From a virus: DNA of 64,000 bases. The translations under genes and the position numbers were made by a program. Where the stretch lies: the IMG/VR virus record IMGVR_UViG_3300025435_000016, positions 1 to 64,000 of that record. The stretch is one strand, 5' to 3'. A model generated the notes under the pieces. That model ran no database searches. It was not told the origin of the DNA and saw only the letters and a list, made by a program, of their open reading frames with translations. Positions 1 to 64,000 of the stretch are shown one piece after another; positions within the stretch are counted from its first letter, which is position 1, and the number at the start of each line of letters is the position of its first letter.

Positions 1-81
1 TGCTTGGGCAAATATGATTCTATAGCCTCATCAAATTTCATTATTGATACTTATTCTATATGCTTTAGGAGGAGGTGTCAA

Positions 82-429
82 CTATAAAGGAGGCTGAATC
101 TTTCCAATCTTATAAAGCCAATAAGGGAATGGTGTACTGTACCAGATCTCAATAATTTTATTCTTTAGCTTCTTATACCACTTCTTTTGCTCATGAAAAT
201 AAATTGCTACATCAGAGTTTACTACAGCCAAATCATGCAAAGCTTTCTTAGGGTTATTCTCATGCTCCTTACTATAAATGTGCCAAGTTATTAGTTCTTC
301 AATAACTGCTTCTTTCCACTTACGAAGTTCATATACTTCAGGATCTGTCCAATCTACCCCGCAAACACATTCGTGTTCACCATGAGCATGGCATTTACAG
401 CCTTTACCTTCGTAGTATTCGTCGATCAT
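82..429 (-). CDS. hypothetical protein with Cys/His cluster
   Basis: ORF; likely start MIDEYY overlaps upstream stop (ATGA); CKCHAHGEHECVC. Confidence 0.55.
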   Translation of the reverse strand: MIDEYYEGKGCKCHAHGEHECVCGVDWTDPEVYELRKWKEAVIEELITWHIYSKEHENNPKKALHDLAVVNSDVAIYFHEQKKWYKKLKNKIIEIWYSTPFPYWLYKIGKIQPPL

Positions 430-614
430 AAGAATAGTTGGCTTTCGCAATCTTTATACAGTTTAGATACTTTCTTCTGAATCTCAACAAGATTCTTTAG
501 AATTTGTTTTGCTTCTTTATCTAAAGGATTATCTAGACAAATGTTCTGAAGCTCTTTAATCCTTTTATCTTGGTCATTACACCAAAGAGCTATTGAATGA
601 GGGGTATCTTCCAC
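426..614 (-). CDS. hypothetical protein
   Basis: ORF packed in - strand run, GTG start. Confidence 0.55.
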   Translation of the reverse strand: MEDTPHSIALWCNDQDKRIKELQNICLDNPLDKEAKQILKNLVEIQKKVSKLYKDCESQLFL

Positions 615-617
615 GAG

Positions 618-902
618 TTAATTAGCAATTGAATGGGAGATAATAGAGTCAATTCTAAATGACCGCCAGGCCTTTTTATCAAGATCCCAGACAGCAATAT
701 TTGTATCGCTTTGCTTCTTATCCTTCTTTGCTTCCTCATCCTCGTGCTTCTCAACAACAGGAAGATGCTCAGCCTTTAACGTACAGCTCATTGTACGCTC
801 TGTACCATCTTTCTTCTTAAAGGTAACTGAAAGAATATTCTCTAGAAGAATCTTCTTAAGATCGGTTTTTAGGTATTCGAATAGGTTGGTTCCTGTACTC
901 AT
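618..902 (-). CDS. WYL_2/DUF2693-like Sm-fold protein
   Basis: VTFKKKDGTERTMSCTL and VWDLDKKAWRSFRID motifs. Confidence 0.8.
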   Translation of the reverse strand: MSTGTNLFEYLKTDLKKILLENILSVTFKKKDGTERTMSCTLKAEHLPVVEKHEDEEAKKDKKQSDTNIAVWDLDKKAWRSFRIDSIISHSIAN

Positions 903-916
903 ATTGTTATACTATG

Positions 917-945
917 AGTATAGAAGCAATATAAGGAAACGGCAA
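917..945 (-). promoter_or_regulatory. sigma70-type promoter with TTCCT spacer motif
   Basis: TTGCCG-17nt(tttcctt...)-TATACT. Confidence 0.6.
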
Positions 946-947
946 GA

Positions 948-1136
948 TTAAAATAAGCTCTCTAGGAGTTCTTCCCAAGCTTCCTCGAGTACATCAAGCT
1001 CTGGGGTAATAGATTCACCATCTTCATCTACCTCAGTCGCCTCAATGGCAAGGGCATCTAAAATCTCATCTTTATTTTCCTCAATTACAAGCTGAATCTG
1101 TTCAAGGAGAAGTGATCGAAGTTTCTTTTTAGTCAT
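948..1136 (-). CDS. acidic hypothetical protein
   Basis: ORF in operon. Confidence 0.55.
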   Translation of the reverse strand: MTKKKLRSLLLEQIQLVIEENKDEILDALAIEATEVDEDGESITPELDVLEEAWEELLESLF

Positions 1137-1161
1137 TTATAATATATATGTTTTTTGAGCT

Positions 1162-1437
1162 TTAATTTTGAAAATATTGCCTATCCGTCCAACCTCTACC
1201 CCAGCTATAGTTTATCATACATTGGTTAATGTAGTTTAATTTTGATCTAAAAGATTGATCAGCAGGAATATATTCTACCCGATCAATAGGATGCTTTAAT
1301 GGTCTCAAAGGTTGAACATGATTAGGATCACCGATTAAGATAAATTGTGTTGTAACTATTCGATCTTTACCAGGTACAGTGAAGCACCCAGATATAAAAA
1401 AACTAGAAATAATTAATAACAAAGAATAAATCTTCAT
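1162..1437 (-). CDS. putative lipoprotein
   Basis: hydrophobic N-terminus with lipobox-like ISGC. Confidence 0.5.
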   Translation of the reverse strand: MKIYSLLLIISSFFISGCFTVPGKDRIVTTQFILIGDPNHVQPLRPLKHPIDRVEYIPADQSFRSKLNYINQCMINYSWGRGWTDRQYFQN

Positions 1438-1526
1438 ATGGGAATACAGTCGTACACCTCTATAATAGTTGCTATTACTATTTTATTAGCTATAGCAACC
1501 ATTCATAATCACTTTAACGACGAGGA

Positions 1527-1838
1527 TTAAAACTCCTCAAAGTCTAAATCGCCGATAGAGACAGGCTCACGTCCAATACCCTTACTCCACTGCTTATCAG
1601 ATACTAGAGGACCGAAGCAATACTCTACAGTATCCTTGATCTCCTTGCCGCTTTCTGCTGTGTAGTAGTTGGAATAACGCTTAATATCAGTATGAATGAT
1701 GTCAGCCTTATCGGATGTAGTATTATACTCTACGGTTACTTCACCTTTACCTTGTACGGAAAGGTGATAGACTTCGATGTCACTAAAGGGGTTTTGATCC
1801 TTAGAAAAAAACTCTTCTAGATATTCTTTGATTGTCAT
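1527..1838 (-). CDS. hypothetical protein
   Basis: ORF downstream of promoter at 1880-1908. Confidence 0.6.
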   Translation of the reverse strand: MTIKEYLEEFFSKDQNPFSDIEVYHLSVQGKGEVTVEYNTTSDKADIIHTDIKRYSNYYTAESGKEIKDTVEYCFGPLVSDKQWSKGIGREPVSIGDLDFEEF

Positions 1839-1879
1839 TTATGTTATAGTTTATTGGTGGTTACTAATGTTAGAACTAT

Positions 1880-1908
1880 ATAATAATTTAATCTCAGAAG
1901 GAACGCAA
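1880..1908 (-). promoter_or_regulatory. sigma70-type promoter with TTCCT motif
   Basis: TTGCGT-17nt(tccttc...)-TATTAT. Confidence 0.55.
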
Positions 1909-1918
1909 GCAAGAACTT

Positions 1919-2374
1919 TTACCACTTTTTAAGGAAATTTGTTAGATCGTTTAGAGCCTTCTTATCAGGGTCTTCAACTTTAGAGAAAATCCTATCACAT
2001 ATCTCTCGAGCCTTTTCAGGATCGTTTTGCATCTGATCATAAGTTTCAAGAGACATTATAACCTTTGGCTTAGGATCAAGTTGGGTGTTCCTCTCGTTTA
2101 TAAATGCATCCTGCTCCTTCATTGCTTCAACAGCATAGTACATAGTTTGAGATTGAAGACTTGTATCAAATAACTCTAGTATATATCTACCTAGTTGAAG
2201 CTTTTTCTTCCTATATGGTTCCTTTGGACGAACGATAAACGGAATAAGATTCTTATCAAGCTTTGGAGATTGATTTAATCGAAGTTTATACCGTCTATTA
2301 GGTCCGTAAATGAATTCAAAGAGTGTCTTCTCTTGCATATTTGATATATTAAAACAAGGATTAGAGATAGGCAA
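1919..2374 (-). CDS. hypothetical protein
   Basis: 151-aa ORF, start uncertain. Confidence 0.55.
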   Translation of the reverse strand: MPISNPCFNISNMQEKTLFEFIYGPNRRYKLRLNQSPKLDKNLIPFIVRPKEPYRKKKLQLGRYILELFDTSLQSQTMYYAVEAMKEQDAFINERNTQLDPKPKVIMSLETYDQMQNDPEKAREICDRIFSKVEDPDKKALNDLTNFLKKW

Positions 2375-2376
2375 GT

Positions 2377-2715
2377 CTATTCTCTCTTTAAATAACTTTG
2401 ATGTAATTCTGTATGTTTTATTTTTTTAGAAATAATCCAAAGAAGCTCTGCTGCCTCTAAGCCTGTTAAAACTTTCATTAATTTTCTCTCCATAGCTATA
2501 ACTTTTGTTTCTGATAACTCCGGTCTTATAGCATGTACACACTCATGTAGTATAGTCTGAACGAGATCCTTTCTATAATCAAATTCAATATGATCACCTT
2601 TAAAGATACCGGTTGTACGACCGTGAATTTTTTTAAACTGAAAGAATTGAGGAGGTTTTGATTTTATGAACTCAATAATATCCTGAATATTTGGTTGCAA
2701 TAATGAGTCTTTCAC
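2377..2715 (-). CDS. putative zincin-like metalloprotein
   Basis: TILHECVHA (HExxH). Confidence 0.55.
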   Translation of the reverse strand: MKDSLLQPNIQDIIEFIKSKPPQFFQFKKIHGRTTGIFKGDHIEFDYRKDLVQTILHECVHAIRPELSETKVIAMERKLMKVLTGLEAAELLWIISKKIKHTELHQSYLKRE

Positions 2716-2732
2716 ATAAATTATTTAATCAT

Positions 2733-2933
2733 ATGAAAATTGTAATCGAAACAACCCTTAAGAACGACACCAACAAGGAAGCTGAAACCTTCTCAGCTAT
2801 TCTCGATATGGAAGAACTTGCCGTTCTTGTTAAGAATCATGGCCTTGAAGGCGGTAATAAGGCTCTTGAGGGCTTTGTTGCTAAGTACGTCGGCCAACTT
2901 AAAGAAAAGTTCGGTAAGTACGTAAATAAGTAA
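2733..2933 (+). CDS. hypothetical protein
   Basis: likely start MKIVIE, non-overlapping with neighbours. Confidence 0.55.
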   Translation: MKIVIETTLKNDTNKEAETFSAILDMEELAVLVKNHGLEGGNKALEGFVAKYVGQLKEKFGKYVNK

Positions 2934-2936
2934 ATC

Positions 2937-3308
2937 TTAATTGTTTCTAGACTTTTCACGAGTCTTAAACTTTTCGTTCCAAACCCTAGCGTCTTCAACA
3001 ACACTAGGGTTTACGTATTGATAGTTACCTAAGTGACCGAAAAGAAGGTGACATATAACCCCATCGTTACTATTCTCACATAAGGTTATTAGATTTGTAG
3101 GGTCTAACTCCTTTTCTGGATCTCTAGCAAAGGGAACTATATGATGAACTTCTAAGTCAATTGTCGATCCACATACTTCACACGTTGGATGATCTTTAAG
3201 ATGCTCCTTCCTTACCTTCGGCCACTGATTACTTCTTAATTGACCTGCAGGGGCTTTACCTTGATATACATCTTTGAGATGTTTGGAGAGAACTTTTAAT
3301 CTTGACAT
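2937..3308 (-). CDS. HNH endonuclease
   Basis: CEVCG..LEVHHIVP...NLITLC...CHL. Confidence 0.85.
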   Translation of the reverse strand: MSRLKVLSKHLKDVYQGKAPAGQLRSNQWPKVRKEHLKDHPTCEVCGSTIDLEVHHIVPFARDPEKELDPTNLITLCENSNDGVICHLLFGHLGNYQYVNPSVVEDARVWNEKFKTREKSRNN

Positions 3309-3343
3309 ATTATTATTTAATACATTGATTATTAGCCTTATAA

Positions 3344-3351
3344 TATAAATA
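3344..3351 (+). promoter_or_regulatory. T4-like late promoter
   Basis: TATAAATA 6 nt before ATG. Confidence 0.7.
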
Positions 3352-3357
3352 ATCTTA

Positions 3358-4548
3358 ATGGCTACAGCATCAGTTATTAAGCTTAAGGTTCGCAGAGGTT
3401 CAGACGCCAGTCGTCAGCTTGTAATCCTCGACCAGGGAGAAATTGGTTATACAACAGATTCAAAGCGTTTATTTGTTGGAGATGGTTCCACTGCCGGTGG
3501 AATTAGTACTGGGGCCAAGTTCTACGTAACTCCTACTGGTATTCCTGCTGCGGTAGTAAATGGAGCTGATTTACTCTATACAATACAAACAGGTGATATT
3601 GTGTATGATACCTCAACTAACCCTACACACTTTTATATCCTAACAGGTAGTAACTCTGGGTTTAATAGTCTGGCCTCTTACGCACCGCTTGTTGTTACAC
3701 AGACAAATACAATTTACTATAATGTTAGTAGCACAGTAACAAGCTCGTTGGCAATAAGTGCAATAACTCCAACGATATCTGGCAATCAAACAATCTTCAC
3801 TATTACCGGGGCTGCATCTGGATCCGTGTTCAATCAAATCCAAAATCTCGTTGCCGGTGTTAGTGCTAGTACAGACGTATCTATCTATAACGATTTAGGA
3901 GTCAATTACGTTGACCTTGGTATTAACAGCAGCAAATATAATGGTAATTCTTATGGCCCTGTCTTCAACGTAGTTGGACCTAACGACTCTTATCTATTTG
4001 CTACTACAGCGAATTTTGGCATTGGTAATACCGGTACTAACGGAGACTTAATATTCTTTACAGGTGGGTCGCTCTCTGGTGTCAAAGCATCAGGCGGCAA
4101 TGAAGTAATGAGAGTTACTAACTCCAATGGTACCTACTCTGGTAACGTTGGTATCGGGACTTCAACTCCAGGAGTAGCATTAACAGTTAACGGTGCTATT
4201 AGCTCAAATAATAATATCTACGCTAACGGAAATGTTTTCGGTGGTACAAATATAAATGTACTCAACGGCACATCTTACACGATTCAATTATCAGATAATG
4301 GCGGAACGATTGCATCAACAAATACCACTACCGGTTTAACAGCACTTGTCAATAGCACTGGGTACCCTGTTGGTTTCCAAACAGCTGTCATACAATTGAG
4401 TACGGCACGTGTTGCCTTATCTGGTAACGGGTTTAGTGTAAACCAAGCGAATTTATTCTATAAGACAACAAAGCAATACTCCGCAGCAACCCTACTTTAT
4501 ACTGGTACTATTGGTGGTTGGGTAGTGTTTGGTGATGTGAGCGCATAA
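3358..4548 (+). CDS. fibre protein with Mtd_N/hyaluronidase-like N-terminal anchor
   Basis: LKVRRG...LDQGEIGYTTDSKRLFVGDG; GNVGIGT beta repeats. Confidence 0.75.
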   Translation: MATASVIKLKVRRGSDASRQLVILDQGEIGYTTDSKRLFVGDGSTAGGISTGAKFYVTPTGIPAAVVNGADLLYTIQTGDIVYDTSTNPTHFYILTGSNSGFNSLASYAPLVVTQTNTIYYNVSSTVTSSLAISAITPTISGNQTIFTITGAASGSVFNQIQNLVAGVSASTDVSIYNDLGVNYVDLGINSSKYNGNSYGPVFNVVGPNDSYLFATTANFGIGNTGTNGDLIFFTGGSLSGVKASGGNEVMRVTNSNGTYSGNVGIGTSTPGVALTVNGAISSNNNIYANGNVFGGTNINVLNGTSYTIQLSDNGGTIASTNTTTGLTALVNSTGYPVGFQTAVIQLSTARVALSGNGFSVNQANLFYKTTKQYSAATLLYTGTIGGWVVFGDVSA

Positions 4549-4553
4549 TAATT

Positions 4554-5477
4554 ATGTTTTTATCACGCATAGGTTCAAGTGCTATAACTTCATATACAGT
4601 TGATACTGATGTACAGACGTACTTAAATGCTGTCAAGATAGCTGGTGGTTCATATGATGGTATAACTCTCGATGCTTTCAACACATTTGTAACGGGATTG
4701 AAGAATGACGGGTTATGGAGTTTATGTGATGAAATTGGCGTATTCGCCGGTATTCAAATAAAGGCATCTCTTAATCCTATTTTAATAAAGTTAAAATCTG
4801 CTCCCGGTAGCGTTTCTTCAGCAGCAAATACAGGCTTTGTAGCAGCTAATTATCAATCAACAGGCCCTTATACAGGTTTATCAGGTAACGGTAATTCAAA
4901 GAATCTTCAGCTAGGCTTTAATCCAACAACAATGGGAACAATGCTTAGTACCAATCTGCACATGATGGTTTATGTAGATGGGCCTGAGCGTGATACATCT
5001 GTTATCAGGTTTCTTATTGGATCACGAAATTCTGGTAACTTCAATCAAAGATCGTTTATCGCATATTCTACGCTTTCAGGTATTAACTACGGTGCAGCTC
5101 CATATGGTACGAGTCCATCTTCATTTGCAAATGGAGCTGCTCCTAATCCTCCAGCAGCATTTTATCCGAGCACCCCACAAGGTCCGTCTCTCATGTTATC
5201 ATTAACAGGCGACCTGTATACTCATTTTTATACCAACGGTGTAGAACAAACACCACCAGGTTATCAAGGTACCTCACCTGCAGCTTTTTATAATGGTAAC
5301 TTTTTGCTTTTTACTAGTAATGATGGTTCTGTTGCCGCTACACAGAGATCAACACGTATAATAAGAGGCTATTCTTACGGTCAAGGAATGCCAACAGTAT
5401 CAGCTGCTCAATATAACTATCGTTGGAATACGTTAATGAATACATTCGGTGCTAGTGCTTTAAATACTTCATTCTAA
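4554..5477 (+). CDS. putative virion lectin-like protein
   Basis: S/T/G/N-rich; AFNTFVTGLKNDGLW; structural cluster. Confidence 0.5.
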   Translation: MFLSRIGSSAITSYTVDTDVQTYLNAVKIAGGSYDGITLDAFNTFVTGLKNDGLWSLCDEIGVFAGIQIKASLNPILIKLKSAPGSVSSAANTGFVAANYQSTGPYTGLSGNGNSKNLQLGFNPTTMGTMLSTNLHMMVYVDGPERDTSVIRFLIGSRNSGNFNQRSFIAYSTLSGINYGAAPYGTSPSSFANGAAPNPPAAFYPSTPQGPSLMLSLTGDLYTHFYTNGVEQTPPGYQGTSPAAFYNGNFLLFTSNDGSVAATQRSTRIIRGYSYGQGMPTVSAAQYNYRWNTLMNTFGASALNTSF

Positions 5478-5493
5478 CCAATAAATATAGTTA

Positions 5494-5844
5494 GTGAACT
5501 ATATTACTCTCACCTACCCACAAACCGCGTCTATTCAATTTGAAGGATGTATGTTTGATCATGTAGCGCAAGTTTTTTTAAGTTCAGGTAATGTTAATAT
5601 TTTTCCGTCTATAACCGCTATTAATGCTTTTACTAATAATGCGAAGGTGTCATCTCTATTTCCTGCTTTTTCTGGTTATTCTCTACCCTCTAACTATTTT
5701 TATTCGACAGACAAAAATCATCTATATGTAACAATACCGAGCTTTAATGTAAACTGTATAATAGATGTTATTATCTATAATGCAGCCGGCTACAGTACAT
5801 TATCCCAAAAAGGGTATCTCATAAATAATTCCGTTACCTCATAA
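5494..5844 (+). CDS. Ig-like structural protein
   Basis: late box upstream; DVIIYNAAGY. Confidence 0.45.
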   Translation: MNYITLTYPQTASIQFEGCMFDHVAQVFLSSGNVNIFPSITAINAFTNNAKVSSLFPAFSGYSLPSNYFYSTDKNHLYVTIPSFNVNCIIDVIIYNAAGYSTLSQKGYLINNSVTS

Positions 5845-5858
5845 ATATAAGTTAATAT

Positions 5859-8800
5859 TTGATTGGCTATAAGGTTATTGAATTTATAGAAATCTCAATA
5901 AATAAACATGTGCAGCTTGTTGACATTACTCTAGATAATCGTATTTCAGTCTCATTTCTTGAGACTGTTGCTACTGAAAACGTCATATTCTGCCGTCCAT
6001 TAGAAGAGAGTTTAGATAACATCTCCTTATTCGTTACTAAAGATAACGAATTTATTCATAATTTTATTACCGAGTCAACCGGCGATTATCTTGTTACGGA
6101 TATTACCTTAGATGACGGAACAGTTTATAGTGACATTAAATTTAAAATTGTTACTATCGAAGAAGGTAAAGAATTGCCTGCCTCAACTATTAACATTCAA
6201 GAGCTCGGTAAACCTTCTGCTTATGGTGTATTACCACCGGCTCAATTATTAGAGGAGGAGGTGGCGTCTATTGACAGTGAAGAGGATGACGATTTTAGTG
6301 TAATTTATAACGTACCTGATGTTATTGATAATTCTGAAACCATTCAAAAAGTTAAAGCACTTGAAACCAAACTTGTCAACGAACACCGAAAGCTTGAACA
6401 GGAAAAGAATAAGCTTAATAAAGAACGTATAGTATTAGAAGCAGATAGAAAGCTTCAAAAAACATTAGAAGACTACAAGTCTGAGCTCTTACAAGAGACG
6501 TTTCTTGTAACAAATCATCAGAAAGAGATAATTGAAAAATCAATTAGTGATTTAAATGAATCCTTTCAACAGCAATTTGATAGTCAGCAGATTAATGTCG
6601 AGAAATATCTCGATACACTGTCGTTAGCAAATTTAGAGGAAGTAAAGAAATATCAAGACAATCAAATTAGCTTAATCAAGGAAAGTGTAGCAAATCTCTT
6701 AGCTCAAAAATTAGAAGCAAATTCCGAAATTACAGATAAGCTCCTTGTTGAACGAGCTGGTGAGCTTAGTGCTCTCTTTACAGAAAAACTTGTAACCGAG
6801 CTTGAAGAATATAAGCGTGATATAACTAAAGAGCTCAATGGTATTAATATTACCCTTGATAGTCTTATTAACGAGAAACTTGAAAAGAATAACGAAGAAG
6901 TAGATAAGCTCTTAGTCAATCGTTCAGGTATTCTCCAAGATCAGTTTAATGAATCAGTAACAGAGCAATTAGATAAACACAAGACAGAGTTATTCGATGA
7001 ATTTAAAACCGTATCGACAAATACAGTTACAGGTTTATTTGAATCAAGAACAAAAGAACTTAATACAGCTTTAGAGCTTGTTATTGACGAACACCGTAAG
7101 AATTTAAATACAACTATTGATCAGAAACTTAATGAAGTTAGTTCTTCGGTAAGTAGATTTACTACTGATATTGAAGGTAAGCTACCTCAGCTAGATGAGA
7201 CCATTAAAGATATTAACAAGAGATTACAAACCCTTGTTATTGAAAAGAAAAACGTTCAAGCTTTAGCTGATGATGCTAGAAAGTACACTGATACTAAGGT
7301 AGCTCAAGCTTCGGAAGAGATGATGAATTACGCTCGTCGTATTCTTGATCTTGGAGGGGGTGGTGGCTCTGTAGCTGTTCAATTCGCCAATGGCGGTACT
7401 ATGAATGGTAGCTTAAACGTCACCGGACAATACCTCTCCGGTGGTGTTGATATTAGTACATTATTTGGTAAGGGGGGGGGTGGAAGCGGTGGTACATATA
7501 GCCCTTATACAACAGGTACTAATACCGGTGCTATTATACCGGTTTCCGGTAGTAATACAGCTTCAGGGATTTTTTCTAATGTAGCAGGTGGTTCAAATAA
7601 TCTCACCTCAGGTAATTGTTCATTTGTCGGTGGTGGGGATACAAATTGTACTACGAATACACACGCTGTAGTTGCAGGTGGTAATCATAATTGCTCAATA
7701 GGGGGTGCTTCGTTTGTCGGTGGTGGTAGATTGAATACAGCATCAGCTCAGTATAGCGCTGTTGTAGGTGGTAATCAAAATGGTAGCACATCTTATGCAG
7801 CTTCTGTGGTAGGCGGACAGAATAATAATGCCACAGGGGATTATTCTAGCGTAGTAGGTGGTAGTAATAATATAGCTTTAGGGAATCGATCCAATGTAAC
7901 TGGTGGTATTTATAATACTTCTTCAGCATATGGTACCAATGTAGCAGGCGGAGGGTGTAACGCCGCTACACAAATTTATTCAAATGTAGCTGGCGGATAT
8001 TGTAATACCGCTTCAGGATCCCATTCTAATGTAGCTGGTGGAGGTGGTAATACTGCTTCTGGAAACTATTCAACTATTGCTAATGGTTCAAATGGTGATA
8101 CTCAACCAAATGATACAAACTCTTGTAATTATATAGGCTATCAAGGTTCCGATGGAAATTTGTATAGCGATAATACATGTTCAAATTATATCGGGCATTA
8201 TTATAGTATAGCAGAAGGACCTTTATATTGCTGCACACAGACAAATTATACTCTTACCCAAACAGGTAATTTAGCTTGCGGTCAAAATAGTTTTATTGGT
8301 AACGGAAAAGGTTCTTGTGGTACTAGTTCAAATTATTGTGCTATAATAAACAATAATACAGCTAGTGCTTATTACCAAAATTATAGTACCGGTAGTTGGG
8401 GTAGGGTTAATACAGCATCCGGTATTCATTCAACTGTCATTAATGGTTGTAATAATATAGCTTCAGGGAATTTTTCTACAATTGCTGGTGGTTTTAATAA
8501 CAATGATAACGGTCATTCGAATGTTTTTATTCTAGGTTCAAATCTTTGTGCTACTCAGTCAGATACAACGTATGTCAATACAATAAATTCGCGTCTATAC
8601 TGCGGTGGTACAGGATATGGCTCCACTAACTGTAATGGTACGTCATATGGGGGTATCGGTGGAACTATTAATATTAATGGTGGCAATGGTGCTGATAGCG
8701 ATACCGGAAACGGTGGACCCGGTGGTTCAATTGATTTAACTGGCGGTAATTCTTCATCTGGTGGTTGCCCTGCAGGGAGTGGTGGATCGATTGATATGCG

Positions 8801-9593
8801 CGGAGCTGGTGGCTATAGTGTCGATCCCGGGGGATCTCTCAATACAAGCTGTGGTGGTGGATCGATTATAACTAATGGGACTGGATGTATTGGTCTAGGT
8901 TACGAGGGCTATGGAGTTGTCGGTAATAATTTCAGTAGCTCCCAAACAATGATTTGCGGTACAGCTACTGCACATCGAGATATTTGTTTTCCTGATAAAT
9001 CAGGTGTTGTTGCTTTATTGTCTGATACTTTATCACCGTATATCTCCGGTTCTGGTACTGCTTCAATTGTAACAGTGTACGGCATTAATACTGCTTCCGG
9101 TTGTTATAGTACTATTGGTGGAGGTAATTGTAATGCCGTGTCAGGGCGTTATTCGACAATTGTTAATGGATTTAGTAGTTGTGCTACAGGTTATGCAACA
9201 TTTGTAGGAGCAGGAAGTGGTATTAAAGCTACGGGCAACTATGCTGTAGCTGTTGGTGGTCGGTGTAATACAGCTTCTGGAAATTATTCCAGTGTACTTG
9301 GTGGTGGTAATAATATTGCTTCTGGGGCTTGTTCAGCAATTCTTGGTGGTTGTAGAAATAACACGTCAAACGTAGATAATACATTTATTCTCGGTTCAGA
9401 TATTACAGCTTCACTACCGAGTTATACATATGTGAATAATTTATCCTCGCAAGGAACCATCGCAACAAGTAATTTAATTATCAGTAAAACACCTAGCACA
9501 TTTACAAACCCGGTAACAGCCTCAGGTACATTCCTAATATTAAATATTAACGGTACCAATAAAGCCATTCAACTCTGGGATTACTCTTCTTAA
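5859..9593 (+). CDS. large fibre: acidic coiled-coil N-half, poly-Gly hinge, Cys-rich YadA-head-like repeats
   Basis: 1244 aa; repeated GGxxNxAxGxxSxV. Confidence 0.75.
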   Translation: MIGYKVIEFIEISINKHVQLVDITLDNRISVSFLETVATENVIFCRPLEESLDNISLFVTKDNEFIHNFITESTGDYLVTDITLDDGTVYSDIKFKIVTIEEGKELPASTINIQELGKPSAYGVLPPAQLLEEEVASIDSEEDDDFSVIYNVPDVIDNSETIQKVKALETKLVNEHRKLEQEKNKLNKERIVLEADRKLQKTLEDYKSELLQETFLVTNHQKEIIEKSISDLNESFQQQFDSQQINVEKYLDTLSLANLEEVKKYQDNQISLIKESVANLLAQKLEANSEITDKLLVERAGELSALFTEKLVTELEEYKRDITKELNGINITLDSLINEKLEKNNEEVDKLLVNRSGILQDQFNESVTEQLDKHKTELFDEFKTVSTNTVTGLFESRTKELNTALELVIDEHRKNLNTTIDQKLNEVSSSVSRFTTDIEGKLPQLDETIKDINKRLQTLVIEKKNVQALADDARKYTDTKVAQASEEMMNYARRILDLGGGGGSVAVQFANGGTMNGSLNVTGQYLSGGVDISTLFGKGGGGSGGTYSPYTTGTNTGAIIPVSGSNTASGIFSNVAGGSNNLTSGNCSFVGGGDTNCTTNTHAVVAGGNHNCSIGGASFVGGGRLNTASAQYSAVVGGNQNGSTSYAASVVGGQNNNATGDYSSVVGGSNNIALGNRSNVTGGIYNTSSAYGTNVAGGGCNAATQIYSNVAGGYCNTASGSHSNVAGGGGNTASGNYSTIANGSNGDTQPNDTNSCNYIGYQGSDGNLYSDNTCSNYIGHYYSIAEGPLYCCTQTNYTLTQTGNLACGQNSFIGNGKGSCGTSSNYCAIINNNTASAYYQNYSTGSWGRVNTASGIHSTVINGCNNIASGNFSTIAGGFNNNDNGHSNVFILGSNLCATQSDTTYVNTINSRLYCGGTGYGSTNCNGTSYGGIGGTININGGNGADSDTGNGGPGGSIDLTGGNSSSGGCPAGSGGSIDMRGAGGYSVDPGGSLNTSCGGGSIITNGTGCIGLGYEGYGVVGNNFSSSQTMICGTATAHRDICFPDKSGVVALLSDTLSPYISGSGTASIVTVYGINTASGCYSTIGGGNCNAVSGRYSTIVNGFSSCATGYATFVGAGSGIKATGNYAVAVGGRCNTASGNYSSVLGGGNNIASGACSAILGGCRNNTSNVDNTFILGSDITASLPSYTYVNNLSSQGTIATSNLIISKTPSTFTNPVTASGTFLILNINGTNKAIQLWDYSS
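9150..9281 (+). repeat. 132-bp block shared with 11001-11132
   Basis: manual alignment: 12 mismatches in 132 nt, in frame. Confidence 0.85.
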
Positions 9594-9596
9594 AAT

Positions 9597-12500
9597 ATGT
9601 CACTACAAATCGAAACACAGCCTTTTCAGTTTAATAGCTCCGTTACAGGTTTATCTAGTGCTATCTTTAACTCAGTTTCTGCTGTATCTCTATCAGGTAT
9701 ATTCTATGGCGATGGGTCAAACTTAACCGGTGTTAGTAACTATAATGGATCTGATATAAAAGCCCTCACTGGTAATTGGCAATCAACCTTTACTACTGTA
9801 TCAGCTAAGTCAGGTAACTGGAATACAGCCTATAATAATGCAATCTATACAGTTAACGGTACCGCTAATCAAATTGTTGCAACCCCTACTGGAGCAAATA
9901 CAGGAAATAACTCTGTTACAATAAGCTTACCAAATAGTGCAATATTTCCTGGTGATGTTTCTATTATTGGTAATTTAACTATAGCAGGGTCAGCTACCTA
10001 TATTAATACTAAGAATCTCATAGTAGGTGATAACATTATCTATTTTAATGATAACAATTATGGAAGCAATACCCTGGACATGGGTATTGTTTCTCATTTC
10101 TCTCAAGCCCCACTTGGCTACAACCATACAGGATTAATAAGAAGAGCAGGACAGGGAAACCCAGGTGTTTGGACTTTATTCTCTGGGTTAACAACTGAAC
10201 CAGCATCTGCTACAAATATAGATTGGAATGATAAGAATATTGTAATTGATACATTAAGTGCTAATGTATTAGGAAATTTATCCGGTAGCTATGTAACAGT
10301 TGGCACTGGTAATAGTAATCAATGGAATAATACATATACAACAGTACAAAACAATTCAGCCACTACTTGGAACTATCAAGGAACAGATTTAAAAGGGCTA
10401 AGTAGCAATTGGCAATCAACCTATACTACTGTATCAGCTAATAGTGCTAGTTGGAGTACAGCTTATACTTGGGTCAATTCAAACTCCGCTAATGCAACCT
10501 TTTCAACAATTAGTGCAGCAGCTCTTAGTACAACCAATATCTATAGCTATGGTAATGAAACAGTTTTATCAGATGGTGTAGGTAATGATGACTTAGGAAA
10601 TGGAGCTAATACATTATCATTAAATTTTGCTGCAGGTGTTTATATTGGTGGCTCAGGTTCTTTAACTCTTTCTGCTGTTAATGGTACAGTTGGTACATTT
10701 AGCACTTCAGTTAGTGCTCCAGCTTTAAGTGGTGTTCATTATGGTGATGGCTCTAAATTAACAGGTATTAGTACATATACAGGTTCTGATGTTAGAGCAT
10801 TAACTGGTAATTGGCAATCAACATATACAACAGTTCAAAATACTAGTAGTAACTGGAATACAGCTTATCAAACAGTTTCCACAATACCTTTTACCCTTAA
10901 TCAATCACTCTCTTCAACAACTACTCTTATTGGCTCTAATACAGCTAATAATACATTCTCAGAAGTCTTAGGAGGTCAGTGTAATTTAGCATCTGGAACA
11001 TATTCAACAATTGTTAATGGATTCAGTAGTTGTGCTACAGGTTATGCAACATTTGTAGGAGCAGGATCTGGTATTAGAGCTACAGGTTCATATGCTGTAG
11101 CTGTTGGTGGTCAGTGTAATACAGCTTCAGGATGTTATAGTACTGTTGGGGGTGGTATTAAAAATAAAGCTAGTACCAAATGTTCAACAGTCGTTGGCGG
11201 TTCGAGTAATACAGCATCAGGCTATGGAACTGCTGTAGGTGGTCAAGGCAATACAGCTTCTGGAGCATATGCAACAGCTTTTGGTATTAATAATAATGCA
11301 TCTGGTCAGTCAGGGGTTGCATTAGGTTGTAATAATTGCGCTGGAGGGCAAACATCAGTTGCCTTGGGTGCTTATAGTACTGCTTCTGGTTGTAGAAGTG
11401 CTGTAGTCGGAGGATTTTGTAATACCTCTTCTGGTTTTTACTCAATCATTGGTGGGGGTTATGGTAACTACAACCCATTAAGAGATTCTCAAATTGTTGG
11501 AGGTGTTGCAAACCATACTGGTGGTTATGCTCCTTCAAACTTTGTAACTGGTACTTCATTATCTGGTAATGGTTCATGTACCTGTATCTGTGGTACTAAT
11601 ATTCAGAACTGTTTCTCTTATCCCTTTACATCTGGTAACATTTCTGTTTATTATGCAACAGCTGCTAACCCATTAAGTGCTGGTACATTTAGTACTGCTA
11701 CAATTGCTGCAACTGGTACAAACTATGTTATTCTTAATACAGACTATAGTGCATGTTCAAATGGATTAAGTGCAACGAGCTTATATGTCTATGATAGAGC
11801 AATTAATAATACAGGTTATGATAACTTTATAGGTGGTGGAAAGCTTAATACAGCCTCTGGTTGTTATGGAGTTGTAGGTGGTGGTCTTTGTAATCGTATA
11901 TTAGCCAGTGCAAATAATACCCCTGCATCTTTTTCAACAATTGGTGGCGGTCAAAATAATACAGCTTCAGCGTATTTTGCTACCGTTGGTGGTGGTCAGA
12001 GTAATTGTGCAATTTGTAAGGGTACTGTTGGTGGCGGTCAGGGTAATACAGCATCCGGTTATGGTTCTTTTGTAGGTGGTGGTCAGTCTAATAACAGTGG
12101 AGGTAGAAACGCTGCAATTACTGGCGGTTCAACTAATTGTATTGCAGGCTCAAATGCTTCATTTATTGGTGGTGGCCAGTCTAATTGCGCAGCAACTGGA
12201 GCATGTATAGTAGTTGGAGGTGGTGTATCTAATACAGTGAGTGGATCGACTTCAACGATTGTTGGTGGTAGATACAATTATAATCCTCTTTATACTTCTG
12301 ATATTCATGGAGGTACTTTTAACCATACTGGTGGTTATATTCCTTTAAACATTGTTACAGGTGCAGCACTATCTGGTAATGGAGTATGTAGTTGTATTTG
12401 TGGTTCAGGTATTCAGACCTGTTTCTCTTCTATTGCTAGTAATTCTATTTTTGCTTATTATTCAACAGCAACAAATCCTTTAAGTTCTGGGACATATACA

Positions 12501-13685
12501 ACAGCTACTATTACAGCTTCTGGTACAAACTATGTTATCTTTAACAAAGACTTTAGTGCTTGTTCAAATGGCTTGTCAGCAACTAATTTATACCTCTATG
12601 ATAGTACTGTAAACAATAATGGATGCTTTAACTTTATTGGTGGCGGTGCATTGAATACAGCTTCTGGTTGTTATAGTGTATTAGGTGGTGGTGTATGTAA
12701 TTTAACATCTAGTGCAAAAACAACAGTTGGCGGTGGTGTTTGTAATTGTGCTACTGGAGCCTGTGGTACAGTTTCTGGTGGATATAAAAACACAGCTTCT
12801 GGAACATATAATTTCGTAGGTGGAGGAGCCAAAAATACAGCCTCAGGTAACCCTGGTAATGTTGTAGTAGGTGGTTTAGGTAATATTACTAATGGTAGAA
12901 ATGGATTTATTGGTAGTGGTAATGGTAATACATCTTCTGGTGGCTATAGTGCAATTGTAGCTGGAGCATGCAATTGCTCGTCAGGTACTGTATATCCAAT
13001 ACCTGCAGCACAATTTATTGGTTCAGGTTGCTGTAATAGAACAAGTAATAGCTTTACATCTATCATTGGTGGTCTCTGCAATACAGCTTCAGGTAACTAT
13101 TCCTTCGTTGCTGGAGGTTCTGCTAATGATACAAAGGGATTTGCTAATACCTTTATCTTAGGTACAGGATTAAGTGCAACACAGGCTAATACAACATATG
13201 TTAATAATATTAGTGCTCAGGGTATTGTTTATAGCAATCCTCCAGTGTTCAGTGGTTATGGTGTATCACAAATTACCTTCCCAACTGGCGTATGGGCAAA
13301 GGTTGTTATCGATACAAAAGAAACTGATACCAATAATAATTTTAATACTTTAACCGCCGCTGGTGGTTTAAGCGGCAGGTTTACGCCAACCATACCTGGC
13401 TACTACCAGTTAAACGGATCTATACAATTATCGGTAGGTTCCCCTGCTACTTCGTCTGCTATATTTGCAATATATAAAAACGGTGCAGAATTCAAAAGAG
13501 GCGGTCGCATGCCTTTAAATACAGCAGGTGTTGGCTTGACTATAAATCAAATTGTATCAGCTAATGGTACAGGTGATTATTTTGAGCTCTATCTCAATCA
13601 AGGTTCATCGAGTACAGTACAAAATGAAAACTCGAGCCCGAATGTTAGTCCGCAGTTTAATGGCGTCTTTGTAAGAAGCTTATAA
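9597..13685 (+). CDS. large fibre with SxNWxSTYTTV repeats, YadA-head-like repeats and C-terminal C1q-like domain
   Basis: 1362 aa; DTNNNFN...RFTPTIPGYYQLNG. Confidence 0.75.
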   Translation: MSLQIETQPFQFNSSVTGLSSAIFNSVSAVSLSGIFYGDGSNLTGVSNYNGSDIKALTGNWQSTFTTVSAKSGNWNTAYNNAIYTVNGTANQIVATPTGANTGNNSVTISLPNSAIFPGDVSIIGNLTIAGSATYINTKNLIVGDNIIYFNDNNYGSNTLDMGIVSHFSQAPLGYNHTGLIRRAGQGNPGVWTLFSGLTTEPASATNIDWNDKNIVIDTLSANVLGNLSGSYVTVGTGNSNQWNNTYTTVQNNSATTWNYQGTDLKGLSSNWQSTYTTVSANSASWSTAYTWVNSNSANATFSTISAAALSTTNIYSYGNETVLSDGVGNDDLGNGANTLSLNFAAGVYIGGSGSLTLSAVNGTVGTFSTSVSAPALSGVHYGDGSKLTGISTYTGSDVRALTGNWQSTYTTVQNTSSNWNTAYQTVSTIPFTLNQSLSSTTTLIGSNTANNTFSEVLGGQCNLASGTYSTIVNGFSSCATGYATFVGAGSGIRATGSYAVAVGGQCNTASGCYSTVGGGIKNKASTKCSTVVGGSSNTASGYGTAVGGQGNTASGAYATAFGINNNASGQSGVALGCNNCAGGQTSVALGAYSTASGCRSAVVGGFCNTSSGFYSIIGGGYGNYNPLRDSQIVGGVANHTGGYAPSNFVTGTSLSGNGSCTCICGTNIQNCFSYPFTSGNISVYYATAANPLSAGTFSTATIAATGTNYVILNTDYSACSNGLSATSLYVYDRAINNTGYDNFIGGGKLNTASGCYGVVGGGLCNRILASANNTPASFSTIGGGQNNTASAYFATVGGGQSNCAICKGTVGGGQGNTASGYGSFVGGGQSNNSGGRNAAITGGSTNCIAGSNASFIGGGQSNCAATGACIVVGGGVSNTVSGSTSTIVGGRYNYNPLYTSDIHGGTFNHTGGYIPLNIVTGAALSGNGVCSCICGSGIQTCFSSIASNSIFAYYSTATNPLSSGTYTTATITASGTNYVIFNKDFSACSNGLSATNLYLYDSTVNNNGCFNFIGGGALNTASGCYSVLGGGVCNLTSSAKTTVGGGVCNCATGACGTVSGGYKNTASGTYNFVGGGAKNTASGNPGNVVVGGLGNITNGRNGFIGSGNGNTSSGGYSAIVAGACNCSSGTVYPIPAAQFIGSGCCNRTSNSFTSIIGGLCNTASGNYSFVAGGSANDTKGFANTFILGTGLSATQANTTYVNNISAQGIVYSNPPVFSGYGVSQITFPTGVWAKVVIDTKETDTNNNFNTLTAAGGLSGRFTPTIPGYYQLNGSIQLSVGSPATSSAIFAIYKNGAEFKRGGRMPLNTAGVGLTINQIVSANGTGDYFELYLNQGSSSTVQNENSSPNVSPQFNGVFVRSL
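11001..11132 (+). repeat. second copy of 132-bp fibre block
   Basis: encodes YSTIVNGFSSCATGYATFVGAGSGI in both genes. Confidence 0.85.
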
Positions 13686-13717
13686 TGTCGAGCTAGTTAA
13701 AATATAATGTAAATCAT

Positions 13718-14530
13718 ATGTCTAAGATTATAGTTAATAATAAGACCAGTGGGTATAGTACAAATATAATTAAATTTAAAAACACTAGATTAATAACTCG
13801 TACCTCTGTATCAAATATAACTGTAACATATCTCATTGTTGGTGGTGGGTCTTCTGGGGGCACAAGTTATACAAACGCAGGTGGTGGTGGTGCTGTTGTA
13901 ACAGGAAATAATTCATATAGTTTGAATTCTCCATATTCTATAAGTGTAGGTAGTGGTGGTATTGTTAACAGTGGAGCTGGCGGCGGTACAATAACTTCTG
14001 GTGTATCTAGTGCTTTTGCAAACATTACAGCTAACGGTGGGAAGAGCAGCACTCTTGTAAGTAGTGCTTCAAGTGGCTCTGGATACGCAGGAGGGGTAAG
14101 TTATATAGATGGATTTGGCCAGACTTACGGTGGAGGTGGAGGTGGTGCGGCAGGTGTAGGTCAAGATGCTGGTCAATCTATCGGTGGACCACCAGGAGAT
14201 GGTGGACCGGGAATTACTTCTTCAATAACAGGAACATCTATAGTTTATGGTCAGGGTGGCCAGGGTGGTAACGATCAAACAGGGAATCAGGGTGGCGCTG
14301 GAGGTGGTAATAATACAGGAGGTGGTGGTGGCGGTGGTGTTTCTAACGCAAATGGAAATACCCCCGCTGACGGAACAAATGGAGGTTCTGGTGTTGTTGT
14401 TCTTCAAATACCTCTAACACGCACTGCATCTTTTACAGGTTCTGTAACATACTCAACACCTACTACTTCAGGTTATAAAACATATGTTATAACATCAACA
14501 ACTGGAACCTGTTCGGTAACTTTTTCTTAA
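13718..14530 (+). CDS. glycine-rich adhesin-like protein
   Basis: YLIVGGG...GGGGG...NGGSGVVVL. Confidence 0.7.
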   Translation: MSKIIVNNKTSGYSTNIIKFKNTRLITRTSVSNITVTYLIVGGGSSGGTSYTNAGGGGAVVTGNNSYSLNSPYSISVGSGGIVNSGAGGGTITSGVSSAFANITANGGKSSTLVSSASSGSGYAGGVSYIDGFGQTYGGGGGGAAGVGQDAGQSIGGPPGDGGPGITSSITGTSIVYGQGGQGGNDQTGNQGGAGGGNNTGGGGGGGVSNANGNTPADGTNGGSGVVVLQIPLTRTASFTGSVTYSTPTTSGYKTYVITSTTGTCSVTFS

Positions 14531-14628
14531 TTTACGTACAGATACCAAGTAAAGTTGTTATTAAACTTAAATTTAAGATTCGCTTAATGTATAGCTCGAA
14601 TTTTATAGTTTTTTAAGTAAATACTAAC

Positions 14629-16437
14629 GTGGAACAAGATCCGTTTATAAACTTTCTATCTAATCTCACCGAGAAGATTAGTGTTGAAAAAGAGCATAAG
14701 GCGTTGATGGAGAAAATAAACTCCGAACAACCTACTCTAACGGTATCTCCATTAGAAGAAACTCTATCCAGATTACAAGAAAAAATAACTCAACAAGTTC
14801 AAGCTCATATAGAAGTTACTACGCCAAGGGAAGAAATTAAAGAAATAGTAATTAACGAAAATAAAGAAGAGCAAATATTAGAAGAAGAGAGTTTTGGTGA
14901 CTTTGTTAATAAGCTTGAAGATATTCTTAAAACACCAAGAAAAGAAATACCTATTCAGGATATTGTTAAAGAAGAGGCTCCAATTGAAGAAGAGCCTGTT
15001 GATGAAATAGAGCCAGAAATAAACCCCTATGTTCAAGAACTCAAGAAGCAATCAATTGAAAAACAACCGGAATCAAACAAGTATATTAATGACCTTGACA
15101 AACTTACAACAAAAGTTGTAGCTGAAAAACAGCCTGAAAAAATAGAAGATGTAAAGAAGTTAATCGAAGAGTATGTTACAAAATACGCTAGGAGAATTTT
15201 GGATCTCGGTGGTGGTGGTGGTTCGGTAGCTCAGCAATTCGCCAATGGTGGTACAATGAATGGTGACCTTAATGTTACCGGGCAATACCTTTCCGGTGGT
15301 GTTGATCTTGCTACTGTTATTTTAAGTGACTTTACTACAGGTAATATTGCCTTTAGCGGTAATCAGATTTATACAACAAATGGAAATAATATATTACTAA
15401 CTAATACATCTGTTACTGATTTAACTGCTAATAATATTACGACTAATAATAGTGTTAAGTCAAATAGTTTTTATACTGGTGGTTTAATCTTAAGCGGGTA
15501 TAATATTAACGCAGACCCTGCCTATCCATCATATCCGATGATTATAGGTGGTAATAATCTCCCTGGTGTAAGCTTTTTATGTCCTGTTAACGTACCAGGT
15601 ACTAGTTACTTCAGTACATTAAACGTTACTAATTTAAATGTAGTTAGTGCAACAACAACCAATACAACAGTATTAACAAGCTTTACTGTTGGTGTTAATT
15701 CATTAATACCCGGTCAGTTCAATCAAGAACCTCTAACAGTTTTAGCACAGGCTGTAGGATCTGTTTATAATCAAATTCAGAATTCGTATGCCGGGGTTAG
15801 CGCTAGTTCAGATTTAGCAATTTATAACGATACTAATATAAGCTATATTGACATGGGTATTAATAGCTCATTGTATAACGGTAATCTCTATTCACCGACA
15901 TTTAATGTTGTTGGTCCTAATGATTCTTATATTTATAGTTACGCCGGAAACCTTGGAATAGGTACAGCTACTAATAATAACTTACTATTTTTTACTGGTG
16001 GTACAACAACAGATAATCAAAGAATGGTTATTAATTCTTCCGGTAATGTCGGAATCGGTACTAATAATCCAACCCAAACATTAAGTGTCTCTGGAAATAT
16101 AAATGCTACCGGGACTGTTTATGATGGAACATCGAATTCAAATGTTTGGAATACAACATACAATTATGTTTCTAGTAACTTTACTGCAACTGCTCCAAAC
16201 TATTACGCTGTAGATACAACAACATCTGGTGTTACTGGATTATTACCCTCATCTCCGACTATTGGTAGAATTGTGGGCTTCATAGATCCATATTATTCTT
16301 GGGCTACGAAGAACTTTGTATTATCGGCAAATGTTAACATTGAAGGTCAAAATCAACCAATAGCTATGAATCTAGCCGGAATTGCACTTAAAGCACTCTA
16401 TCTAGGTGGTTCATATGGTTGGAGATTGACGCAATAG
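14629..16437 (+). CDS. fibre protein with acidic N-domain and poly-Gly hinge
   Basis: shares YARRILDLGGGGGSVAxQFANGGTMNG with 5859 gene and the GINSS/VVGPNDSY module with 3358 gene. Confidence 0.7.
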   Translation: MEQDPFINFLSNLTEKISVEKEHKALMEKINSEQPTLTVSPLEETLSRLQEKITQQVQAHIEVTTPREEIKEIVINENKEEQILEEESFGDFVNKLEDILKTPRKEIPIQDIVKEEAPIEEEPVDEIEPEINPYVQELKKQSIEKQPESNKYINDLDKLTTKVVAEKQPEKIEDVKKLIEEYVTKYARRILDLGGGGGSVAQQFANGGTMNGDLNVTGQYLSGGVDLATVILSDFTTGNIAFSGNQIYTTNGNNILLTNTSVTDLTANNITTNNSVKSNSFYTGGLILSGYNINADPAYPSYPMIIGGNNLPGVSFLCPVNVPGTSYFSTLNVTNLNVVSATTTNTTVLTSFTVGVNSLIPGQFNQEPLTVLAQAVGSVYNQIQNSYAGVSASSDLAIYNDTNISYIDMGINSSLYNGNLYSPTFNVVGPNDSYIYSYAGNLGIGTATNNNLLFFTGGTTTDNQRMVINSSGNVGIGTNNPTQTLSVSGNINATGTVYDGTSNSNVWNTTYNYVSSNFTATAPNYYAVDTTTSGVTGLLPSSPTIGRIVGFIDPYYSWATKNFVLSANVNIEGQNQPIAMNLAGIALKALYLGGSYGWRLTQ

Positions 16438-16439
16438 CT

Positions 16440-16447
16440 TATAAATA
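16440..16447 (+). promoter_or_regulatory. T4-like late promoter
   Basis: TATAAATA. Confidence 0.7.
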
Positions 16448-16456
16448 AACAAAAGT

Positions 16457-18454
16457 ATGATCCCCTTAACGTCGTTATTACAGCCTACTAGTAGCTATAC
16501 ATTAAACCCTGTAACCTCGTTAAGTGCCACAATTCTCAACTCTGTTACAGCTGTTAGTATTCTTAATCCTGTAACAGCTGTTAATATCGCTTCAAGCAAT
16601 GTAATATTACCTATCTCTGGTTCTGTTACAATTTTAAATTCTGTTACCTCTTTAAGTGCTTTTGTTATTAATCCTGTAACAGCTGTAACTATTCTCAATC
16701 CTGTTACCGCTCTTAATGTAACAAATACTATAGCAATTAGTACAACACAGACATTTTCTGTATCTGTGGTAAACCCACAAATTGAAATCACTAATGATAT
16801 TGGTAATCCAATACCGATTAATACAACTCAGACTCTTCCTGTATCGGGTAGTGTTACAGTAACAACACCTATAACATCATTACCATCTGGAATTCAGCTA
16901 GTAAGTAACGCGCCTGGCTATCAGCTTGATCAAACCGGTCGTGCGAGAACTGCTGTACTCGGTCAGCAATGGTGGTATAATTCAACAACCGATAAGGATG
17001 GTGATTATCGAATGATTGAATCCTTTACGTCAACGGCAACTAGTATCTATGTTCAGAATTATGCTAGTACATTGATGACGTCAGGAACGGCAAATGGAGC
17101 TACAGCAATAAGAACAAGTCGTCGTAGACATAAACTACGTCCTGGTGTTGGTATGCAGTATTTCGGCACCTGGTGCTGGGATGGATATGATACAAATGTT
17201 GTAAAACGTAAGGGTTGGTATACTAATTACAATGGAATGTTCTTTGAATTGTCTGGTGGTGATATGAACGCGGTTGTTCGTATGAGATTAATGGATGGAA
17301 CTCTACTGGAAACAAGAGTACCAAGAAGTCAATTTAATGGTGATAAGATAGATGGTAATGGACCGAGTGGAGAGAATTGGAATTTACCTGCCTTATCTGC
17401 TTATACTACTAATACTATTACCCCAACAGTTACTGCTGTTTCCGTTGGTAGTACCACTGTCTGGAATGTTCGATATAGTGTAACAAATGCAGCCCAGGCT
17501 AGTGCCTTCCTTATTGGTTCTAAAGTTACTGTAAATGGATTTACTCCGTTTACGTTTAATGGACCCGCTATTGTTCAGTCCTATAATACAGCTACGCCTT
17601 CTATTACTCTAACCTATCCATTAAGTGTTGGTAATTATAGTGCAGGGGCTAGTACTGGAAATATAATACAAACTGCCTTCCACGGTACTCATACCTATTG
17701 GCTTGATATTATTGGTGATAGAACAAATCAAGTTCGTTTCGGTAAGGTAACCGATAAGGGTGAAGTTATTCTACATACAATGGCCTTTGATGGTCAATTT
17801 GGTTCTCCTTATTCTAATGCCCCAGCAATGCCTGTTAGAAAAGAAATTTACAATACAGGAACTGTTAATTATAATCCAACAATATCTATGTTTGGTTGCT
17901 CTATTAACGTTGAAGCAAGTGTTGAGCTTAATCCTTACTTTTCATCAGTATATAATAATACACCAATTAACTGTAATCTGAACCAAGAAGTAGTTATTCT
18001 AGGAGTCGGTCAGCGATTTGGTGAACCATGGCAACGAGGAGATATTCAAGTTCAGAGTATTGGCATTCAGGATACAGCTAATCCTCCAGGAAAGAATGCA
18101 AACAACTCTATTATCTTTTGGCGTCTTTTATTAAACCCTGGATTAAGTGGAATGCCGACTTCTGTTAATACAGGTAAGTCTATTCAGTATTGGCCTTGTA
18201 CATCAACAACAGGTTTAACGGGTAGTCAGCCTAGTGGATATGCTAATATGGGAGGTGGTTGGGAGTTGTTAACCGGATACGCACAATCTGGTGACACTAT
18301 TAATGTTAATACTCAATTAAACTTCCTTAACCTCGGATCTAATATTCAATACACAGATGCCGATAAAATCTTCTTAACTGGTAGAATAATAACAGCTGGT
18401 GGCAATACCCCGGCGACTTTAGTAGCTAACATGAACGTAATTGAATCTCTTTAA
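16457..18454 (+). CDS. putative virion protein, paralog of 41056-42873
   Basis: N(P/S)VT(A/S) N-terminal repeats; SRRRHKLRPG...NGMFFE. Confidence 0.6.
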   Translation: MIPLTSLLQPTSSYTLNPVTSLSATILNSVTAVSILNPVTAVNIASSNVILPISGSVTILNSVTSLSAFVINPVTAVTILNPVTALNVTNTIAISTTQTFSVSVVNPQIEITNDIGNPIPINTTQTLPVSGSVTVTTPITSLPSGIQLVSNAPGYQLDQTGRARTAVLGQQWWYNSTTDKDGDYRMIESFTSTATSIYVQNYASTLMTSGTANGATAIRTSRRRHKLRPGVGMQYFGTWCWDGYDTNVVKRKGWYTNYNGMFFELSGGDMNAVVRMRLMDGTLLETRVPRSQFNGDKIDGNGPSGENWNLPALSAYTTNTITPTVTAVSVGSTTVWNVRYSVTNAAQASAFLIGSKVTVNGFTPFTFNGPAIVQSYNTATPSITLTYPLSVGNYSAGASTGNIIQTAFHGTHTYWLDIIGDRTNQVRFGKVTDKGEVILHTMAFDGQFGSPYSNAPAMPVRKEIYNTGTVNYNPTISMFGCSINVEASVELNPYFSSVYNNTPINCNLNQEVVILGVGQRFGEPWQRGDIQVQSIGIQDTANPPGKNANNSIIFWRLLLNPGLSGMPTSVNTGKSIQYWPCTSTTGLTGSQPSGYANMGGGWELLTGYAQSGDTINVNTQLNFLNLGSNIQYTDADKIFLTGRIITAGGNTPATLVANMNVIESL

Positions 18455-18460
18455 AAGGAT

Positions 18461-18604
18461 TTACTTTCTAGTTCTACGACTAATACAAGCACCTCTCCCC
18501 TCGGCGACAATTTGTGAGCGGGTTTTATAAACAGTAACGGGAACAGGTTTTGACTTTTTATGGTTAAAAAGTTGATTAACGAATTCTCGAAATACCCGCA
18601 TCAT
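18461..18604 (-). CDS. 47-aa basic protein (not in ORF track)
   Basis: MMRVFREFVNQ...RRTRK; TAAATA upstream. Confidence 0.45.
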   Translation of the reverse strand: MMRVFREFVNQLFNHKKSKPVPVTVYKTRSQIVAEGRGACISRRTRK

Positions 18605-18675
18605 AGGATAAATTTATTTAGTGACCCTTGTCACCAAATTTACCACAAAGAGAAACTTTTAGTTAAAAAAGTTTT

Positions 18676-19221
18676 TTAGGCGTTGTATACGATAACGGGC
18701 CCACCAGCGCTACATGCAACCCCGGTAAACGGGCCGTAGATAACACCGACAGATGAGGCAATTGAAACACCAGTTATAGCGCCAACAAAGCTACCGGTAG
18801 CTGTAAGGCCGTTGAAGGTTGCACTTGTACCGAGAATCTGCAAAGCACCAAATGTACCGTAGGCCGAACCACCAGCCGTAATTGTTGTAAACCCACCCTG
18901 ACCTACGATAAAGTCTTCAGAGTTTACTACATAATTAAGAGTAGCGAACTTTGGATAGATACTAACAGCAGTAAGGGAAGGAGGCGGGTTAGTAGGTGTC
19001 CAGAAACTACCTGAAAGGGGCTGGGTACCGAGCTTAACGTCGGAAGGAATATAGGCTTGAGTATTATCAGGCCATGCATTATCGGTTACAATAACTGAAG
19101 AGATAGCAGGAAAACGATTATCACCTGTTATTTCAACATAAATAGCTTGCTCATATTGAGAGCGATTAACAACATATGAGGGATTATAAGCGTAAGGTAA
19201 AGGAATCTGCGGATCAGCCAT
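18676..19221 (-). CDS. putative virion protein
   Basis: late box upstream; C-terminal IYGPFTG...VIVY. Confidence 0.55.
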   Translation of the reverse strand: MADPQIPLPYAYNPSYVVNRSQYEQAIYVEITGDNRFPAISSVIVTDNAWPDNTQAYIPSDVKLGTQPLSGSFWTPTNPPPSLTAVSIYPKFATLNYVVNSEDFIVGQGGFTTITAGGSAYGTFGALQILGTSATFNGLTATGSFVGAITGVSIASSVGVIYGPFTGVACSAGGPVIVYNA

Positions 19222-19295
19222 AATATATAATTATTTAATGTAACGGTTATAAAAATAACAATTGTTTTTTTACTTTTAGAGCTTAATATATTTAT

Positions 19296-20237
19296 ATGTC
19301 TGATAAGTATATCATTTTTCATATTGATGGCGGAGCTGGTAAAAACGTTATTGCTACAGCGGTTTGCCGATCAATTAAAGCAGCTTACCCCGAGCATAAG
19401 CTTGTTGTAGTAACAGCATGGCCGGAGGTATTCCTCCATAACTCAAACATATATAGGGTATACAAGTTTGGTAATATTCCTTATTTTTATGATGATTACG
19501 TAAAGAATAAAGAATCGAAAATCTTAAGACTTGAACCCTATCACACTGAAGACTTTCTTTATCGCCGTAAACACTTAAGTGAAATTTGGTGTAACTTATT
19601 TGATATTCCTACAACTGGTGAAAAGCCTGAGATTCATCTCACTCAAAGAGAGCTCATGTTTATTGAAAGGCAGCTACAAAAGAATGGTCCTGTTCTTCTT
19701 GTACAATCTTCAGGTGGAGCAGAGAATCAACCCCATCCCTATAGTTGGGCTCGGGATTTACCCCCTACTATTGCTCAGGATGTAGTGAACTCTGTTAAGG
19801 ATAAGTTTAATAAAATCTTACATGTTCGTCGAGACAATCAACCCTCCCTTGAAAATACAATTCAGGTTACAGATAATCTAAGAAACCTATTTTGCTATAT
19901 ATCTTTAGCTGATAAGATTTTAGGCGTTGATTCCTTGGTTCAGCACGTTGCAGCTGCTTTAGGAAAACAAGCTACCGTATGCTGGGTAACGAATGATCCG
20001 AAAGTATTTGGCTATCAACTCCATAATAATATTCTAGCTGAAGGGCATAAGAACTTTAGTCATCAAATAGATCATTATCTTGATCAGGCAGATTGGATCG
20101 GTAATAACTTCTATCAGTGTGATTACGCCGACCTTAATCAAATCTTTAATAGAGAGCAGATTGTTGAATCTATTCTTGGTTCAAAGAATGAATTAGTATT
20201 TGATTTTGATGTTAATAAGAATACAATTACGTTATAA
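19296..20237 (+). CDS. GT-B glycosyltransferase (GT9/heptosyltransferase-like)
   Basis: FHIDGGAGKNV; LGVDSLVQHVAAAL. Confidence 0.7.
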   Translation: MSDKYIIFHIDGGAGKNVIATAVCRSIKAAYPEHKLVVVTAWPEVFLHNSNIYRVYKFGNIPYFYDDYVKNKESKILRLEPYHTEDFLYRRKHLSEIWCNLFDIPTTGEKPEIHLTQRELMFIERQLQKNGPVLLVQSSGGAENQPHPYSWARDLPPTIAQDVVNSVKDKFNKILHVRRDNQPSLENTIQVTDNLRNLFCYISLADKILGVDSLVQHVAAALGKQATVCWVTNDPKVFGYQLHNNILAEGHKNFSHQIDHYLDQADWIGNNFYQCDYADLNQIFNREQIVESILGSKNELVFDFDVNKNTITL

Positions 20238-21055
20238 TGATCTTCTTTAACTCTTCAATGCCTCGGTCGATGTCGACCTTACTTCAATGTATTCTCAATC
20301 AAAACCCTAATGTTGCTGCGACACCAACGGATGGTGTTCTCGAGTATCTCTATGCAGCTCGTGCCAACTATACGAGTACACCTGAGGTCAAAGCTATTGA
20401 TCCGGAATTAGCTCTTCGTACCTGGAGAGGGTTCTGTTGGGGCGGACTCGAGGGATACGCTAAAACGTATACAGATAAGCCTAATCTTTGTATTAAAACA
20501 CGGGGCGCTACTATTCATTATGAATGGTTTCAGAAGTTTATGCCTTATGATATGAAGTGTATTGTAATGGTAAGAAACATGAAGAGTATTATTGCTTCAA
20601 TGGAAAAGCTCTTTAGAGTGAATCAAGAGAGTCATCAAGAAATACAAAACCATGCTCAGATGTCCGGTACTAATACACCAAAGCGTGTCGATGCTTGGTT
20701 TGCAAATCCACCGGTGGGACTTGCTCTAGAGCGTTTAAATCAATGCTTTCTCGAGGGTACGAATAAGAATTTCTTATACGTTAGAGCGGAGGACCTTACA
20801 AGTTATCCAGATCGTGAGATGACAAAGATTTACAAATATCTAGGACTTGAACCATATAAGCATGATTTCGATAACGTAGAGCAGACAGTAAAAGAGGATG
20901 ACTCAGTATATGGTTTAACATCCAATCTTCATACCATTAGAGAGGCCGTCCGTCCATTAACACCTGACTACAACCAAGTACTAGGTCAGCAGGTGTGTGA
21001 TTGGATTGACAATGCTCATCAAGGTTATCAACGTCTTTTCGGGTACATTAAGTAA
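20237..21055 (+). CDS. sulfotransferase
   Basis: SMPRSMSTLL PAPS-loop-like; MVRN...S; RAEDL; coupled to GT by TAATG overlap. Confidence 0.75.
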   Translation: MIFFNSSMPRSMSTLLQCILNQNPNVAATPTDGVLEYLYAARANYTSTPEVKAIDPELALRTWRGFCWGGLEGYAKTYTDKPNLCIKTRGATIHYEWFQKFMPYDMKCIVMVRNMKSIIASMEKLFRVNQESHQEIQNHAQMSGTNTPKRVDAWFANPPVGLALERLNQCFLEGTNKNFLYVRAEDLTSYPDREMTKIYKYLGLEPYKHDFDNVEQTVKEDDSVYGLTSNLHTIREAVRPLTPDYNQVLGQQVCDWIDNAHQGYQRLFGYIK

Positions 21056-21066
21056 TAAATATCTAT

Positions 21067-21339
21067 GTGAGCATAGATATTAAAAATAAAGAGAAAGAAC
21101 CCTTCTTTAATAACGTTTATGGTAAGCTTGTATTGTATATACTCGCTGCATCATTAACCTCTCTCGGTAATGATCTCGGTCATTATACATGTCACGATTC
21201 AGGTTGGCATGATATTACACCTGTTCATTGGACGACAATTATCATTAACCTTGTTGTTCAGGGATTAATTGCATGGAGAGCTTATATTGATGGAACTGCT
21301 GAAAAGCAAAGAGAGTATCTAAATAAGGGTAACGAATGA
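21067..21339 (+). CDS. small membrane protein, possible holin
   Basis: two hydrophobic segments, charged C-terminus, late box. Confidence 0.4.
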   Translation: MSIDIKNKEKEPFFNNVYGKLVLYILAASLTSLGNDLGHYTCHDSGWHDITPVHWTTIIINLVVQGLIAWRAYIDGTAEKQREYLNKGNE

Positions 21340-21530
21340 CATTTAAAGAATACTTAAAAACTCCTGCTGGTAGAAAAGCTGCTGTAAAGCTATATAGAAA
21401 GCTTAAAGCTAAGAAAAACATTACCGACCACCCTATATCTAAAGACTCTCGTTATATGGATTCCAGTAACATGGGGACAACTAGTAATCTTGCTGCAGCT
21501 ACACAAGGTAATCAACCAGGAATGAGTTGA
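21336..21530 (+). CDS. hypothetical protein with MTFKEYL N-terminus
   Basis: ORF, ATGA overlap. Confidence 0.55.
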   Translation: MTFKEYLKTPAGRKAAVKLYRKLKAKKNITDHPISKDSRYMDSSNMGTTSNLAAATQGNQPGMS

Positions 21531-21560
21531 AAAACTAAACTCAAGAGATAAATTATCTAT

Positions 21561-21749
21561 ATGTCAAATACACTCGAAACATTTAAGACAATCGTTGATA
21601 CATTCACTACAGAAGTTACTAAGTTCCAGGCTGGTAATAATTCAGCTGGAACCCGTGCTCGTAAAGCTCTTCAGGAGCTTATTAAGTTTGCACGTACTGA
21701 GCGTAAGACAATTCAGGAAGAGAAGACAGCTAGAAAAACTGCTAAGTAA
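21561..21749 (+). CDS. histone H1-like (Hc1-family) protein
   Basis: GNNSAGTRARKALQEL. Confidence 0.75.
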   Translation: MSNTLETFKTIVDTFTTEVTKFQAGNNSAGTRARKALQELIKFARTERKTIQEEKTARKTAK

Positions 21750-21978
21750 TTGCTTTCCATGTCCCAAGAGGACATTCTGTTGTCGTTAATTTAAGCTTTA
21801 CAATAGTAGAGCAACCACATTCAGTACATTCACCGGTATTATTGAAACCTGTAGGATTCCAACTCTTACAGGCTTTACATTTATCTAATCGATCATCATA
21901 CTGTTGATCAGTTACAAGGCCAAAGTCATTCTTTGACCATTTAACAAGTTCTTTAACTACACTTTTAATCTTCTTCAA
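21742..21978 (-). CDS. small Cys-rich protein
   Basis: CKAC...CTECGC...CPLGTW. Confidence 0.65.
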   Translation of the reverse strand: MKKIKSVVKELVKWSKNDFGLVTDQQYDDRLDKCKACKSWNPTGFNNTGECTECGCSTIVKLKLTTTECPLGTWKAIT

Positions 21979-22159
21979 TTTCTACAAATCCCTCTCTAAT
22001 TAAATAACTAGTAAGTTTACAGAGAACGTTTTCTTCTATATCTTCATCCGAATTTATATACTGAATAAAGATAGTTGTATCGCCACCTTGTGTTAATACC
22101 TCTACCTCATACTCGACACCTTGAAACGTAATATCAAAGTATCTAGCGTCACTTTTCAT
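21965..22159 (-). CDS. hypothetical protein
   Basis: ORF in operon. Confidence 0.5.
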   Translation of the reverse strand: MKSDARYFDITFQGVEYEVEVLTQGGDTTIFIQYINSDEDIEENVLCKLTSYLIREGFVEIEED

Positions 22160-22380
22160 TAGGGCACTCTACGGAGTATTTGAATCGCTTTTGGAGCTGA
22201 AAAAATATTTAAATAGAATTTCTTATCACCCTTCTCGAAAACCGTGCCCCAATTGGATGAGTTACTATAGGTTTCACGCTGAATAGAACCAGTATGCACC
22301 CAACCGTTTAGTTCAAATGCTAGTTGCGCTTCAGCTAAAACACGTAAATCGTTCTTAATAGATTCTGTAATCATATACAA
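22159..22380 (-). CDS. hypothetical protein
   Basis: ORF in operon. Confidence 0.5.
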   Translation of the reverse strand: MYMITESIKNDLRVLAEAQLAFELNGWVHTGSIQRETYSNSSNWGTVFEKGDKKFYLNIFSAPKAIQILRRVP

Positions 22381-22407
22381 TATATTAACGCCTAATAACA
22401 GGAGATT

Positions 22408-22650
22408 CTACTTCTTTTTAAGCTGTATCTCTGTTTTCTCTAACTTATCGCCTTTCTTCCAAGTCTTACCCTCACAGTCGCATTTGTATTCAACTTTCTT
22501 ACCAATAATATTACCCTTCTTACCTTTAATGTTCTTTACAGCAGTTACAGTGCCTTTGCTTTTATGCTGCTTACAATCTGGGTTAATGTTTTCTACTTTA
22601 TCACCAGGTTTAAATGTCTTTTCTACAAATGCTTTAAACGTGTCAATCAC
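22408..22650 (-). CDS. small SH3/Tudor-like basic protein
   Basis: FKPGDKV...GTVT; late box; TFKAFVE N-terminus. Confidence 0.55.
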   Translation of the reverse strand: MIDTFKAFVEKTFKPGDKVENINPDCKQHKSKGTVTAVKNIKGKKGNIIGKKVEYKCDCEGKTWKKGDKLEKTEIQLKKK

Positions 22651-22661
22651 GTTAATATTTA

Positions 22662-23240
22662 TTATCGACGGCGCTTAGCTGAGATAAACTGTCCCTTCTT
22701 ATTACGAAGACGCTTTACAGCTTTTTTAGACTTGGTAACCTTTTTCTTTGTCTTTACTACCGGCTTCTTAACAACCTTAGCGGGTACCTTCTTTGATTGC
22801 TTTACATTCTTTACTACAGTCTCCTTCAGAGACTTTGCATTATGAATAGCAGTTTGAATCTTATACAACCAATCCTCATGATTACGATCGTAAAGTGCGC
22901 TCATTGCCTCATTTGTCAAGAACTCAATCCTCTTAAAGATATACTCCTTATGCCCGGCATGATGGCTGCCGCGAACGAGTTCTTGAATTGTAAGGAGAGC
23001 GTTCTCAACGTTATCCTCGCCACCCTTATTGTACGATGCTTTAACGAGAATATCAGGCTGATAGCTCATTCCATAAATCATCTTAGCTTTGTGGTTAATC
23101 TTCTTGAGAAGAGAATTATTGTGAAGATTTAGTTTACTGAAAATAGGATGCGTTGAAGCGTTTACTACAAGAGGTGTAAGATTGTGGTAAATTGCCCGGG
23201 CTACCTTTGCTTCAATTGTCGGTGTTGTCGTTGTGCTCAT
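22662..23240 (-). CDS. protein with Lys-rich H1-like tail
   Basis: KKVPAKVVKKPVVKTKKK...RNKKGQF. Confidence 0.6.
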   Translation of the reverse strand: MSTTTTPTIEAKVARAIYHNLTPLVVNASTHPIFSKLNLHNNSLLKKINHKAKMIYGMSYQPDILVKASYNKGGEDNVENALLTIQELVRGSHHAGHKEYIFKRIEFLTNEAMSALYDRNHEDWLYKIQTAIHNAKSLKETVVKNVKQSKKVPAKVVKKPVVKTKKKVTKSKKAVKRLRNKKGQFISAKRRR

Positions 23241-23243
23241 ATT

Positions 23244-23678
23244 TCAATTGATACTAGTTGATCTATTAGGAGATGGCAACTGAATAATTTCAATATTATA
23301 AAATTTAAAGATATCTAAAGCGCTCATATCTTTTGTATAGTTGTCTCGATAAACGACTTTCTTAATGCCGTGAGCAATAATCTGACGTGCACAACATGAA
23401 CAAGGTAACAAAGTACATGCAATCATTCGACCTTCCCCGCGCTTAAACAAGGAAAGTAAATTCGTTTCAGCGTGTAAGATATACGGTCGTCTTCCATCTC
23501 GATCAGCCCAGAAGTAATCTGACATTGTTGTACCTGGCGCTAGTCCATTATACGCTACACCAAGTACTCTATTATTATAATCCAAAGCACATGCCCCTAC
23601 TTGAACGTAAGGGTCTTCACTTCTCATTGCAGCTGCCTCTGCTAAGGCTAAAGCATATTGTTCCCAAGAAGGTCTCAT
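23244..23678 (-). CDS. dCMP deaminase
   Basis: RSEDP..QVGA; YNG; HAE; PCSCCA. Confidence 0.9.
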   Translation of the reverse strand: MRPSWEQYALALAEAAAMRSEDPYVQVGACALDYNNRVLGVAYNGLAPGTTMSDYFWADRDGRRPYILHAETNLLSLFKRGEGRMIACTLLPCSCCARQIIAHGIKKVVYRDNYTKDMSALDIFKFYNIEIIQLPSPNRSTSIN

Positions 23679-23680
23679 AA

Positions 23681-23917
23681 TTAAAAATCGACGTGTAAAA
23701 CAGAATATGTCTTAATAAGCTTAGAAATAGGATCTTGAACTGTATATCCAGTTAAAAGTAATGAATGATCCTTTTTAATATCAAGATTATACTTCTGTTT
23801 CATGTCAGTATTTATAATGTCTAATTTATCGTTAGTAACGTAGGAGATGGCGTTTGTGTCACCGGCAACCATACTGCAAATAGGTAAACTTAATGCAGCA
23901 ATAAGCGCTTTATTCAT
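23681..23917 (-). CDS. hypothetical secreted protein
   Basis: likely start MNKALIAALSL. Confidence 0.45.
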   Translation of the reverse strand: MNKALIAALSLPICSMVAGDTNAISYVTNDKLDIINTDMKQKYNLDIKKDHSLLLTGYTVQDPISKLIKTYSVLHVDF

Positions 23918-23918
23918 A

Positions 23919-24071
23919 TCACCGCTTATAATAGGCTTTCTTTTTATTAAATGCAAATTGATAAGGCCGACTATCAGGATCGTAGACCTTACATTCCTTC
24001 CGTCTTTGTTGGTACCAAATATATTCTTCTTTTGAGAGAACTACCTTTTCTATTTTCTCTTCTCTATACAT
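23919..24071 (-). CDS. 50-aa hypothetical protein (not in ORF track)
   Basis: MYREEKIEKV...YYKR fills the gap between neighbours exactly. Confidence 0.5.
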   Translation of the reverse strand: MYREEKIEKVVLSKEEYIWYQQRRKECKVYDPDSRPYQFAFNKKKAYYKR

Positions 24072-24073
24072 AC

Positions 24074-24442
24074 TTACAACCGAATGCTCTCTGGTTTTGT
24101 AGAACGGATATAAACCTCTCCGTAAACTTCTAGAATACCCATAACAGCTTGGAATTCACGCTGGGACATCTTATCCCAATCCTTAAGCTTTTTATAGGTT
24201 TCATCAGCCATCATTTTATAATGCTTATCTCTATCTTCTTTATTAGCATACTTGATGGCGTCTTTATAAGGTCTCATCTTGGCTTTATAATGAATAGCTG
24301 TAAGAAGACTGTAACCACCTTTCTTTCTAGTCATCTTTTCAATCTTAATAGCTCCGGCTAGACGCTTATTAAGGAACTCTAAAAATGATTCGGTTGTGTT
24401 CAATGCAGATTTAACTGCTTCCATTAATGCTTCTAATCTCAT
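24074..24442 (-). CDS. hypothetical protein
   Basis: ORF with late box upstream. Confidence 0.6.
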   Translation of the reverse strand: MRLEALMEAVKSALNTTESFLEFLNKRLAGAIKIEKMTRKKGGYSLLTAIHYKAKMRPYKDAIKYANKEDRDKHYKMMADETYKKLKDWDKMSQREFQAVMGILEVYGEVYIRSTKPESIRL

Positions 24443-24450
24443 AGAATTAT

Positions 24451-25152
24451 TTATTCGAATTTATTTTTTAAATTAAAATATACAGATTTGCAAAGACTAA
24501 AGAATTCTCTATCTGATAAGTCCATCTTTGCCTGATTATACTGTTTTAACACCAATTGGATATTATCTTTGTGATAACCTAACTTGGAATCTATCCTATC
24601 GACCGATACTGTGCTTATCTTCGCATCGGCACATAAAAACAACGGCTGCCCTGATAAAGCACATTTTTTATCTTGTGCGTTGTATAACGTATAAATATCG
24701 TCTGGCGTAATGCTTACTTCAAGATCTCTAAGCTTAGCATTATTAATAATATTTGTCCAAAGTCTCGCCGGTACGTATTGATGTATTAATTTTGGTTGAT
24801 TTTTGCGTATACCTAGTTGACGAACTCGAAGATGTATAAACTGAACAGGCTTATTGAGAGCATCGGCGCAAATTTGCGCACCATGTTTAGAATAATGTTC
24901 TTTTATAAATTCATCATCTGAAACTACATGTTGTATTCTCCATTTTTCGATGCGCTTAAGATGACCACACTGTCGACATCCCTTGCCTTTAAGGTGCCTA
25001 TAAGCATTTTGTTTAAACTGACCGTGCTTGCTGCATATAGCTATAATATCTTTTGTATGACCGCTGTACTTACATAGAGAATAGTCGTATAGATTACCGT
25101 GAACCGTTATAGCGTCCTTTATGAACTGATCAGTATCATACCCAACTGTCAT
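24451..25152 (-). CDS. free-standing putative homing endonuclease
   Basis: CSKHGQF...GCRQC zinc ribbon; CALSG...SVDRIDSKLGYHKDNIQLV; directly after nrdA. Confidence 0.7.
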   Translation of the reverse strand: MTVGYDTDQFIKDAITVHGNLYDYSLCKYSGHTKDIIAICSKHGQFKQNAYRHLKGKGCRQCGHLKRIEKWRIQHVVSDDEFIKEHYSKHGAQICADALNKPVQFIHLRVRQLGIRKNQPKLIHQYVPARLWTNIINNAKLRDLEVSITPDDIYTLYNAQDKKCALSGQPLFLCADAKISTVSVDRIDSKLGYHKDNIQLVLKQYNQAKMDLSDREFFSLCKSVYFNLKNKFE

Positions 25153-25159
25153 AAGTCAG

Positions 25160-26812
25160 CTATGCCTCGCAAGAGGTGCATGTAAGAATAGAGCGCGCAA
25201 GCAACTGACTAGGATTAGCACTACGCTGATAATATAGGCTCTTTATACCTTGCTCCCACGCAAAGATAATAAGTTCATTAACATCTTTTGGTTTTGTTTC
25301 AGGGGGAATCATTAAGTTTAATGATTGACCTTGATCGATATATTTCTGCCGTGCTGCAGCTTGTATGACAATTTCTTTTTGCGAAATTTCACCAAATGTT
25401 TTAAATACATCCTTTTCTTCCTGCGTTAAAAAGTCTAAATGTTGAACCGATCCTCCATGTTTAAGAATTGATAACCAAGTATCATCGTCGTGTTTATTTT
25501 TTTCTTTAAGAAGCTTTTTAAGGTAAGGGTTTCTGTATGTAAATTTACCTTTTGCAAGATCTTTTGTATAGTACGTCGAATCGAGAGGTTCAATAGAAGG
25601 TGAGACTTGACCAAGAATAAATGATGAGGATGTAGTCGGTGCAACAGCTAGTGTCGTCGTATTTCTACGCTTATAACCTTTAAGAAGAGGTGGTTCGCCT
25701 AATAAAACCGCAAGCTGTTCAGTGGCATGGTCCGCTTTCTCTCTAATATGCTTCCAAATTTGACCATTAAGCATTTTAGCAGTCATGGTTTCAAATCCAA
25801 TCATTTTCGATTGAAGAAGCGAATGCCATCCAAGTACTCCGACACCAAGTGCTCGATGATTAACAGCGAAATTACGAGCATGTTCCATAAATTTAACACC
25901 TTCTGTTTTGATAATAAATTCTGTCATTACAGCATCTAGGAAATAAACCAGAGTTTCAACAGCATCAGTATCTTTCCATTCATCCCAATGTAATAAATTT
26001 AAAGACGATAAATCACAAACAAACGATTCATCTTTTGATGAAGGTAGAAAAATTTCGCTACAAAGATTACTTGCATTAATCCTCATGTTCTTATCTTTAT
26101 AGATCTGTGGTTTATTATTGTTAGCATTATCAGTGAAAAATATATATGGATATCCAGTTTCAAAACGCTTTTGAATAACCCTACCCCAAAGCTTTCTCTT
26201 ATCCTTATCACCGTCAATCATAGATTTCATCCAATCATCTGATACACACACGCCAATTGAAAGATTTTGAATTTCATCACCTTCGCCGCGAATTTTAAGA
26301 AATTCTTCAATATCTCCATGATCCACTGGGAGATAGGCTGCAAATGATCCGCGGCGCACGTTACCTTGTGAAATGTAGTTTGTCAATGATTCAAAAACAG
26401 TTAATTGATGATGCACGCCTGTTGCCTCGCCTCCTGTAGAAATGCTAGCGCCCCGCGGCCGCACGTCGCCAAAATAACCTGAAGTACCGCCTCCTACCTT
26501 CGACATGACCCCTACTTCAGCCATCTTATAGAGAATAGAATCCATATCATCTTCTATATGCGAATTAAAACATGATATCGGCATTCCACGCTTACGTCCG
26601 AAATTTGACCAAATCGGTGAACTTAAGCTGAACCATCCTCTCGAGACGTAGTCTTCAAACTTATCAGCAAACCCTTTAACACCTAGATACTTCTCAGCAA
26701 TTTTAGCGATATCACTAATACGCTGTTCGGCAGTCTCACCTTCTAAAAGATAGCCTCGCTCAAGAAACTTACGCGAATCTTTGTTAAGCCAATAATATTT
26801 TTCTGTTACCAT
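25160..26812 (-). CDS. nrdA: ribonucleotide reductase class I alpha subunit, no ATP-cone
   Basis: ISCF, GGGTS, SNLCSEI, APTTSSS, KSLYYQR, C-terminal CTSC. Confidence 0.95.
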   Translation of the reverse strand: MVTEKYYWLNKDSRKFLERGYLLEGETAEQRISDIAKIAEKYLGVKGFADKFEDYVSRGWFSLSSPIWSNFGRKRGMPISCFNSHIEDDMDSILYKMAEVGVMSKVGGGTSGYFGDVRPRGASISTGGEATGVHHQLTVFESLTNYISQGNVRRGSFAAYLPVDHGDIEEFLKIRGEGDEIQNLSIGVCVSDDWMKSMIDGDKDKRKLWGRVIQKRFETGYPYIFFTDNANNNKPQIYKDKNMRINASNLCSEIFLPSSKDESFVCDLSSLNLLHWDEWKDTDAVETLVYFLDAVMTEFIIKTEGVKFMEHARNFAVNHRALGVGVLGWHSLLQSKMIGFETMTAKMLNGQIWKHIREKADHATEQLAVLLGEPPLLKGYKRRNTTTLAVAPTTSSSFILGQVSPSIEPLDSTYYTKDLAKGKFTYRNPYLKKLLKEKNKHDDDTWLSILKHGGSVQHLDFLTQEEKDVFKTFGEISQKEIVIQAAARQKYIDQGQSLNLMIPPETKPKDVNELIIFAWEQGIKSLYYQRSANPSQLLARSILTCTSCEA

Positions 26813-26848
26813 AATTTTATTATAATTTATAAATTTGCAATTTCTAGC

Positions 26849-27820
26849 TTAGAATAGATCGTCTTCAGAAAAACTTTGCGACTTCTTTGAATAATTTACT
26901 GGTCTGGAATGAAAAAAATCTGTTAAGTTGTTGCCATGTAACTCCTCGTTGAACCAGTTCGAAGCTTTTAACAGCTCTTTATCAACTTCAAACGGCTTAT
27001 GGAATCCAATCCCTTCCAACGACTCATTAATCCTGTTCTTAATAAACTCTTTAAGAAGAGGAGCATTGAGATTCTCTTCATTAATACCGTTTAACATCCA
27101 ATCGACAATATTTGCTTCAGCTTTAAACGCTTCGTGAGCTTCATGGAGGATCTTATCTTCAAGCTCTTGATCAAATAGCTCTGGATACTCTTCTCTGATT
27201 GTATTAATGATCTTTGTACCAACAAGTCCGTGAATGTTTTCTTCATTACGAGTATACTTGACTTGCTGATCGGTATCCTTAAGAACGTTCTTAAAACGTG
27301 CAAACCAATTGATAACGTAGAACTGACTAAAGAGTGATACATTCTCAATAAGAAGAGTAAAGAGAGCAATAGCATATAGATACTGCTTCTTTGAATCCTT
27401 GAAACAACGCTTTGTATACTTCTTAAGATACTTTACACGCCCTTGTATCCAAGGCAGTTCTAAGTTCTTTTCAAAGATATCTTCAAGGCCAAGAACAGAA
27501 AGAAGGCGTTCGTAAGCGTTGTTATGAATAACTTCTGTGTTGGCCATAACATACCCGAGATCATAGATAGAGGGATGTGGTAGATTATCTCCTAAACGTG
27601 CCCAGAACGTTTTAACAGACACTTCAATCTGACCGATAGCTGATAGAACTCTAATTACAGCCTCTCTTTCCTGATCGGTTAAGTTAACTTTAAATTGTTG
27701 AATATCGGACTTAAAGCTGAATTCCTTATCTGTCCAGAAGCCATTGTGCATTGCCTCCACGAATTCTTCTGTCCATTTGTAGTTATTAGGTTTACGGTAT
27801 ATTTGTTCGTCGAAAATCAT
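26849..27820 (-). CDS. nrdB: ribonucleotide reductase class I beta subunit
   Basis: EVIHNNAY, EENIH, DFFHSRPVNYSK. Confidence 0.95.
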   Translation of the reverse strand: MIFDEQIYRKPNNYKWTEEFVEAMHNGFWTDKEFSFKSDIQQFKVNLTDQEREAVIRVLSAIGQIEVSVKTFWARLGDNLPHPSIYDLGYVMANTEVIHNNAYERLLSVLGLEDIFEKNLELPWIQGRVKYLKKYTKRCFKDSKKQYLYAIALFTLLIENVSLFSQFYVINWFARFKNVLKDTDQQVKYTRNEENIHGLVGTKIINTIREEYPELFDQELEDKILHEAHEAFKAEANIVDWMLNGINEENLNAPLLKEFIKNRINESLEGIGFHKPFEVDKELLKASNWFNEELHGNNLTDFFHSRPVNYSKKSQSFSEDDLF

Positions 27821-27969
27821 GGTTGTAGTTGTTTTTATTTATCAGGTTCTCACAAGTCATCTCATAGGTAAAACGAAACTTTAATGTGAAAATCTAATAC
27901 AATAATAGCCTAAATACCAGCTAAAGCAATAGATACTTTTATAAAGTAAAAATTACTATAACTAATTAA

Positions 27970-28224
27970 TTAAGAACAAGTACTACGCGAAAAATTCTTA
28001 ACACAACTCCTAGCACCTACTGGCTCATAATACATCTTGGTCTCAGAGAAAGACTTAGGAGACATGATCTGAATCTCGGCACCGGTTTTGTGTGAGAACA
28101 CCATTCGTCCTAGTCTTGGCTTTACAACGTTATGCTTATGGGCACAGGATGAACAAAACAAAGTATTTGGAAGTACTTCAAGGCGTTCGAGTTCAATACT
28201 ATTATTACAGGTTCTACAATTCAT
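27970..28224 (-). CDS. DksA/TraR C4 zinc-finger protein
   Basis: CRTCNNSIELERLEVLPNTLFCSSCA. Confidence 0.75.
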   Translation of the reverse strand: MNCRTCNNSIELERLEVLPNTLFCSSCAHKHNVVKPRLGRMVFSHKTGAEIQIMSPKSFSETKMYYEPVGARSCVKNFSRSTCS

Positions 28225-28262
28225 ACAAATGAGAATATACAGAAATAAGAGAATACGCAAGC

Positions 28263-28496
28263 TTAAATTTTAACTACCATCTGATCATCAGAATTCCAAT
28301 TTTGAATATTATATTTCGGAAAATATCTTTGAACCTTCTTCTTTGGTTTATAGTCTTTAATACGATAGGGGTTTTCATCTGTATAGTGCCACCAATAATC
28401 CTTTAGATGTTTATTTACTTCAGACATTGTCTTATAAGGTGAGCAGAGAGAAGGGACCCAGGCTTTACCTGTCCATCGTTCAATAACAAATTTCAT
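28263..28496 (-). CDS. hypothetical protein
   Basis: ORF. Confidence 0.55.
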   Translation of the reverse strand: MKFVIERWTGKAWVPSLCSPYKTMSEVNKHLKDYWWHYTDENPYRIKDYKPKKKVQRYFPKYNIQNWNSDDQMVVKI

Positions 28497-28696
28497 TATT
28501 TCTTCTCCTTATCAATAAAGCGACCAGGTCGTGAGAAAGAATAATATAACATTGCTGCAGCAAACCAGGTTTCAATATTAATACAAATATGTAAACTAAA
28601 CAATGTATTAATAGCCCAGATTAGGGCAATAGGGCAGGTAATAAACAGAATTACAGCAAATGCAATAAGACCGAGTCCGGAGATAGTGTTAATCAT
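28496..28696 (-). CDS. small membrane protein
   Basis: PIALIWAINTLF...TWFAA. Confidence 0.6.
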   Translation of the reverse strand: MINTISGLGLIAFAVILFITCPIALIWAINTLFSLHICINIETWFAAAMLYYSFSRPGRFIDKEKK

Positions 28697-28746
28697 ATAT
28701 CTATAATAAAATATAAAAAAATAAAAAGCAAGCAAACATTCAAATA

Positions 28747-28820
28747 TGGTAGGAGTAGAGGGTAACGCTCCCTCTTCAATAGATTAAAAGTCTATTGCAT
28801 CACTTTAATGCTTTACTCCC
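28747..28820 (-). tRNA. tRNA-Lys(TTT), atypical D/T loops
   Basis: cloverleaf, loop CT-TTT-AA, encoded CCA, T-loop AGCGTTA. Confidence 0.85.
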
Positions 28821-28825
28821 AAAAG

Positions 28826-28901
28826 TGGTACACCCGGCTGGATTCAAACCAGCGACCAAGGGTTTAGAAAACCCCTGCTCTATTCCCTGAGCTACGGGTG
28901 C
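28826..28901 (-). tRNA. tRNA-Arg(TCT)
   Basis: anticodon stem GGGGT/ACCCT, loop TT-TCT-AA, CCA. Confidence 0.9.
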
Positions 28902-28907
28902 GTAAAT

Positions 28908-29087
28908 TTAATGATGATGAAGTTCAGCGGTTGGTAGAGGTCGATAGGATCGGATAAAGTTCTTAATAGGGTCACTAAGAATTAATCCTATTGATAGGAC
29001 TGTTAAGAATGCAAAAACATATCCATAGAAAATTTGCATCTTAAGAGTTTGACTAAGGGTTTGTTTTTGTTGTTGTTCGAGTTTCAT
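28908..29087 (-). CDS. small single-TM protein
   Basis: start MKLEQQQ after tRNA. Confidence 0.5.
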   Translation of the reverse strand: MKLEQQQKQTLSQTLKMQIFYGYVFAFLTVLSIGLILSDPIKNFIRSYRPLPTAELHHH

Positions 29088-29093
29088 ATAAAA

Positions 29094-29169
29094 TGGTAGT
29101 GGCGGAGAGATTCGAACTCTCACTTAACGAGGCTTAAACTCGTTGCCTCTGCCGTTGGGCTACGCCACC
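29094..29169 (-). tRNA. tRNA-Leu(TAA) with short variable loop
   Basis: ACGAG-TT-TAA-GC-CTCGT, 5-nt variable loop, CCA. Confidence 0.85.
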
Positions 29170-29176
29170 AAATTTG

Positions 29177-29500
29177 TTAATACCATTTTAGATGAACTGG
29201 CTTATTATGGCAATCAAGAAATTCACCTTGTTTAAACTCAATACACTTATAGGTACCTATCTCTTCTAGGAATAGTTTATCTCCAGATGTCATAGGATTA
29301 ACATATCGATTACCGTATTTAGTAATAGGGGCATTATTACAAATATATCCTAGTTCACAAGCTGCTTTGAGAAGGGACTTATCCTTACCAGTTCTTGATA
29401 CCTTCTTCTGAGCACGTTCAATAACTCGATGCATCTTTTTGAAAGAGCGTTCAAGGTCTTTAGCTTTAGAATCTATATCTTTTAGGATGTATTGTTTCAT
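29177..29500 (-). CDS. hypothetical protein
   Basis: ORF between tRNAs. Confidence 0.55.
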   Translation of the reverse strand: MKQYILKDIDSKAKDLERSFKKMHRVIERAQKKVSRTGKDKSLLKAACELGYICNNAPITKYGNRYVNPMTSGDKLFLEEIGTYKCIEFKQGEFLDCHNKPVHLKWY

Positions 29501-29508
29501 TTAAAAAT

Positions 29509-29599
29509 AAGACCTGCCCGGATTCGAACCGAGATTTCTGGATTATCTATCCAACGGCTAAGGTATAAGCTTAGTGTTTTACCCTTAAACTACAGGTCC
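29509..29599 (-). tRNA. tRNA with TAT anticodon (nominal Ile) and long variable arm
   Basis: GGACCTG/CAGGTCT acceptor; CTAAG-CT-TAT-AC-CTTAG; 24-nt extra arm; TTCGAAT; no CCA. Confidence 0.75.
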
Positions 29600-29607
29600 G
29601 TAAAATA

Positions 29608-29778
29608 TTAAGGCAGTTGCTCCTCTTCTGGGTTTAGAAGCTCTTTAATCTCAGCGTTAATACGCTTAATCTCTTCATTAAATCCTTTAGCTGATGCTTT
29701 CTTGCGGATTTTCATATCCTCAAGTTCTGTACAAAGTTGAAATACTTGAGCTTCTCTAGATGGTTTTGAAGTGGTCAT
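29608..29778 (-). CDS. 56-aa coiled-coil protein (not in ORF track)
   Basis: MTTSKPSREAQVF...EIKRINAEIKELL. Confidence 0.55.
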   Translation of the reverse strand: MTTSKPSREAQVFQLCTELEDMKIRKKASAKGFNEEIKRINAEIKELLNPEEEQLP

Positions 29779-29909
29779 AATTTACCAGGACATTATATAA
29801 AGAATTTCACTAATAAGCAAGAAAATAAAAAATAAAACTGCAACCCAACTATTCCAGATATTTTGAAAAAAGATTCTAAGTGGGTTGAGCTTAATCATTA
29901 ACAATAATA

Positions 29910-30743
29910 CTACGCCAACTCTTCGGATGAGTCAAGCTTCTTCTTATCAGCTGCTTGTAATCGTTGATAGTAGAAATAAAGCTTCTTTTTGAAGTCTTTA
30001 TAATACTTGGAGAATTGCGGGTTATCTTTATTACGAAATAGAGCCTTTAAAAACCGAACCTCGTTCTTTAGATAATTTGGAAGATCTTGATCTGAAACAA
30101 TTTTCGGTGAACGGATGAACTTATCTAAGAGGCGTAAGAAACCTGTACGTTGATTCTCCCAAAATTTTCTATTTGAGCCTTTCTTTAAATTCTGAAGAAT
30201 AAGCATGTACTGACGATCCATTTCATGGATAAGAGAGGCAAGCTGAACGGGGTACTCACTAGGTGAGAGAAAATACCCTCGTTCACTTCGTATTGTCTCT
30301 CTACCACTTGGAAGCGTTCTTTTATTAAGAGCTCTCCTATACTCAGGGGTTAGTGTCTTATAGTGTTGTTTAGCGTGAAGCAGTTCATGAACAATCTTAT
30401 TACGCTTCATTAAGGTTGTAAGTTTATTGAAATGTTTATAGTAAAGCTCTATAACATTTTCCTTTCTTTCATAAGCAGCATCTGCAGCAAAATCTTCAAA
30501 TGAAACATAAACAGGAACGTAATTCTCTTCCTTTGTCTCGTTATCAAAATACTTAATTGTATTAATAAGCATTCGGTTATCCTTAATGACATCGGAAAAT
30601 CTTTTCATAGCATTATAGACGCTTAGATTCTCTTGACCGAAATACCGCTCATACGCATTAAGCGCGCCCTCTACCTGCTTATTTTCCTGGGCATTAAGCT
30701 CATAAGCTTTTTCAACTATAAAGGACTTAAAAGAAAGCATCAA
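29910..30743 (-). CDS. putative zincin-like protein with LSFKSFIVE N-terminus
   Basis: IVHELLHAKQH. Confidence 0.6.
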   Translation of the reverse strand: MMLSFKSFIVEKAYELNAQENKQVEGALNAYERYFGQENLSVYNAMKRFSDVIKDNRMLINTIKYFDNETKEENYVPVYVSFEDFAADAAYERKENVIELYYKHFNKLTTLMKRNKIVHELLHAKQHYKTLTPEYRRALNKRTLPSGRETIRSERGYFLSPSEYPVQLASLIHEMDRQYMLILQNLKKGSNRKFWENQRTGFLRLLDKFIRSPKIVSDQDLPNYLKNEVRFLKALFRNKDNPQFSKYYKDFKKKLYFYYQRLQAADKKKLDSSEELA

Positions 30744-30749
30744 TGATAC

Positions 30750-30932
30750 TTATCTATTCTGTTTAATCCTCTTATCTAGAGCTTTTGCTTTACGCTTTTT
30801 CTTATCTATCGGCGTTTCAAAATAACGCTTAGCTCTAACTGTCTCAAGAACATAATCAACGTCCATTTTATTTTTTAAACGTTTTAGGGTACGGTCAATA
30901 TCTTCCCCGCTTCTAGGTGTCACCGAATGCAT
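30750..30932 (-). CDS. rpsU: ribosomal protein bS21
   Basis: GEDIDRTLKRLKNK...VRAKRYFETP..KKKRK. Confidence 0.85.
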   Translation of the reverse strand: MHSVTPRSGEDIDRTLKRLKNKMDVDYVLETVRAKRYFETPIDKKKRKAKALDKRIKQNR

Positions 30933-30937
30933 AAAAA

Positions 30938-31411
30938 TTAATCACCAAAATATCTATTTCGACTACCAGGTCCGTGGTAGTAGTCGTGCATCGTATCAGC
31001 GTGGCTCTTCTCTTTCTCTACTTCTTTCATATCAGCTGGCTGAACATCTTTAATAGCAATTTCTTTTCTTAACTCTTCAGGAGTACTACCAAATCCTGAA
31101 TGATTTATCTTGTTCCAGAACTCATCTTCAGAGTGAGCAAAGATGTGACGTATATCAGGGCGTCCACTAGAGTGAGACTTATACTCCCAGCTTATGGCTT
31201 TCTTAGTCTTAGGATCAAACTTATAATTAGTCGTATAGAGGATCTCGTAAGTATACTTCTTTAAGCTTTTTTCTTGATTAGCGTCATTTTGAGCTGTTTC
31301 TTTATCTTCGTGATCAAGAGCTCCAGCACGAAGGTCATCTGAGTTAAAATCTTTATCTGATTCGTGATAAATTCTTGTATACGCTTCGGCAATAAGTTGT
31401 TCGTCGTTCAT
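30938..31411 (-). CDS. hypothetical late protein
   Basis: MNDEQLIAEAY; TAAATA upstream. Confidence 0.6.
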   Translation of the reverse strand: MNDEQLIAEAYTRIYHESDKDFNSDDLRAGALDHEDKETAQNDANQEKSLKKYTYEILYTTNYKFDPKTKKAISWEYKSHSSGRPDIRHIFAHSEDEFWNKINHSGFGSTPEELRKEIAIKDVQPADMKEVEKEKSHADTMHDYYHGPGSRNRYFGD

Positions 31412-31426
31412 ATGTCGAATTATTTA

Positions 31427-31753
31427 TTAAAAATCATCGTTGTTTTCTATAATAGCAGTCTCTGCTTTAAGTTTTTCAAGATAAGCTACAATTTCTTGGG
31501 TTACAAGCTCTTTTGCTTCTTCTTCCATCCATCCATAATGACAAATAGCTTCATTACTCTTTCGTTCTTCAATAAGATAACAGAGTTCACTAAGCTCAGA
31601 GAAAATAGCTTTGACTCTCTGATTATGTCCACGAACAAAATCAGCACGAGATAGCTCATGATTAATGATTCTATTCTGTACATACCAGTTATAGATATGC
31701 TTATTGAATTCCTCTGTTAGTTCGATTTCCTCTAATGTATATTCTTCACTCAT
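31427..31753 (-). CDS. hypothetical protein
   Basis: likely start MSEEY. Confidence 0.55.
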   Translation of the reverse strand: MSEEYTLEEIELTEEFNKHIYNWYVQNRIINHELSRADFVRGHNQRVKAIFSELSELCYLIEERKSNEAICHYGWMEEEAKELVTQEIVAYLEKLKAETAIIENNDDF

Positions 31754-31946
31754 TTTCTGGTAATTTCCATACAATATATCCCGCTCTCTCGTCGTAGTCA
31801 AGCGAAAGGGACATAAACTTTTGATACAATGACCAACAGGGACCTGAGATAAGTTTACGGGTAATTTCATTCCAATCCGTCCAGCAAATTACCTTCCAGG
31901 TAAAATCACCTAGATGGTAAAAAAGTATAGCTAAGAACTCGTTCAT
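31746..31946 (-). CDS. hypothetical protein
   Basis: coupled ORF. Confidence 0.5.
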   Translation of the reverse strand: MNEFLAILFYHLGDFTWKVICWTDWNEITRKLISGPCWSLYQKFMSLSLDYDERAGYIVWKLPENE

Positions 31947-32374
31947 ATAGATATATAATCACCGTTGTTATCAGACCAAATAATTTGTTTAAAGTTATGA
32001 TACTTTAATAAGCTGTCACAACTCGAACAAGGTTTGGCTAAAGAAACATTATCCTTTCTATCAAAACGGATATTAACTAATGTACACTTTTTAGTATCAA
32101 AGTTTGTTAGTCGTTTAAGTTTGAGGATAGCATTAAGCTCGGAACATGTTTGCTTATACTCAGAATAATCCTCTCCTGTTATCTTCGATATCTTTCTATT
32201 AATGAGATTTAAGGGATGAGTCTTATTGCAATTCATCCCTGTAGCGATTAATCGATTTTTATAAAGAATAAAAGTAAAGTGTCTACAACGATTGCTATTA
32301 TTAGTACTAAGAAGAGAACGTGCAGTATCCTCTAACTGACGTAATACAGAACTTCTCTTCTTGGTTCTTGTCAT
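31943..32374 (-). CDS. cytidine-deaminase-fold protein
   Basis: IATGMN..KTHP; CSELNAI; AKPCSSC. Confidence 0.7.
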   Translation of the reverse strand: MTRTKKRSSVLRQLEDTARSLLSTNNSNRCRHFTFILYKNRLIATGMNCNKTHPLNLINRKISKITGEDYSEYKQTCSELNAILKLKRLTNFDTKKCTLVNIRFDRKDNVSLAKPCSSCDSLLKYHNFKQIIWSDNNGDYISI

Positions 32375-32610
32375 TTCTTAGTAATGACTCGCTTTTTGAC
32401 AAAGATATTAACCTTAGCTTTCTCCATTGTTTTCTCTACAATAATAAAGCGGAATGGCTTCTTTTCGTATTTATTTTGCTCCTGAATAAGAGCTCGACGT
32501 AGAATAGCATCTCTCTCTTCAATAGTACAGTCAGTGATAAATGGTACTTCAAGAGTATATTTGACTTCGTTCTTAGGATTTGATTTTGCTTTTGTCGGTT
32601 GTTTAGCCAT
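32371..32610 (-). CDS. hypothetical protein
   Basis: ORF. Confidence 0.5.
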   Translation of the reverse strand: MAKQPTKAKSNPKNEVKYTLEVPFITDCTIEERDAILRRALIQEQNKYEKKPFRFIIVEKTMEKAKVNIFVKKRVITKK

Positions 32611-32654
32611 TCCTATATACTATAGGATTTCTAATAAGATACAAGCTTAAACTT

Positions 32655-32828
32655 TTATTGACAGTGATAATTTTGATAACGGCGAGCAGCCTTAGCCGTT
32701 AATCCGCCTTTACGTTCTAATCCCCGTGCTTTGGAGCAGGTCAATTTACCCTTTACCTGACGCTTAAGAATACCAGGATGACGAGGTTCATCAATACTCT
32801 TCTCTAAAACATACTCTTTAAATGTCAT
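32655..32828 (-). CDS. small basic late protein
   Basis: MTFKEYVLEK start after TAAATA. Confidence 0.6.
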   Translation of the reverse strand: MTFKEYVLEKSIDEPRHPGILKRQVKGKLTCSKARGLERKGGLTAKAARRYQNYHCQ

Positions 32829-32846
32829 AAGAGTATTTATTAAAAA

Positions 32847-32924
32847 TGGAGCGTCAAGTAGGATTTGCACCTACGGCTTTAGAGTTTTGCAGGCTCTTCC
32901 TTTGGGCTTCTCAGGCATTGACGC
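32847..32924 (-). tRNA. tRNA-Cys(GCA)
   Basis: CT-GCA-AA loop, U73, CCA. Confidence 0.85.
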
Positions 32925-32941
32925 ATTTAGATTATTTAAAG

Positions 32942-32970
32942 ATTATATAGCCTCTGACGCTCAAATACAA
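32942..32970 (-). promoter_or_regulatory. sigma70-type promoter for tRNA-Cys
   Basis: TTGTAT-17-TATAAT. Confidence 0.65.
32952..32965. repeat. 14-bp inverted repeat flanking hsp20, left copy
   Basis: CTCTGACGCTCAAA; reverse complement at 33516-33529. Confidence 0.85.
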
Positions 32971-32985
32971 GGCTAAAATAAAACT

Positions 32986-33468
32986 TTAATTAACCTTCAC
33001 GTCGATGTTTACGACCTCCGGTTTTACAACAGGGACCTTAACTCGAAGTAGTCCGTCTGTGTATGTTGATGAGATGTTCTTAATGTCCGTATTGTCATTA
33101 AGGGTGAAGGACAATTGTCCCTTCCTCCTACTAATGCCTCTGCGGTGGAAGTGGATGGTCTCATCATATTCCTCTTCCTCTTTATTAACATTAATGTGGA
33201 GTCGACCCTCCTTAACATTAACGGTAATATTATCCTTACCAACTCCTGCCAATGCTACTTCAATGTAGTAAGCATATGGATTCCCATCAGGATCGGTTTC
33301 CGATACGATGTTATAAGGATATGTTGCATTTGGAATATCAAACGCTTTATCAAAATCCTTGATAACGCTTGTTAACCAACTTTCGTTAAACAGGCCTGGA
33401 AGTTGGCTATAACCAAGACCTGATGCCGGAATGACCCGACCTAGTGTGTATGTGTTGTGTGTTGTCAT
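32986..33468 (-). CDS. small heat shock protein Hsp20
   Basis: YPYNI; IEVALAG; RGISRR; DGLLRV; AAGGAG SD. Confidence 0.9.
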   Translation of the reverse strand: MTTHNTYTLGRVIPASGLGYSQLPGLFNESWLTSVIKDFDKAFDIPNATYPYNIVSETDPDGNPYAYYIEVALAGVGKDNITVNVKEGRLHINVNKEEEEYDETIHFHRRGISRRKGQLSFTLNDNTDIKNISSTYTDGLLRVKVPVVKPEVVNIDVKVN

Positions 33469-33515
33469 ATGTGTTCTCCTTTGTTAAGCGAGTTAATATG
33501 TCGTACCTCAGCCTT

Positions 33516-33529
33516 TTTGAGCGTCAGAG
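33516..33529. repeat. 14-bp inverted repeat flanking hsp20, right copy
   Basis: TTTGAGCGTCAGAG in the 5' leader. Confidence 0.85.
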
Positions 33530-33538
33530 CTACAAAAT

Positions 33539-33546
33539 TATTTATA
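33539..33546 (-). promoter_or_regulatory. T4-like late promoter of hsp20
   Basis: TATAAATA. Confidence 0.65.
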
Positions 33547-33568
33547 TAGGCTATTTTCTAGATAGCAA

Positions 33569-34243
33569 TTAAATTTTTATTTTTTCTTTGTAAGGTTTAA
33601 AGAAATTTTTTAATTCAAGAATAACAGATGTTAAATTATCTATTTCTTTCTTATTAAACTTTGTTTTAGACTTTAAAGAATGAAATTCTGTAGAGAGATA
33701 GGCTTGTAACTCATCATCGATAACAGATTTATAATAACCGAGATCCAAGAGAACCCTTTCAGCCTTTTTATAAACAGACTTATGAAGTCTTTTAAGTATC
33801 TCTTTTGTCCTCTTTTTGTATTCTTTATCTAGAAAGAAGAGAGCGTGAGCGCATTCATGTGCTATTGTACTCTTATCGCTATTTGACCCAATGAGATAAT
33901 AATGACTATTACCTACTTCAGCTATAATTGTTTTATGGATATCAAGAATAATATCATCGTAGATGTTTTGATCATCGATTCCTCCCTTATATAATGCTTC
34001 AACAATAGGACCAGGGATATTAAACCCACCCCAGTCAATAGGGTATGAGAATGAACCATCGTTCTTTTTAGCATATCTAGACATGAGTTCAATTAACGTA
34101 AACTTCTTTCCGCGAATCTCCTTGATTGGTGATTCGTAATATTCTTGAACCCTACAGAAGGTCATTGCCAGATCGTACATATTCTCTATTTTACAGAGAT
34201 AGATACCAGGATATAGATTTTTTAAAGAATATTTAACCTTCAT
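33569..34243 (-). CDS. putative zincin-like protein
   Basis: RVQEYYESP; IAHECAHALF; DELQAY. Confidence 0.6.
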   Translation of the reverse strand: MKVKYSLKNLYPGIYLCKIENMYDLAMTFCRVQEYYESPIKEIRGKKFTLIELMSRYAKKNDGSFSYPIDWGGFNIPGPIVEALYKGGIDDQNIYDDIILDIHKTIIAEVGNSHYYLIGSNSDKSTIAHECAHALFFLDKEYKKRTKEILKRLHKSVYKKAERVLLDLGYYKSVIDDELQAYLSTEFHSLKSKTKFNKKEIDNLTSVILELKNFFKPYKEKIKI

Positions 34244-34254
34244 TATTTATTTAT

Positions 34255-34330
34255 TGGCATTCCCGACGGGATTCGAACCCGTGCTAGATCCGTGAGAGGG
34301 ATCGGTGCTAGGCCACTACACTACGGGAAC
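34255..34330 (-). tRNA. tRNA-Glu(CTC)
   Basis: GATCC-CT-CTC-AC-GGATC, TTCGAAT, CCA. Confidence 0.92.
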
Positions 34331-34340
34331 CAAAATAAAG

Positions 34341-34382
34341 ACCGGGCGTGAGATAGCTTGCATGTGCAGAGGCCCGCCCGGT
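34341..34382 (-). terminator. GC-rich stem with large loop before a U-tract
   Basis: ACCGGGCG/CGCCCGGT then CTTTATTTT. Confidence 0.5.
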
Positions 34383-34395
34383 TTACTATTATTAC

Positions 34396-35496
34396 TTAGG
34401 CTTGGAGATTTGCAGGGGCAACTTCACGGAATGGATCCGGAGCTACAGAAGCAAAATCAGGTCCCTTGAAGAACAACTCCGAAGCAAGTCGGTTGAGCTC
34501 CATCCTGAACGCTACGTCTCTATCAGCGGTACTATGGGTAGCAACGTTAGTGATCTTGTTAAAGAGATCATAAGCGTTGATGTTCGAGTTAGCTGTTGAC
34601 TGCCAGCGAGACCCCTTAGAACGATTGAGATCGATACCTACCTCCTTATAACGAGCACGAATTTCGTGATCGGAGAATGCAGATACCGCTAGCTCCTTAT
34701 TATACTTCATCGTAAGACCGCGAGCTGCATTAAACTCCCTAAGAGAAGCGTTATTGTTCCTGAGGCGGTTTGCGTTAGCAGAGACTTCCTGACGGAGAGC
34801 GTCACCAGTCAAGAACTTACGAACCTGGGTGTCAAAGGTCTTCTGGCTGAAGTCTGCACTATCAATGAAGCGCTGGGCCATACGATGGACAGCAGTCATT
34901 CCGTTAGAGCAAACCAAACGAAGGAGATAAGGAAAGAACTGAGACTTGTTAAGAGAGAAGTTCATTCCAAAACCACCCTTCCACATATCATGACCATCTC
35001 CGAATACATCGATATCAGAATCTGGATTCTTAAAGTTAATGCCAATACTAATATTAACAGGATCGAAATCGAAGTTTCGAAGCTCAAGGTTATTCTCGTT
35101 ATCCTTCAAGAAAGCCTCAGTGTAGCGAAGACCGGCTGAAAGGTCAATCTGACGCTCTTCCTTAATAGGACGATCGAAGACATTAACAATCTCCTGATTA
35201 TGACTATTAACAATTGCGGTCACACGCTTGTTCTTCTTAATGTTCGTAAGAGCATTATGGAGAGGAGCCCACTGAGAGCTGTCATCCTTAATCTCGTTAA
35301 CGAGTTGATCCTTAACTCCAAGAACTCCGAGAAGACTCTTAAGAGAGGTACCAGCTAGGCGATTGTTATTATAAGAAAAGGTATTACCACTCTTCTCAAT
35401 TGACTCAATATCCAAAGGTGCGAGGGTATAGCCTTGCAGCGTTTGGCGAATATCGTTGCTCTTGGCGACGAACGTATCTAGTGTTGTTGTACTCAT
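34396..35496 (-). CDS. DUF932/DUF945-like protein
   Basis: LLRLVCSNGM; AYDLFNKITNVATH. Confidence 0.65.
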   Translation of the reverse strand: MSTTTLDTFVAKSNDIRQTLQGYTLAPLDIESIEKSGNTFSYNNNRLAGTSLKSLLGVLGVKDQLVNEIKDDSSQWAPLHNALTNIKKNKRVTAIVNSHNQEIVNVFDRPIKEERQIDLSAGLRYTEAFLKDNENNLELRNFDFDPVNISIGINFKNPDSDIDVFGDGHDMWKGGFGMNFSLNKSQFFPYLLRLVCSNGMTAVHRMAQRFIDSADFSQKTFDTQVRKFLTGDALRQEVSANANRLRNNNASLREFNAARGLTMKYNKELAVSAFSDHEIRARYKEVGIDLNRSKGSRWQSTANSNINAYDLFNKITNVATHSTADRDVAFRMELNRLASELFFKGPDFASVAPDPFREVAPANLQA

Positions 35497-35505
35497 GACC
35501 CCTTT

Positions 35506-35534
35506 ATAATAAGGGCACTCGAAAAGGAAATCCA
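35506..35534 (-). promoter_or_regulatory. sigma70-type promoter with TTCCT motif
   Basis: TGGATT-17(tccttt...)-TATTAT. Confidence 0.5.
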
Positions 35535-35537
35535 GAA

Positions 35538-35666
35538 TTATTTTTTGATTCCCTTAAAATACTTTACAATTCTATTAGAAAATTTATAAAAAAACATTAA
35601 GCCATAAGCTGTTATAAAGCCTAAAGTAAAAACCCCAACCATTGCAGCTTCAAATGGGCCGAGCAC
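35538..35666 (-). CDS. 42-aa single-TM peptide (not in ORF track)
   Basis: GTG start after TAAATA; MLGPFEAAMVGVFTLGF...KGIKK. Confidence 0.4.
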   Translation of the reverse strand: MLGPFEAAMVGVFTLGFITAYGLMFFYKFSNRIVKYFKGIKK

Positions 35667-35683
35667 ATAATTATTTAATCTCT

Positions 35684-36103
35684 TTAAACTTTGATTTTAT
35701 TAAAGAGATCGGCAGAACAGTTATTCGTTGATGCATAACCGTGATCTACTAATAAACAAGGAATACCTGCCATTTCAGCTAATGTACATACCTCTACCAT
35801 GTCATCAACATGTAAAGTACTATTTAACTCCTTTAATTTTTGTGTCTTATTACAACCGGAGGTATTATGAATACCTTTAATAGGTAGATTATGTTTTTTA
35901 ATAAATGTTTCGACTTCAGGGAGATCAGAATCCTTTCGAAAGGTAACAATATGACAATCAAAACCTTCTTCATACTTTTCAAAGACCATATCGCAAATCT
36001 TTGCTATAGGTTTTAATTCACCATCACCAACAGCAATCCAGCCACTGGAAAAAGTTTCCATGGCTAATGTATGGTCAAAGTCAAATGTTATTACCGGTCT
36101 CAT
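35684..36103 (-). CDS. HAD-superfamily hydrolase
   Basis: FDFDHTL; IVTFR; HVDD. Confidence 0.8.
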   Translation of the reverse strand: MRPVITFDFDHTLAMETFSSGWIAVGDGELKPIAKICDMVFEKYEEGFDCHIVTFRKDSDLPEVETFIKKHNLPIKGIHNTSGCNKTQKLKELNSTLHVDDMVEVCTLAEMAGIPCLLVDHGYASTNNCSADLFNKIKV

Positions 36104-36138
36104 CAGATGATTATATATCTTTTATACATTATAGCAAG

Positions 36139-36173
36139 AAAAACCCCTACTACCTGATCAGGGCAATAGGGGT
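36139..36173 (-). terminator. intrinsic terminator closing the RNA operon
   Basis: ACCCCTATTGCC...GGTAGTAGGGGT then TTTTCTT. Confidence 0.8.
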
Positions 36174-36486
36174 GAGTTCGAACTCTGTTTTCCATTTCTT
36201 TATCTCTCTGCATTTTAGGGATAGCGACTCCTTTCCGGACTTGAGACCGGCAACTGGTAGCATTACTAAAGAGGTGATTGAAAGGATTTTATTCCGGATT
36301 TTGTTCCTTCCTTAACGGAGATCAGGCATGGAGCCTCTACTTCCGTCCAGCTTGTGTTTAATCAATACGTTAGGATCAAAGCTTACCGTAGGTGTTTGGC
36401 TCCCCTAACTTGAATAAGGACTACTAACATACCAACAAGCAACTCATCCTTACCCCTCTCTAGGATAATTCCTACAACTAGAGAGT
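36174..36486 (-). ncRNA. unidentified ~310-nt structured RNA
   Basis: no sense ORF, raised GC, multiple helices, potential GGAGCC/GGCTCC loop-loop pair. Confidence 0.6.
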
Positions 36487-36496
36487 ATTAATTTTA

Positions 36497-36605
36497 TGAC
36501 CGGGGTGGTTAATCCATCCTTGTGCAGCGGTTGATAAACGCGTTTTAGAGCAACCTAGTCACCCGCACGTACGGTAGCTCTTTCGATCGAGCCTGCGAAC
36601 GGTCA
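36497..36605 (-). ncRNA. unidentified 109-nt four-way-junction RNA
   Basis: closing TGACCG/CGGTCA plus three hairpins. Confidence 0.6.
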
Positions 36606-36618
36606 AATTATTAAAATG

Positions 36619-36633
36619 TACTATCAAAGATCA
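36619..36633 (-). promoter_or_regulatory. boxA-like element
   Basis: TGATCTTTGATAGTA, identical to 37645-37659. Confidence 0.65.
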
Positions 36634-36647
36634 ATTCTTATTCTCTT

Positions 36648-36676
36648 AATATAGTGCCTGAATAAGGAAGTGGCAA
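36648..36676 (-). promoter_or_regulatory. sigma70-type promoter for ncRNAs
   Basis: TTGCCA-17(cttcctt...)-TATATT. Confidence 0.6.
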
Positions 36677-36684
36677 CTAAAAAA

Positions 36685-36758
36685 TGGAGCCTAGTGACAG
36701 AATCGAACTGTCAAGACGGATTTACAAAAACCGCATTATACCATTTAATTAACCAGGC
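36685..36758 (-). tRNA. tRNA-Thr(TGT)
   Basis: TT-TGT-AA loop, TTCGATT, CCA; one mismatch in anticodon stem. Confidence 0.85.
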
Positions 36759-36763
36759 AAATT

Positions 36764-36836
36764 TGGCAGAGGAAGGAGTTGAACCTTCTATTTCAACGTT
36801 ATGAGCGTTGCGAGATGACCGTTTCTCTACTCTGCG
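36764..36836 (-). tRNA. tRNA-Met(CAT), initiator-like
   Basis: C1xC72 mismatch, A11-U24, CT-CAT-AA; no CCA. Confidence 0.8.
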
Positions 36837-36844
36837 TTAAAAAA

Positions 36845-36968
36845 TTGTAAGTTCCTTTGTCCTAAAAACTTGAAGCGTCCTTCATTATGTATTAGTTTTG
36901 TACGAACTTACGACGAACCGGTTCCATGCATACAACCTTTCGAACAGCTGTAGAGAGGGTTTTGCCGA
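36845..36968 (-). ncRNA. unidentified ~125-nt two-domain structured RNA
   Basis: TACAGC/GTTGTA, GTAAGTTC/GAACTTAC, AAAACT/AGTTTT, TGAAG/CTTCA stems. Confidence 0.5.
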
Positions 36969-36996
36969 TTACTGTAAAGTGGTGGAGGCGAGGGGA

Positions 36997-37202
36997 CACT
37001 TAATCTCTAGCTTTCGCTAAAGCGTGGACTATATCTTCACCCGTAAGGGTGTTGGATGCTCTAGCCGGTACTCCGGTAGTCTCTGCACCTTCCTATTTCT
37101 AGGCTCGGCTCAGTATTGCCATATTGCTTTCGCAATTTAGGTTTCACTGAATTCTTCCAATTTATTCATTATCTATTACTAGATAAGTCGACCTGCATGT
37201 TG
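36997..37202 (-). mobile_element. group I intron (206 nt, no ORF) in tmRNA T-loop
   Basis: P/Q/R/S cores AATTCAGTGAA, AATACTGAGC, GCAGAGACTA, AAGATATAGTCC; exon ends U, intron ends G; removal restores AGGGG-TTCGATT-CCCCT. Confidence 0.9.
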
Positions 37203-37432
37203 ATCGAACCCCTGTGTTTATACTGTTAGGCTTGTACATCTACACGCTTAGCTAGCTTTCGTACTTTGGTTGACTAAAGGTAACCAGGCACCAGCGACCT
37301 ATCCATGTTTAGAGTCCTACCTATGCAGATGGAAGAGCTCTGCATAACCCCTTGCACTTATTTTAAAGGTATCACAAGTTCTACCTTACCTATTATTTTT
37401 CCAAAAGCGTAATAGGATCTGCTTTTGGTTCC

Positions 37433-37540
37433 TTAGGCTGCGATAGCGAGAGGAGCCATTTCGTCACAGAGACAGAACTCTGTGATTGTATTGACTGCCT
37501 TCTTTACCTTGGCGAGGATTGCGTTGACGTTAGTCTTTGC
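37433..37540 (-). other. tmRNA tag reading frame
   Basis: ATAAAC|GCA resume context; AKTNVNAILAKVKKAVNTITEFCLCDEMAPLAIAA*. Confidence 0.8.
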
Positions 37541-37638
37541 GTTTATGTTTTGATTAGCTTTTTAAAGTGGCCAACTAATCAACCACTACGTGCAATACAA
37601 GTTTCGAGTATAAGTCGAATCCAGTACGCCCCCAAAAT

Positions 37639-37676
37639 TATTTATACTATCAAAGATCATTTGTCCTAATGGACAT
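37639..37676 (-). promoter_or_regulatory. tmRNA leader: hairpin, boxA-like element and late promoter
   Basis: TGTCC-ATTA-GGACA, TGATCTTTGATAG, TATAAATA. Confidence 0.6.
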
Positions 37677-37706
37677 TCTATTAATATATAGTCTATTTTA
37701 AGAAGC

Positions 37707-38291
37707 TCAAGCAGGAATATAATTAATATTCATCACTACTCTCCTAGCTGTTTGTGTCGGGAGGGTGCCAGTGTGATAATGCAAACCATCGAAGATTAAA
37801 AGTCTATTTGCTTTAGCCTTTACAGTATCTAGAACTGTTGGTGTTTGAAATGTATTCTTGAGATACGCATCAGATACAAAGTTCGATGTACAGTCGTACT
37901 TCTCCTTATAAACGATAGTGTCGCCATCGGAATCATTTATATAAAGAAGTGCTGTTTTATGAGGTACACCTTCATCAATATGGACACCATTCTCATAAGG
38001 TTTATCTGCTATCGTATTAAGAATTAATCGAACTCGGAGAAGAGTATCAATCTTCTCGTTAGCGTTTGAAAGAACTCTAGTAACCGTATTCTCAATAAGC
38101 CGATGAGGATCATATAACCATCTTCCGTGATTAAACGCTATACACTGCCAACCTATGAGGTAGGGATTATCTTTTTCATTTGTCTCTCTAGTTGCCTTTC
38201 TTCCATAATTCCATGGAAAGTCAAATGACATAATATAATTTTGAAAAATATTAAATTCAGCTGACTTGAGAATATGATCTACAATTTGCAT
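37707..38291 (-). CDS. 2OG-Fe(II) oxygenase
   Basis: HID; ALLYINDSDGDT; FDGLHYH; RVVMNIN. Confidence 0.8.
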   Translation of the reverse strand: MQIVDHILKSAEFNIFQNYIMSFDFPWNYGRKATRETNEKDNPYLIGWQCIAFNHGRWLYDPHRLIENTVTRVLSNANEKIDTLLRVRLILNTIADKPYENGVHIDEGVPHKTALLYINDSDGDTIVYKEKYDCTSNFVSDAYLKNTFQTPTVLDTVKAKANRLLIFDGLHYHTGTLPTQTARRVVMNINYIPA

Positions 38292-38315
38292 TACCCTCTA
38301 TGATATAGCATCTCT

Positions 38316-38963
38316 CTAACAAATCAAGTTAGAAAGTATTCTCTCTACATATTCGTTAAAGGATTCTTGAACAGGTCCGTCAATTTGTTCTCTAGCTGCA
38401 CTAAGCTCTTTGGTAAGAAAGGTTTTTACCTGCTCAGGACTATGAAAACTATCTGTACGCATTTCTATGGCAATACCACCAGCGTTTCTCCAAGCTTTGA
38501 TATATGGAGGAAAGTCATCAATAAGGACATTTGGCTTTCCAGTTTCCGTATTAATAGCGTTTATTGTTTTATTTTTAACAAAAGACATATCGTCGGGAAG
38601 CGGGTTAAGGTGTTTATGAATCCAGATTCTCTTTCCAGTCTCTGAAGCTTTTGTATCAATACCCGCTGGGCAGGAACAAATACTGTACCCACCAGCTTCC
38701 TTAACTACAGTATCAATAATAGCTTTTGTTAATTCTCCGTTCTCACCGAATGGTTTGAGGTTAGCGAAGAATTCCTCTACGCTTCCGAAATTATCAACAA
38801 AGTGCTCTCTATCATACCAGATCTTTTTAGCCTGATCTTTCTCTTCCGGAGTTAAATCTTTATAAGGTTTATCAAAAAACCGATTGCTAATAGCTCCGAA
38901 GAGATCGGCCAGAAGACCATCCATATCGAGCATGACGCGCGGAATATGTTGCAAGGTTGACAT
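38316..38963 (-). CDS. 5'(3')-deoxyribonucleotidase-like HAD protein
   Basis: LDMDGLLAD; GKRIWI; VLIDD; WRNAGG. Confidence 0.8.
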   Translation of the reverse strand: MSTLQHIPRVMLDMDGLLADLFGAISNRFFDKPYKDLTPEEKDQAKKIWYDREHFVDNFGSVEEFFANLKPFGENGELTKAIIDTVVKEAGGYSICSCPAGIDTKASETGKRIWIHKHLNPLPDDMSFVKNKTINAINTETGKPNVLIDDFPPYIKAWRNAGGIAIEMRTDSFHSPEQVKTFLTKELSAAREQIDGPVQESFNEYVERILSNLIC

Positions 38964-39082
38964 AAATAATAATGCTGATCGCGATGGTCGAACATCCACC
39001 AGCACTAACAATACTTGAGATATGTCAGCTATAGATATTTATAATATAGAGTTACCTATATATATGCTAGGTATAAAATATC

Positions 39083-39817
39083 ATGAATTATAATAAAATT
39101 TATGATAACATTATTAGCCGCGCAAAAGAACGCGGTGCAATGAATGCTTATACGGAAAAGCATCATATTATTCCACGTTGCATGGGAGGCAATGATGACA
39201 AGATAAACTTAGCTGTATTGACACCAGAGGAACATTTTGTATGTCACTTGTTATTATTGAAAATGTATCCAGATAATAAAAAGTTAGCGTATGCAATAAG
39301 GGTGATGTGTGGTGAAAGCGCACCCACTAATAAACGTAATAATAAACTCTACGGGTGGCTGAAGCGTAGGATATATAGGAACAAAACAGTAAAAACATGC
39401 TCCACATGTGGTAATAACTTCTCTATATCATTCTGTTCATTAAAAAAGCAATTTTGTAGTAAGAAGTGCCATGATATTAATCAACGAAAATCGCGTATTA
39501 AGAAGATATGTAAAACATGTAACATGATTTTTTATGCACCACTTAGTAAGAATCTGAAGCAATTCTGCAGCATAGATTGCTCTGCAAAAGATAGAGAAAT
39601 AAAAATAATAAAAACATGTTTAGTGTGTAACCGTCAATTTAAAGTGCTACCTTCTATGAGTTTTATTAAATGCTGCAGTAGAGCGTGTGCAGATACAAAC
39701 AAAATTAAAAAAATTATAAAAACATGTCCTCTCTGTAATACACAATTTCAAGTTGTTCCTAGTAAGAAAAAGATATTCTGTAGTAGAAGTTGCTCAAAAC
39801 GCAAACATATACAATAA
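39083..39817 (+). CDS. HNH homing endonuclease with tandem CxxC...FCSxxC repeats
   Basis: YTEKHHIIPRCMGG...NLAVLTPEEHFVCHLLL; lone + strand insertion. Confidence 0.85.
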   Translation: MNYNKIYDNIISRAKERGAMNAYTEKHHIIPRCMGGNDDKINLAVLTPEEHFVCHLLLLKMYPDNKKLAYAIRVMCGESAPTNKRNNKLYGWLKRRIYRNKTVKTCSTCGNNFSISFCSLKKQFCSKKCHDINQRKSRIKKICKTCNMIFYAPLSKNLKQFCSIDCSAKDREIKIIKTCLVCNRQFKVLPSMSFIKCCSRACADTNKIKKIIKTCPLCNTQFQVVPSKKKIFCSRSCSKRKHIQ

Positions 39818-39819
39818 TC

Positions 39820-40029
39820 CTATTTGTTTTCTGCCTTGCGCTGTGACTTTTTCCACCACTTACACCAGCCATTTTTTGCAATTACACCACTAACAGCTGT
39901 ACAGTGGCCACCTTTAATCCACATCGTACACCCATCACACCTTTGACCCTTAACTGTATGTCCAACATAACCTGCTTCAGCTTTAGAATGCTTTGCTTTT
40001 GTTTTTTCGAATAAGAATTTAAAGATCAT
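39820..40029 (-). CDS. HiPIP-like iron-sulfur protein
   Basis: SKAEAGY...RCDGCTMW...CTAVSGVIAKNGWCKWW. Confidence 0.7.
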   Translation of the reverse strand: MIFKFLFEKTKAKHSKAEAGYVGHTVKGQRCDGCTMWIKGGHCTAVSGVIAKNGWCKWWKKSQRKAENK

Positions 40030-40265
40030 TTTGATGCAACTATTAATGTAAATCTATAGAGAAAATAACCCTTAAAGTGTCTATTAACAAAATCCTTTTT
40101 AGCGCTAACTACGAGCTTATTCTCTACTATAGCAAAACGTTTTGCCTTTTCGTCTAAGTGTTCTTGAGCTTGTTCTGATGTTGCAAAATACCCACACCAT
40201 TTAATACTATTTCGATCAATTGCCGGTGCTGTATTATGAGGAGGATGGGTGTCAAGCAGTGTCAT
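40026..40265 (-). CDS. hypothetical late protein
   Basis: TAAATA upstream. Confidence 0.5.
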   Translation of the reverse strand: MTLLDTHPPHNTAPAIDRNSIKWCGYFATSEQAQEHLDEKAKRFAIVENKLVVSAKKDFVNRHFKGYFLYRFTLIVASK

Positions 40266-40297
40266 GGCATTAATTATTTAGTCTGTTTTTATAAAAA

Positions 40298-40384
40298 TGG
40301 TGGGCCATCTAGGTAACGCTCCTAGCCAGTTCAATGAACATCGGATTTACAGTCCGAGCTATGTCTTTAATAGTATAATGACCC
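40298..40384 (-). tRNA. tRNA-Tyr(GTA), atypical D/T loops
   Basis: TCGGA-CT-GTA-AA-TCCGA, variable arm, T-loop AGCGTTA, CCA. Confidence 0.82.
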
Positions 40385-40393
40385 GATTAAATT

Positions 40394-41002
40394 TTATGTC
40401 CAGAAATATTGTCTACGTTTTACAAATTCAACTAGTACCTCTGTATCTTTATCAGTAATAAGCTGCTCAAGACGGTTTACCTCACCGTAAAGCTCTTCGT
40501 AAGATTGACCACGATCAGCCATTGTATAGCTCTTAACGGTACCATCTTCATTATATTCATTCGGTTTAAACCATTCATCTATTGGCGGCATTGGAGGGTA
40601 AGCGTCATCCATTTCTTTTTCTAGTTTTGGACGTTCAACTGTTATGTACTGATATGTACTCTCAAGCCATCGAGCAAACTCTACATGATGTTCTCCAGAT
40701 TGTTCCCAGTCAACAACTCCATCAATATATTCCTCTTCATAAAACTTCTTAACAAATTCAAAGTTTACATTTTCAATAAGAGAAGAAACATCAGCCCAAG
40801 TTCTAGGAATAACTTTTCTTAGGCGTTTATTCTGAGGTTTAAAGATCGGACGAATCCGATCATACCAATGATGTCGCCAGCTATAAGGTAATACATCCCA
40901 GATATCAAACGCTCCTAAAAATTTATACCTCCAACGAACCTTACCAATAATAGATAAAGGTTTTAAGGCATGGTTACGTGCTTTAAACGAGTCCGGCGTC
41001 AT
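40394..41002 (-). CDS. hypothetical protein
   Basis: 202-aa ORF. Confidence 0.6.
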   Translation of the reverse strand: MTPDSFKARNHALKPLSIIGKVRWRYKFLGAFDIWDVLPYSWRHHWYDRIRPIFKPQNKRLRKVIPRTWADVSSLIENVNFEFVKKFYEEEYIDGVVDWEQSGEHHVEFARWLESTYQYITVERPKLEKEMDDAYPPMPPIDEWFKPNEYNEDGTVKSYTMADRGQSYEELYGEVNRLEQLITDKDTEVLVEFVKRRQYFWT

Positions 41003-41031
41003 GCTATTATTATATAGCTAATGACGCCGGA
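40992..41031. promoter_or_regulatory. 11-bp hairpin overlapping start codon and promoter
   Basis: TCCGGCGTCAT/ATGACGCCGGA. Confidence 0.6.
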
Positions 41032-41055
41032 GTCAAGCAATACAAGTAATAAAAC

Positions 41056-42873
41056 TTAGGACATTGCTTCCTGTCCAATGATATTTGCACCAGCCGTCAA
41101 TCCTTGACCAAAGGTATTAATGGCGAGTGTGAGAATATCAGGGATATTACCGCGAATAGTGTTGTAGAGCGGGAAGAAGTTTGACAAGTCCTTATCCTGA
41201 ACGTTGAAACCAGGTGATACGTAGAAGGAATAAACAATCTCACCGCCAGTAAAGCTTGTAGCTGACTGGTCAACTTCAGCAAATGAGTTATATGAACTTA
41301 ATGATGCCATTGATCTCCATTGTGGATTGGTTAGCACAATAGGATTGTAAGGTGTTGAAGCGTAAAACTGAAGTAGAGCTTGTTGATTGGTTGAAAGAAG
41401 AAGGTCAAGAGGAAGAATCTGACCACGATTAATGAGGCCGATCTGATAAGGTACACCGGAGAATGCTGTAATATATGTTACACCGGTTGATGTTACCGCT
41501 CCAAAGCTCTGTTGTGTACTAACGGTAATACCAGAGAGAGGGAGCGGAATTAAACCAGTGCTTGAACCGACACCGTAAGCTGATAGCCCCATTACAACGT
41601 CAACAGCAGTAATTGAACTTGATGTATTAGAGTAGATGCGACCTGTAACACCACTTGGATAACCGACACCTGTTATTGTTGGGAAATAAATTGATAAACC
41701 AGATAACGGGGTTGATGTTGGCCAGGTATTAGGGGCAAAATTGAGCACAACGGGTGAACCTGTACCATTGAGCGTACTCACACCAGTAATAGCGCTTGAA
41801 CCGGTATTGTATGTCAAATTATACGATCCAGGAATTGGTACACCATTAGAAGCATAATTTTGGTATGTATCGACAACACGAGTACCCATGATACGGTTTC
41901 TAATAGAAAGAACCGGTTTAGCGTAATTTGAATTTATTACAGATGGAGCTGATGTACTATAACTATAGGTAAAGCCACGCTGAGGGTCTCTACCGCCTTC
42001 GATAATTACCGATACACCGTAGTGATTGAATACCTGTAAAGCATTAGAAGAGTAATTACGTTGTTCATAGCGAACGGGGAGGTTACCAGTTCTTGCCCAC
42101 GGTACAGCTATAGTATTACCTGTTCCATATTCATGGAGAACAAACGCTTCACCGTTAATAAGAATGCCCCAACGTAAGCAACCAGCTCCATACCAGGCAT
42201 ATTCTAACCATAACATCTGCACCTGACTCCAATTAAGACTATTCTTAACACCAAAAGGATCTGACCATTGTGAGAAATCAATTCTTGTATCGGTAGGTAA
42301 TCCATTGACATCGCTTCTTACGACAACATACATACCGCTTAAATTACCAGTAGCGGTATTTGGTGCACCTTGCTCGAAGAAAATACCATTGGAATCATCA
42401 AAGAAACCAACACGTTGAACTTGACCAGCATTCGGGCCACCAAAATTAACATTGGTAGCCATGTACATGGTCTTACCAGGCTGGTAGCGATGATAAGGAC
42501 GGGACTGACGAACAGTTACATCGCCAGGGTTAGAGATAGTCATCTGCACGCCACCTAATTGTGGAATTTGTTTAATTGTACCGCTTCCAGAAGTTACATT
42601 CTCCCAGCGAAGAGGCTGAGCACCATATTCAAAGTCAGCTTCATAGACGTTCTGATGAACGGAAACCTTTAAACGATTAACAACATCCTTTGTCTGCTTG
42701 CTAAGGGACATATTTACAGACCCATCAGCTTTAACATTTGTTAAATATGTCGCTTGAGCGTAGAGAGGTACCCCTTGATCATTCTGAATATTAACAAATG
42801 AATTCGACCACCCTTGAATTGGTGTCGAAGGAGGTGCTTGAAAGTTAGGAGAAGCTGATAATACGGTCGACAT
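41056..42873 (-). CDS. putative virion protein, paralog of 16457-18454
   Basis: RQSRPYHRYQPGK...RVGFFDDSNGIFFEQ; TATAAATA at 42884-42891. Confidence 0.65.
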   Translation of the reverse strand: MSTVLSASPNFQAPPSTPIQGWSNSFVNIQNDQGVPLYAQATYLTNVKADGSVNMSLSKQTKDVVNRLKVSVHQNVYEADFEYGAQPLRWENVTSGSGTIKQIPQLGGVQMTISNPGDVTVRQSRPYHRYQPGKTMYMATNVNFGGPNAGQVQRVGFFDDSNGIFFEQGAPNTATGNLSGMYVVVRSDVNGLPTDTRIDFSQWSDPFGVKNSLNWSQVQMLWLEYAWYGAGCLRWGILINGEAFVLHEYGTGNTIAVPWARTGNLPVRYEQRNYSSNALQVFNHYGVSVIIEGGRDPQRGFTYSYSTSAPSVINSNYAKPVLSIRNRIMGTRVVDTYQNYASNGVPIPGSYNLTYNTGSSAITGVSTLNGTGSPVVLNFAPNTWPTSTPLSGLSIYFPTITGVGYPSGVTGRIYSNTSSSITAVDVVMGLSAYGVGSSTGLIPLPLSGITVSTQQSFGAVTSTGVTYITAFSGVPYQIGLINRGQILPLDLLLSTNQQALLQFYASTPYNPIVLTNPQWRSMASLSSYNSFAEVDQSATSFTGGEIVYSFYVSPGFNVQDKDLSNFFPLYNTIRGNIPDILTLAINTFGQGLTAGANIIGQEAMS

Positions 42874-42918
42874 AAATTTTAATTATTTATACGAACCGGT
42901 GTATTTTTGCAATAACGA

Positions 42919-43044
42919 CTAGTACTTTTTAGTTAACTTACCCTTGACTTTTATAAATCCATCAACCTTACTTGTTGTTTTTGGGTAGTTCTCTTTATAC
43001 TTTTTGAAATCTGTTGGACGTTGTTTTGGACCTTTACCTGCCAT
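42919..43044 (-). CDS. 41-aa basic protein (not in ORF track)
   Basis: MAGKGPKQRPTDFKKYKENY... Confidence 0.55.
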   Translation of the reverse strand: MAGKGPKQRPTDFKKYKENYPKTTSKVDGFIKVKGKLTKKY

Positions 43045-43045
43045 A

Positions 43046-43954
43046 TTAGTGTTTGGTTATAATTGCTTCTACTTTATTTACCCTCCAACGGCACTTATTT
43101 CCACGGAGATTATTTTTAATTAGTCGACCTTCGGTGGTGAGCTCTCGAAGAAGCCAACCTGCGCGAGAGGCATCAACTTTAAGTTTATCGCAAATATCAG
43201 CGATAGAGAACTTACCCTCCATGCAAAGAATCTGCTTACGAGCTTCTTCTTTTTTATCAGCTTTCGTATTCCTACCTGAACCTTCAGTAGCCTTTACAGG
43301 TGTAAAATCATAGCCACGGCTTGTAAACGCACAAGTATAATCAATACCAGGACCGAAGCGATTCTTAACAAAATGAATTCTACGATGACTAGGCTCATCT
43401 TCAGCGATTTCAACAAAGACATTAACATCAACAGCGTACGTCAAAAGGTTTGTACCCTTAATAACGCCACCTTTCGTAAGATGACAGATAATAAGAACAA
43501 CACACTCTGTCTCTTTGGCACGGTTAATAAGAGTCTCAATAAACTCCTTCTCTTCCATATTACCCTTATCTACAGCATGAAACGAATCAATGACAATGAC
43601 ATCAACATCGTTCATAAAACCGATAATCTTCTTAGCACTGGATTCGTTGCAAATTCCAACATCCTCAATACCGAGACGCTTACACGCAAAAGCAACTTGA
43701 TGAATAGACTCCTCTGCCGATACGAATCCAACCCTATGACCGTTCTTAGTCATTCCATTGAGTATCTGAAGAACCATTGTCGATTTACCGACACCAGCTT
43801 TCGAAGAAATCGTAGTAATCGACCCAGGAAGAATTCCTCCTCCGAACATATCGTCAACCTCTGGAATTCCAGATTTAACACGGCGATTGTAAATATCAGG
43901 GATCTGAACATCTTTAACTGCTGTAAACGAGGTACTCTGTAGGTTAATTTTCAT
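43046..43954 (-). CDS. RadA/Sms-like RecA-fold ATPase (core only) with C-terminal HTH
   Basis: SGIPEVDDMFGGG; AGVGKST; SAEES; VIDS; KNRFG. Confidence 0.8.
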   Translation of the reverse strand: MKINLQSTSFTAVKDVQIPDIYNRRVKSGIPEVDDMFGGGILPGSITTISSKAGVGKSTMVLQILNGMTKNGHRVGFVSAEESIHQVAFACKRLGIEDVGICNESSAKKIIGFMNDVDVIVIDSFHAVDKGNMEEKEFIETLINRAKETECVVLIICHLTKGGVIKGTNLLTYAVDVNVFVEIAEDEPSHRRIHFVKNRFGPGIDYTCAFTSRGYDFTPVKATEGSGRNTKADKKEEARKQILCMEGKFSIADICDKLKVDASRAGWLLRELTTEGRLIKNNLRGNKCRWRVNKVEAIITKH

Positions 43955-43960
43955 ACTATT

Positions 43961-43989
43961 AGTATATTGGAATTTAAAAGGAACTACAA
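43961..43989 (-). promoter_or_regulatory. sigma70-type promoter with TTCCT motif
   Basis: TTGTAG-17(ttcctt...)-TATACT. Confidence 0.65.
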
Positions 43990-43994
43990 TAATA

Positions 43995-44267
43995 TTATTT
44001 GAGTTTTTTGAATTTTACTTCAGCTTCAGCAAGAGTACGGTGCGTCCATCCAGCAGTACCCCATTGTGAAGTAGAAGGGTAGGCTTCGCCCGGTGGAATC
44101 TTTTGTCCTCCGAGTTCGTAGCCATTGTGACGATTAATTTTAACAACCTCGAACGTCTTCCCTGTTTGACCCTTTTTCGTCTGTTCGTAGATTGCTTTAT
44201 CACCTACACGCTTAATTTGCTTGTAGGTAAATCCTTTCTTATCGAATTGTTTAGGTAGTATCTTCAT
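43995..44267 (-). CDS. hypothetical protein
   Basis: FEVV...EAYPSTSQWGTAGWT. Confidence 0.65.
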   Translation of the reverse strand: MKILPKQFDKKGFTYKQIKRVGDKAIYEQTKKGQTGKTFEVVKINRHNGYELGGQKIPPGEAYPSTSQWGTAGWTHRTLAEAEVKFKKLK

Positions 44268-44306
44268 GATTCTTTTATAATAGAGACTTTATAGGGAACT
44301 ACAAGC

Positions 44307-44609
44307 TTATTTCCCATTTATTTCTAAGGCACGTTTAAGAAAATCGCTTCCAAGGGCTATTGTAACACCTGTTGCACCGAGCTCTTTCCGAACATCAGCA
44401 ACACTCTTTCCTTGCTTGAGAAGAGTGAGAGCATCTCGACAAATATAATGCTTAAGAAACTCTTCCTTCGATCCAACCTTCTTAGCCTTTTCTTCCAAAT
44501 ATTCACTATTTGTAGGGCGTTCCTTACCTGTGACAATACAAGTAAGAACATTCGGGTCCTTGGCAATCGCTTTCTTAAAGCGTTTATTAATCTCTTCTGC
44601 GTTTAACAT
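44307..44609 (-). CDS. TCIVTG-family protein
   Basis: paralogous to 45546-46121. Confidence 0.6.
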   Translation of the reverse strand: MLNAEEINKRFKKAIAKDPNVLTCIVTGKERPTNSEYLEEKAKKVGSKEEFLKHYICRDALTLLKQGKSVADVRKELGATGVTIALGSDFLKRALEINGK

Positions 44610-44615
44610 TCTTTT

Positions 44616-44644
44616 ATAGTAAAAAATAGTTTAGGAATATGCAA
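44616..44644 (-). promoter_or_regulatory. sigma70-type promoter with TTCCT motif
   Basis: TTGCAT-17(attcct...)-TACTAT. Confidence 0.6.
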
Positions 44645-44657
44645 TATAAAAAGTTGC

Positions 44658-44695
44658 AAAAAAAGGACCGGCTCCTAAATCATAGCAGCCGGTCC
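44658..44695 (-). terminator. intrinsic terminator
   Basis: GGACCGGCT/AGCCGGTCC plus U7. Confidence 0.8.
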
Positions 44696-44714
44696 CTCTC
44701 ATTGTTAGTTAAGA

Positions 44715-44909
44715 TTAAGCAACGGTAATTGCGTTAGTCTTGATAGCACGGGTAATGTCGCGAGCGTCAACGCGCTGGATAGAGCGCTTGAACTGATTGG
44801 TGCGGTTAAGCACCTTCGCACGCTTAACGGTAAAGCTACCGTCGCGGTTACGTTCCATTGTTACAAAGAATGTCTTCGGACGAAGATTCTTATTTGTGTA
44901 GTCGATCAT
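44715..44909 (-). CDS. small Arg-rich protein with perfect SD
   Basis: AAGGAGGTGA at 44918-44927; own terminator. Confidence 0.7.
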   Translation of the reverse strand: MIDYTNKNLRPKTFFVTMERNRDGSFTVKRAKVLNRTNQFKRSIQRVDARDITRAIKTNAITVA

Positions 44910-44970
44910 TTTTTATTTCACCTCCTTTTTGTTTTCTCAATATTGGATACTAATTTTTAGTAATCCACTA

Positions 44971-45168
44971 TTAAATTTTAAAATTTTCTGGAAGAGCGAT
45001 CTCCTCAGGTTGCGGGAGAAGAAAACTATCCGTCTTTGCTTTTCTACTAGTGCTCTTACGCTTGTAGCCAATAAGATAGTGCTTTCCGTTTTGTTCACTC
45101 TTAATAACAGGTACCAATCTTCCCTGTTTAACGAGTTTTTCAATATTACTTGGTGTCATCTTTCCCAT
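44971..45168 (-). CDS. hypothetical protein
   Basis: ORF. Confidence 0.5.
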   Translation of the reverse strand: MGKMTPSNIEKLVKQGRLVPVIKSEQNGKHYLIGYKRKSTSRKAKTDSFLLPQPEEIALPENFKI

Positions 45169-45204
45169 ATGATTCCTTAATGGTATATTGTTTGAAAATA
45201 TAAA

Positions 45205-45471
45205 TCAAGCAGTTTTTGGATATACATCCGAATTTTCTGCAATCTTTACACCTTCGTAAGGAGCAACAACACGACGATAGAATTCAATCTTACAACACTC
45301 TAAAGCTCCTACAATTTCATTGAGCGTATTATAGCAAAGCTTATGATCATCAATGTATTGTTGACAAACTTTGGTGATAAAATAATTCAGTTCACCAGGG
45401 TTTTCAAGATTTGGAAGAGCAGTAAGTGCTTTATTAAACCTTGTTCGATCTTGTTTCTTAATGTAAGGCAT
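45205..45471 (-). CDS. DUF6899-like protein
   Basis: MPYIK...GELNY...KIEFYRRVVAPYE. Confidence 0.7.
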   Translation of the reverse strand: MPYIKKQDRTRFNKALTALPNLENPGELNYFITKVCQQYIDDHKLCYNTLNEIVGALECCKIEFYRRVVAPYEGVKIAENSDVYPKTA

Positions 45472-45545
45472 AAAAACGATACTAGTTTAAACTTTTTTTA
45501 AAATCAAGCTTGAAATTCCTTTTTAGCATACATAATATACATCCA

Positions 45546-46121
45546 ATGAAACATGCCAAGGTAAAGAAACTTCCAAAGCAAACTAAAAAACTATCTTCAA
45601 AAAGAATTGAGGTGGTTGATGAAAGTATTGTAAAGAGTAAGATTATGACCTGTATTGTTACAGGTCTTGAACGACGTGTCTCAAAGGCAGGTATTGCCAA
45701 GGGTAATAAAAAGTTTGGAGGACCTGTTCCTTTCGCTGATCACTATATTAGTAATGAGGCGAAAAGACTTCTTAGACAAAGAATTTCACCAGAAGAAGTA
45801 CAAAAACAACTTCGCCCAGCTAATAAAAAACCGTTCTCTATTGATCATCAAGTCTTAGCTCGCTTAAAACTTCTCAAGAAGCCTAAAAATTCAAAAAGAG
45901 TTACTGAGGAGGAAGCAAGAGAGATTGCTGTAAAATGGGTACCGAAAGAGGCACGTTTTTACTCGAATATAAAGGAATATGTTATGGATAACACAAAAAA
46001 CGGCTCCTGCATTGCTCCTCAACTTTATTTGGATTCTGATAGGGTATGCGATCACTGTAAGTACACTGAGCATTGTCTGTCAACAGTTAAGACTTTTTCT
46101 AAGAGATATAAAGCAGCTTAG
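45546..46121 (+). CDS. TCIVTG-family protein with C-terminal Cys cluster
   Basis: promoter TTGAAA-17-TAATAT at 45510-45538; CIAP...CDHC...C. Confidence 0.6.
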   Translation: MKHAKVKKLPKQTKKLSSKRIEVVDESIVKSKIMTCIVTGLERRVSKAGIAKGNKKFGGPVPFADHYISNEAKRLLRQRISPEEVQKQLRPANKKPFSIDHQVLARLKLLKKPKNSKRVTEEEAREIAVKWVPKEARFYSNIKEYVMDNTKNGSCIAPQLYLDSDRVCDHCKYTEHCLSTVKTFSKRYKAA

Positions 46122-47245
46122 TATCCGTCGTATGTTTTAGAGTATTTTACTCTACGTAATAAATCATCTTCTTTCTTTATTAGAGGAACAGGTACTCTCT
46201 TTTCATATCGAATAGTATAAGTGATAATAATATCACCGATTTCCATGAGGAATGCTAAGAGAAAACAAACAAGAGCAGTTATATCCGCTTGTGTTAGTGC
46301 TGTAAAGGATACTTTAATAATATTATCTGTACCTAGAATTTTAACTGGTTCAAATTTTGTATTAAGATTTGATGCAATTGAAGAAATAAGACTATTTGCA
46401 TCAATTACGGAGAGCTCAAGATCTTTAAAGCTTGTTACCTGGTTAATTGATTTCTTACATGCAACAATCTTACTACCGAGTAATTTATTTGAGTTCTCTA
46501 GAGCTTGAAGCTGTTCTTGAATCTGTTGATCTATAGCATCGTTTTGTTTTTTGATTTCCGTCTTTGTACCTTGAAGCTCTATATCAATTTGTGCTTGAAG
46601 TTTTCTAGCTGTAGCTTGTAGCTCTTTAGCTCTCGGTCCATCGCCTGCCTTGCCCTTGACTCCTTGCTTTTCGTCAAGGACCTCTTGGTTTGCATCTTCC
46701 ACCTGTTGCTTAAGCGCTGTGGATTTAGATAACAGGTTCTTTTCTATCTCTATTTTTTTGTCTCTCCCATTATTATTAATATCGAGTTCCTGCTGTTGAA
46801 TAGCTTTCTTACTCTCAGCTTCAAAATAGGATAAAGTTTCTGTTATTTTTTCTTTACTAGTTTTTAAGCTATCCTGAACTCCGGTTTCAGAGTAAAGACC
46901 GGCAAAATCAAAAATCGTCGGTAAAAGACTAAGAAAGAGACAGAGTATAGCTGCTTTGAAGGGAAATTCCTTTCTACCGAAGAGAATAATTTTTACACAA
47001 TAGGGTAATCCCACAACAGCAATACTAGCTAATGCAATTAAGAACCAATTCCACGAAATGAGAATTACATTTAATGCATGAAAAGCAAAACAATACGCTA
47101 CAAAAATTATAAACCAGTATACTATATCAATAGCGGTAGAGGCTATTTGATTATTTGTTGTGAACCCAAAGATCGTATGATACTGAGATAAAACAGTATT
47201 CTCTGTAACAGCTTCACGTTGAAATAGTTTTTTCAAAAATTCCAC
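46118..47245 (-). CDS. membrane protein with long coiled coil (DUF4407-like)
   Basis: three N-terminal and one C-terminal TM segments; GKAGDGP. Confidence 0.6.
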   Translation of the reverse strand: MEFLKKLFQREAVTENTVLSQYHTIFGFTTNNQIASTAIDIVYWFIIFVAYCFAFHALNVILISWNWFLIALASIAVVGLPYCVKIILFGRKEFPFKAAILCLFLSLLPTIFDFAGLYSETGVQDSLKTSKEKITETLSYFEAESKKAIQQQELDINNNGRDKKIEIEKNLLSKSTALKQQVEDANQEVLDEKQGVKGKAGDGPRAKELQATARKLQAQIDIELQGTKTEIKKQNDAIDQQIQEQLQALENSNKLLGSKIVACKKSINQVTSFKDLELSVIDANSLISSIASNLNTKFEPVKILGTDNIIKVSFTALTQADITALVCFLLAFLMEIGDIIITYTIRYEKRVPVPLIKKEDDLLRRVKYSKTYDGY

Positions 47246-47440
47246 ATCATTATTTAATCGAAGTTAAAAAATAACGTACGTCTTCTCTAAGAATCTCGAT
47301 CTGTTCATGAAACATATGATCAAGAATTAAAAGGATAATTCTCATATTTGTGCCGCGAGGACACGTATATATTTATTCCTTACCTATTAAGTATTCTAGC
47401 CCTCACTATTTTAGAGATTTACCCATAAATAATTCTAACC

Positions 47441-50400
47441 ATGTCCGACAACGCCCGGTTCCATAATAAGCTTCATAGAAAGAATCACCACTCGAATCCA
47501 ACAGGTGGTTATCCTGATTCAGCTACAGATCCTATTGCTTCATACGCTGAACCGTTTCAGGGGGATTTTGTTATTCAGGGTAATCTTAGTGCTTCAGGCT
47601 CAATTTTTACAAATTATTATACGCTTTCTAATATTAGTATACCGCAACCGGTGTTGTCAGCGAATGCAAGCTTTGTACCGACGAATTCTCTTATTGTTCA
47701 GTTAAGTGGAGCAAACTATGCTATTCCGGTTACCCTTCTCAAATATGACGTTTTTGGTAACTATACAGGTGATGTGCCCTATACGAACGGTTCGGTACCT
47801 GTTTACGATTTTACCAATCAGATTACTGTTCTTAGTGGTTTAAGTGCGCTCGGCCCAATCTACGGACCTAGTAGTACAAACTGGAATACAGCTTTTTCAA
47901 TAGCTACAGCTATTAGTACCCAGTATCTTAAGCTTTCAAGTCAAACGTTCTTATTAAATGGTACTCAAATTACGCCTAACTTTGGAACAAATACTGCTTC
48001 AGGTAACTACACCTCAATCTTAGGTGGTAATAATAATCGAGTCTCTGGTAATTACTCAAGTGTCGGCGGTGGTTTAGGTAATACAGCCTCTGGAGCTTAT
48101 TCAAATATCGGGGGCGGAACTGCTAACGTTGCTTCAGGTAATTACACCTTTGTAGGTACTGGATGCACTAACATCGCCACAGGAAGCTATTCTAATGTTG
48201 CAGGTGGTTGTACGAATACAGCACCTGGTGATTACACACATATTGGTGGCGGTTTTGGTAATCAAGCTCTTTCAGCCTTTAATACTGTTCTCGGTGGTTA
48301 TCAAAATATTGCCTCTGGACTTTATTCTAATATCGCTGGTGGCCAATTAAACCAAGCAACCGGTCAGACTTCAAACGTAGCAGGAGGCTGTGGTAACATC
48401 GCTTCAGGAAACTGCTCTACTGTTGTCGGTGGTCAATCGAATTATGCCTCCAACTATACGGCTGTTGTTGTAGGTGGGTTGGGTAATATTGCTTCTGGTT
48501 CAGGTTCTATTATCGGTGGGGGATTGACAAATACAGCATCTGGAACTTATTCAAGTGTTGGTGGTGGTAGAAACTCTACAGCAGTAGGTAATTACACTCA
48601 TATTGCTGGTGGTTATAATAATAACGCTTCTGGTGCTTATTCATTCGTTGCTGCAGGTTCTGCTAATAGCGATTTAGGTTACACAAATACTTTTATTCTT
48701 GGATCAAATCTTAGCGCATCAAAAGCAAATTTTGCTTATGTAAATAACCTCAGCTCTCAAGGAGTTGTTTATGGTGCACATTATGGTGATGGTTCCAATC
48801 TCACTAATACAATAGGTAATAACGTATATACAACTGTTAATGGAAATAGTGCTAATTGGAATAGCACATATACAACTGTTCAATCAAATAGTGCTAGTTG
48901 GAGCGGTACGGTTGCTGTAGCAAATTACGTTGTATCGACGAGCGCTACAAATAATCCTACCTATAATCAAACAACTTATGCGTTAGCATCAGCACAGGCT
49001 CTCATAGCAGTTCCAAGTGTTTCTGGTATTGGTAATATTTTAAACCCTTATGGTATTACTACCTTAGGTAATTGGGCTGCAGATTTAGGTGGCTATGGTA
49101 ATAACGCTACAGGTAATTACTCTATTGTCGCTGGTGGTGCTGGTAATCAATCTATTGGTAATTATTCGGGTGTTTTAGCTGGTGCTAATAACAATGCAAC
49201 AGGAATTAATACATTCATAGGCGGTGGTAACGGTAATACAGCTTCAGGTAATTATTCTATTATTGGTGGTGGTTATGGTAATGTAACTAGTGTATGCCAG
49301 GCTGTAATTCTTGGTGGTTGCTTGAATACAGTATCTGGTAGCGCATCAAATGTTGTTGGTGGCTGTAATAACGTTGTTTCAGGTAACTACTCAGGTATTC
49401 TCGGTGGTCAAAATAATAATGCTTCCGGTAATAATGCCTTTATACTTGGATCAAACATCACATCAACTGTTTCCAATTATACTATTGTTAATAATCTCTC
49501 TTCTTTAGGTAATGTAAATTCACTAAGTGCGTGTACCGGTTATATTAATATTAATCCATTAGGTTTAACACCTACATTTGGTAATTCGGTAGGTCAATTT
49601 ACAACTTGCTCTAATACATATCTACAATTTGCTGGTCAAAATTTATGTAATGGTAATAGCGCATCAACCGATTTTGTAGCTACAGCTGATAACGGATCGA
49701 ATACATCAAACTTCGTTAATTTTGGTATTAATAGTAGTGGTTATACGAATTCAGCTTACAGTATAACTACAGCTCTCGATAGTTACCTTTACAACAGCGG
49801 TGGTAATCTCGCTGTTGGTACAGCTAGCTCAAATGGTAATCTTATCTTACACACTGGTGGTACCCTTAGTACTAATGAACGTGTTAGAATTACAAATACC
49901 GGTCTTGTTGGTATTAATACAACCTCTCCAAACAAAACATTAACTGTTATTGGAGATATTTCAGCAACTGGAATTATCTATAATGACTCTATTGGATATA
50001 CAGCAAATCCTACACTATCGTCTATTGTTCCAGTTTATGGTAGTAATAATATCACAGGTTATAATTCAAATATTGAAGGCGGTACAGGTAATTCAATCAC
50101 CGGTCAATACTCAGTAATAGGTGGTGGTTGTGGTAATACCAATTCAGATACAGGTTCTGTTGTCGCTGGTGGCTTGGGTAATACCGCTTCCGGTCCATAC
50201 ATTGTAATTGGTGGCGGTAACTGCAACAGCGCAACAGGCCGATATAACGTTGTCGAAGGTGGTCAATGTAATACTATTACTACCGGATCGTATTCAAATA
50301 TCAACGGTGGGTTTTACAATACAATTAGCAATAATTACGTTGCAATTAATGGCGGATTTAAGAACAGTGTTCAAGGATGCGCGACTTCAATAGCTGGCGG

Positions 50401-52687
50401 CATAGGTAATACAGCGCTTGGTTCTTATTCTTTCGTTGCCGGTGGTTCTGGAAATTGTATTAATAACAACGTAACTAATGCATTCGTTCTCGGATCAAAT
50501 ATCACTACATCACAATCAAATTTTACATATGTAAACAATTTGACTGCAGCAGGTGTAATCTACGGTATATCATTCTATGGTGATGGGTCTAATCTAGTTA
50601 ATGTAGGTGCTTATAATCTTTGCAGTACATATGCATCTATTAACCCTGTATGTGGTAATAATATTGCTTCAGGAAATTATTCTAGTGTGGCTGGTGGTTG
50701 TACCAATACAGCTTCTGGTAATTATTCAAGCATAGTAGGAGGATGTGGTAATATTGCTTCAGGAAACTACTCATTTATTGCCGGTGGTAGTGGTAACAAC
50801 GTATTAAACGCATCTAATACCTTTATCCTAGGTAGCAACATAACAGCACCAAGCGCTAACTTTACATATGTTAATAATCTCTCCACAAATGGTGTAATAT
50901 GTGGCTCTACAATCTACGGTAATGCTATTTGCGGTACTACATTCTATGGCGATGGTTCGAATCTTAGAAATATTGGTGGTAAGACAGTATATGTAGTAGG
51001 GCCCGGTACATACTCCGTCCAGCCAGTTCAGGGTGGTAATTGCGCCAGTGGTCAATTCTCTGTAATTAATAATGGTAGATCAAATACAGCTTCCGGAAAT
51101 TACTCTATCGTCGATGGTGGTCTTTGCAATACAGCTTCAGGAACATATTCCTTTATTGCTGGGGGTTGCCGTAATAATACAAATAACTTTAGGAATACCT
51201 TTATATTAGGTTCTAATTTATGCGCCGGTCAAGTTAATTTTACATATGTTAATAATCTCTCATCACCAGGTGCCATATTCAGTTCAACATATTTCGGTGA
51301 TGGTACAAATCTAACAGGCATTACTACAACAACAGTTCTCGATAGTTGCATCAATACTGTTAACACAGAAATTAACGCTGTAAGTGCTTCAGTTGTTGCT
51401 CTATCCAACAGTTTGACTGCATACCCAACAACGTCAAACTTCCCGTATACAACCGGTGGTGATGGTACTGCAATTATACCTGCTTCCGGTTATAATACAG
51501 CGTCCGGAATTTATTCGAACATAGGTGGCGGTTATTGCAATTCTATTATTAATTCCGGTAACTACTCGCATATTGGTGGTGGTTATTGCAATACAGCATC
51601 TGGTAATTATACGACCGTTCTCGGTGGTAAGTGTAATACTTCTTCTGGTAGCTGCACTGTAGTCGCTGGTGGTTTACAAAACGTAGCGTGCTGTAATTAC
51701 TCCGGTGTATTTACAGGTACAAGTAACTGCGCTGTATGTGATCTTGACGTTGTACTCGGTGGTAACTTTAATACAGCGTGTGGACTTAATAGCTTTATTA
51801 TCGCTGGTTACAATAATACCGCATCAGGTAATTATTCCGGTATTCTCGGTGGTCAAAATAGCATAGTAAGCTATCCAAACTCATTCATTATCGGTACGGG
51901 ATTAAGTGCCTCACAGGCTAATTACACTTTCGTTAACAATTTAAGTGCACAGGGCATCATAAGTGATGGTACAAGCAATAGCACACAGTGGGGTAATAGA
52001 TCTTATACTTTTGTAAATGCTACCTCTTCTATTCAACCTTTAATTGGTAGTAATGCTGCTTCTGGTCAATTCTCTAGTATTGCCGGTGGGTATAGAAATA
52101 CTACAGTCGGTTTATATTCTAATATTAACGGTGGTACTAATAACCAAGCTCTCAGCTCCTGGGCTACTGTTGGTGGTGGTAATCTTAACCAAGCTCTTAG
52201 TGGTTACAGTGTTGTAGCTGGTGGTTGGTCAAATTGCGCTACCGACTGGGCATCAACTGTTAATGGTGGTTATGGAAATAGAGCTACTGCATCTGGTACA
52301 ACAGTCGGTGGTGGATTGAATAATACATCATCCGGTGTTTATTCACATATTGGTGGTGGCAGAAATAATAGTGTAGCTGGTAATTACGGTGTTATAGTTG
52401 GTGGATACAATAATACTGCTTCAGGAAATTACTCCTTTATTGCAGCTGGCTCAGCAAACTACACTAATTACCCTAATACCTTTATTCTTGGTACTGGATT
52501 GAGCGCTGTTTCTGCAAATTACACTTATGTTAATAACATTAGCGCACAAGGTCGCATATCAACTAACACGTTACAGGTCGCTAGCATCTCTGCAACAAAT
52601 ACAGCAGTAGGCTCTTTAACTGGTAAAATGCCAATTTATAATGCAAGTGGTACTTTACTTGGTTATATTCCAATTTATACAAGTTAA
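47441..52687 (+). CDS. giant fibre protein with multiple YadA-head-like repeat blocks
   Basis: 1748 aa; NTASGNYSxxxGG repeats closed by NTFILG..TYVNNLS; CATAAATA at 47424. Confidence 0.8.
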   Translation: MSDNARFHNKLHRKNHHSNPTGGYPDSATDPIASYAEPFQGDFVIQGNLSASGSIFTNYYTLSNISIPQPVLSANASFVPTNSLIVQLSGANYAIPVTLLKYDVFGNYTGDVPYTNGSVPVYDFTNQITVLSGLSALGPIYGPSSTNWNTAFSIATAISTQYLKLSSQTFLLNGTQITPNFGTNTASGNYTSILGGNNNRVSGNYSSVGGGLGNTASGAYSNIGGGTANVASGNYTFVGTGCTNIATGSYSNVAGGCTNTAPGDYTHIGGGFGNQALSAFNTVLGGYQNIASGLYSNIAGGQLNQATGQTSNVAGGCGNIASGNCSTVVGGQSNYASNYTAVVVGGLGNIASGSGSIIGGGLTNTASGTYSSVGGGRNSTAVGNYTHIAGGYNNNASGAYSFVAAGSANSDLGYTNTFILGSNLSASKANFAYVNNLSSQGVVYGAHYGDGSNLTNTIGNNVYTTVNGNSANWNSTYTTVQSNSASWSGTVAVANYVVSTSATNNPTYNQTTYALASAQALIAVPSVSGIGNILNPYGITTLGNWAADLGGYGNNATGNYSIVAGGAGNQSIGNYSGVLAGANNNATGINTFIGGGNGNTASGNYSIIGGGYGNVTSVCQAVILGGCLNTVSGSASNVVGGCNNVVSGNYSGILGGQNNNASGNNAFILGSNITSTVSNYTIVNNLSSLGNVNSLSACTGYININPLGLTPTFGNSVGQFTTCSNTYLQFAGQNLCNGNSASTDFVATADNGSNTSNFVNFGINSSGYTNSAYSITTALDSYLYNSGGNLAVGTASSNGNLILHTGGTLSTNERVRITNTGLVGINTTSPNKTLTVIGDISATGIIYNDSIGYTANPTLSSIVPVYGSNNITGYNSNIEGGTGNSITGQYSVIGGGCGNTNSDTGSVVAGGLGNTASGPYIVIGGGNCNSATGRYNVVEGGQCNTITTGSYSNINGGFYNTISNNYVAINGGFKNSVQGCATSIAGGIGNTALGSYSFVAGGSGNCINNNVTNAFVLGSNITTSQSNFTYVNNLTAAGVIYGISFYGDGSNLVNVGAYNLCSTYASINPVCGNNIASGNYSSVAGGCTNTASGNYSSIVGGCGNIASGNYSFIAGGSGNNVLNASNTFILGSNITAPSANFTYVNNLSTNGVICGSTIYGNAICGTTFYGDGSNLRNIGGKTVYVVGPGTYSVQPVQGGNCASGQFSVINNGRSNTASGNYSIVDGGLCNTASGTYSFIAGGCRNNTNNFRNTFILGSNLCAGQVNFTYVNNLSSPGAIFSSTYFGDGTNLTGITTTTVLDSCINTVNTEINAVSASVVALSNSLTAYPTTSNFPYTTGGDGTAIIPASGYNTASGIYSNIGGGYCNSIINSGNYSHIGGGYCNTASGNYTTVLGGKCNTSSGSCTVVAGGLQNVACCNYSGVFTGTSNCAVCDLDVVLGGNFNTACGLNSFIIAGYNNTASGNYSGILGGQNSIVSYPNSFIIGTGLSASQANYTFVNNLSAQGIISDGTSNSTQWGNRSYTFVNATSSIQPLIGSNAASGQFSSIAGGYRNTTVGLYSNINGGTNNQALSSWATVGGGNLNQALSGYSVVAGGWSNCATDWASTVNGGYGNRATASGTTVGGGLNNTSSGVYSHIGGGRNNSVAGNYGVIVGGYNNTASGNYSFIAAGSANYTNYPNTFILGTGLSAVSANYTYVNNISAQGRISTNTLQVASISATNTAVGSLTGKMPIYNASGTLLGYIPIYTS

Positions 52688-52704
52688 TAAATAATTAACG
52701 TTGT

Positions 52705-53754
52705 ATGTACACCTTACCTACTGATGCCATAGCTAGTAGTATTATTTTTACTCAATTCTTGGATACATCAAAAGACATTGTTATATCTTTTGATTACGCT
52801 TGTTATGGGCCAGCGCAAACAGGTAGTGAAGGATTTTGTGTATTCTTTACCAATACGTTCGCTCAAAATATTGCAGGTGGTGGACCAGGTCCAGGGTTAG
52901 GCTATGCTACAACAAATGGTGTATATGCAGCTGAAGGTAATTCTAGATATAATAACGATGGTGGCCCGGTTATTTCTGGCATTAGCCAGGGCATATTAGG
53001 AATAGGGTTTGATATTACAGGTAATTTTGGAAGTAATTTATATCTTAGCGGTGGCTCAGCAAAGTTTACTCCAAATTCAATTACATTAAGAGCAGATCAA
53101 GTTAGTAATTTTAATTTTATTACACAAACCCCTGATTTGAGATTTATTCCCGGAATACCGTCAATGAGTATCTATCAACAGGTATCAGGAACAGCTCCTA
53201 CATACAAGAGAGTGAGAATAAGAATGACAGATTACGGTAGCCGTATTATTGTTGATATGAAAAATGTTGGAGATTTAAATTTTGTTAATTATCTCAACTA
53301 TTCTATTTCACTCTATAACAATACAATTACATATAACCCGTTTTTAAGTTCTAATCAACTATTCTTCCCATCATCGTTATGGTGTGGGTTAGCTTTTACA
53401 ACTGGACTTACAACGAATACAACATTTAAAATAAAGAATTTTAATATAAATGGTAATATTACATCAAATATCGGTAATTCTTCTTATACTTACTATTACG
53501 CTGTCGATACAACAACATTAAGCGCTACTTTCAAATATCTGAATACACCTGCATTATTCTCTTACGGTGATACACTTTCCGCCGTGGATACATACGATGG
53601 TGTGAATCCGTATCCAAATACTACAACGAACCCTGCTATTACCGCAAATCCGCTCATTATTGTCAATCCACCAGCAAACGCAGCTCCAGGTAGCGGGGGT
53701 GCACCATATCAATCAGGTGATAGTAATCAATATCTTATTGTAACCCCGCGGTAA
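52705..53754 (+). CDS. legume-lectin/ConA-like virion protein
   Basis: EGFCVFF..GGGPGPGLGY..GIGFDITGNF. Confidence 0.6.
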   Translation: MYTLPTDAIASSIIFTQFLDTSKDIVISFDYACYGPAQTGSEGFCVFFTNTFAQNIAGGGPGPGLGYATTNGVYAAEGNSRYNNDGGPVISGISQGILGIGFDITGNFGSNLYLSGGSAKFTPNSITLRADQVSNFNFITQTPDLRFIPGIPSMSIYQQVSGTAPTYKRVRIRMTDYGSRIIVDMKNVGDLNFVNYLNYSISLYNNTITYNPFLSSNQLFFPSSLWCGLAFTTGLTTNTTFKIKNFNINGNITSNIGNSSYTYYYAVDTTTLSATFKYLNTPALFSYGDTLSAVDTYDGVNPYPNTTTNPAITANPLIIVNPPANAAPGSGGAPYQSGDSNQYLIVTPR

Positions 53755-53807
53755 GGTTATAAAGCCATCAAGATTTTTGTTATTTAGAATAAATAACATT
53801 GTCATAT

Positions 53808-56800
53808 ATGAGTATTGCAGCAACCCTTTCATTAAATCTACCAGCTATTACCGCACTATGTATTGGTACAAGGGGTAGTCAAATTTGGTCAGGCTACGGG
53901 CCAGCGGCAACAGGAGCTTCATCGTTTCAGGTGTTGTCAGGTGATTATTATGTAGATAGAAATACAGGTAATTACTACGGACCGTATACAACAACCTGGG
54001 CAACATCAGCTCTCTTCACGTTAAGCTTTCCTCAAACTGCAATTCCGTTTACCATCTATAATTCCAATAGCTCGTTAGTTGTTCCTGTTTATAATGTCAA
54101 TAATACAATATTATCTGGTAGTAATTACTCAATAATTTTCAGCGGTCAGACTAATACATTATCAGGTTCAAATTTAATTATTTTTGGTGGTTTGAACAAT
54201 GCACTCACTGGTAGTAACTCCTTTGTTTTAGGTTCAAATATTATTGCTGGTTCTGCAATTGATTTTACATTTGTTAATAACCTTTCAAGTACAAATAATA
54301 TCTTTGCATCAAATAATATCACTGCTTTAAACAGCGTTTTTGTAAATGGTGGTAATAGTAATCAATGGAATAATTCCTACACAACTGTTAAAAATACGTC
54401 AGCTAATTGGAGTAACGTATTTACATCAGTTAACAATACATCAGCTAACTGGAATAACTCATATAGTACATTAACAGCAAATTCAGGTACTTGGGTAACA
54501 TATACTGCTCTTACCAACGTTAGTGGTAATTGGCAAAATACCTATACTAATGTCAATTCAAATAGTGCCAACTGGAATAGCTCATATAGCACTTTAACAG
54601 CGAATTCTGGTACATGGGTAACATATACCGCTCTCACTAATGTTAGTGGTAATTGGCAAAATACCTATACTAATGTCAATTCAAATAGTGCTAACTGGAA
54701 TAGTACATATACTACAGTAACCGGTAACTCAGCTACGTGGTATAATACCTATACCACAGTTCAAACTTATAGTGCAGGTTGGTCAAGTGTTACGTCAGCT
54801 TCAGCAGCTACATATACCTTAAACACAAATAATAGCCTATTACCTATTAAGGGCAGTAATACAGCTTTTGGAACTTATTCAAATATCGGTGGTGGTACAA
54901 ATAACGCAAATTGTGCTAACTGCTCAGTAATCGGTGGCGGTGCTTATAATGCTACATATACAGGTAATGCCTATGCAAGTATTGGTGGTGGTTTAGGTCT
55001 TTCTGCTTACGGTAATTTCTCACATATTGGTGGTGGGCAGAACAACTGTATATCAACCGGGGGTGGTAGTTCAAGTATTCTCGGTGGTAATTCAAATTGC
55101 GTATCCGGTCTCGGTAGTACTGTAGTAGGCGGTATGAGTAACTCAGCATCTGGCGTTTATTCATATGTTGCTGGTGGAAGTGGAAATACTGTTACTGCAA
55201 ATAATGCGTTCATCTTAGGTAATAATATTACCGCTACTAATCCAAACACAACATACATTAATAATCTTAGTGCTACAGCTAACGCATATATAGGTGGTAA
55301 AATCGGTGTAGGTACAACGACTGCAACATCGACATTAGCTATAGCTGGACTGGGTCAGAGTTATAATAATGCACCAGGTCTACCACTTTCTTCGATTAAT
55401 ACAAGCGGTTCCTTAGGCAATGCTATAACAGTTGGTGATACTGGGACTGCTGTTGGTAACGGTGGTACAATTCTATTTCAAGCAAATGCAGCACCCGCCG
55501 GTGCAGGACCTGCACCTTGGAACTTTGCAGCAATACACGGTAATGTAACAAATGGTGGGGGTAATTCACAAGGAGATATTGGCTTCTATACAAGAACAAG
55601 TTCTACTGATGCCGTACTGTCAGGTATACCACTTTATATACTGGGTGGTGCTAATTTTGTCGGTATTGGTACCCAAACTCCAAACGTAGCTTTAACTGTT
55701 GTCGGTGCAATAAGTGCGACAGGTTCAATAACTACAAAAAGTAGTGCTACAGTTGGTAATGGACTTACAGTATCTAGTGGTACAGCTTCTTTACAAGGCG
55801 GTGCGACAGTTAGTAGTGGTCTTACCGTGTCTACAGGCGGCTTAACAGTATCAAATGGTACAGCTTCATTACCTCAAACAACAACAAGTGGTATTACATC
55901 TAATGCTGCTAGTTACTTTAATGGTAACGTTGGTATCTTTAAAAGTAATCCAGCGTATCCGCTCGACGTTGTTGGTTCTATTCAAATAGCAGGTGGAAAT
56001 GCTGTAACCGGGTCAACCGGGACATTCTACGCAAATGACCAATCAACAACAGGCTACGCTGCTATTTCACGTAATGCCGGTATTACCAATTTCTACGATA
56101 GTGTCTACGGTACTGGTAGCCCTATTATATCCTATACAACTACCGGCAGTGTTGGTATAAAAGGTTCTCCCGGTACAGGTGTAACTTTTGATGTAACCGG
56201 AAATACAAGAAGTAGTACTGGATATCTAATAGGAACAAATGGTGGGACCTCAGGTCATTATCTTTATGACGCAGGCGCTGGTAGCATTGGATTACGCGCT
56301 TACGGTCCAGGTGGAACCACGTATTTTAGTTTTAATAGTAGCGGTACTTTCTCTGCTTCAAATGGGGGTGGTTATTTTAATGGCAATGTTGGTATTGGTA
56401 CACCATCTCCTTCCTCTCCGTTACATGTTTTCAATACACTTGGCGCCGGTGGTAATGTCGCTCCTTCTCTTACTTACGGTTCAGCTGCTACAACTATTAT
56501 AAACGCCGGTTATCAGGATATTGCCTTTGGTAGTGCTAATACAGCAAGTCCATACGCAGCATGGTTACAAACTCGTACAAATCTAAATAATGCCGGTGTA
56601 TTTTCAATTAACCCGTTAGGTGGGAGTGTTGGTATTGGTACATTGACACCAAATTCAACTTTATCAGTCAATGGTACAATAAGTGCTAGCTCAGCATTAG
56701 GTATGTATAGTAATAATTTACTACTACAAGGTGATGGGAGTAATGCTTATATTAGACCTACTAATAATGGTGGTAGTTTATATCTTGGTCCATATAATAA

Positions 56801-57893
56801 TAATTTATTAAATCTTAATACTAATGGTAATGTTGGTATTGGTGGTGTATCATCTCCAGGCTATCAATTAGATATTAATGCTGGTAATACTGGATCAACA
56901 GCAGGTAGTCAAACAAGTGGTATACGAATTTCTGTAACTGACGCGAACGTTGATCAACTATTAATAACAAATACAAGAGCAATTAACGGTAGTGATTGGG
57001 GCACAGCTGGGTGGAGAATACAGGAAAAAGTTGATGCTACTTGGATGAATTATATTCAATTAAATGCCGGAACTATTGGTTCGTCGACAAATGCGGGTAT
57101 TAGTTTTGGTACAGGGACTAGTACCGTTTCACCAATATCGATACCTGAAGTAATGCGTATTACTACTAGTGGTAATGTTGGCATCGGTACAACAAATCCT
57201 GGTGCTACATTGACTGTTAATGGTGCAATAAGTGCATCATTTGGTACCACTATCGGAACACTTACCGCTCAAAATCTAATAACAAACGGTAATGAGGTTG
57301 TATTCTCCGATGGTGTTGGTACAAATGATACAGGGAATGGAGCTAATACAGTCTCTCTTAATTATACAAACGGTACTTATGTAGGTCTTAGTGGATCAGG
57401 TCAGCTCTACGCATTAGGTGTACCGCGTTACACTTATCTGAATGCTCAAGCCACACCTATCGGCCCGGGTCTTGCAGCATTCTTTACAGCAGCGCCGACA
57501 GACTCGCTTTTCGGTGCCGGTGTTTATGAGATTGAAGCATTCTTAGTGTTTTTAAAAACGACAGCTGGTACTTTATCTGCTGTATTTAATGGAACATCTA
57601 GTTTTGCAGCTACTACCGAACTACATATCAATACAACTATAACACCGACAGGTTCGCTTCTTACAACTACGGTAGGTGAATCGTATGTGTCACAAAACAG
57701 TAACGGTAGTAATAATGCGCCTCTAGGTGTATCGGCAACACTAGCGAATGGTTCTTTTTATGGTGTGAGAATTAAAGCGTTATTACAAAATCTAACTGGT
57801 GCTACGAACAATGTTGGTATATACCTACTCCAAAGTGCTGGTACTTTGACACCGCAGAATGGTAGCTATAGAAAAATAACAAGAGTAGCATAA
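53808..57893 (+). CDS. long fibre protein
   Basis: SANWN repeats, GG-N repeats, GNVGIGTxxP repeats. Confidence 0.78.
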   Translation: MSIAATLSLNLPAITALCIGTRGSQIWSGYGPAATGASSFQVLSGDYYVDRNTGNYYGPYTTTWATSALFTLSFPQTAIPFTIYNSNSSLVVPVYNVNNTILSGSNYSIIFSGQTNTLSGSNLIIFGGLNNALTGSNSFVLGSNIIAGSAIDFTFVNNLSSTNNIFASNNITALNSVFVNGGNSNQWNNSYTTVKNTSANWSNVFTSVNNTSANWNNSYSTLTANSGTWVTYTALTNVSGNWQNTYTNVNSNSANWNSSYSTLTANSGTWVTYTALTNVSGNWQNTYTNVNSNSANWNSTYTTVTGNSATWYNTYTTVQTYSAGWSSVTSASAATYTLNTNNSLLPIKGSNTAFGTYSNIGGGTNNANCANCSVIGGGAYNATYTGNAYASIGGGLGLSAYGNFSHIGGGQNNCISTGGGSSSILGGNSNCVSGLGSTVVGGMSNSASGVYSYVAGGSGNTVTANNAFILGNNITATNPNTTYINNLSATANAYIGGKIGVGTTTATSTLAIAGLGQSYNNAPGLPLSSINTSGSLGNAITVGDTGTAVGNGGTILFQANAAPAGAGPAPWNFAAIHGNVTNGGGNSQGDIGFYTRTSSTDAVLSGIPLYILGGANFVGIGTQTPNVALTVVGAISATGSITTKSSATVGNGLTVSSGTASLQGGATVSSGLTVSTGGLTVSNGTASLPQTTTSGITSNAASYFNGNVGIFKSNPAYPLDVVGSIQIAGGNAVTGSTGTFYANDQSTTGYAAISRNAGITNFYDSVYGTGSPIISYTTTGSVGIKGSPGTGVTFDVTGNTRSSTGYLIGTNGGTSGHYLYDAGAGSIGLRAYGPGGTTYFSFNSSGTFSASNGGGYFNGNVGIGTPSPSSPLHVFNTLGAGGNVAPSLTYGSAATTIINAGYQDIAFGSANTASPYAAWLQTRTNLNNAGVFSINPLGGSVGIGTLTPNSTLSVNGTISASSALGMYSNNLLLQGDGSNAYIRPTNNGGSLYLGPYNNNLLNLNTNGNVGIGGVSSPGYQLDINAGNTGSTAGSQTSGIRISVTDANVDQLLITNTRAINGSDWGTAGWRIQEKVDATWMNYIQLNAGTIGSSTNAGISFGTGTSTVSPISIPEVMRITTSGNVGIGTTNPGATLTVNGAISASFGTTIGTLTAQNLITNGNEVVFSDGVGTNDTGNGANTVSLNYTNGTYVGLSGSGQLYALGVPRYTYLNAQATPIGPGLAAFFTAAPTDSLFGAGVYEIEAFLVFLKTTAGTLSAVFNGTSSFAATTELHINTTITPTGSLLTTTVGESYVSQNSNGSNNAPLGVSATLANGSFYGVRIKALLQNLTGATNNVGIYLLQSAGTLTPQNGSYRKITRVA
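54444..54689 (+). repeat. in-frame tandem duplication, 2 x 123 bp (41 aa)
   Basis: ANWNxSYSTLTANSGTWVTYTALTNVSGNWQNTYTNVNSNS twice. Confidence 0.85.
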
Positions 57894-57906
57894 GTTATAT
57901 TATACT

Positions 57907-59847
57907 ATGCCTGGTAAAATATTAAATTTCCTATCTGTAGCACCGACTCTAGATGGGATAACATATGATTTAACTCAAGGGGATCCGTTTCATTTTTATC
58001 AACCCTCTGGTTCACCTCCTACTTATATTCAACCGGGATTTACGTCCTTTGCTTTTGGAAGCGCTAATAAAGGGTTTATACCTTCTTATTTTGTACCTGG
58101 TGGTGATGACGGTATGCCGTATCCCTATCTTCGTTTAAATAATGATCCATCTGGTAATGGATCTTCACCGTACGGTGCTGGGAGTGATTTGGTTGGGTTC
58201 GATTTACCTGTGGTGCAACCTAGTTCTGATAGTTATACAATGAGTTTAGCTACAGATTTTAGATTTTATCAAAATGCTGGTGATGCGGACATGCTAGGAT
58301 TGTATTTACTCGATACTTCCTATCACGGTAATTCCGGTCCAATGAATAATACAACTTATAATTGGTTTGATGCTACAGGTGGCAATTATTCGCATGGGTA
58401 TAGTACAGCATCATGTGTACCGGCCTCTATAACAGTAGCTCTTCAAACTTATTATGCACCGGGTATATTTGTTTATTATAAGGATAAAAATAATAATGTT
58501 GTTACATTACTCGCTACTGCTGTTCCTTCATCTCTTTTTCCCTTTAGTATACTCGATGGTTCATCTCATAGATTTTTAGCTAATTTTGTAATAAGTGGAA
58601 CTACATTAACAACATATATATCAGTCATTCGATATGTATATGGGACCCAAGCTAATACAAATAGTATAACAAATAATTACTGGAATAAGGTTACCCCTAC
58701 TGTGTATACAGCTTATAATGTCGTAACAAATAGCGCTATAAGTGCTTTTTCTCCTCGTCTTATGGTTGGTGGATGGTCAGGAAGCGGATACTGGGATACA
58801 AAAGATATTAGTAACGTGTCATTTAGTGTTAATAAACAATTAAACACATCAAAGACTAGATTTTTAACAAATAAAAAAACTAGCACATACGGCACCTCGA
58901 GTACAAAAATTATTAGTAACAATTCTTCGAGAATACCATCAAATACTCTTATTACACTGCAAGCCATTGCTGCTGGAGGAGGGGGAGGTGGCGGAGCAGG
59001 TGTCGGTGGTGGTGGAGGAGCTGGCGGATTTATACGAAAGATTTACAGCGGTCTTAAACCAGGTCAAGTGATTCCAATAGCTGTCGGTGCAGGTGGAGCC
59101 AGTGGTACCGGAACTGGTTCTACCGGTGGTACGACACGTGTTTTTGATCTATCAGCTTTTGGTGGCGGCGGAGGCGGAAGTACACAGGGTCCAACAATTT
59201 CCGGTCTTGCGGGTTCATCAGGAGGCGGCGCTGGGCCTGGTCTCTATACGATTGGGCAGAATTTTTACGTATATCAAGGAGGAAGTGCTATACCGTATCT
59301 CAATTACGAATATCAAGTAGGTGGTAACGGTGGTCAAGGTGCCTTCGGTAATCCTCAATCCGGTGGCGGAGGCGGTGGTTGGTACGGACCAGGAGGCAGT
59401 GGTACTACTTCTAGGGGCGGGGCAGGTGGCAATGCATATCCGTTTTTACAGGATCTCTATAATGAGTTTAATTTCGACGGTCTCGGTGGTGGCGGCGGCG
59501 GTGGTGGATCGTACAATGGCAATCTTGCCGCTGACGGCGGAAGTAGTCAGGGCGGTGGTGGTGGCGGTGGTGGTGTTAATATAAGTATTCCTCTCTTTGG
59601 TAGTACCGCTGTTATTACACCGTATGGCGCCGGTAACGGTATTCAAAATACATCAGGAGGAGGCGGTGGTGGTGCTGGTTATACTGGATACACTACAGGT
59701 GGTAACGGTGGTTCGGGATTTGCTTGTATTATTGTACCTACGGTACAGTATTCTGGTGTATATACGGGGACACCAACTATATCACAAAGCAGTGATGGTG
59801 TATATACGATGTTATTGTTTAGATCTCTTGGATCCTATACAACATAG
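57907..59847 (+). CDS. lectin-like domain fused to glycine-rich adhesin domain
   Basis: poly-Gly C-half ending GNGGSGFACI. Confidence 0.65.
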   Translation: MPGKILNFLSVAPTLDGITYDLTQGDPFHFYQPSGSPPTYIQPGFTSFAFGSANKGFIPSYFVPGGDDGMPYPYLRLNNDPSGNGSSPYGAGSDLVGFDLPVVQPSSDSYTMSLATDFRFYQNAGDADMLGLYLLDTSYHGNSGPMNNTTYNWFDATGGNYSHGYSTASCVPASITVALQTYYAPGIFVYYKDKNNNVVTLLATAVPSSLFPFSILDGSSHRFLANFVISGTTLTTYISVIRYVYGTQANTNSITNNYWNKVTPTVYTAYNVVTNSAISAFSPRLMVGGWSGSGYWDTKDISNVSFSVNKQLNTSKTRFLTNKKTSTYGTSSTKIISNNSSRIPSNTLITLQAIAAGGGGGGGAGVGGGGGAGGFIRKIYSGLKPGQVIPIAVGAGGASGTGTGSTGGTTRVFDLSAFGGGGGGSTQGPTISGLAGSSGGGAGPGLYTIGQNFYVYQGGSAIPYLNYEYQVGGNGGQGAFGNPQSGGGGGGWYGPGGSGTTSRGGAGGNAYPFLQDLYNEFNFDGLGGGGGGGGSYNGNLAADGGSSQGGGGGGGGVNISIPLFGSTAVITPYGAGNGIQNTSGGGGGGAGYTGYTTGGNGGSGFACIIVPTVQYSGVYTGTPTISQSSDGVYTMLLFRSLGSYTT

Positions 59848-59864
59848 AGATAATTATATAATAT

Positions 59865-60230
59865 ATGAGTCATTTTGCCCAGGTTATAGACGGTGTCGTT
59901 CAGCAGGTGATAGTTGCCGAACAGGATCAAATTGATCTATTAATGTCTGATCCAGAAAATTGGATACAAACATCTTATAATACATTAGGTAATGTTCACC
60001 TATTATCAGCTGACGGTGGTATTGCATTGAGAGGTAATTTTGCCGGTATTGGTTATATCTATGATAAAGATTTAGATGTCTTTTACCCGCCATCTCCCGG
60101 TTCTAAGTATATTTTAGATACAGAGACATATACATGGAAAAAGAACGTAACTCCATTATATCCGCATCCTAATGATGGACATCAATATGAATGGAATGAT
60201 GAAACAAATACCTGGACATTTATACAATAA
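59865..60230 (+). CDS. partner of Gly-rich fibre (possible assembly chaperone)
   Basis: MSHFAQV; WIQTSYN; RGNFAGIGY; YEWNDE. Confidence 0.6.
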   Translation: MSHFAQVIDGVVQQVIVAEQDQIDLLMSDPENWIQTSYNTLGNVHLLSADGGIALRGNFAGIGYIYDKDLDVFYPPSPGSKYILDTETYTWKKNVTPLYPHPNDGHQYEWNDETNTWTFIQ

Positions 60231-60271
60231 AGGTATCTTGTAGTTAAAAAACTTTCCATTAAATAATTACT

Positions 60272-61681
60272 GTGAAGTCCTATACAGTAACTTTATCTTC
60301 ATCTCAACCCTTTGCATCTCCTGTTGTTCTAGATCACTATCTATTTTTAGATCCTACATCGGGATCAAATTTCGTGTACCCAAATTCTGCTTGGGGTACA
60401 GATTATTTTTATACGTCTGGTGTACCAACGGTTACAGCAAATGGAGATATCTTTACACCTTGGGGATACCAAGTTCAAGACATTTATATAAACTATAGTG
60501 TAGGTCCGCTTAAGGGTCCGTATACAGTTAATTTTTCACCTACTACACTCGATATAAGTACTTACGCAATATCTGAAATTAATTATAATTTTGGTGACGG
60601 TAGCCCAGAGGTATCGATAACACGTAATCTAAACCCCACATATACGCAAGGTCAAGCACTCAGCGCTGTCCCGGATCCAAACTCTGTAATTGTTAGTAAT
60701 AACTATTACCCGTTAAGCAATATTGGATTAACCCTTTACTACCCATCGGTTACGGCAATTTATAGTAATCTCTCTAGATACATCTTTAACATAACGTTAT
60801 CTTCTGTTCCTACCTCTATATACGACTTTACAGATATTCATCTTATTAACAGTACCCAACAATTATCCTCTACGGAAACGCAAAATATCTTTGAGATTGA
60901 GAATCCAAATTATTTGACTGTAAGTAGGGTTCTTAGCACATCTATTCCCGTCTATACTCCTGCTGTTCCATTCTATCCTACTTCACTTAGTGGTTTAGCT
61001 CTATGGTTAGATGCATCTGACGCGCTAACAGTGTTTAGACAAAATATTAAAAACATAAGTTATGTAGTAGCATGGAATGATAAGAGCGGAAACGGTAATA
61101 ACTTCATTGCATATAACAATCCAACTTACAAATACCCAAGACAGAGTCTAGGGTTAAGAAGTATAGAACTTGCAGGGGGTTCATATTTTAGTATACCTTC
61201 TCTTTCAAGCTCATCACTCGGTCAGGGGTATTCTTTATTTGTAATTGCAAGAATGAGAACACCAGGTGGTACTCTATTCTCAAACGATATTAATACTAAT
61301 ACTTCTAATATTAATGTATCTATTAGTGGTGTTGCTCCGTATGCGCTTGTAGTAAAACAAGGTAGTTCAACACCAAGTACAGTAATTAGTAATATTTCTT
61401 ACAACCTCTCCGGTTATAGTCTATTTTCAACAACATTAAATAACGCAAATGCGTATATTACAGCAGATTCATTAATCATTCAACGTGCTAATCAAAACTA
61501 TGTATATTTTCCGAATAATACATCAACTGCCTATATTGGTTCAGATAGTAATGGTAATTCACTAGCGGGTACGTACATTTCAGAAGTTATATTATATAAC
61601 ACCCCGCTTACCCCGACACAGGTACAAGCTGTAGAACAGTATCTTATCAATAAATGGAGCTTAACACTCCAAACAAACTAG
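60272..61681 (+). CDS. PKD-like plus LamG/ConA-like virion protein
   Basis: NFGDGS; LWLDASD..WNDKSGNGN; ISEVILYN..YLINKW. Confidence 0.7.
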   Translation: MKSYTVTLSSSQPFASPVVLDHYLFLDPTSGSNFVYPNSAWGTDYFYTSGVPTVTANGDIFTPWGYQVQDIYINYSVGPLKGPYTVNFSPTTLDISTYAISEINYNFGDGSPEVSITRNLNPTYTQGQALSAVPDPNSVIVSNNYYPLSNIGLTLYYPSVTAIYSNLSRYIFNITLSSVPTSIYDFTDIHLINSTQQLSSTETQNIFEIENPNYLTVSRVLSTSIPVYTPAVPFYPTSLSGLALWLDASDALTVFRQNIKNISYVVAWNDKSGNGNNFIAYNNPTYKYPRQSLGLRSIELAGGSYFSIPSLSSSSLGQGYSLFVIARMRTPGGTLFSNDINTNTSNINVSISGVAPYALVVKQGSSTPSTVISNISYNLSGYSLFSTTLNNANAYITADSLIIQRANQNYVYFPNNTSTAYIGSDSNGNSLAGTYISEVILYNTPLTPTQVQAVEQYLINKWSLTLQTN

Positions 61682-61712
61682 TGTACGCTTAGAAGCGTTA
61701 ATAAATAAAGAC

Positions 61713-64000
61713 ATGGAGGTTATTTCTCTTAATTCAGCTAATTTTATCGGCCTATCGTCGAATTATAGTCCTGATTCTTCTCTATCTTTTAATCAGCAAA
61801 TTTATTACACTGAACAAGGTACAGCTTTTCCTGTCTCACAAGCTCTAATGCTGCCTAACGATAGCTCAACTAATAATTATTCTAATCTTTTCTTAACCTC
61901 ACTACAGCCCCTATCCAGTGTTGTATCTATCAATAATTTACAGCCAATAACCGATGATGGGTTCACCACATACCTTGCTCTTTACAGCTTAAACGGCATT
62001 AATCCGTCTACATCCTTATTTATGAACGTACAGGAACCTGCAAATGCAGTGTCTGTCGCTAATATTTCACTCTCAAGTAACGTACTTAGTAATATTGATA
62101 ACACATATATGTTCACTATTAAATTCTATAGTGATGTACTGTGTAAGGTTGAGCATGTTAATGCATATGTTACCCGGTATCTAACAATTGGTTCAGATGC
62201 ATCGTTGTATTTTGCGTTCGATACAGGTACCGATTATCTTGGTGACCGTAGTCCACAATTATTCAATTATACCTACGACCGTATTAACAACTGCATTGTT
62301 TTTTCAAAGAGATTACAGGATATCTCATATACTATTGCTAATACTAGTTCCGGTCTTGCAGCGATACAAATAAGTACTGGTCCTTATCCTTATCTACCTA
62401 GCTCTATTTGGTCATGTGCCTTAAGACCGCAAGAGCCAAACGATACTCTTCTCTACGATCCCTGGGTAAGCTATAATAAGAATACTGCAACTAATACACA
62501 AGACATTAACCTTAGTAGAACGGTTTCAAATATTAATTCTAATCTACTAATTAATAGTCAATACCTTTCTTTAACTGGTACTGCTCTTGACGTAAACGCG
62601 TTATCCTTAAAAAATACAAACACACCTGAAAATTATCAATCAAGAAATAATCCGTTTCAAGCAAATAAGTCACAGTTTTTATCGGAAAATGAAGTAGAGT
62701 TTAGAGATTATAAAAGACTCTTTACTGGGTCCAATCAAGCTCTCGGTAACGATAATATTACAATGGGGTATGAAGCATATACAACGGATATAGTCTTACC
62801 TAAAGATGCTGTAACATATTTTCACGTTCCACAAATTATCTACCCATTTAAAGAAATTAATATTAATGACTCTGGCTTGATACAAGCTGGAGCTATAGCA
62901 GGTGATCACCCGGTAAAATCGGATAAAATCTTTAAAAAACTCGCTGATGCTAAATATACTTCACCATTTGGCAGTGCCACAGATAATGAATTAAATGGTT
63001 CGTTCCTATGTAGCTGGCTTTCTGGTAGTTCTGATATTACCGTAGCTCCTATTTGGGTTGATAGGTACTATAACCCGTCAAAAGTGACATTCATAACTGC
63101 CCTTACAACCCGTTCCTTACACGCAAATACATATAGCACTGTTTTCGATGGGTTTGTTCAAGCTGCTGGTACACCGCCAAGTACTGATGAAGTGTTTGAC
63201 GTTCCCTCTGATCTTACTTTTGAACCGGGGTGTTATTATGCTTATCATCACTACGGTCCGAGTGACGTTCAAAAGTATATTGATATCTTTACCCCATATC
63301 TCATAGAGCAAGATTTTCCAAATTATTATTCAAGTCTTTCAAACTCAAGTCTGCAACAGCCGCTAACTAATGAATACGATTTTAGTGATGGTACAAAATA
63401 CGCTATAACGAATTCATTGTCTAGTATCCAGGACACAAATCAATTTACAATGTGTTTTGATTTACATAATAGTGATTGGTCAAAACCGTTTGGTAGTCAA
63501 GTTATCGGTAATCTATTAAACGACGGATTCGGTATCTTTAATGAAAATATTAATACACCGACCATATTTGTACGATCAATATCCGGTACGTCGGCAGGTC
63601 TTACTATTTTAAATACGGATTTTACAACACTTAAATCTGTGATATACCCATCCACCTACCAACCGTTAGCTTATATTAGAGGTCGATTTGGTAGTAACTA
63701 CTCAGCTATTTTTAGCGATAATAACGTAAGACAATATTCTTGCGATGATAAACTATTAAGACAGACATATTCACCATATCTCTCTACATATACTTCGTAT
63801 ACAAATACAGATAGTACAGCTTATATTATATGTTCAGGGGCATCACAGTTTACACTTCTTTCTCTGGATTTAGTTAGTAATATCATAACTAGAATTACAA
63901 ATGCACAGAATTTCTATTATGCGCCAAATACAGCAGGTAATAATGCAACAACAATAAACTATTATAATAGTGGATTCTATTTTACAAACGGCACTATATC
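61713..64000 (+). CDS. large putative structural protein, truncated by window end (not in ORF track)
   Basis: ATG after AATAAATA; MEVISLNSANF...; no stop in the ~200 codons read by hand. Confidence 0.65.
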   Translation, partial: MEVISLNSANFIGLSSNYSPDSSLSFNQQIYYTEQGTAFPVSQALMLPNDSSTNNYSNLFLTSLQPLSSVVSINNLQPITDDGFTTYLALYSLNGINPSTSLFMNVQEPANAVSVANISLSSNVLSNIDNTYMFTIKFYSDVLCKVEHVNAYVTRYLTIGSDASLYFAFDTGTDYLGDRSPQLFNYTYDRINNCIVFSKRLQDISYTIANTSSGLAAIQISTGPYPYLPSSIWSCALRPQEPNDTLLYDPWVSYNKNTATNTQDINLSRTVSNINSNLLINSQYLSLTGTALDVNALSLKNTNTPENYQSRNNPFQANKSQFLSENEVEFRDYKRLFTGSNQALGNDNITMGYEAYTTDIVLPKDAVTYFHVPQIIYPFKEININDSGLIQAGAIAGDHPVKSDKIFKKLADAKYTSPFGSATDNELNGSFLCSWLSGSSDITVAPIWVDRYYNPSKVTFITALTTRSLHANTYSTVFDGFVQAAGTPPSTDEVFDVPSDLTFEPGCYYAYHHYGPSDVQKYIDIFTPYLIEQDFPNYYSSLSNSSLQQPLTNEYDFSDGTKYAITNSLSSIQDTNQFTMCFDLHNSDWSKPFGSQVIGNLLNDGFGIFNENINTPTIFVRSISGTSAGLTILNTDFTTLKSVIYPSTYQPLAYIRGRFGSNYSAIFSDNNVRQYSCDDKLLRQTYSPYLSTYTSYTNTDSTAYIICSGASQFTLLSLDLVSNIITRITNAQNFYYAPNTAGNNATTINYYNSGFYFTNGTI

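Follow-up and report, generated by a model that had tools for sequence, protein, structure and literature searches.

Phage T4 carries the small stable RNAs C and D in its tRNA gene cluster, and HDV-like theta ribozymes adjoin phage tRNAs. T4 is not known to use either a ribozyme or a BoxA leader for RNAs C and D. The twister self-cleaving ribozyme, type P1, is said to go back to Roth and colleagues in 2014. It is composed of the helices P1, P2, and P4 with optional P3 and P5, and has UAA at the cleavage site, two pseudoknots, and the loop motif G-U-C-N-C-A-A-G-N-C. We know of no established natural role for twister since its discovery.

BoxA, the gamma-proteobacterial consensus of which is GYTCTTTAANA (PMC5725501), binds NusB-NusE and suppresses Rho termination, according to work on E. 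coli (PMC5725501, PMC4807359). The intrinsic terminator of E. coli tRNA precursors is removed by RNase E (PMC5291269). Intron-form tmRNA genes comprise 883 sequences, in which the T-loop intron mostly sits at position 7 and has an average length of 293 nt (PMC11915505). Lastly, the ROOL, GOLLD, OLE, and manA RNAs self-assemble through kissing loops (bioRxiv 10.1101/2024.12.08.627333; 10.64898/2026.07.01.735769). Here we compare these systems with a locus from an uncultured lake phage.

Overall architecture and the split tmRNA

The window, i.e. the 64-kb stretch of phage DNA that was analyzed, has on its minus strand (36139–37710) a 1.5-kb stretch without a credible protein gene. No ORF longer than 128 aa is found in this stretch, even with TGA (W) and TAG (Q) read as sense codons. 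An RNA-only transcription unit had been proposed here by the first-pass annotation, and the minus strand indeed carries all of its elements, arranged as then described. The 5′ half is composed of a promoter, a hairpin with a 15-nt motif, a tmRNA with a 206-nt group I intron, the module M0, tRNA-Met, and tRNA-Thr. The 3′ half consists of a second promoter with the same motif, the modules M1a and M3, a divergent twister, and a single intrinsic terminator. A consensus scan recovered the two promoters and the one terminator. Promoter P1 (TTGAGC-16-TATATT, 37683–37710) is kept as TTGACT-16-TATATT in the related phage L002; promoter P2 (TTGCCA-17-TATATT, 36648–36676) has 10 of 12 consensus matches and is kept in all relatives. 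The terminator (36143–36173), a 12-bp stem followed by a U run, is conserved in relatives too. The tRNA-Met (CAU, 36764–36836), which has a C1xC72 mismatch, and the tRNA-Thr (UGU, 36685–36758) were both identified by ARAGORN and Rfam. The modules fold independently and are separated by short A/U-rich spacers; their borders were inferred from the closing helices and from cassette swapping among relatives. No close cultured relative is present in 50,697 phage records, where the matches are tRNA-sized only. The locus is a genuine operon consisting solely of RNA genes. Probably, it is a stable-RNA island with host-type BoxA leaders, tandem RNA modules, and a twister 3′ end.

The tmRNA is encoded in two pieces. 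Exon 1 (37203–37633), assigned by Rfam and by alignment with L002, contains the 5′ strand of the acceptor stem including G3, the pseudoknots, the tag frame, and the 5′ half of the T-stem. Exon 2 (36980–36996), assigned by comparison with L002, contains the 3′ half of the T-stem, the 3′ strand of the acceptor stem, and CCA. Despite the intron, the gene reaches the gathering score of the Rfam tmRNA model RF00023 (53.0 bits, cut-off 47), and the L002 ortholog, which lacks the intron, reaches 109.7 bits. The acceptor stem is tRNA-Ala-like, as GGGGGCG pairs with CGCCUCC-ACCA; G3-U70 can be read from the sequence, and the 3′ end is CCA. The tag frame (37433–37540) translates into 35 aa ending with PLAIAA, followed by a stop codon. 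It is conserved at the protein level in L002, with conservative changes only.

The 206-nt group I intron (36997–37202) is inserted in the T-loop between loop nucleotides 6 and 7. It matches the full length of the model RF00028 with 84.6 bits (cut-off 50), and its boundaries were set by the intron-less L002 ortholog. Exon UCGAU pairs with intron GUCGA to form P1 of the intron, with the U at position −1 opposite G, and the intron ends with G (36997). The intron would splice itself out; the predicted splicing restores the T-loop UUCGAUU, and the joined exons equal the L002 gene except for one loop base. Among the RNA-library contigs of relatives, none spans the exon junction. The phage intron resembles the published set in its T-loop position 7, the −1 U:G in P1, and the terminal G (PMC11915505). 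It is without a homing endonuclease gene, and its 206 nt compare with the 293-nt average of that set (PMC11915505). The gene differs from intron-form tmRNA genes in being located in a phage, in having an intron-less allele in the sister phage L002, and in its unusually long tag. The tmRNAs of bacterial genomes considered as candidate hosts have short tags of 9–18 aa ending with ALAA. Since those tags are short and the phage tag is long, copying of the phage tag from these genomes was ruled out. SmpB was not found in the 76-kb phage fragment, which is ~35% complete, and the tmRNA is presumably served by the host copy.

BoxA leaders and the candidate host

The 15-mer TGATCTTTGATAGTA occurs exactly twice in the 64 kb, once 3′ of each promoter. 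Copy 1 (AAATGATCTTTGATAGTA, 37645–37662) has 16 nucleotides identical with the rrn leader of genome G123. Directly 5′ of this copy is a boxB-like hairpin (37662–37675) with a 5-bp stem and a 4-nt loop, which is present in leader 1 only. The 16S leader of G123 has the same arrangement, with a hairpin directly preceding the identical BoxA. Copy 2 is at 36619–36633, and its ATTGATCTTTGATAG form is that of the rrn leader of another genome, G097 (locus L413). Among 151 genomes from a single verrucomicrobial order, 12 contain the exact 13-mer, with 14 matches in all, compared with one match for the reversed control. Six of the matches have a 16S start in the locus and lie 259–343 nt 5′ of it; the motif at this place, in at least six genomes of the order, is the same as TGATCTTTGATAG. 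In a seventh match, L413, the leader sequence is unchanged, and the contig stops short of the 16S gene. At the level of the verrucomicrobial class, 22 of 31 rrn leaders contain G-N-TCTTT-R-A at a similar place, 130–342 nt before 16S. The 15-mer has at least 111 matches in viral contigs, most of them by chance; among the first 111, 14 precede tRNA, tmRNA, or module genes.

This identity over 13–16 nt strongly supports the rRNA-style reading, in which the 15-nt motif would be an rRNA-leader BoxA. Alternatively, the motif could have no role in antitermination and instead be bound or cut by a phage protein or RNase, or it could belong to an extended promoter or to the initially transcribed region. 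Both copies lie 15–30 nt past the −10 box, a region in which initial-transcript elements are also found, and position 2 of the motif is A, which departs from the GYTCTTTAANA of the E. coli type, a gamma-proteobacterial consensus. However, position 2 is naturally variable (T, C, G, or A) in verrucomicrobial 16S leaders, the identical stretch occupies the BoxA position of the 16S leaders in one lineage, and within the window the motif is found solely before untranslated RNA operons. We therefore regard the alternative as unlikely and retain the BoxA reading.

The phage leader is similar to an rrn leader in the succession of a strong sigma-70 promoter, a hairpin, and BoxA, which are followed by a long untranslated transcript of several RNAs. 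BoxA-led CRISPR arrays are similar too, as BoxA there leads a long untranslated transcript. Different from an rrn operon, the phage operon is phage-encoded and drives a tmRNA, tRNAs, and unfamiliar RNAs instead of rRNA; it lacks a further BoxA in a spacer, and flanking processing stalks were not found either. We propose that two sigma-70-type promoters would each drive an untranslated transcript with the host rRNA-operon BoxA in its leader. BoxA would load the NusB/NusE complex on RNA polymerase, as in rrn operons and BoxA-led CRISPR arrays, and the long untranslated RNA would thereby be protected from Rho and produced at a high rate. The locus had earlier been called an antiterminated stable-RNA operon. 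The dedicated stable-RNA operon with an rRNA-operon-style leader stood up to scrutiny, and Nus-dependent antitermination from the phage BoxA is what we infer by analogy.

The host phylum would be Verrucomicrobiota, judging from bS21 and BoxA only. The best 80 genome matches of the phage bS21 are all from Verrucomicrobiota, so that this gene points to the same phylum as the BoxA match. The 16S of the BoxA-bearing G123 is only ~79% identical to the Opitutales loci that have the best bS21 matches. Spacer-like matches to 20 kb of the phage were absent from the 151 genomes of the BoxA-bearing order, a result that is uninformative.

Folded RNA modules and their exchange among relatives

The segment noted earlier 3′ of the tmRNA is a discrete 123-nt module, M0 (36846–36968). 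M1a (36497–36606) is closed by GACCG/CGGUC in the RNAalifold consensus of nine distinct homologs; it had been listed as a 109-nt RNA, and is a real folded module with a length of 110 nt. The supposed ~310-nt RNA had to be divided into two elements, the ~229-nt pseudoknotted M3 (36265–36493) and then a twister ribozyme (36197–36272), the last bases of M3 being the 5′ strand of twister P1. Beyond these corrections, the earlier description lacked the twister ribozyme and the M3 pseudoknot, and did not recognize the RNAs as cassettes.

The unknown segments had been proposed for comparison with Rfam and with syntenic relatives. No Rfam family matches them at E ≤ 10 in 35900–37900, the twister excepted, and they are conserved and folded in the relatives. 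M0 has 18 distinct homologs, with 93.8% of cells paired and compensatory changes in 16 of 29 pairs, a level that none of 500 shuffles reaches. For M3, 94.4% of cells are paired across 15 distinct homologs, with 12 of 42 pairs compensatory; its pseudoknot is 98.9% paired and has three compensatory pairs. Covariation is strong in M0, M3, and the twister, and M1a, M1b, and M2 show covariation too, with an RNAalifold consensus for M1a. Judged by conservation and covariation in relatives, M0, M1a, and M3 are more than chance, and by the same comparative measure there are three to five covariation-supported families (M0, M1a, M1b, M2, and M3) that are absent from Rfam.

Several candidate resemblances were discarded. 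The likeness of M3 to the 5′ end of 16S (UUUGAUCC, AACACA) is not significant, so rRNA mimicry was rejected; BLAST of M0, M1a, and M3 against verrucomicrobial rrn loci gave only matches of ≤12 nt with E ≥ 0.19, and the 16S model has no match on the phage. The pattern GACGG-N-GGCTCCATGCC has >119 matches, which is about the chance expectation by estimate, and was dropped as non-specific. The exact pattern of M0 has no match in 185,579 species genomes, an exact pattern being weak evidence.

The same modules recur in about 25 related contigs of freshwater phages, where they are reshuffled as cassettes. M3 is the constant member of the second unit and can stand alone after a tRNA, the M1a slot is occupied by M1b or tRNA-Met in relatives, and M2 is present or absent. 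M0 is found without a following tRNA in the contigs L051, L133, and L285, and L281 has a unit of promoter, M0, twister, and terminator. The relatives thus swap, add, and drop modules or replace them by tRNA genes, which argues that the modules would be separate products rather than parts of a single giant RNA.

Transcription of the operon is weakly hinted at by metatranscriptome contigs that cover M3, M1a, and the tmRNA. RNA-library contigs from two studies cover M3 (36285–36416 and 36296–36471), another covers 36495–36592 over M1a, and one runs across the M1a module border; these are assembled contigs from relatives, which reveal neither the RNA ends nor the strand and could partly stem from DNA. 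The tRNAs, the twister, and the terminator are not covered by RNA-library contigs, which stop 20–30 nt short of the predicted twister cut. Such a contig end may be seen as a weak hint of twister cleavage. In a relative, one DNA run joins across the tRNAs.

These data bear on two other readings of the modules. One is that the second unit (M1a, M3, and twister, ~470 nt) is a single ornate RNA of the ROOL/GOLLD kind with the modules as its peripheral domains. The parts of this unit do have one promoter and one terminator in common, the border of M1a is crossed by an RNA-library contig, and ROOL and GOLLD also adjoin phage tRNA genes and multimerise via kissing loops (bioRxiv 10.1101/2024.12.08.627333). 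Yet neither ROOL nor GOLLD has a match at E ≤ 10 in 35900–37900 or at E ≤ 0.01 in L002, each module is closed by its own terminal helix with no covarying pairs between modules, and M1a gives way to an unrelated M1b or to tRNA-Met. Together with the optional M2, the solitary M3 after a tRNA, and the twister following M0 alone in L281, this makes the single-RNA reading very improbable. The other reading takes M0, M1a, and M3 as cis-acting scaffolds for folding, processing, or stability of the neighboring tmRNA and tRNAs, comparable to the helices of rRNA leaders and spacers, that are later degraded. It would fit with M0 being usually located directly upstream of tRNA-Met, its conserved core 62–67 nt before the tRNA start, and with the operon copying rrn leader features. 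But M0 lacks a following tRNA in the four contigs named above, M3 ends its unit without any tRNA in this window and is covered in two RNA studies, and a ribozyme-defined 3′ end of M3 suits a product better than a spacer. We thus hold the scaffold reading to be improbable and prefer that of separate products.

As for what such products might do, the apical loops of M1a and M3 retain self-complementarity even where their sequence has changed, and this conservation suggests self-pairing. The M0 hairpin loop is also often self-complementary (UUCGAA, UCGCGA, UUGCAA); as a self-pairing element it was rejected, because it shares bases with a conserved GAAA-type loop and because the self-complementarity breaks down in some relatives. 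The first-pass annotation had suggested that the unfamiliar RNAs may work on the ribosome together with tmRNA, tRNAs, and bS21, or serve as RNase decoys, both of them speculative functions. Our guess would be that M1a and M3 pair with their own copies through these loops, and that M0, M1a, and M3 are trans-acting RNAs made in bulk during infection and acting on host translation or RNA-directed defence. A fuller version has M0, M1a/M1b, and M3 as a novel group of phage effector RNAs made in rRNA-like amounts via Nus hijack and tailored by the ribozyme, with at least M1a, M1b, and M3 forming, via their loops, homodimers or bigger RNA-only particles, and with these particles acting on host translation or soaking up RNA-directed defence. 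We offer this version tentatively, as possible but somewhat doubtful. Similar to M1a and M3, the ROOL, GOLLD, OLE, and manA RNAs are phage-associated, lie beside tRNA genes, and have self-complementary apical loops; M1a and M3 differ in having no sequence or model match to them, in being much smaller and modular, and in that their self-assembly is a prediction. T4 RNAs C and D, also small and folded, are transcribed together with the tRNAs of a T4-like phage and in this resemble the extra tRNA-sized cassettes, a likeness by genomic setting only.

The twister, its probable role at the 3′ end, and implications

At 32.4 bits (cut-off 67.2; E 1.3e-4 for a search of 2 kb), the twister, a divergent type P1, falls below the gathering score of RF03160, and that of L002 scores 31.1 bits. 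Covariation nevertheless speaks for it. Across 15 distinct copies, 87.4% of cells are paired and 13 of 23 pairs are compensatory (0 of 500 shuffles). P1, P4, and P5 covary, P4 being 98% paired with three of four pairs compensatory. Both pseudoknots, which join the P4 loop to the P1-P2 and P2-P3 junctions, are 100% paired in 15 of 15 copies and invariant within the set; their support is from comparison with the Rfam consensus, relative to which they are double-substituted, with CUC/GAG for CCC/GGG and AC/GU for GC/GC. The score is low because these paired substitutions get no credit from the covariance model. The phage element shares with type P1 the P1-P2-P4 architecture, the UAA cleavage site, the loop motif, and the two pseudoknots. 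Different from the RF03160 type, it reaches only 32 bits against 67, and has a clear context, being the final element of a stable-RNA operon ahead of its terminator.

The predicted cut is between U36265 and A36264, at the U-A step 5′ of P2. Located just before the sole terminator, the twister would cleave there and release the last RNA with a 2′,3′-cyclic phosphate end and free of the terminator hairpin. The ribozyme most likely trims the terminator off the last RNA of the operon. Its position directly after M0 in L281 argues that twister plus terminator would be a general 3′-end cassette. The RNase E route of tRNA precursors likewise makes a mature 3′ end by an endonucleolytic cut just upstream of the terminator, whereas the cut predicted here would be made by the transcript’s own twister, leaving a 2′,3′-cyclic phosphate. 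RtcB was not found in the 76-kb fragment (~35% complete), and at this completeness its absence, like that of SmpB, is uninformative. Both twister cleavage in vivo and the release of individual modules as separate products are what we infer.

Terminator removal offers a testable natural role for twister. M1a, M3, and M1b look built for self-pairing, which makes them candidates for structure determination, and the new RNA families bear on a long-standing question, the function of the additional small RNAs in tRNA clusters of the T4-like kind. The BoxA match is a possible new way to predict the hosts of uncultured phages, here Verrucomicrobiota. If a phage copies the host rRNA BoxA for its own non-coding RNAs, then Nus-factor antitermination would no longer be confined to rRNA, lambdoid nut sites, and CRISPR arrays.

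Layout of the operon and its tmRNA

The window belongs to a 76.4-kb IMG/VR record whose completeness is ~35% by CheckV. No close cultured relative of the phage was found, and its virion proteins share ~32% identity with their counterparts in T4-like cyanomyoviruses. The first-pass annotation had described 36139-37705 as an antiterminated, rRNA-operon-style, all-RNA operon with unknown RNAs. All of its elements lie on the minus strand. At gathering thresholds, Rfam identified tRNA-Met(CAU) (36764-36836 (-)), tRNA-Thr(UGU), a tmRNA scoring 53.0 bits against a cut-off of 47 and a group I intron scoring 84.6 bits against 50. The consensus scan placed promoters at 37710-37683 (-) and 36676-36648 (-) and a sole strong terminator at 36173-36143 (-). 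The 15-mer TGATCTTTGATAGTA occurs just twice in the 64 kb, once downstream of each promoter (37645-37662 and 36619-36633), and a small hairpin precedes the first copy. The claimed element order is therefore right. Between the two neighbouring protein genes (35684-36103 and 37707-38291), ORFs do not exceed 128 aa even with TGA and TAG as sense, in agreement with the claimed absence of a credible protein gene. The observation of an all-RNA operon is confirmed, with refinements.

The intron was delimited by alignment with the sister phage contig L002, which has a 77% identical flanking protein and the same tmRNA gene without an intron (109.7 bits). It spans 206 nt (37202-36997) and is inserted between T-loop nucleotides 6 and 7. 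Its P1 pairs a G with the -1 U, and its terminal base is G. The predicted splicing restores the T-loop UUCGAUU and an acceptor stem with a G3-U70 pair. An intron form of tmRNA is already known, and the insertion site here is the same as its commonest one (PMC11915505). The tag frame (37433-37540 (-)) encodes 35 residues ending in PLAIAA, and L002 conserves it as a protein sequence. The tag of another relative, L281, has 33 aa; those of five verrucomicrobial genomes have 9-18 aa, four of the five ending in ALAA.

The acceptor stem of the tRNA-Met begins with a C1xC72 mismatch, which resembles the unpaired 1-72 of initiator tRNA; the three G-C pairs that initiators have in the anticodon stem are absent. 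Directly 3' of the operon terminator lies a near-consensus promoter (TTGCTA-16-TATAAT, 36110-36137 (-)), which presumably drives the 139-aa gene at 35684-36103. Elsewhere in the window, an Hsp20/alpha-crystallin family protein (32986-33468 (-), Pfam E 3e-16) is encoded amid tRNA clusters, and ARAGORN reports a 91-nt tRNA-Ile(UAU) whose extra arm is long (29509-29599 (-)).

The repeated motif and ribosomal RNA leaders

We compared the 15-mer with 16S leaders from loci of 31 genomes of the verrucomicrobial class. A BoxA of the form G-N-TCTTT-R-A is found in 22 of the 31 leaders, 130-342 nt before the 16S start, with T, C, G or A at position 2. In the leader of the bacterial genome G123 the phage motif recurs unchanged as TGATCTTTGATAG, immediately after a hairpin, and the identity with the leader after the first phage promoter extends over 16 nt. 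A search of 151 genomes of G123's order gave 14 exact hits of the 13-mer, spread over 12 genomes, against a single hit of the reversed control. Six of these hits have a 16S start in the same locus, 259-343 nt downstream; a seventh (L413) shares the leader sequence and sits on a contig that stops short of the 16S gene. One of the hits carries the ATTG... flank of the second phage copy. Compared with the E. coli consensus GYTCTTTAANA, the phage motif retains the critical C4 and T6 (PMC5725501). Among viral contigs, the motif is found ahead of tRNA-only, tmRNA and module operons. Judged by sequence, the motif that had been called "boxA-like" is a BoxA of host type, and its match to real 16S leaders makes the rRNA-operon-style reading well supported at that level. 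The phage leaders may bind Nus factors and confer resistance to Rho.

A verrucomicrobial host is likely. The phage-encoded ribosomal protein bS21 (30750-30932 (-), Pfam 54.3 bits) hints at the same phylum, as its best 80 matches among species genomes are all from Verrucomicrobiota (39-60% identity). The G123 16S is only ~79% identical to the Opitutales loci that give the best bS21 matches, so the assignment extends to the phylum and not to an exact host lineage.

Folded modules in related phages

Scanning IMG/VR and JGI metagenomes with sequence patterns yielded about 25 freshwater contigs of relatives. Their alignment reveals a chain of modules, each closed by its own terminal helix and separated by short A/U-rich spacers. 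The first unit runs from an optional tmRNA through tRNAs and M0 (36846-36968 (-)) to tRNA-Met. The second contains promoter and motif, tRNA-Met in some relatives, M1a (36497-36606 (-)) or the unrelated M1b, an optional M2, M3 (36265-36493 (-)), a twister ribozyme and the terminator. M0 lies just upstream of this tRNA-Met in most relatives. Two additions seen in relatives are absent from the window: tRNAs Ile-GAT and Trp-CCA between tmRNA and M0 (L002:7183-7350 and others), and M2 (~110 nt, closed by GAUUACUG/CAGUAAUC) between M1 and M3 in some relatives.

Covariation in these phages bears out the folds. Among 18 distinct M0 sequences, 93.8% of cells are paired and 16 of 29 pairs have compensatory changes, a result equalled by 0 of 500 shuffles. 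M3 (15 distinct sequences) is 94.4% paired, with compensatory changes in 12 of 42 pairs. In addition, the large loop of its second hairpin forms a long-range pseudoknot with the linker preceding the fourth helix, with 98.9% pairing and three compensatory pairs; a second candidate pairing, GGAGCC/GGCUCC, is invariant and hence uninformative. For M1a, M1b and M2, RNAalifold gives consensus folds that include compensatory changes. At E <= 10, these modules have no match among 4,227 Rfam families, ROOL and GOLLD included; the only extra signal is a sub-threshold twister. The unknown segments are genuine RNA modules.

The last hairpin of M3 has an A-rich apical loop centred on UCCGGA, UUCCGGAA or AUUCCGGAAU; in another branch the loop is AUACUAGUAU. 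In M1a an A/U mini-stem carries ACGCG or AGGCC, and M1b shows UCGGCCGA or GUGCAC. Across these loops the sequence changes while self-complementarity is kept, including at central bases unable to pair within one hairpin. Predicted self-duplexes reach -10 to -26 kcal/mol, as do at most 3.4% of shuffles. These data suggest that two copies pair through their loops, as in ROOL, GOLLD, OLE and manA assemblies, though here as a prediction only.

The 3' twister and expression

The type-P1 twister (36269-36200 (-)) scores 32.4 bits, below the cut-off of 67.2 (E 1.3e-4). We consider it genuine because its stems covary in 15 distinct copies: both sides changed in 13 of 23 pairs, and P4 is 98% paired. Its two pseudoknots, CUC/GAG (or GGG) and AC/GU versus the consensus CCC/GGG and GC/GC, account for the low score, being paired substitutions of a kind that covariance models penalise. 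Cleavage is predicted between U36265 and A36264. Contig L281 has a promoter-M0-twister-terminator unit in which M0 directly precedes the same twister and terminator; the ribozyme therefore belongs to the operon 3' end rather than to M3. It probably serves to detach the terminator hairpin from the last RNA, a task done by RNase E in some E. coli tRNA operons (PMC5291269). Unrelated phage contigs (L124:10676-10737, L134:1259-1320, L119:1994-2066) carry the same subtype (loop GUCUCAAGUC) between protein genes or behind a promoter, distant from tRNA genes.

Two freshwater metatranscriptome runs from different studies contain contigs of close relatives covering M3 (36285-36416; 36296-36471), M1a (36495-36592) and the region of the tmRNA tag; the twister and the terminator lie outside all of them. 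They are a weak hint at expression, as contigs show neither ends nor strand.

The earlier interpretation of the locus is thus partly supported. The support applies to a dedicated operon of stable RNAs with a leader of the rRNA type, a motif matching real 16S leaders and modules that are conserved and folded; these modules may or may not have a role at the ribosome or as decoys. New in this analysis are the M0-twister unit, the host phylum and, as the main result, the match of the phage motif to real 16S leaders.

Follow-up and report, generated by a model that had tools for sequence, protein, structure and literature searches.

A modular RNA with a covarying core and a predicted twister ribozyme in the tmRNA/tRNA island of a freshwater phage

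The tRNA cluster of bacteriophage T4 encodes two small stable RNAs, species 1 and 2 (rnaC and rnaD), that are co-transcribed and processed with the tRNAs; we know of no ribozyme associated with either. Twister ribozymes are widespread, and to our knowledge their biological jobs are largely unknown. The RNAs GOLLD, ROOL and OLE are phage-encoded in tRNA islands and have multi-pseudoknot folds, and the variable 5′ part of GOLLD possibly contains tRNAs (PMC12286853). For these RNAs, covarying palindromes in symmetric kissing loops have been taken as evidence for homo-oligomers; the argument was used for L9.3 of OLE and L21a of GOLLD, and agreed with cryo-EM structures (PMC12286853). Here, we describe a phage locus that shares its setting and a loop palindrome of this kind with GOLLD, ROOL and OLE, and from which oligomerisation might likewise be expected. 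Unlike those RNAs, its core is much smaller (~225 nt), modular and ribozyme-flanked, and matches no model. Its likeness to T4 species 1 and 2 is one of description.

The window, the whole stretch of DNA analysed, is 64 kb of the 76-kb IMG/VR virus record IMGVR_UViG_3300025435_000016. CheckV puts the completeness of this record at 35%; hence, the phage genome is probably ~200 kb. A first-pass annotation had read positions 36174-36486 of the minus strand as a single ornate RNA of ~310 nt. The stretch lies within a gene-free gap of ~580 nt that runs from tRNA-Thr up to an open reading frame at 36103-35684, and tRNA-Thr, tRNA-Met and tmRNA are immediately upstream, a phage tRNA neighbourhood like that of GOLLD and ROOL. 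The features of the region are as follows.

37201-37625, minus strand: tmRNA, interrupted by an intron (Rfam/ARAGORN; Rfam 53 bits)
37005-37237, minus strand: group I intron within the tmRNA (Rfam 84.6 bits)
36764-36836, minus strand: tRNA-Met (Rfam/ARAGORN)
36685-36758, minus strand: tRNA-Thr (Rfam/ARAGORN)
36648-36676, minus strand: sigma-70-type promoter-like site directly after tRNA-Thr (TTGCCA, 17 nt, TATATT; 10/12 in a consensus scan)
36621-36634, minus strand: leader with the boxA-like word UUGAUCUUUGAUAG, nearly invariant among relatives
36497-36605, minus strand: module A, a stem-closed multi-helix RNA of 109 nt (RNAalifold)
about 36493-36265, minus strand: core RNA, ~225 nt (alignment and pair counts; 5′ end approximate)
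36197-36272, minus strand: type-P1 twister
36174-36185, minus strand: small hairpin GAGUUCGAACUC, 3′ of the ribozyme and 5′ of the terminator (read from the sequence)
36134-36173, minus strand: strong intrinsic terminator with a 12-bp stem (36173-36143) and a U run (terminator scan)

The promoter-like element is kept in the aligned loci of relatives, and the terminator is conserved with covarying stem positions. Relatives with the same terminator also keep the small hairpin; loci L008, L032, L037 and L060 have another 3′ module. A second copy of the boxA-like word, with one mismatch, is found at 37647-37660 (minus strand), ahead of the tmRNA. The boxA-like leader may have a role in antitermination. 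Where Rfam was run, the RNA of the relatives lies mostly within the same tmRNA/tRNA island; L009 has no tRNA or tmRNA match. The flagged stretch is best explained as the 3′ two-thirds of a transcription unit for stable RNA, ~500 nt long, within the tmRNA/tRNA island of a large and uncultured phage from fresh water.

We made several further observations on the island. The group I intron interrupts the tmRNA in its T-arm (36978-37625, minus strand), and the 3′ exon, which ends in CCUCCACCA, lies near 36980-36996 (minus strand). The pairing of tmRNA and group I intron recurs in L015 and L023; the tmRNA of L012 is uninterrupted (113.9 bits). The boxA-like word UGAUCUUUGAUAG comes after both promoter-like sites of the island. 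The interval of ~125 nt between the tmRNA 3′ exon and tRNA-Met (36845-36968, minus strand) is gene-free and highly conserved, also in L015, L025, L044, L050, L052, L055 and L056, and is probably another small structured RNA.

With the 591-nt stretch as query, BLAST gave no match in 50,697 phage records. The route through the downstream protein led to four sister loci (L002-L005), all without the RNA island and without a BLAST or Rfam match. An exact 17-mer from the twister-like part retrieved 23 viral loci, eight of which are clear homologues of the whole 550-nt unit; in four others (L009 and L018, identical in sequence, L016 and L026) the twister stands in another context. Further viral and metagenome loci were obtained with patterns on invariant core words; L029, L031 and L034 proved to be chance matches of a two-motif pattern. 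With two patterns designed without the GGAGCC and GGCUCC motifs, the sole additions were L094 and L095, both viral contigs. Prokaryote genomes gave no match to a strict pattern; all 33 matches to a loose pattern were due to chance, and their number is close to the chance expectation by our own estimate. The homologues are a narrow set of lake phages, mostly retrieved with patterns that fix some motifs; their relatedness inflates the shuffle statistics given below, and controls made by sliding alignment columns retain that relatedness. In freshwater RNA libraries, contigs of relatives cover 36285-36471 and 36494-36592, together with parts of the tmRNA and intron; these are Logan contigs, covering small shares, from which ends, strand and expression cannot be read and whose gaps prove nothing.

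We aligned 20 distinct homologues of the core with MAFFT (alignment A1) and tested five hairpins, two crossing helices and a loop palindrome. The elements tested, other than the palindrome, are listed here with the helices named in the first-pass annotation.

36485-36456, minus strand: hairpin H1, with the helix CTCTCTAG (36485-36478) / CTAGAGAG (36463-36456)
36453-36414, minus strand: hairpin H2, with the helix TAAGGA (within 36453-36447) / TCCTTA (within 36420-36414)
36409-36369, minus strand: hairpin H3, with the helix GTTAGG (36409-36404) / CCTAAC (36374-36369)
36347-36314, minus strand: hairpin H4, with the helix ACGGA (within 36347-36342) / TCCGT (within 36319-36314)
36311-36280, minus strand: hairpin H5, with the helix GAAGGA (within 36311-36305) / TCCTTTC (36286-36280)
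36435-36440, minus strand: 5′ strand GCUUGU of pseudoknot PK1, in the H2 loop; partner ACAAGC at 36355-36350, in the H3/H4 linker
36471-36476, minus strand: H1-loop word UGUAGG, candidate for loop-loop pairing with the H3-loop word CCUACG at 36392-36387

In A1, 91.8% of cells are paired, compared with 34-50% in controls in which the 3′ partners were shifted by 1-3 columns. Both sides have changed in 23 of 53 pairs, four of them in H1 and three or four in each of H2, H3, H4 and H5, and none of 500 shuffles reached the observed values; some apparent mismatches are MAFFT shifts in one subgroup. Every helix that had been listed is present on the minus strand where it was placed, with support from compensatory changes in the 20 relatives, and the claim that structured non-coding RNA lies beside the tRNA genes holds by covariation. 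A long-range pairing of GCTTGT (36440-36435, minus strand) with ACAAGC (36355-36350) had also been suggested. PK1 is paired in 98.3% of cells, and three of its pairs have two-sided changes, switching between UA and CG in 7-9 of the 20 sequences. On this comparative evidence, we regard GCUUGU/ACAAGC as proven to be a real pseudoknot. The pairing of UGUAGG with CCUACG is intact in 100% of cells. It includes four variable positions, at which only A or G stands opposite U, or C or U opposite G; these are pairing-preserving transitions, with no two-sided change. The contact between the H1 and H3 loops is probably a second lock of the core, with moderate support. The words GGGGAGCCAAA and GGCUCCAUGCC are invariant in the core.

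Comparison with shuffled controls, which the first-pass annotation had offered as a way to argue against its RNA, went against it: the minimum free energy of the 313 nt is −77.8 kcal/mol and the shuffle mean −78.0 (z = 0.04), and neither the plus strand nor a longer stretch folded better than shuffles. Because the RNA is pseudoknotted, the z-score of the minimum free energy is a poor test, and we therefore took covariation as decisive. The homologues share no open frame on either strand and differ by many indels that are not multiples of three; hence, a coding reading is excluded. An Rfam search of the 591-nt stretch returned only twister at E ≤ 10, and not GOLLD, ROOL, RNase P, OLE, raiA or HEARO. 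GOLLD and ROOL also had no match on a 2.2-kb stretch at E ≤ 10 or in the whole window at E ≤ 1, and none of the RNase P models (bacterial, archaeal and minimal) matched at E ≤ 10; A-rich motifs that look like RNase P by eye have no model support. The earlier decision not to assign the RNA to GOLLD, ROOL or RNase P was therefore sound, and the covariance-model check that had been proposed was negative for those three families and yielded twister as the only family. We conclude that the core is a real folded RNA of an uncatalogued class of the phage tRNA-island kind.

The twister lies at the 3′ side of the core. It has the layout P1-L1-P2-L2-P4-L4 of type-P1 twisters, with an N-A cleavage site beside P1, a three-pair T1 (L4-L1), a two-pair T2 (L4-L2) and optional P3 and P5 (RF03160; PMC5408937). 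A P5 hairpin is present, and the other parts are placed as follows.

36272-36267 with 36202-36197, minus strand: P1
36247-36238, minus strand: L4, flanked by the two strands of P4 (CCGG/CCGG)
36208-36204, minus strand: 3′ strand of L1

The match to RF03160 (36200-36269) runs from end to end over model positions 1-68 and scores 32.4 bits, below the Rfam gathering score of 67.2. Its E-value is 3.8e-5 on the stretch; taken over the whole window with all 4227 families, it is 0.0041. There are four departures from strongly conserved positions, all of them in two compensated pseudoknot pairs, with the T1 and T2 partners taken as defined by crystal structures (PMC5408937). In T1, CCC of L4 is CUC and its L1 partner GGG is GAG; in T2, GC of L2 is AC and its L4 partner GC is GU. 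Thus, unlike the twister consensus, T1 is CUC:GAG rather than CCC:GGG and T2 is AC:GU rather than GC:GC. This variant, together with the P5 insert, accounts for the 32-bit score. The UAA, the remainder of L4, the AAA linker and the cleavage-site adenine all match the consensus, and the scissile bond is predicted to lie between U36265 and A36264. Searches of four related phage records gave at most one twister match each.

We collected 19 twisters of this variant by descriptor parse (alignment A2), three of them from unrelated contexts. In A2, 94.4% of cells are paired and ten pairs have changed on both sides, values that none of 500 shuffles reached. Stems P1, P2 and P4 are 86-100% paired and are kept by compensatory changes; P4, for example, occurs as CCG/CGG, UCG/CGA, CAU/GUG, ACC/GGU and UAG/CUA. 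Both CUC:GAG and AC:GU are paired in 100% of the 19 twisters, among which the optional stems P3 and P5 come and go. These data bear on whether the element could be an inactive relic or a structural look-alike, with the 3′ end of the RNA formed by the terminator and exonucleases. The score does not reach half of the Rfam gathering score, each pseudoknot has two off-consensus positions, and in high-throughput assays twisters tolerate many imperfections but not unpaired pseudoknots, where they are least tolerant (PMC11662667). However, the changes here are compensated Watson-Crick pairs, not imperfections, and leave both pseudoknots fully paired. The cleavage-site adenine and all other strongly conserved positions are kept, and the compensation of P1, P2 and P4 across lineages, with P3 and P5 varying as in genuine twisters, indicates selection on the fold. 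We therefore regard an inactive element as unlikely. By sequence and predicted structure, the element at 36197-36272 is a divergent, sub-threshold member of the twister class, and the compensated pseudoknot variant shows that real-looking members fall below the Rfam threshold for twister.

The CUC:GAG and AC:GU variant is shared by two twisters in unrelated viral contigs, at L016 10675-10737 and L026 1258-1320. These twisters have minimal junctions, without P3 or P5; thus, the variant is not confined to the RNA island.

Identification of the twister changes how the flagged 313 nt are divided: they hold the core, the twister and a small hairpin, and not one ~310-nt RNA. The CCGG/CCGG helix exists, and is P4 of the ribozyme rather than part of a larger fold. 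The GAGT-TCGA-ACTC hairpin (GAGTTCGAACTC; 36185-36174, minus strand) likewise exists, and instead of being terminal it sits between the ribozyme and the terminator. Across relatives, the unit has the order promoter, leader, variable module, optional ~115-nt module, core, twister, hairpin or other 3′ module, and terminator. RNAalifold on 12 sequences of module A gave 33 pairs, 12 of them changed on both sides. The place of module A is taken by a different module, B, in L015, L023, L030 and L044, and by a tRNA in L025 and L050. Module A is co-transcribed with the core and is a separate, replaceable fold. The earlier suggestion that this 109-nt domain is continuous with the RNA downstream is thus right for the promoter and transcript, which are shared, and wrong for the fold. 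The optional ~115-nt module occurs in L008, L011/L020, L023, L032, L048 and L060, in shorter form in L045, and is absent from the window. These exchanges of modules with each other and with tRNAs suggest that phage tRNA islands are general sites of stable-RNA expression.

The optional ~115-nt module is closed by a stem (GAUUACUG...CAGUAAUC) and stands before the core, after module A or B. It has the conserved words CGCGGGUA and GGCCAG, and no Rfam match.

The twister does not always follow the core directly. In L009 (1993-8293), which belongs to the same contig as L018 and L039 (218 kb, rated complete), module A and the core are followed by ~14 small same-strand open reading frames, and the only twister of the genome lies 6 kb downstream of the core, just before a terminator. 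In L045, the core is separated from a twister that has P3 and P5 by a tRNA-like gene (at ~140-230) into which a long internal insert is built. These arrangements weaken a strict coupling of core and twister; the ribozyme may instead act for the end of the transcription unit, as a mark of that end, and not specifically for the core.

The first-pass annotation had also proposed a six-base-pair kissing loop between GGAGCC (36403-36398, minus strand) and GGCTCC (36335-36330). H4 folds into the same hairpin in every homologue: inside an outer stem lies the inner stem xGGC/GCCx, which closes the 5-nt loop UCCAU. The pairs beside GGC/GCC covary (A-U, U-G, G-C, plus an extra C-G or U-A). The GGC is used in this local stem, and half of GGCUCC is therefore already occupied. 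Both words are invariant in A1; as most homologues had been retrieved with these words, their invariance is in part circular. The one informative case from the motif-independent searches is L094, in which GGAGCC is UUAGCC and GGCUCC is unchanged, so that two of six pairs disappear with no compensating change; the short GGA:UCC version of the loop pairing would be lost as well. The aligned sequences leave this kissing loop unsupported.

The same observations bear on the wider reading from which the kissing loop came, a single ornate RNA of 310-480 nt, compact and GOLLD/ROOL-like, with the 109-nt domain included and GGAGCC/GGCUCC as a tertiary contact. Such an RNA would suit a phage tRNA island, where GOLLD and ROOL are found (PMC12286853), GOLLD likewise has a variable 5′ part able to hold tRNAs, and the two words are complementary and almost invariant. 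However, even a search confined to the 591-nt stretch gave no match to GOLLD or ROOL at E ≤ 10. A complete twister, closed by a stem of its own, makes up the 3′ part, and the upstream domains are each stem-closed and are swapped among relatives. Together with the covarying local stem that contains GGC and the uncompensated change in L094, this makes a single ornate RNA quite unlikely.

Absent from the first-pass annotation is a covarying palindrome in the loop of the last hairpin, which comparison of the relatives suggests is a better kissing-loop candidate, and an intermolecular one.

36287-36304, minus strand: 18-nt loop of H5, proposed to be the kissing site of a homodimer, with the palindrome UCCGGA (36298-36293) at its centre

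The H5 stem covaries, from GGAAGGA/UCCUUUC in the window to UUGAG/CUCAA in one subgroup, and the loop is A-rich. Across relatives, five palindromes occupy one loop centre.

UCCGGA: the window and most relatives
UUCCGGAA: L015
AUACUAGUAU: L008, L011, L025, L055 and L056
UCGGCCGA: L045
UUCUAGAA: L060 and L094

A centred 6-nt palindrome has a chance of ~0.014 per sequence (~1.4% of random loops of this composition). Self-complementarity is kept and adjacent nucleotides cannot pair within one chain, which argues for pairing between two copies; the loop sequences thus point to a homodimer. The covarying palindrome would fit a symmetric contact of the kind seen in the GOLLD and ROOL homo-oligomers. 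The dimerisation initiation site of HIV-1 is a self-complementary, purine-flanked hexamer in a hairpin loop, whose sequence varies by lineage while its palindromy is kept. The H5 loop resembles it in having a variable yet palindromic hexamer, an analogy of mechanism only; it differs in the length of its loop (18 nt vs 9), and the molecules and their biology are unrelated.

In principle, the palindromes could have a cause other than dimerisation of the RNA. All versions are classic 6-10-bp DNA palindromes, as expected of a DNA site for a dimeric protein or for restriction and modification. However, the sequence differs between close relatives and only self-complementarity is kept, a pattern that fits base pairing and not protein recognition. 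UCCGGA is neither repeated nor enriched elsewhere in the window, and the palindrome always marks the exact middle of an A-rich loop of 18 nt that is closed by a covarying stem. A DNA site is, on these grounds, very unlikely, and pairing between RNA copies is the reading that we retain. We also rejected two other roles for the palindrome: as a repeated operator, because it is not enriched in the window, and as one half of a switch that pairs the H5 loop with P4 of the twister, where both contain UCCGGA and there is no covariation between them.

We consider it probable that the locus encodes a modular transcript in which a folded core pairs with itself and a twister trims the tail. A single precursor would be made from its own promoter after tRNA-Thr and extend through the boxA-like leader as a chain of independently folded modules. 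The twister would then fold and cut between U36265 and A36264, which would separate core and terminator; U36265 is thus predicted as the 3′ end of the core, set by ribozyme cleavage. All twisters leave a 2′,3′-cyclic phosphate, and such an end would define and protect the 3′ end of the core. The upstream module would be split off by host tRNA-type processing or by endonucleases. Two released cores could then pair through the self-complementary hexamer of the 18-nt H5 loop to form a symmetric dimer. Circularisation by a phage RtcB was considered and rejected, since no RtcB was found in the record that contains the window or in four relatives, of which two have a completeness of 90% or more. Unlike a typical twister, the one in the window closes a stable-RNA unit on its 3′ side, just ahead of a terminator, a placement that suggests a job in 3′-end formation; its fixed position between a conserved structured RNA and the terminator makes that role directly testable. 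As to the role of the core, we can offer a guess by analogy: it might be a stable RNA scaffold or decoy in the sphere of translation and tRNAs during infection, a role that is also suspected for other ornate RNAs of phages.

More tentatively, the core, and perhaps neighbouring modules, might be protomers of an RNA-only assembly that is made in the tRNA island and released by the twister cut, although we would not put this at even odds. If true, it would be a new class of self-associating RNA and include the first twister with a defined role in maturation of a stable non-coding RNA. With a palindrome signature like those of OLE and GOLLD, the core is a small, tractable candidate for natural RNA-RNA assembly.

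Palindromes also occur outside the core. The hairpin of module A (36497-36605, minus strand) has a 4-nt loop, CGCG in the window and GGCC in most relatives, both of which are self-complementary; with the A/U stem, the loop forms a 10-nt palindrome, AAACGCGUUU or AAAGGCCUUU. This hairpin may be a second self-pairing site. In module B, which we found in L015, L023, L030, L044, L095 and L094, a hairpin carries the loop GGCC; L094 has AGUGCACA in its place, with the palindrome GUGCAC. Here too, the word is changed and self-complementarity is kept. The alternative 3′ module that follows the twister in L008, L037 and L060 ends in a terminator hairpin with the stem AUAGGAGCC...GGCUCCUAU, and these two stem words are the two hexamers that are invariant in the core.

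Follow-up and report, generated by a model that had tools for sequence, protein, structure and literature searches.

Genes for tmRNA occur in three recognised forms, of which the intron form is one (PMC11915505). Its earliest description concerns Clostridium botulinum (ref. 11 in PMC11915505), the species that a sequence-only reading of the locus reported here had named as the known case of a T-loop intron. That attribution is right, but the form is far better known than it implies: a 2025 census holds 883 unique intron-form sequences from 21 bacterial phyla, with introns at four T-loop subsites (position 7 being the main one), a mean intron length of 293 nt and an endonuclease gene in 4% (PMC11915505). 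In the published literature we found no phage tmRNA of the intron form; the census included RefSeq viruses in its processing but makes no statement in its text about viral intron forms (PMC11915505). We also ran a pattern scan on one genome per prokaryotic species, which yielded 101 contigs; in at least 20, the layout is TTCGAT / intron ending in G / N + T-stem. These bacterial cases come from Clostridium, Neobacillus/Bacillus, Omnitrophota and Poribacteria, and their introns are 253-302 nt long.

The window analysed here (the whole stretch of DNA, 64,000 nucleotides) belongs to a 76.4-kb IMG/VR metagenome assembly that is ~35% complete according to CheckV. It holds what is very probably a working phage tmRNA of the intron form, one that would splice by means of a group I ribozyme and whose intron would be a mobile selfish element, now or until recently. 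Bacteria were already known to have intron-form tmRNA; the phage, for which the evidence is strong, is a new host for this known gene form.

The gene is surrounded by phage genes, including those for endonuclease V, a 5'-3' deoxyribonucleotidase, a virion structural protein and Hsp20, as well as a homing-endonuclease-like ORF. ARAGORN places eight tRNA genes on the tmRNA strand, two of which follow the tmRNA gene. Throughout the family, the tmRNA is flanked by deoxyribonucleotidase (dNMPase) and endonuclease V genes at one end and, at the other end, by tRNA genes, orf366 and hsp20. In the GenBank phage collection, the intron core matched only twice, over 48 nt each time, and we found no related tmRNA and no cultured relative.

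Some other features of the region are recorded here as side observations. Upstream of the tmRNA there is a sigma-70-like site (TTGAGC-16-TATATT, 37710-37683), and the sequence TATAAATA at 37639-37646 (-), which we take to be a T4-type late promoter word, ends 5 nt ahead of the first G of the tmRNA and is not strictly kept in relatives. Downstream of tRNA-Thr, the stretch 36136-36676 (-) lacks ORFs and may be a non-coding RNA; what resembles a promoter lies at 36676-36648, and a strong hairpin resembling a terminator at 36173-36143. Finally, ARAGORN reports a 91-nt tRNA at 29509-29599 (-) whose anticodon is UAU and whose extra arm is unusually long for tRNA-Ile.

Table 1. Features of the interrupted tmRNA gene and of nearby endonuclease genes (positions refer to the window unless a related locus is named).
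Feature	Position	Strand	Details
Interrupted tmRNA gene, whole	36980-37633	-	654 nt, 448 nt when spliced; RF00023 match
5' exon	37203-37633	-	Acceptor strand GGGGGCG, GGAUUCGAC motif, PK1, tag frame, further pseudoknots; ends with 5' T-stem strand AGGGG and T-loop nucleotides 1-6 (UUCGAU); placed by Rfam and family alignments
Tag reading frame	37433-37540	-	Resume codon GCA at 37540, after AUAAAC (Rfam alignment)
Group I intron, ORF-less	36997-37202	-	206 nt; RF00028 match; pairs conserved in 5 variants
P1			Exon UCGAU with intron GUCGA; U.G wobble at 5' splice site
Internal guide GUCGA	37188-37192	-	Pairs with exon UCGAU, 37207-37203; from sequence
P2			UUAUCUA/UAGAUAA, 7 bp; GUAA loop
P3			UUGGA/UCCAA
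P4			UCAGU/ACUGA
P5/P5a			GAAA loop
P6/P6a			GAAA loop
P7, 5' strand GACUA	37077-37081	-	Partner UAGUC, 37031-37027; guanosine-binding helix
P7.1			Hairpin CCGG-AGUA-CCGG, between P7 and P3'
P8			CACCC/GGGUG
P9			7 bp; GAAA loop
3' exon	36980-36996	-	T-loop nucleotide 7 (U), CCCCU (3' T-stem strand), CGCCUCC (3' acceptor strand), ACCA; from sequence
Homing-endonuclease-like ORF	39083-39817	+	244 aa; phrog_655, E 3e-46; no Pfam match
HNH gene by tmRNA	L006:240-620		
HNH gene by tmRNA	L028:5254-5622		
HNH gene by tmRNA	L043:6349-6711		
HNH gene by tmRNA	L048:4284-4685		
HNH gene by tmRNA	L125:5627-6076		

On the minus strand, the gene reads ...ACAGGGGTTCGAT / 206 nt (37202-36997) / TCCCCTCGCCTCCACCA. 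The interruption falls between T-loop nucleotides 6 and 7, and excising 36997-37202 gives the 7-nt loop UUCGAUU while also uniting the 5-bp T-stem (AGGGG/CCCCU), the 7-bp acceptor stem with its G3.U pair, and ACCA. Only once this segment is removed is the Ala-type tRNA-like domain complete, as the ARAGORN drawing depicts it, in agreement with the restored T-arm and Ala-type acceptor that the sequence-only reading had described. The last base of the intron (36997) is G, and moving the borders by one base breaks both the rule of a U.G pair at position -1 and the terminal-G rule. The 17-mer that makes up the 3' exon also terminates 102 uninterrupted tmRNA genes among IMG/VR loci.

Covariance models recognise both the intron and its host gene, and their matches are far beyond chance. 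Rfam's Intron_gpI model (RF00028, gathering cut-off 50 bits) aligns to 37237-37005 over its full extent (model positions 1-253) with 84.6 bits and an E-value of 4e-20. The tmRNA model (RF00023, gathering cut-off 47 bits) matches 37625-37201 with 53.0 bits and an E-value of 5e-18, with the gene still interrupted. The earlier claim of a group I intron inside a tmRNA therefore has both models above their gathering scores behind it. For one related intron (L232), RF00028 reports nothing at gathering settings, yet that intron aligns in full. The published tmRNA_intron covariance model, which is absent from Rfam, uses criteria of at least 150 bits and at least 500 bp (PMC11915505), and the gene's length of 654 bp satisfies the size criterion.

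ARAGORN behaves differently. It reports no tmRNA on the native sequence, even with the threshold at 80%, and none on the spliced sequence with default thresholds. At 95% of the default thresholds, however, it finds a tmRNA on the in-silico spliced sequence with exactly the ends proposed earlier (37633-36980), an acceptor stem of 7 bp that includes G3.U, and a T-stem of 5 bp, though its choice of tag differs from the Rfam-placed tag and is probably wrong. At default settings it misses most uninterrupted relatives too, making it a poor judge for this tmRNA family. The suggestion that the split hides the gene from standard finders is thus only half right: ARAGORN is indeed blind to it, but Rfam still detects it, and ARAGORN overlooks most intact relatives as well.

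We assigned the intron's helices by hand, guided by the Rfam alignment, and all the elements that had been listed from the sequence (P1, P2, P3, P7, P8, P9 and the terminal G) were found (Table 1). The wobble pair at the 5' splice site is formed by U37203 of the exon and G37192 of the intron. In the Rfam alignment, P7 is part of the conserved core. Folding by energy alone yields P1, P2, P4-P5, P6a, P7.1, P8, P9 and, spanning the intron, the T-stem (z = -3.25). P10 is weak: the 3' exon UCCCC can make no more than 1-2 pairs with the nucleotides that precede the guide on its 5' side. The region 36104-37706 is free of ORFs of at least 50 aa, which bears out the statement that the intron has no endonuclease ORF.

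The fold can be compared across five distinct IMG/VR variants of the intron: those of the window, L028, L012 (identical to L009), L232 and L233. The 62 proposed pairs give 310 cells over the five variants, 99.7% of which are standard pairs. Compensatory changes affect both partners in three pairs (G-C to A-U via G-U in P5a, C-G to U-A in P8 and C-G to U-A in P9), and two further pairs have single wobble-compatible changes. When the partners were slid by 1-3 columns as a control, pairing was 28-41% and there were zero compensatory changes. P1 pairs are invariant, P7 keeps 5/5 pairs in every variant, and P3, P4, P5, P6 and P7 do not vary at all among the five, so P3-P7 are uninformative on the fold, for or against. 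The only compensatory change within the core is that in P8, those in P5a and P9 falling outside it. The other variable sites are in loops and joining regions, several of them being swaps of one GNRA loop for another (e.g., GUAA/GCAA in L2, and UUAC/GUAA/GCGA/GCAA in L8). Because the five variants are closely related, shuffle statistics alone carry little weight, but the pattern of variation is that of a constrained ribozyme.

The tag frame of the window has 35 codons (AKTNVNAILAKVKKAVNTITEFCLCDEMAPLAIAA), encodes a tag ending in LAIAA and closes with the stop TAA at 37435-37433. By comparison, the commonest tag length in the published census is 10 (PMC11915505). In all relatives, including L043, L048, L006, L078, L125, L085, L067 and L002, the frame is open for 33-35 codons, and the relatives' tags end in LAA, IAA, MAA, AAA or FA. 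Among intron-bearing alleles, the 35-codon frame persists and the tag codons differ by 5-7 synonymous changes versus 3 non-synonymous ones, so selection still acts on the host tmRNA gene where it carries the intron. Across the family alignment, the arms of PK1 co-vary (e.g., GAUUAG/CUAAUC versus GAUCUG/CAGAUU). Two flavours of tag were seen in the phage family, a basic one (AKTNVNAILAKVKK...LAIAA, as in the window) and an acidic one (AEDNTDALLAEAEY...LLAA). The tags of the window (basic) and L233 (acidic) are unrelated, though the intron is common to both. SmpB (PF01668) was searched for in this record and in five related ones, including a complete one of 218 kb, and none was found, so the function of the tmRNA would depend on compatibility with the host's SmpB.

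To find relatives with and without the intron, we scanned IMG/VR with the 5' 20-mer of the tmRNA, with the 3' exon and with a pattern of the intron plus 3' end. The search for intron-less alleles that the sequence-only reading had proposed was productive: eight loci at the same genomic position have an uninterrupted gene, representing seven distinct alleles (L043, L048, L004/L006, L078, L125, L085 and L067). These orthologues are 433-460 nt long and score 112-115 bits with RF00023. The 206-nt intron is in five loci (L028, L009/L012, L232 and L233). The base at position -1 follows the intron exactly, being U in every intron-bearing allele (TTCGAT/T) and C in every uninterrupted allele of the family (TTCGACT or TTCAACT).

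The single strongest piece of evidence is the pair of L233, with the intron, and L043, without it. They are 100% identical over 3,901 nt, a stretch that ends just short of the -1 base, and the spliced tmRNA of L233 equals the natural gene of L043 at 450/451 positions, the sole difference being the -1 base (U versus C). With RF00023, the gene of L043 scores 114.8 bits and the interrupted gene of L233 54.7 bits, so the window's score is the one expected of a gene that is interrupted but otherwise intact. Beyond the CCA end, L233 and L043 share no similarity, and their breakpoint (L233:3902 / L043:6835) is the intron site. The two loci therefore differ by a recombination event and not by a clean insertion alone.

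Other insertions occur in the same gene. In L002, a different intron of 654 nt, also ending in G, occupies the same T-loop junction (L002:3010-3663). It contains an antisense 136-aa ORF (3161-3571, -) with a weak LAGLIDADG match (20.8 bits versus a cut-off of 23.1), and Rfam scores its 3' part alone, at 22.4 bits. The 5' end of this insert resembles clostridial tmRNA introns (…AAAGAGTCGCC). The same locus has a Pistol ribozyme match at L002:2145-2212 (+), with 59.7 bits (cut-off 34.5), ~380 nt upstream of the tmRNA. The tmRNA gene of L232 (5076-6318, +) is interrupted twice, by the 206-nt intron in the T-loop and by a ~590-nt cassette in pseudoknot 1. This cassette carries a 179-aa HNH-type ORF (5206-5745) and has complementary ends (GTGCTGGTATTCCC... 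/ ...GGGAGTATCAGCAC).

Relative to the window, the intron is more conserved than exon 1 in each comparison (97.6% versus 86.8% identity for L028, 95.1% versus 82.9% for L012 (= L009) and 92.7% versus 76.9% for L233; Fisher p from 4e-7 to 9e-6), a gap for which stronger constraint on a compact ribozyme, and not recent transfer, could be partly responsible. The neighbouring proteins of the window are nearer to those of intron-less phages than to those of intron-bearing ones, with orf366 being 91-92% identical to that of L043 and L048. Together with the unrelated tags and the L233/L043 pair, the conservation gap and the neighbour proteins point to recent gain or loss of the intron by recombination. 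We also sought a source for the intron. The fetched bacterial subsite-7 introns share only core stretches of 21-43 nt with it, and non-tmRNA phage introns that share a 20-mer with it (L008-L013) likewise have only short core stretches in common; neither group supplied one.

Small HNH genes adjoin the tmRNA gene in five related loci from four distinct phages (Table 1). They encode proteins of 120-149 aa that match PF01844 with 25-27 bits, and they share the tmRNA's strand and follow it closely, with at most one tRNA gene in between. Such a gene is present with the intron in L028 and without it in L043, L048, L125 and L006, while the window and L009/L012 have the intron and no HNH gene. In the window, no endonuclease gene adjoins the tmRNA, and among relatives we found the intron and an adjacent HNH gene together in L028 only. 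The window's homing-endonuclease-like ORF lies among conserved genes on the strand opposite to the tmRNA, and a search of the related loci found no counterpart in any of them; it looks like a recent free-standing insertion. We considered it as the intron's partner and set it aside, given its distance of 1.45 kb and its absence from all related loci.

The mechanism that we propose is as follows. The primary transcript would carry the 206-nt ribozyme at subsite 7, and the intron would fold. P1 would present the last exon U in the U.G wobble, where an external guanosine would attack, after which the freed 5' exon would attack behind the terminal G, and ligation would rebuild the T-loop UUCGAUU and the T-stem. 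The expected ligated junction is GGUUCGAU-UCCCCUCG, i.e., GGGGUUCGAU-UCCCCUCGCC in reads. Only after splicing could the RNA be charged with alanine (via G3.U) and act with host SmpB in trans-translation, and the rescued protein would receive an unusually long tag of 35 residues. The intron itself would be a selfish element that moves, or recently moved, among diverged tmRNA alleles of large freshwater phages.

This proposal has to be weighed against the alternatives. An assembly chimera, in which a tmRNA was joined to an unrelated intron, would be conceivable in a metagenome assembly that is only about a third complete, but it is refuted by independent contigs with the same junctions, and we give it practically no weight. 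Freshwater metagenome contigs from two other samples match 36900-37508 and 36900-37245 with zero differences, and both intron borders are crossed, so the layout is not an assembly artefact; moreover, five further IMG/VR contigs from different samples have identical junctions. That the intron no longer splices and this tmRNA copy is a dead, decaying remnant strikes us as improbable, given that five intron variants keep every core helix and show compensatory changes, that the tag frame is open in intron-bearing alleles with mostly synonymous changes, and that the Rfam intron match is both full-length and high-scoring. The weak P10 would suit a decaying intron, as would the spliced form's score under ARAGORN's default threshold; that low score, however, reflects an unusual family, since most uninterrupted relatives are missed too. 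A dead gene would also agree with the lack of spliced RNA in the one RNA run (X24), whose contigs stop short of the junction: a 376-nt contig of a relative lies over 37422-37562, in the tag region, with the T-arm and splice sites outside its coverage, and a 34-nt core match in the same run comes from some other intron, so the run weighs on splicing in neither direction.

A further alternative accepts splicing and differs on why the intron is there and how it spreads. The intron may benefit the gene by dividing its T-arm DNA and so removing the target of homing endonucleases or integrases that act on tmRNA 3' ends, or it may spread by means of free-standing HNH endonucleases. The latter would be collaborative homing, in which an ORF-less phage group I intron is mobilised by a neighbouring free-standing endonuclease, as with the psbA intron of cyanophage S-PM2 and F-CphI. 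PF01844 HNH genes just downstream of the tmRNA in L006, L028, L043, L048 and L125 favour this alternative, as do the extra HNH cassette within the L232 tmRNA gene, the break in L233/L043 identity exactly at the intron site, and the -1 base that switches together with the intron. However, the HNH genes and the intron do not co-occur consistently across loci, and the window's tmRNA has no adjoining endonuclease, the nearest such ORF being over a kilobase away and having no counterparts. On balance we think this alternative unlikely, though well short of negligible. Shielding of the 3' end by the intron, which had been suggested from the sequence, is not far-fetched, because HNH genes lie just downstream in five related loci. 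Taken further, several selfish elements may be competing for the T-loop of phage tmRNA genes, namely the ORF-less 206-nt intron, the LAGLIDADG-bearing intron and the HNH genes beside or inside the gene, with HNH endonucleases helping the intron to spread or the intron shielding the gene. The -1 C-to-U change and the identity break at the insertion site would then be repair scars. We offer this contested-site idea tentatively, as a minority view.

If our preferred reading (a working, self-splicing phage tmRNA with a selfish intron) is correct, a phage ribosome-rescue RNA would work only after RNA splicing, and the intron form of tmRNA, catalogued in bacteria so far, is extended to large phages. 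Phage tmRNA genes of this form are under-counted, because the one here escapes ARAGORN and clears the cut-off of the Rfam tmRNA model by a margin of just 6 bits. The set of loci, which holds uninterrupted alleles, two different introns that occupy one site and a pair of loci whose identity ends where the intron is inserted, is a natural system for the spread of an endonuclease-less intron between phage genomes. What it adds to the known cases is a series of intron-plus and intron-minus alleles and a link between the intron and the -1 base, in an intron that at 206 nt is among the more compact group I ribozymes.

Of the known systems, bacterial intron-form tmRNA has the same host gene, the same loop and the same subsite 7 (the internucleotide position between nucleotides 6 and 7). 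It also shares the -1 U paired with a G of P1, the terminal G, P7.1 and, mostly, the lack of an endonuclease gene, and 20 fetched bacterial examples have an identical TTCGAT / ... G / N-CCCC layout. The differences are the phage carrier, the intron's length (206 nt versus 253-302 nt in the fetched examples and the published mean of 293) and the length of the phage tmRNA itself (448 nt, with its 35-residue tag). Collaborative homing resembles our locus in that an ORF-less intron sits in a phage gene, HNH genes adjoin the tmRNA in several relatives, the intron's presence is polymorphic and a flanking exon base changes with it. It differs in that the window has no adjacent endonuclease gene and intron and HNH gene are not consistently paired across loci. 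Finally, the group I introns of tRNA anticodon loops are likewise compact ribozymes (~200-250 nt) in a loop of a tRNA-shaped domain, where exon structure helps to define the splice sites and the -1 U and terminal-G rules apply; here, in contrast, the loop is the T-loop of a tmRNA, and P7.1 is present between P7 and P3'.
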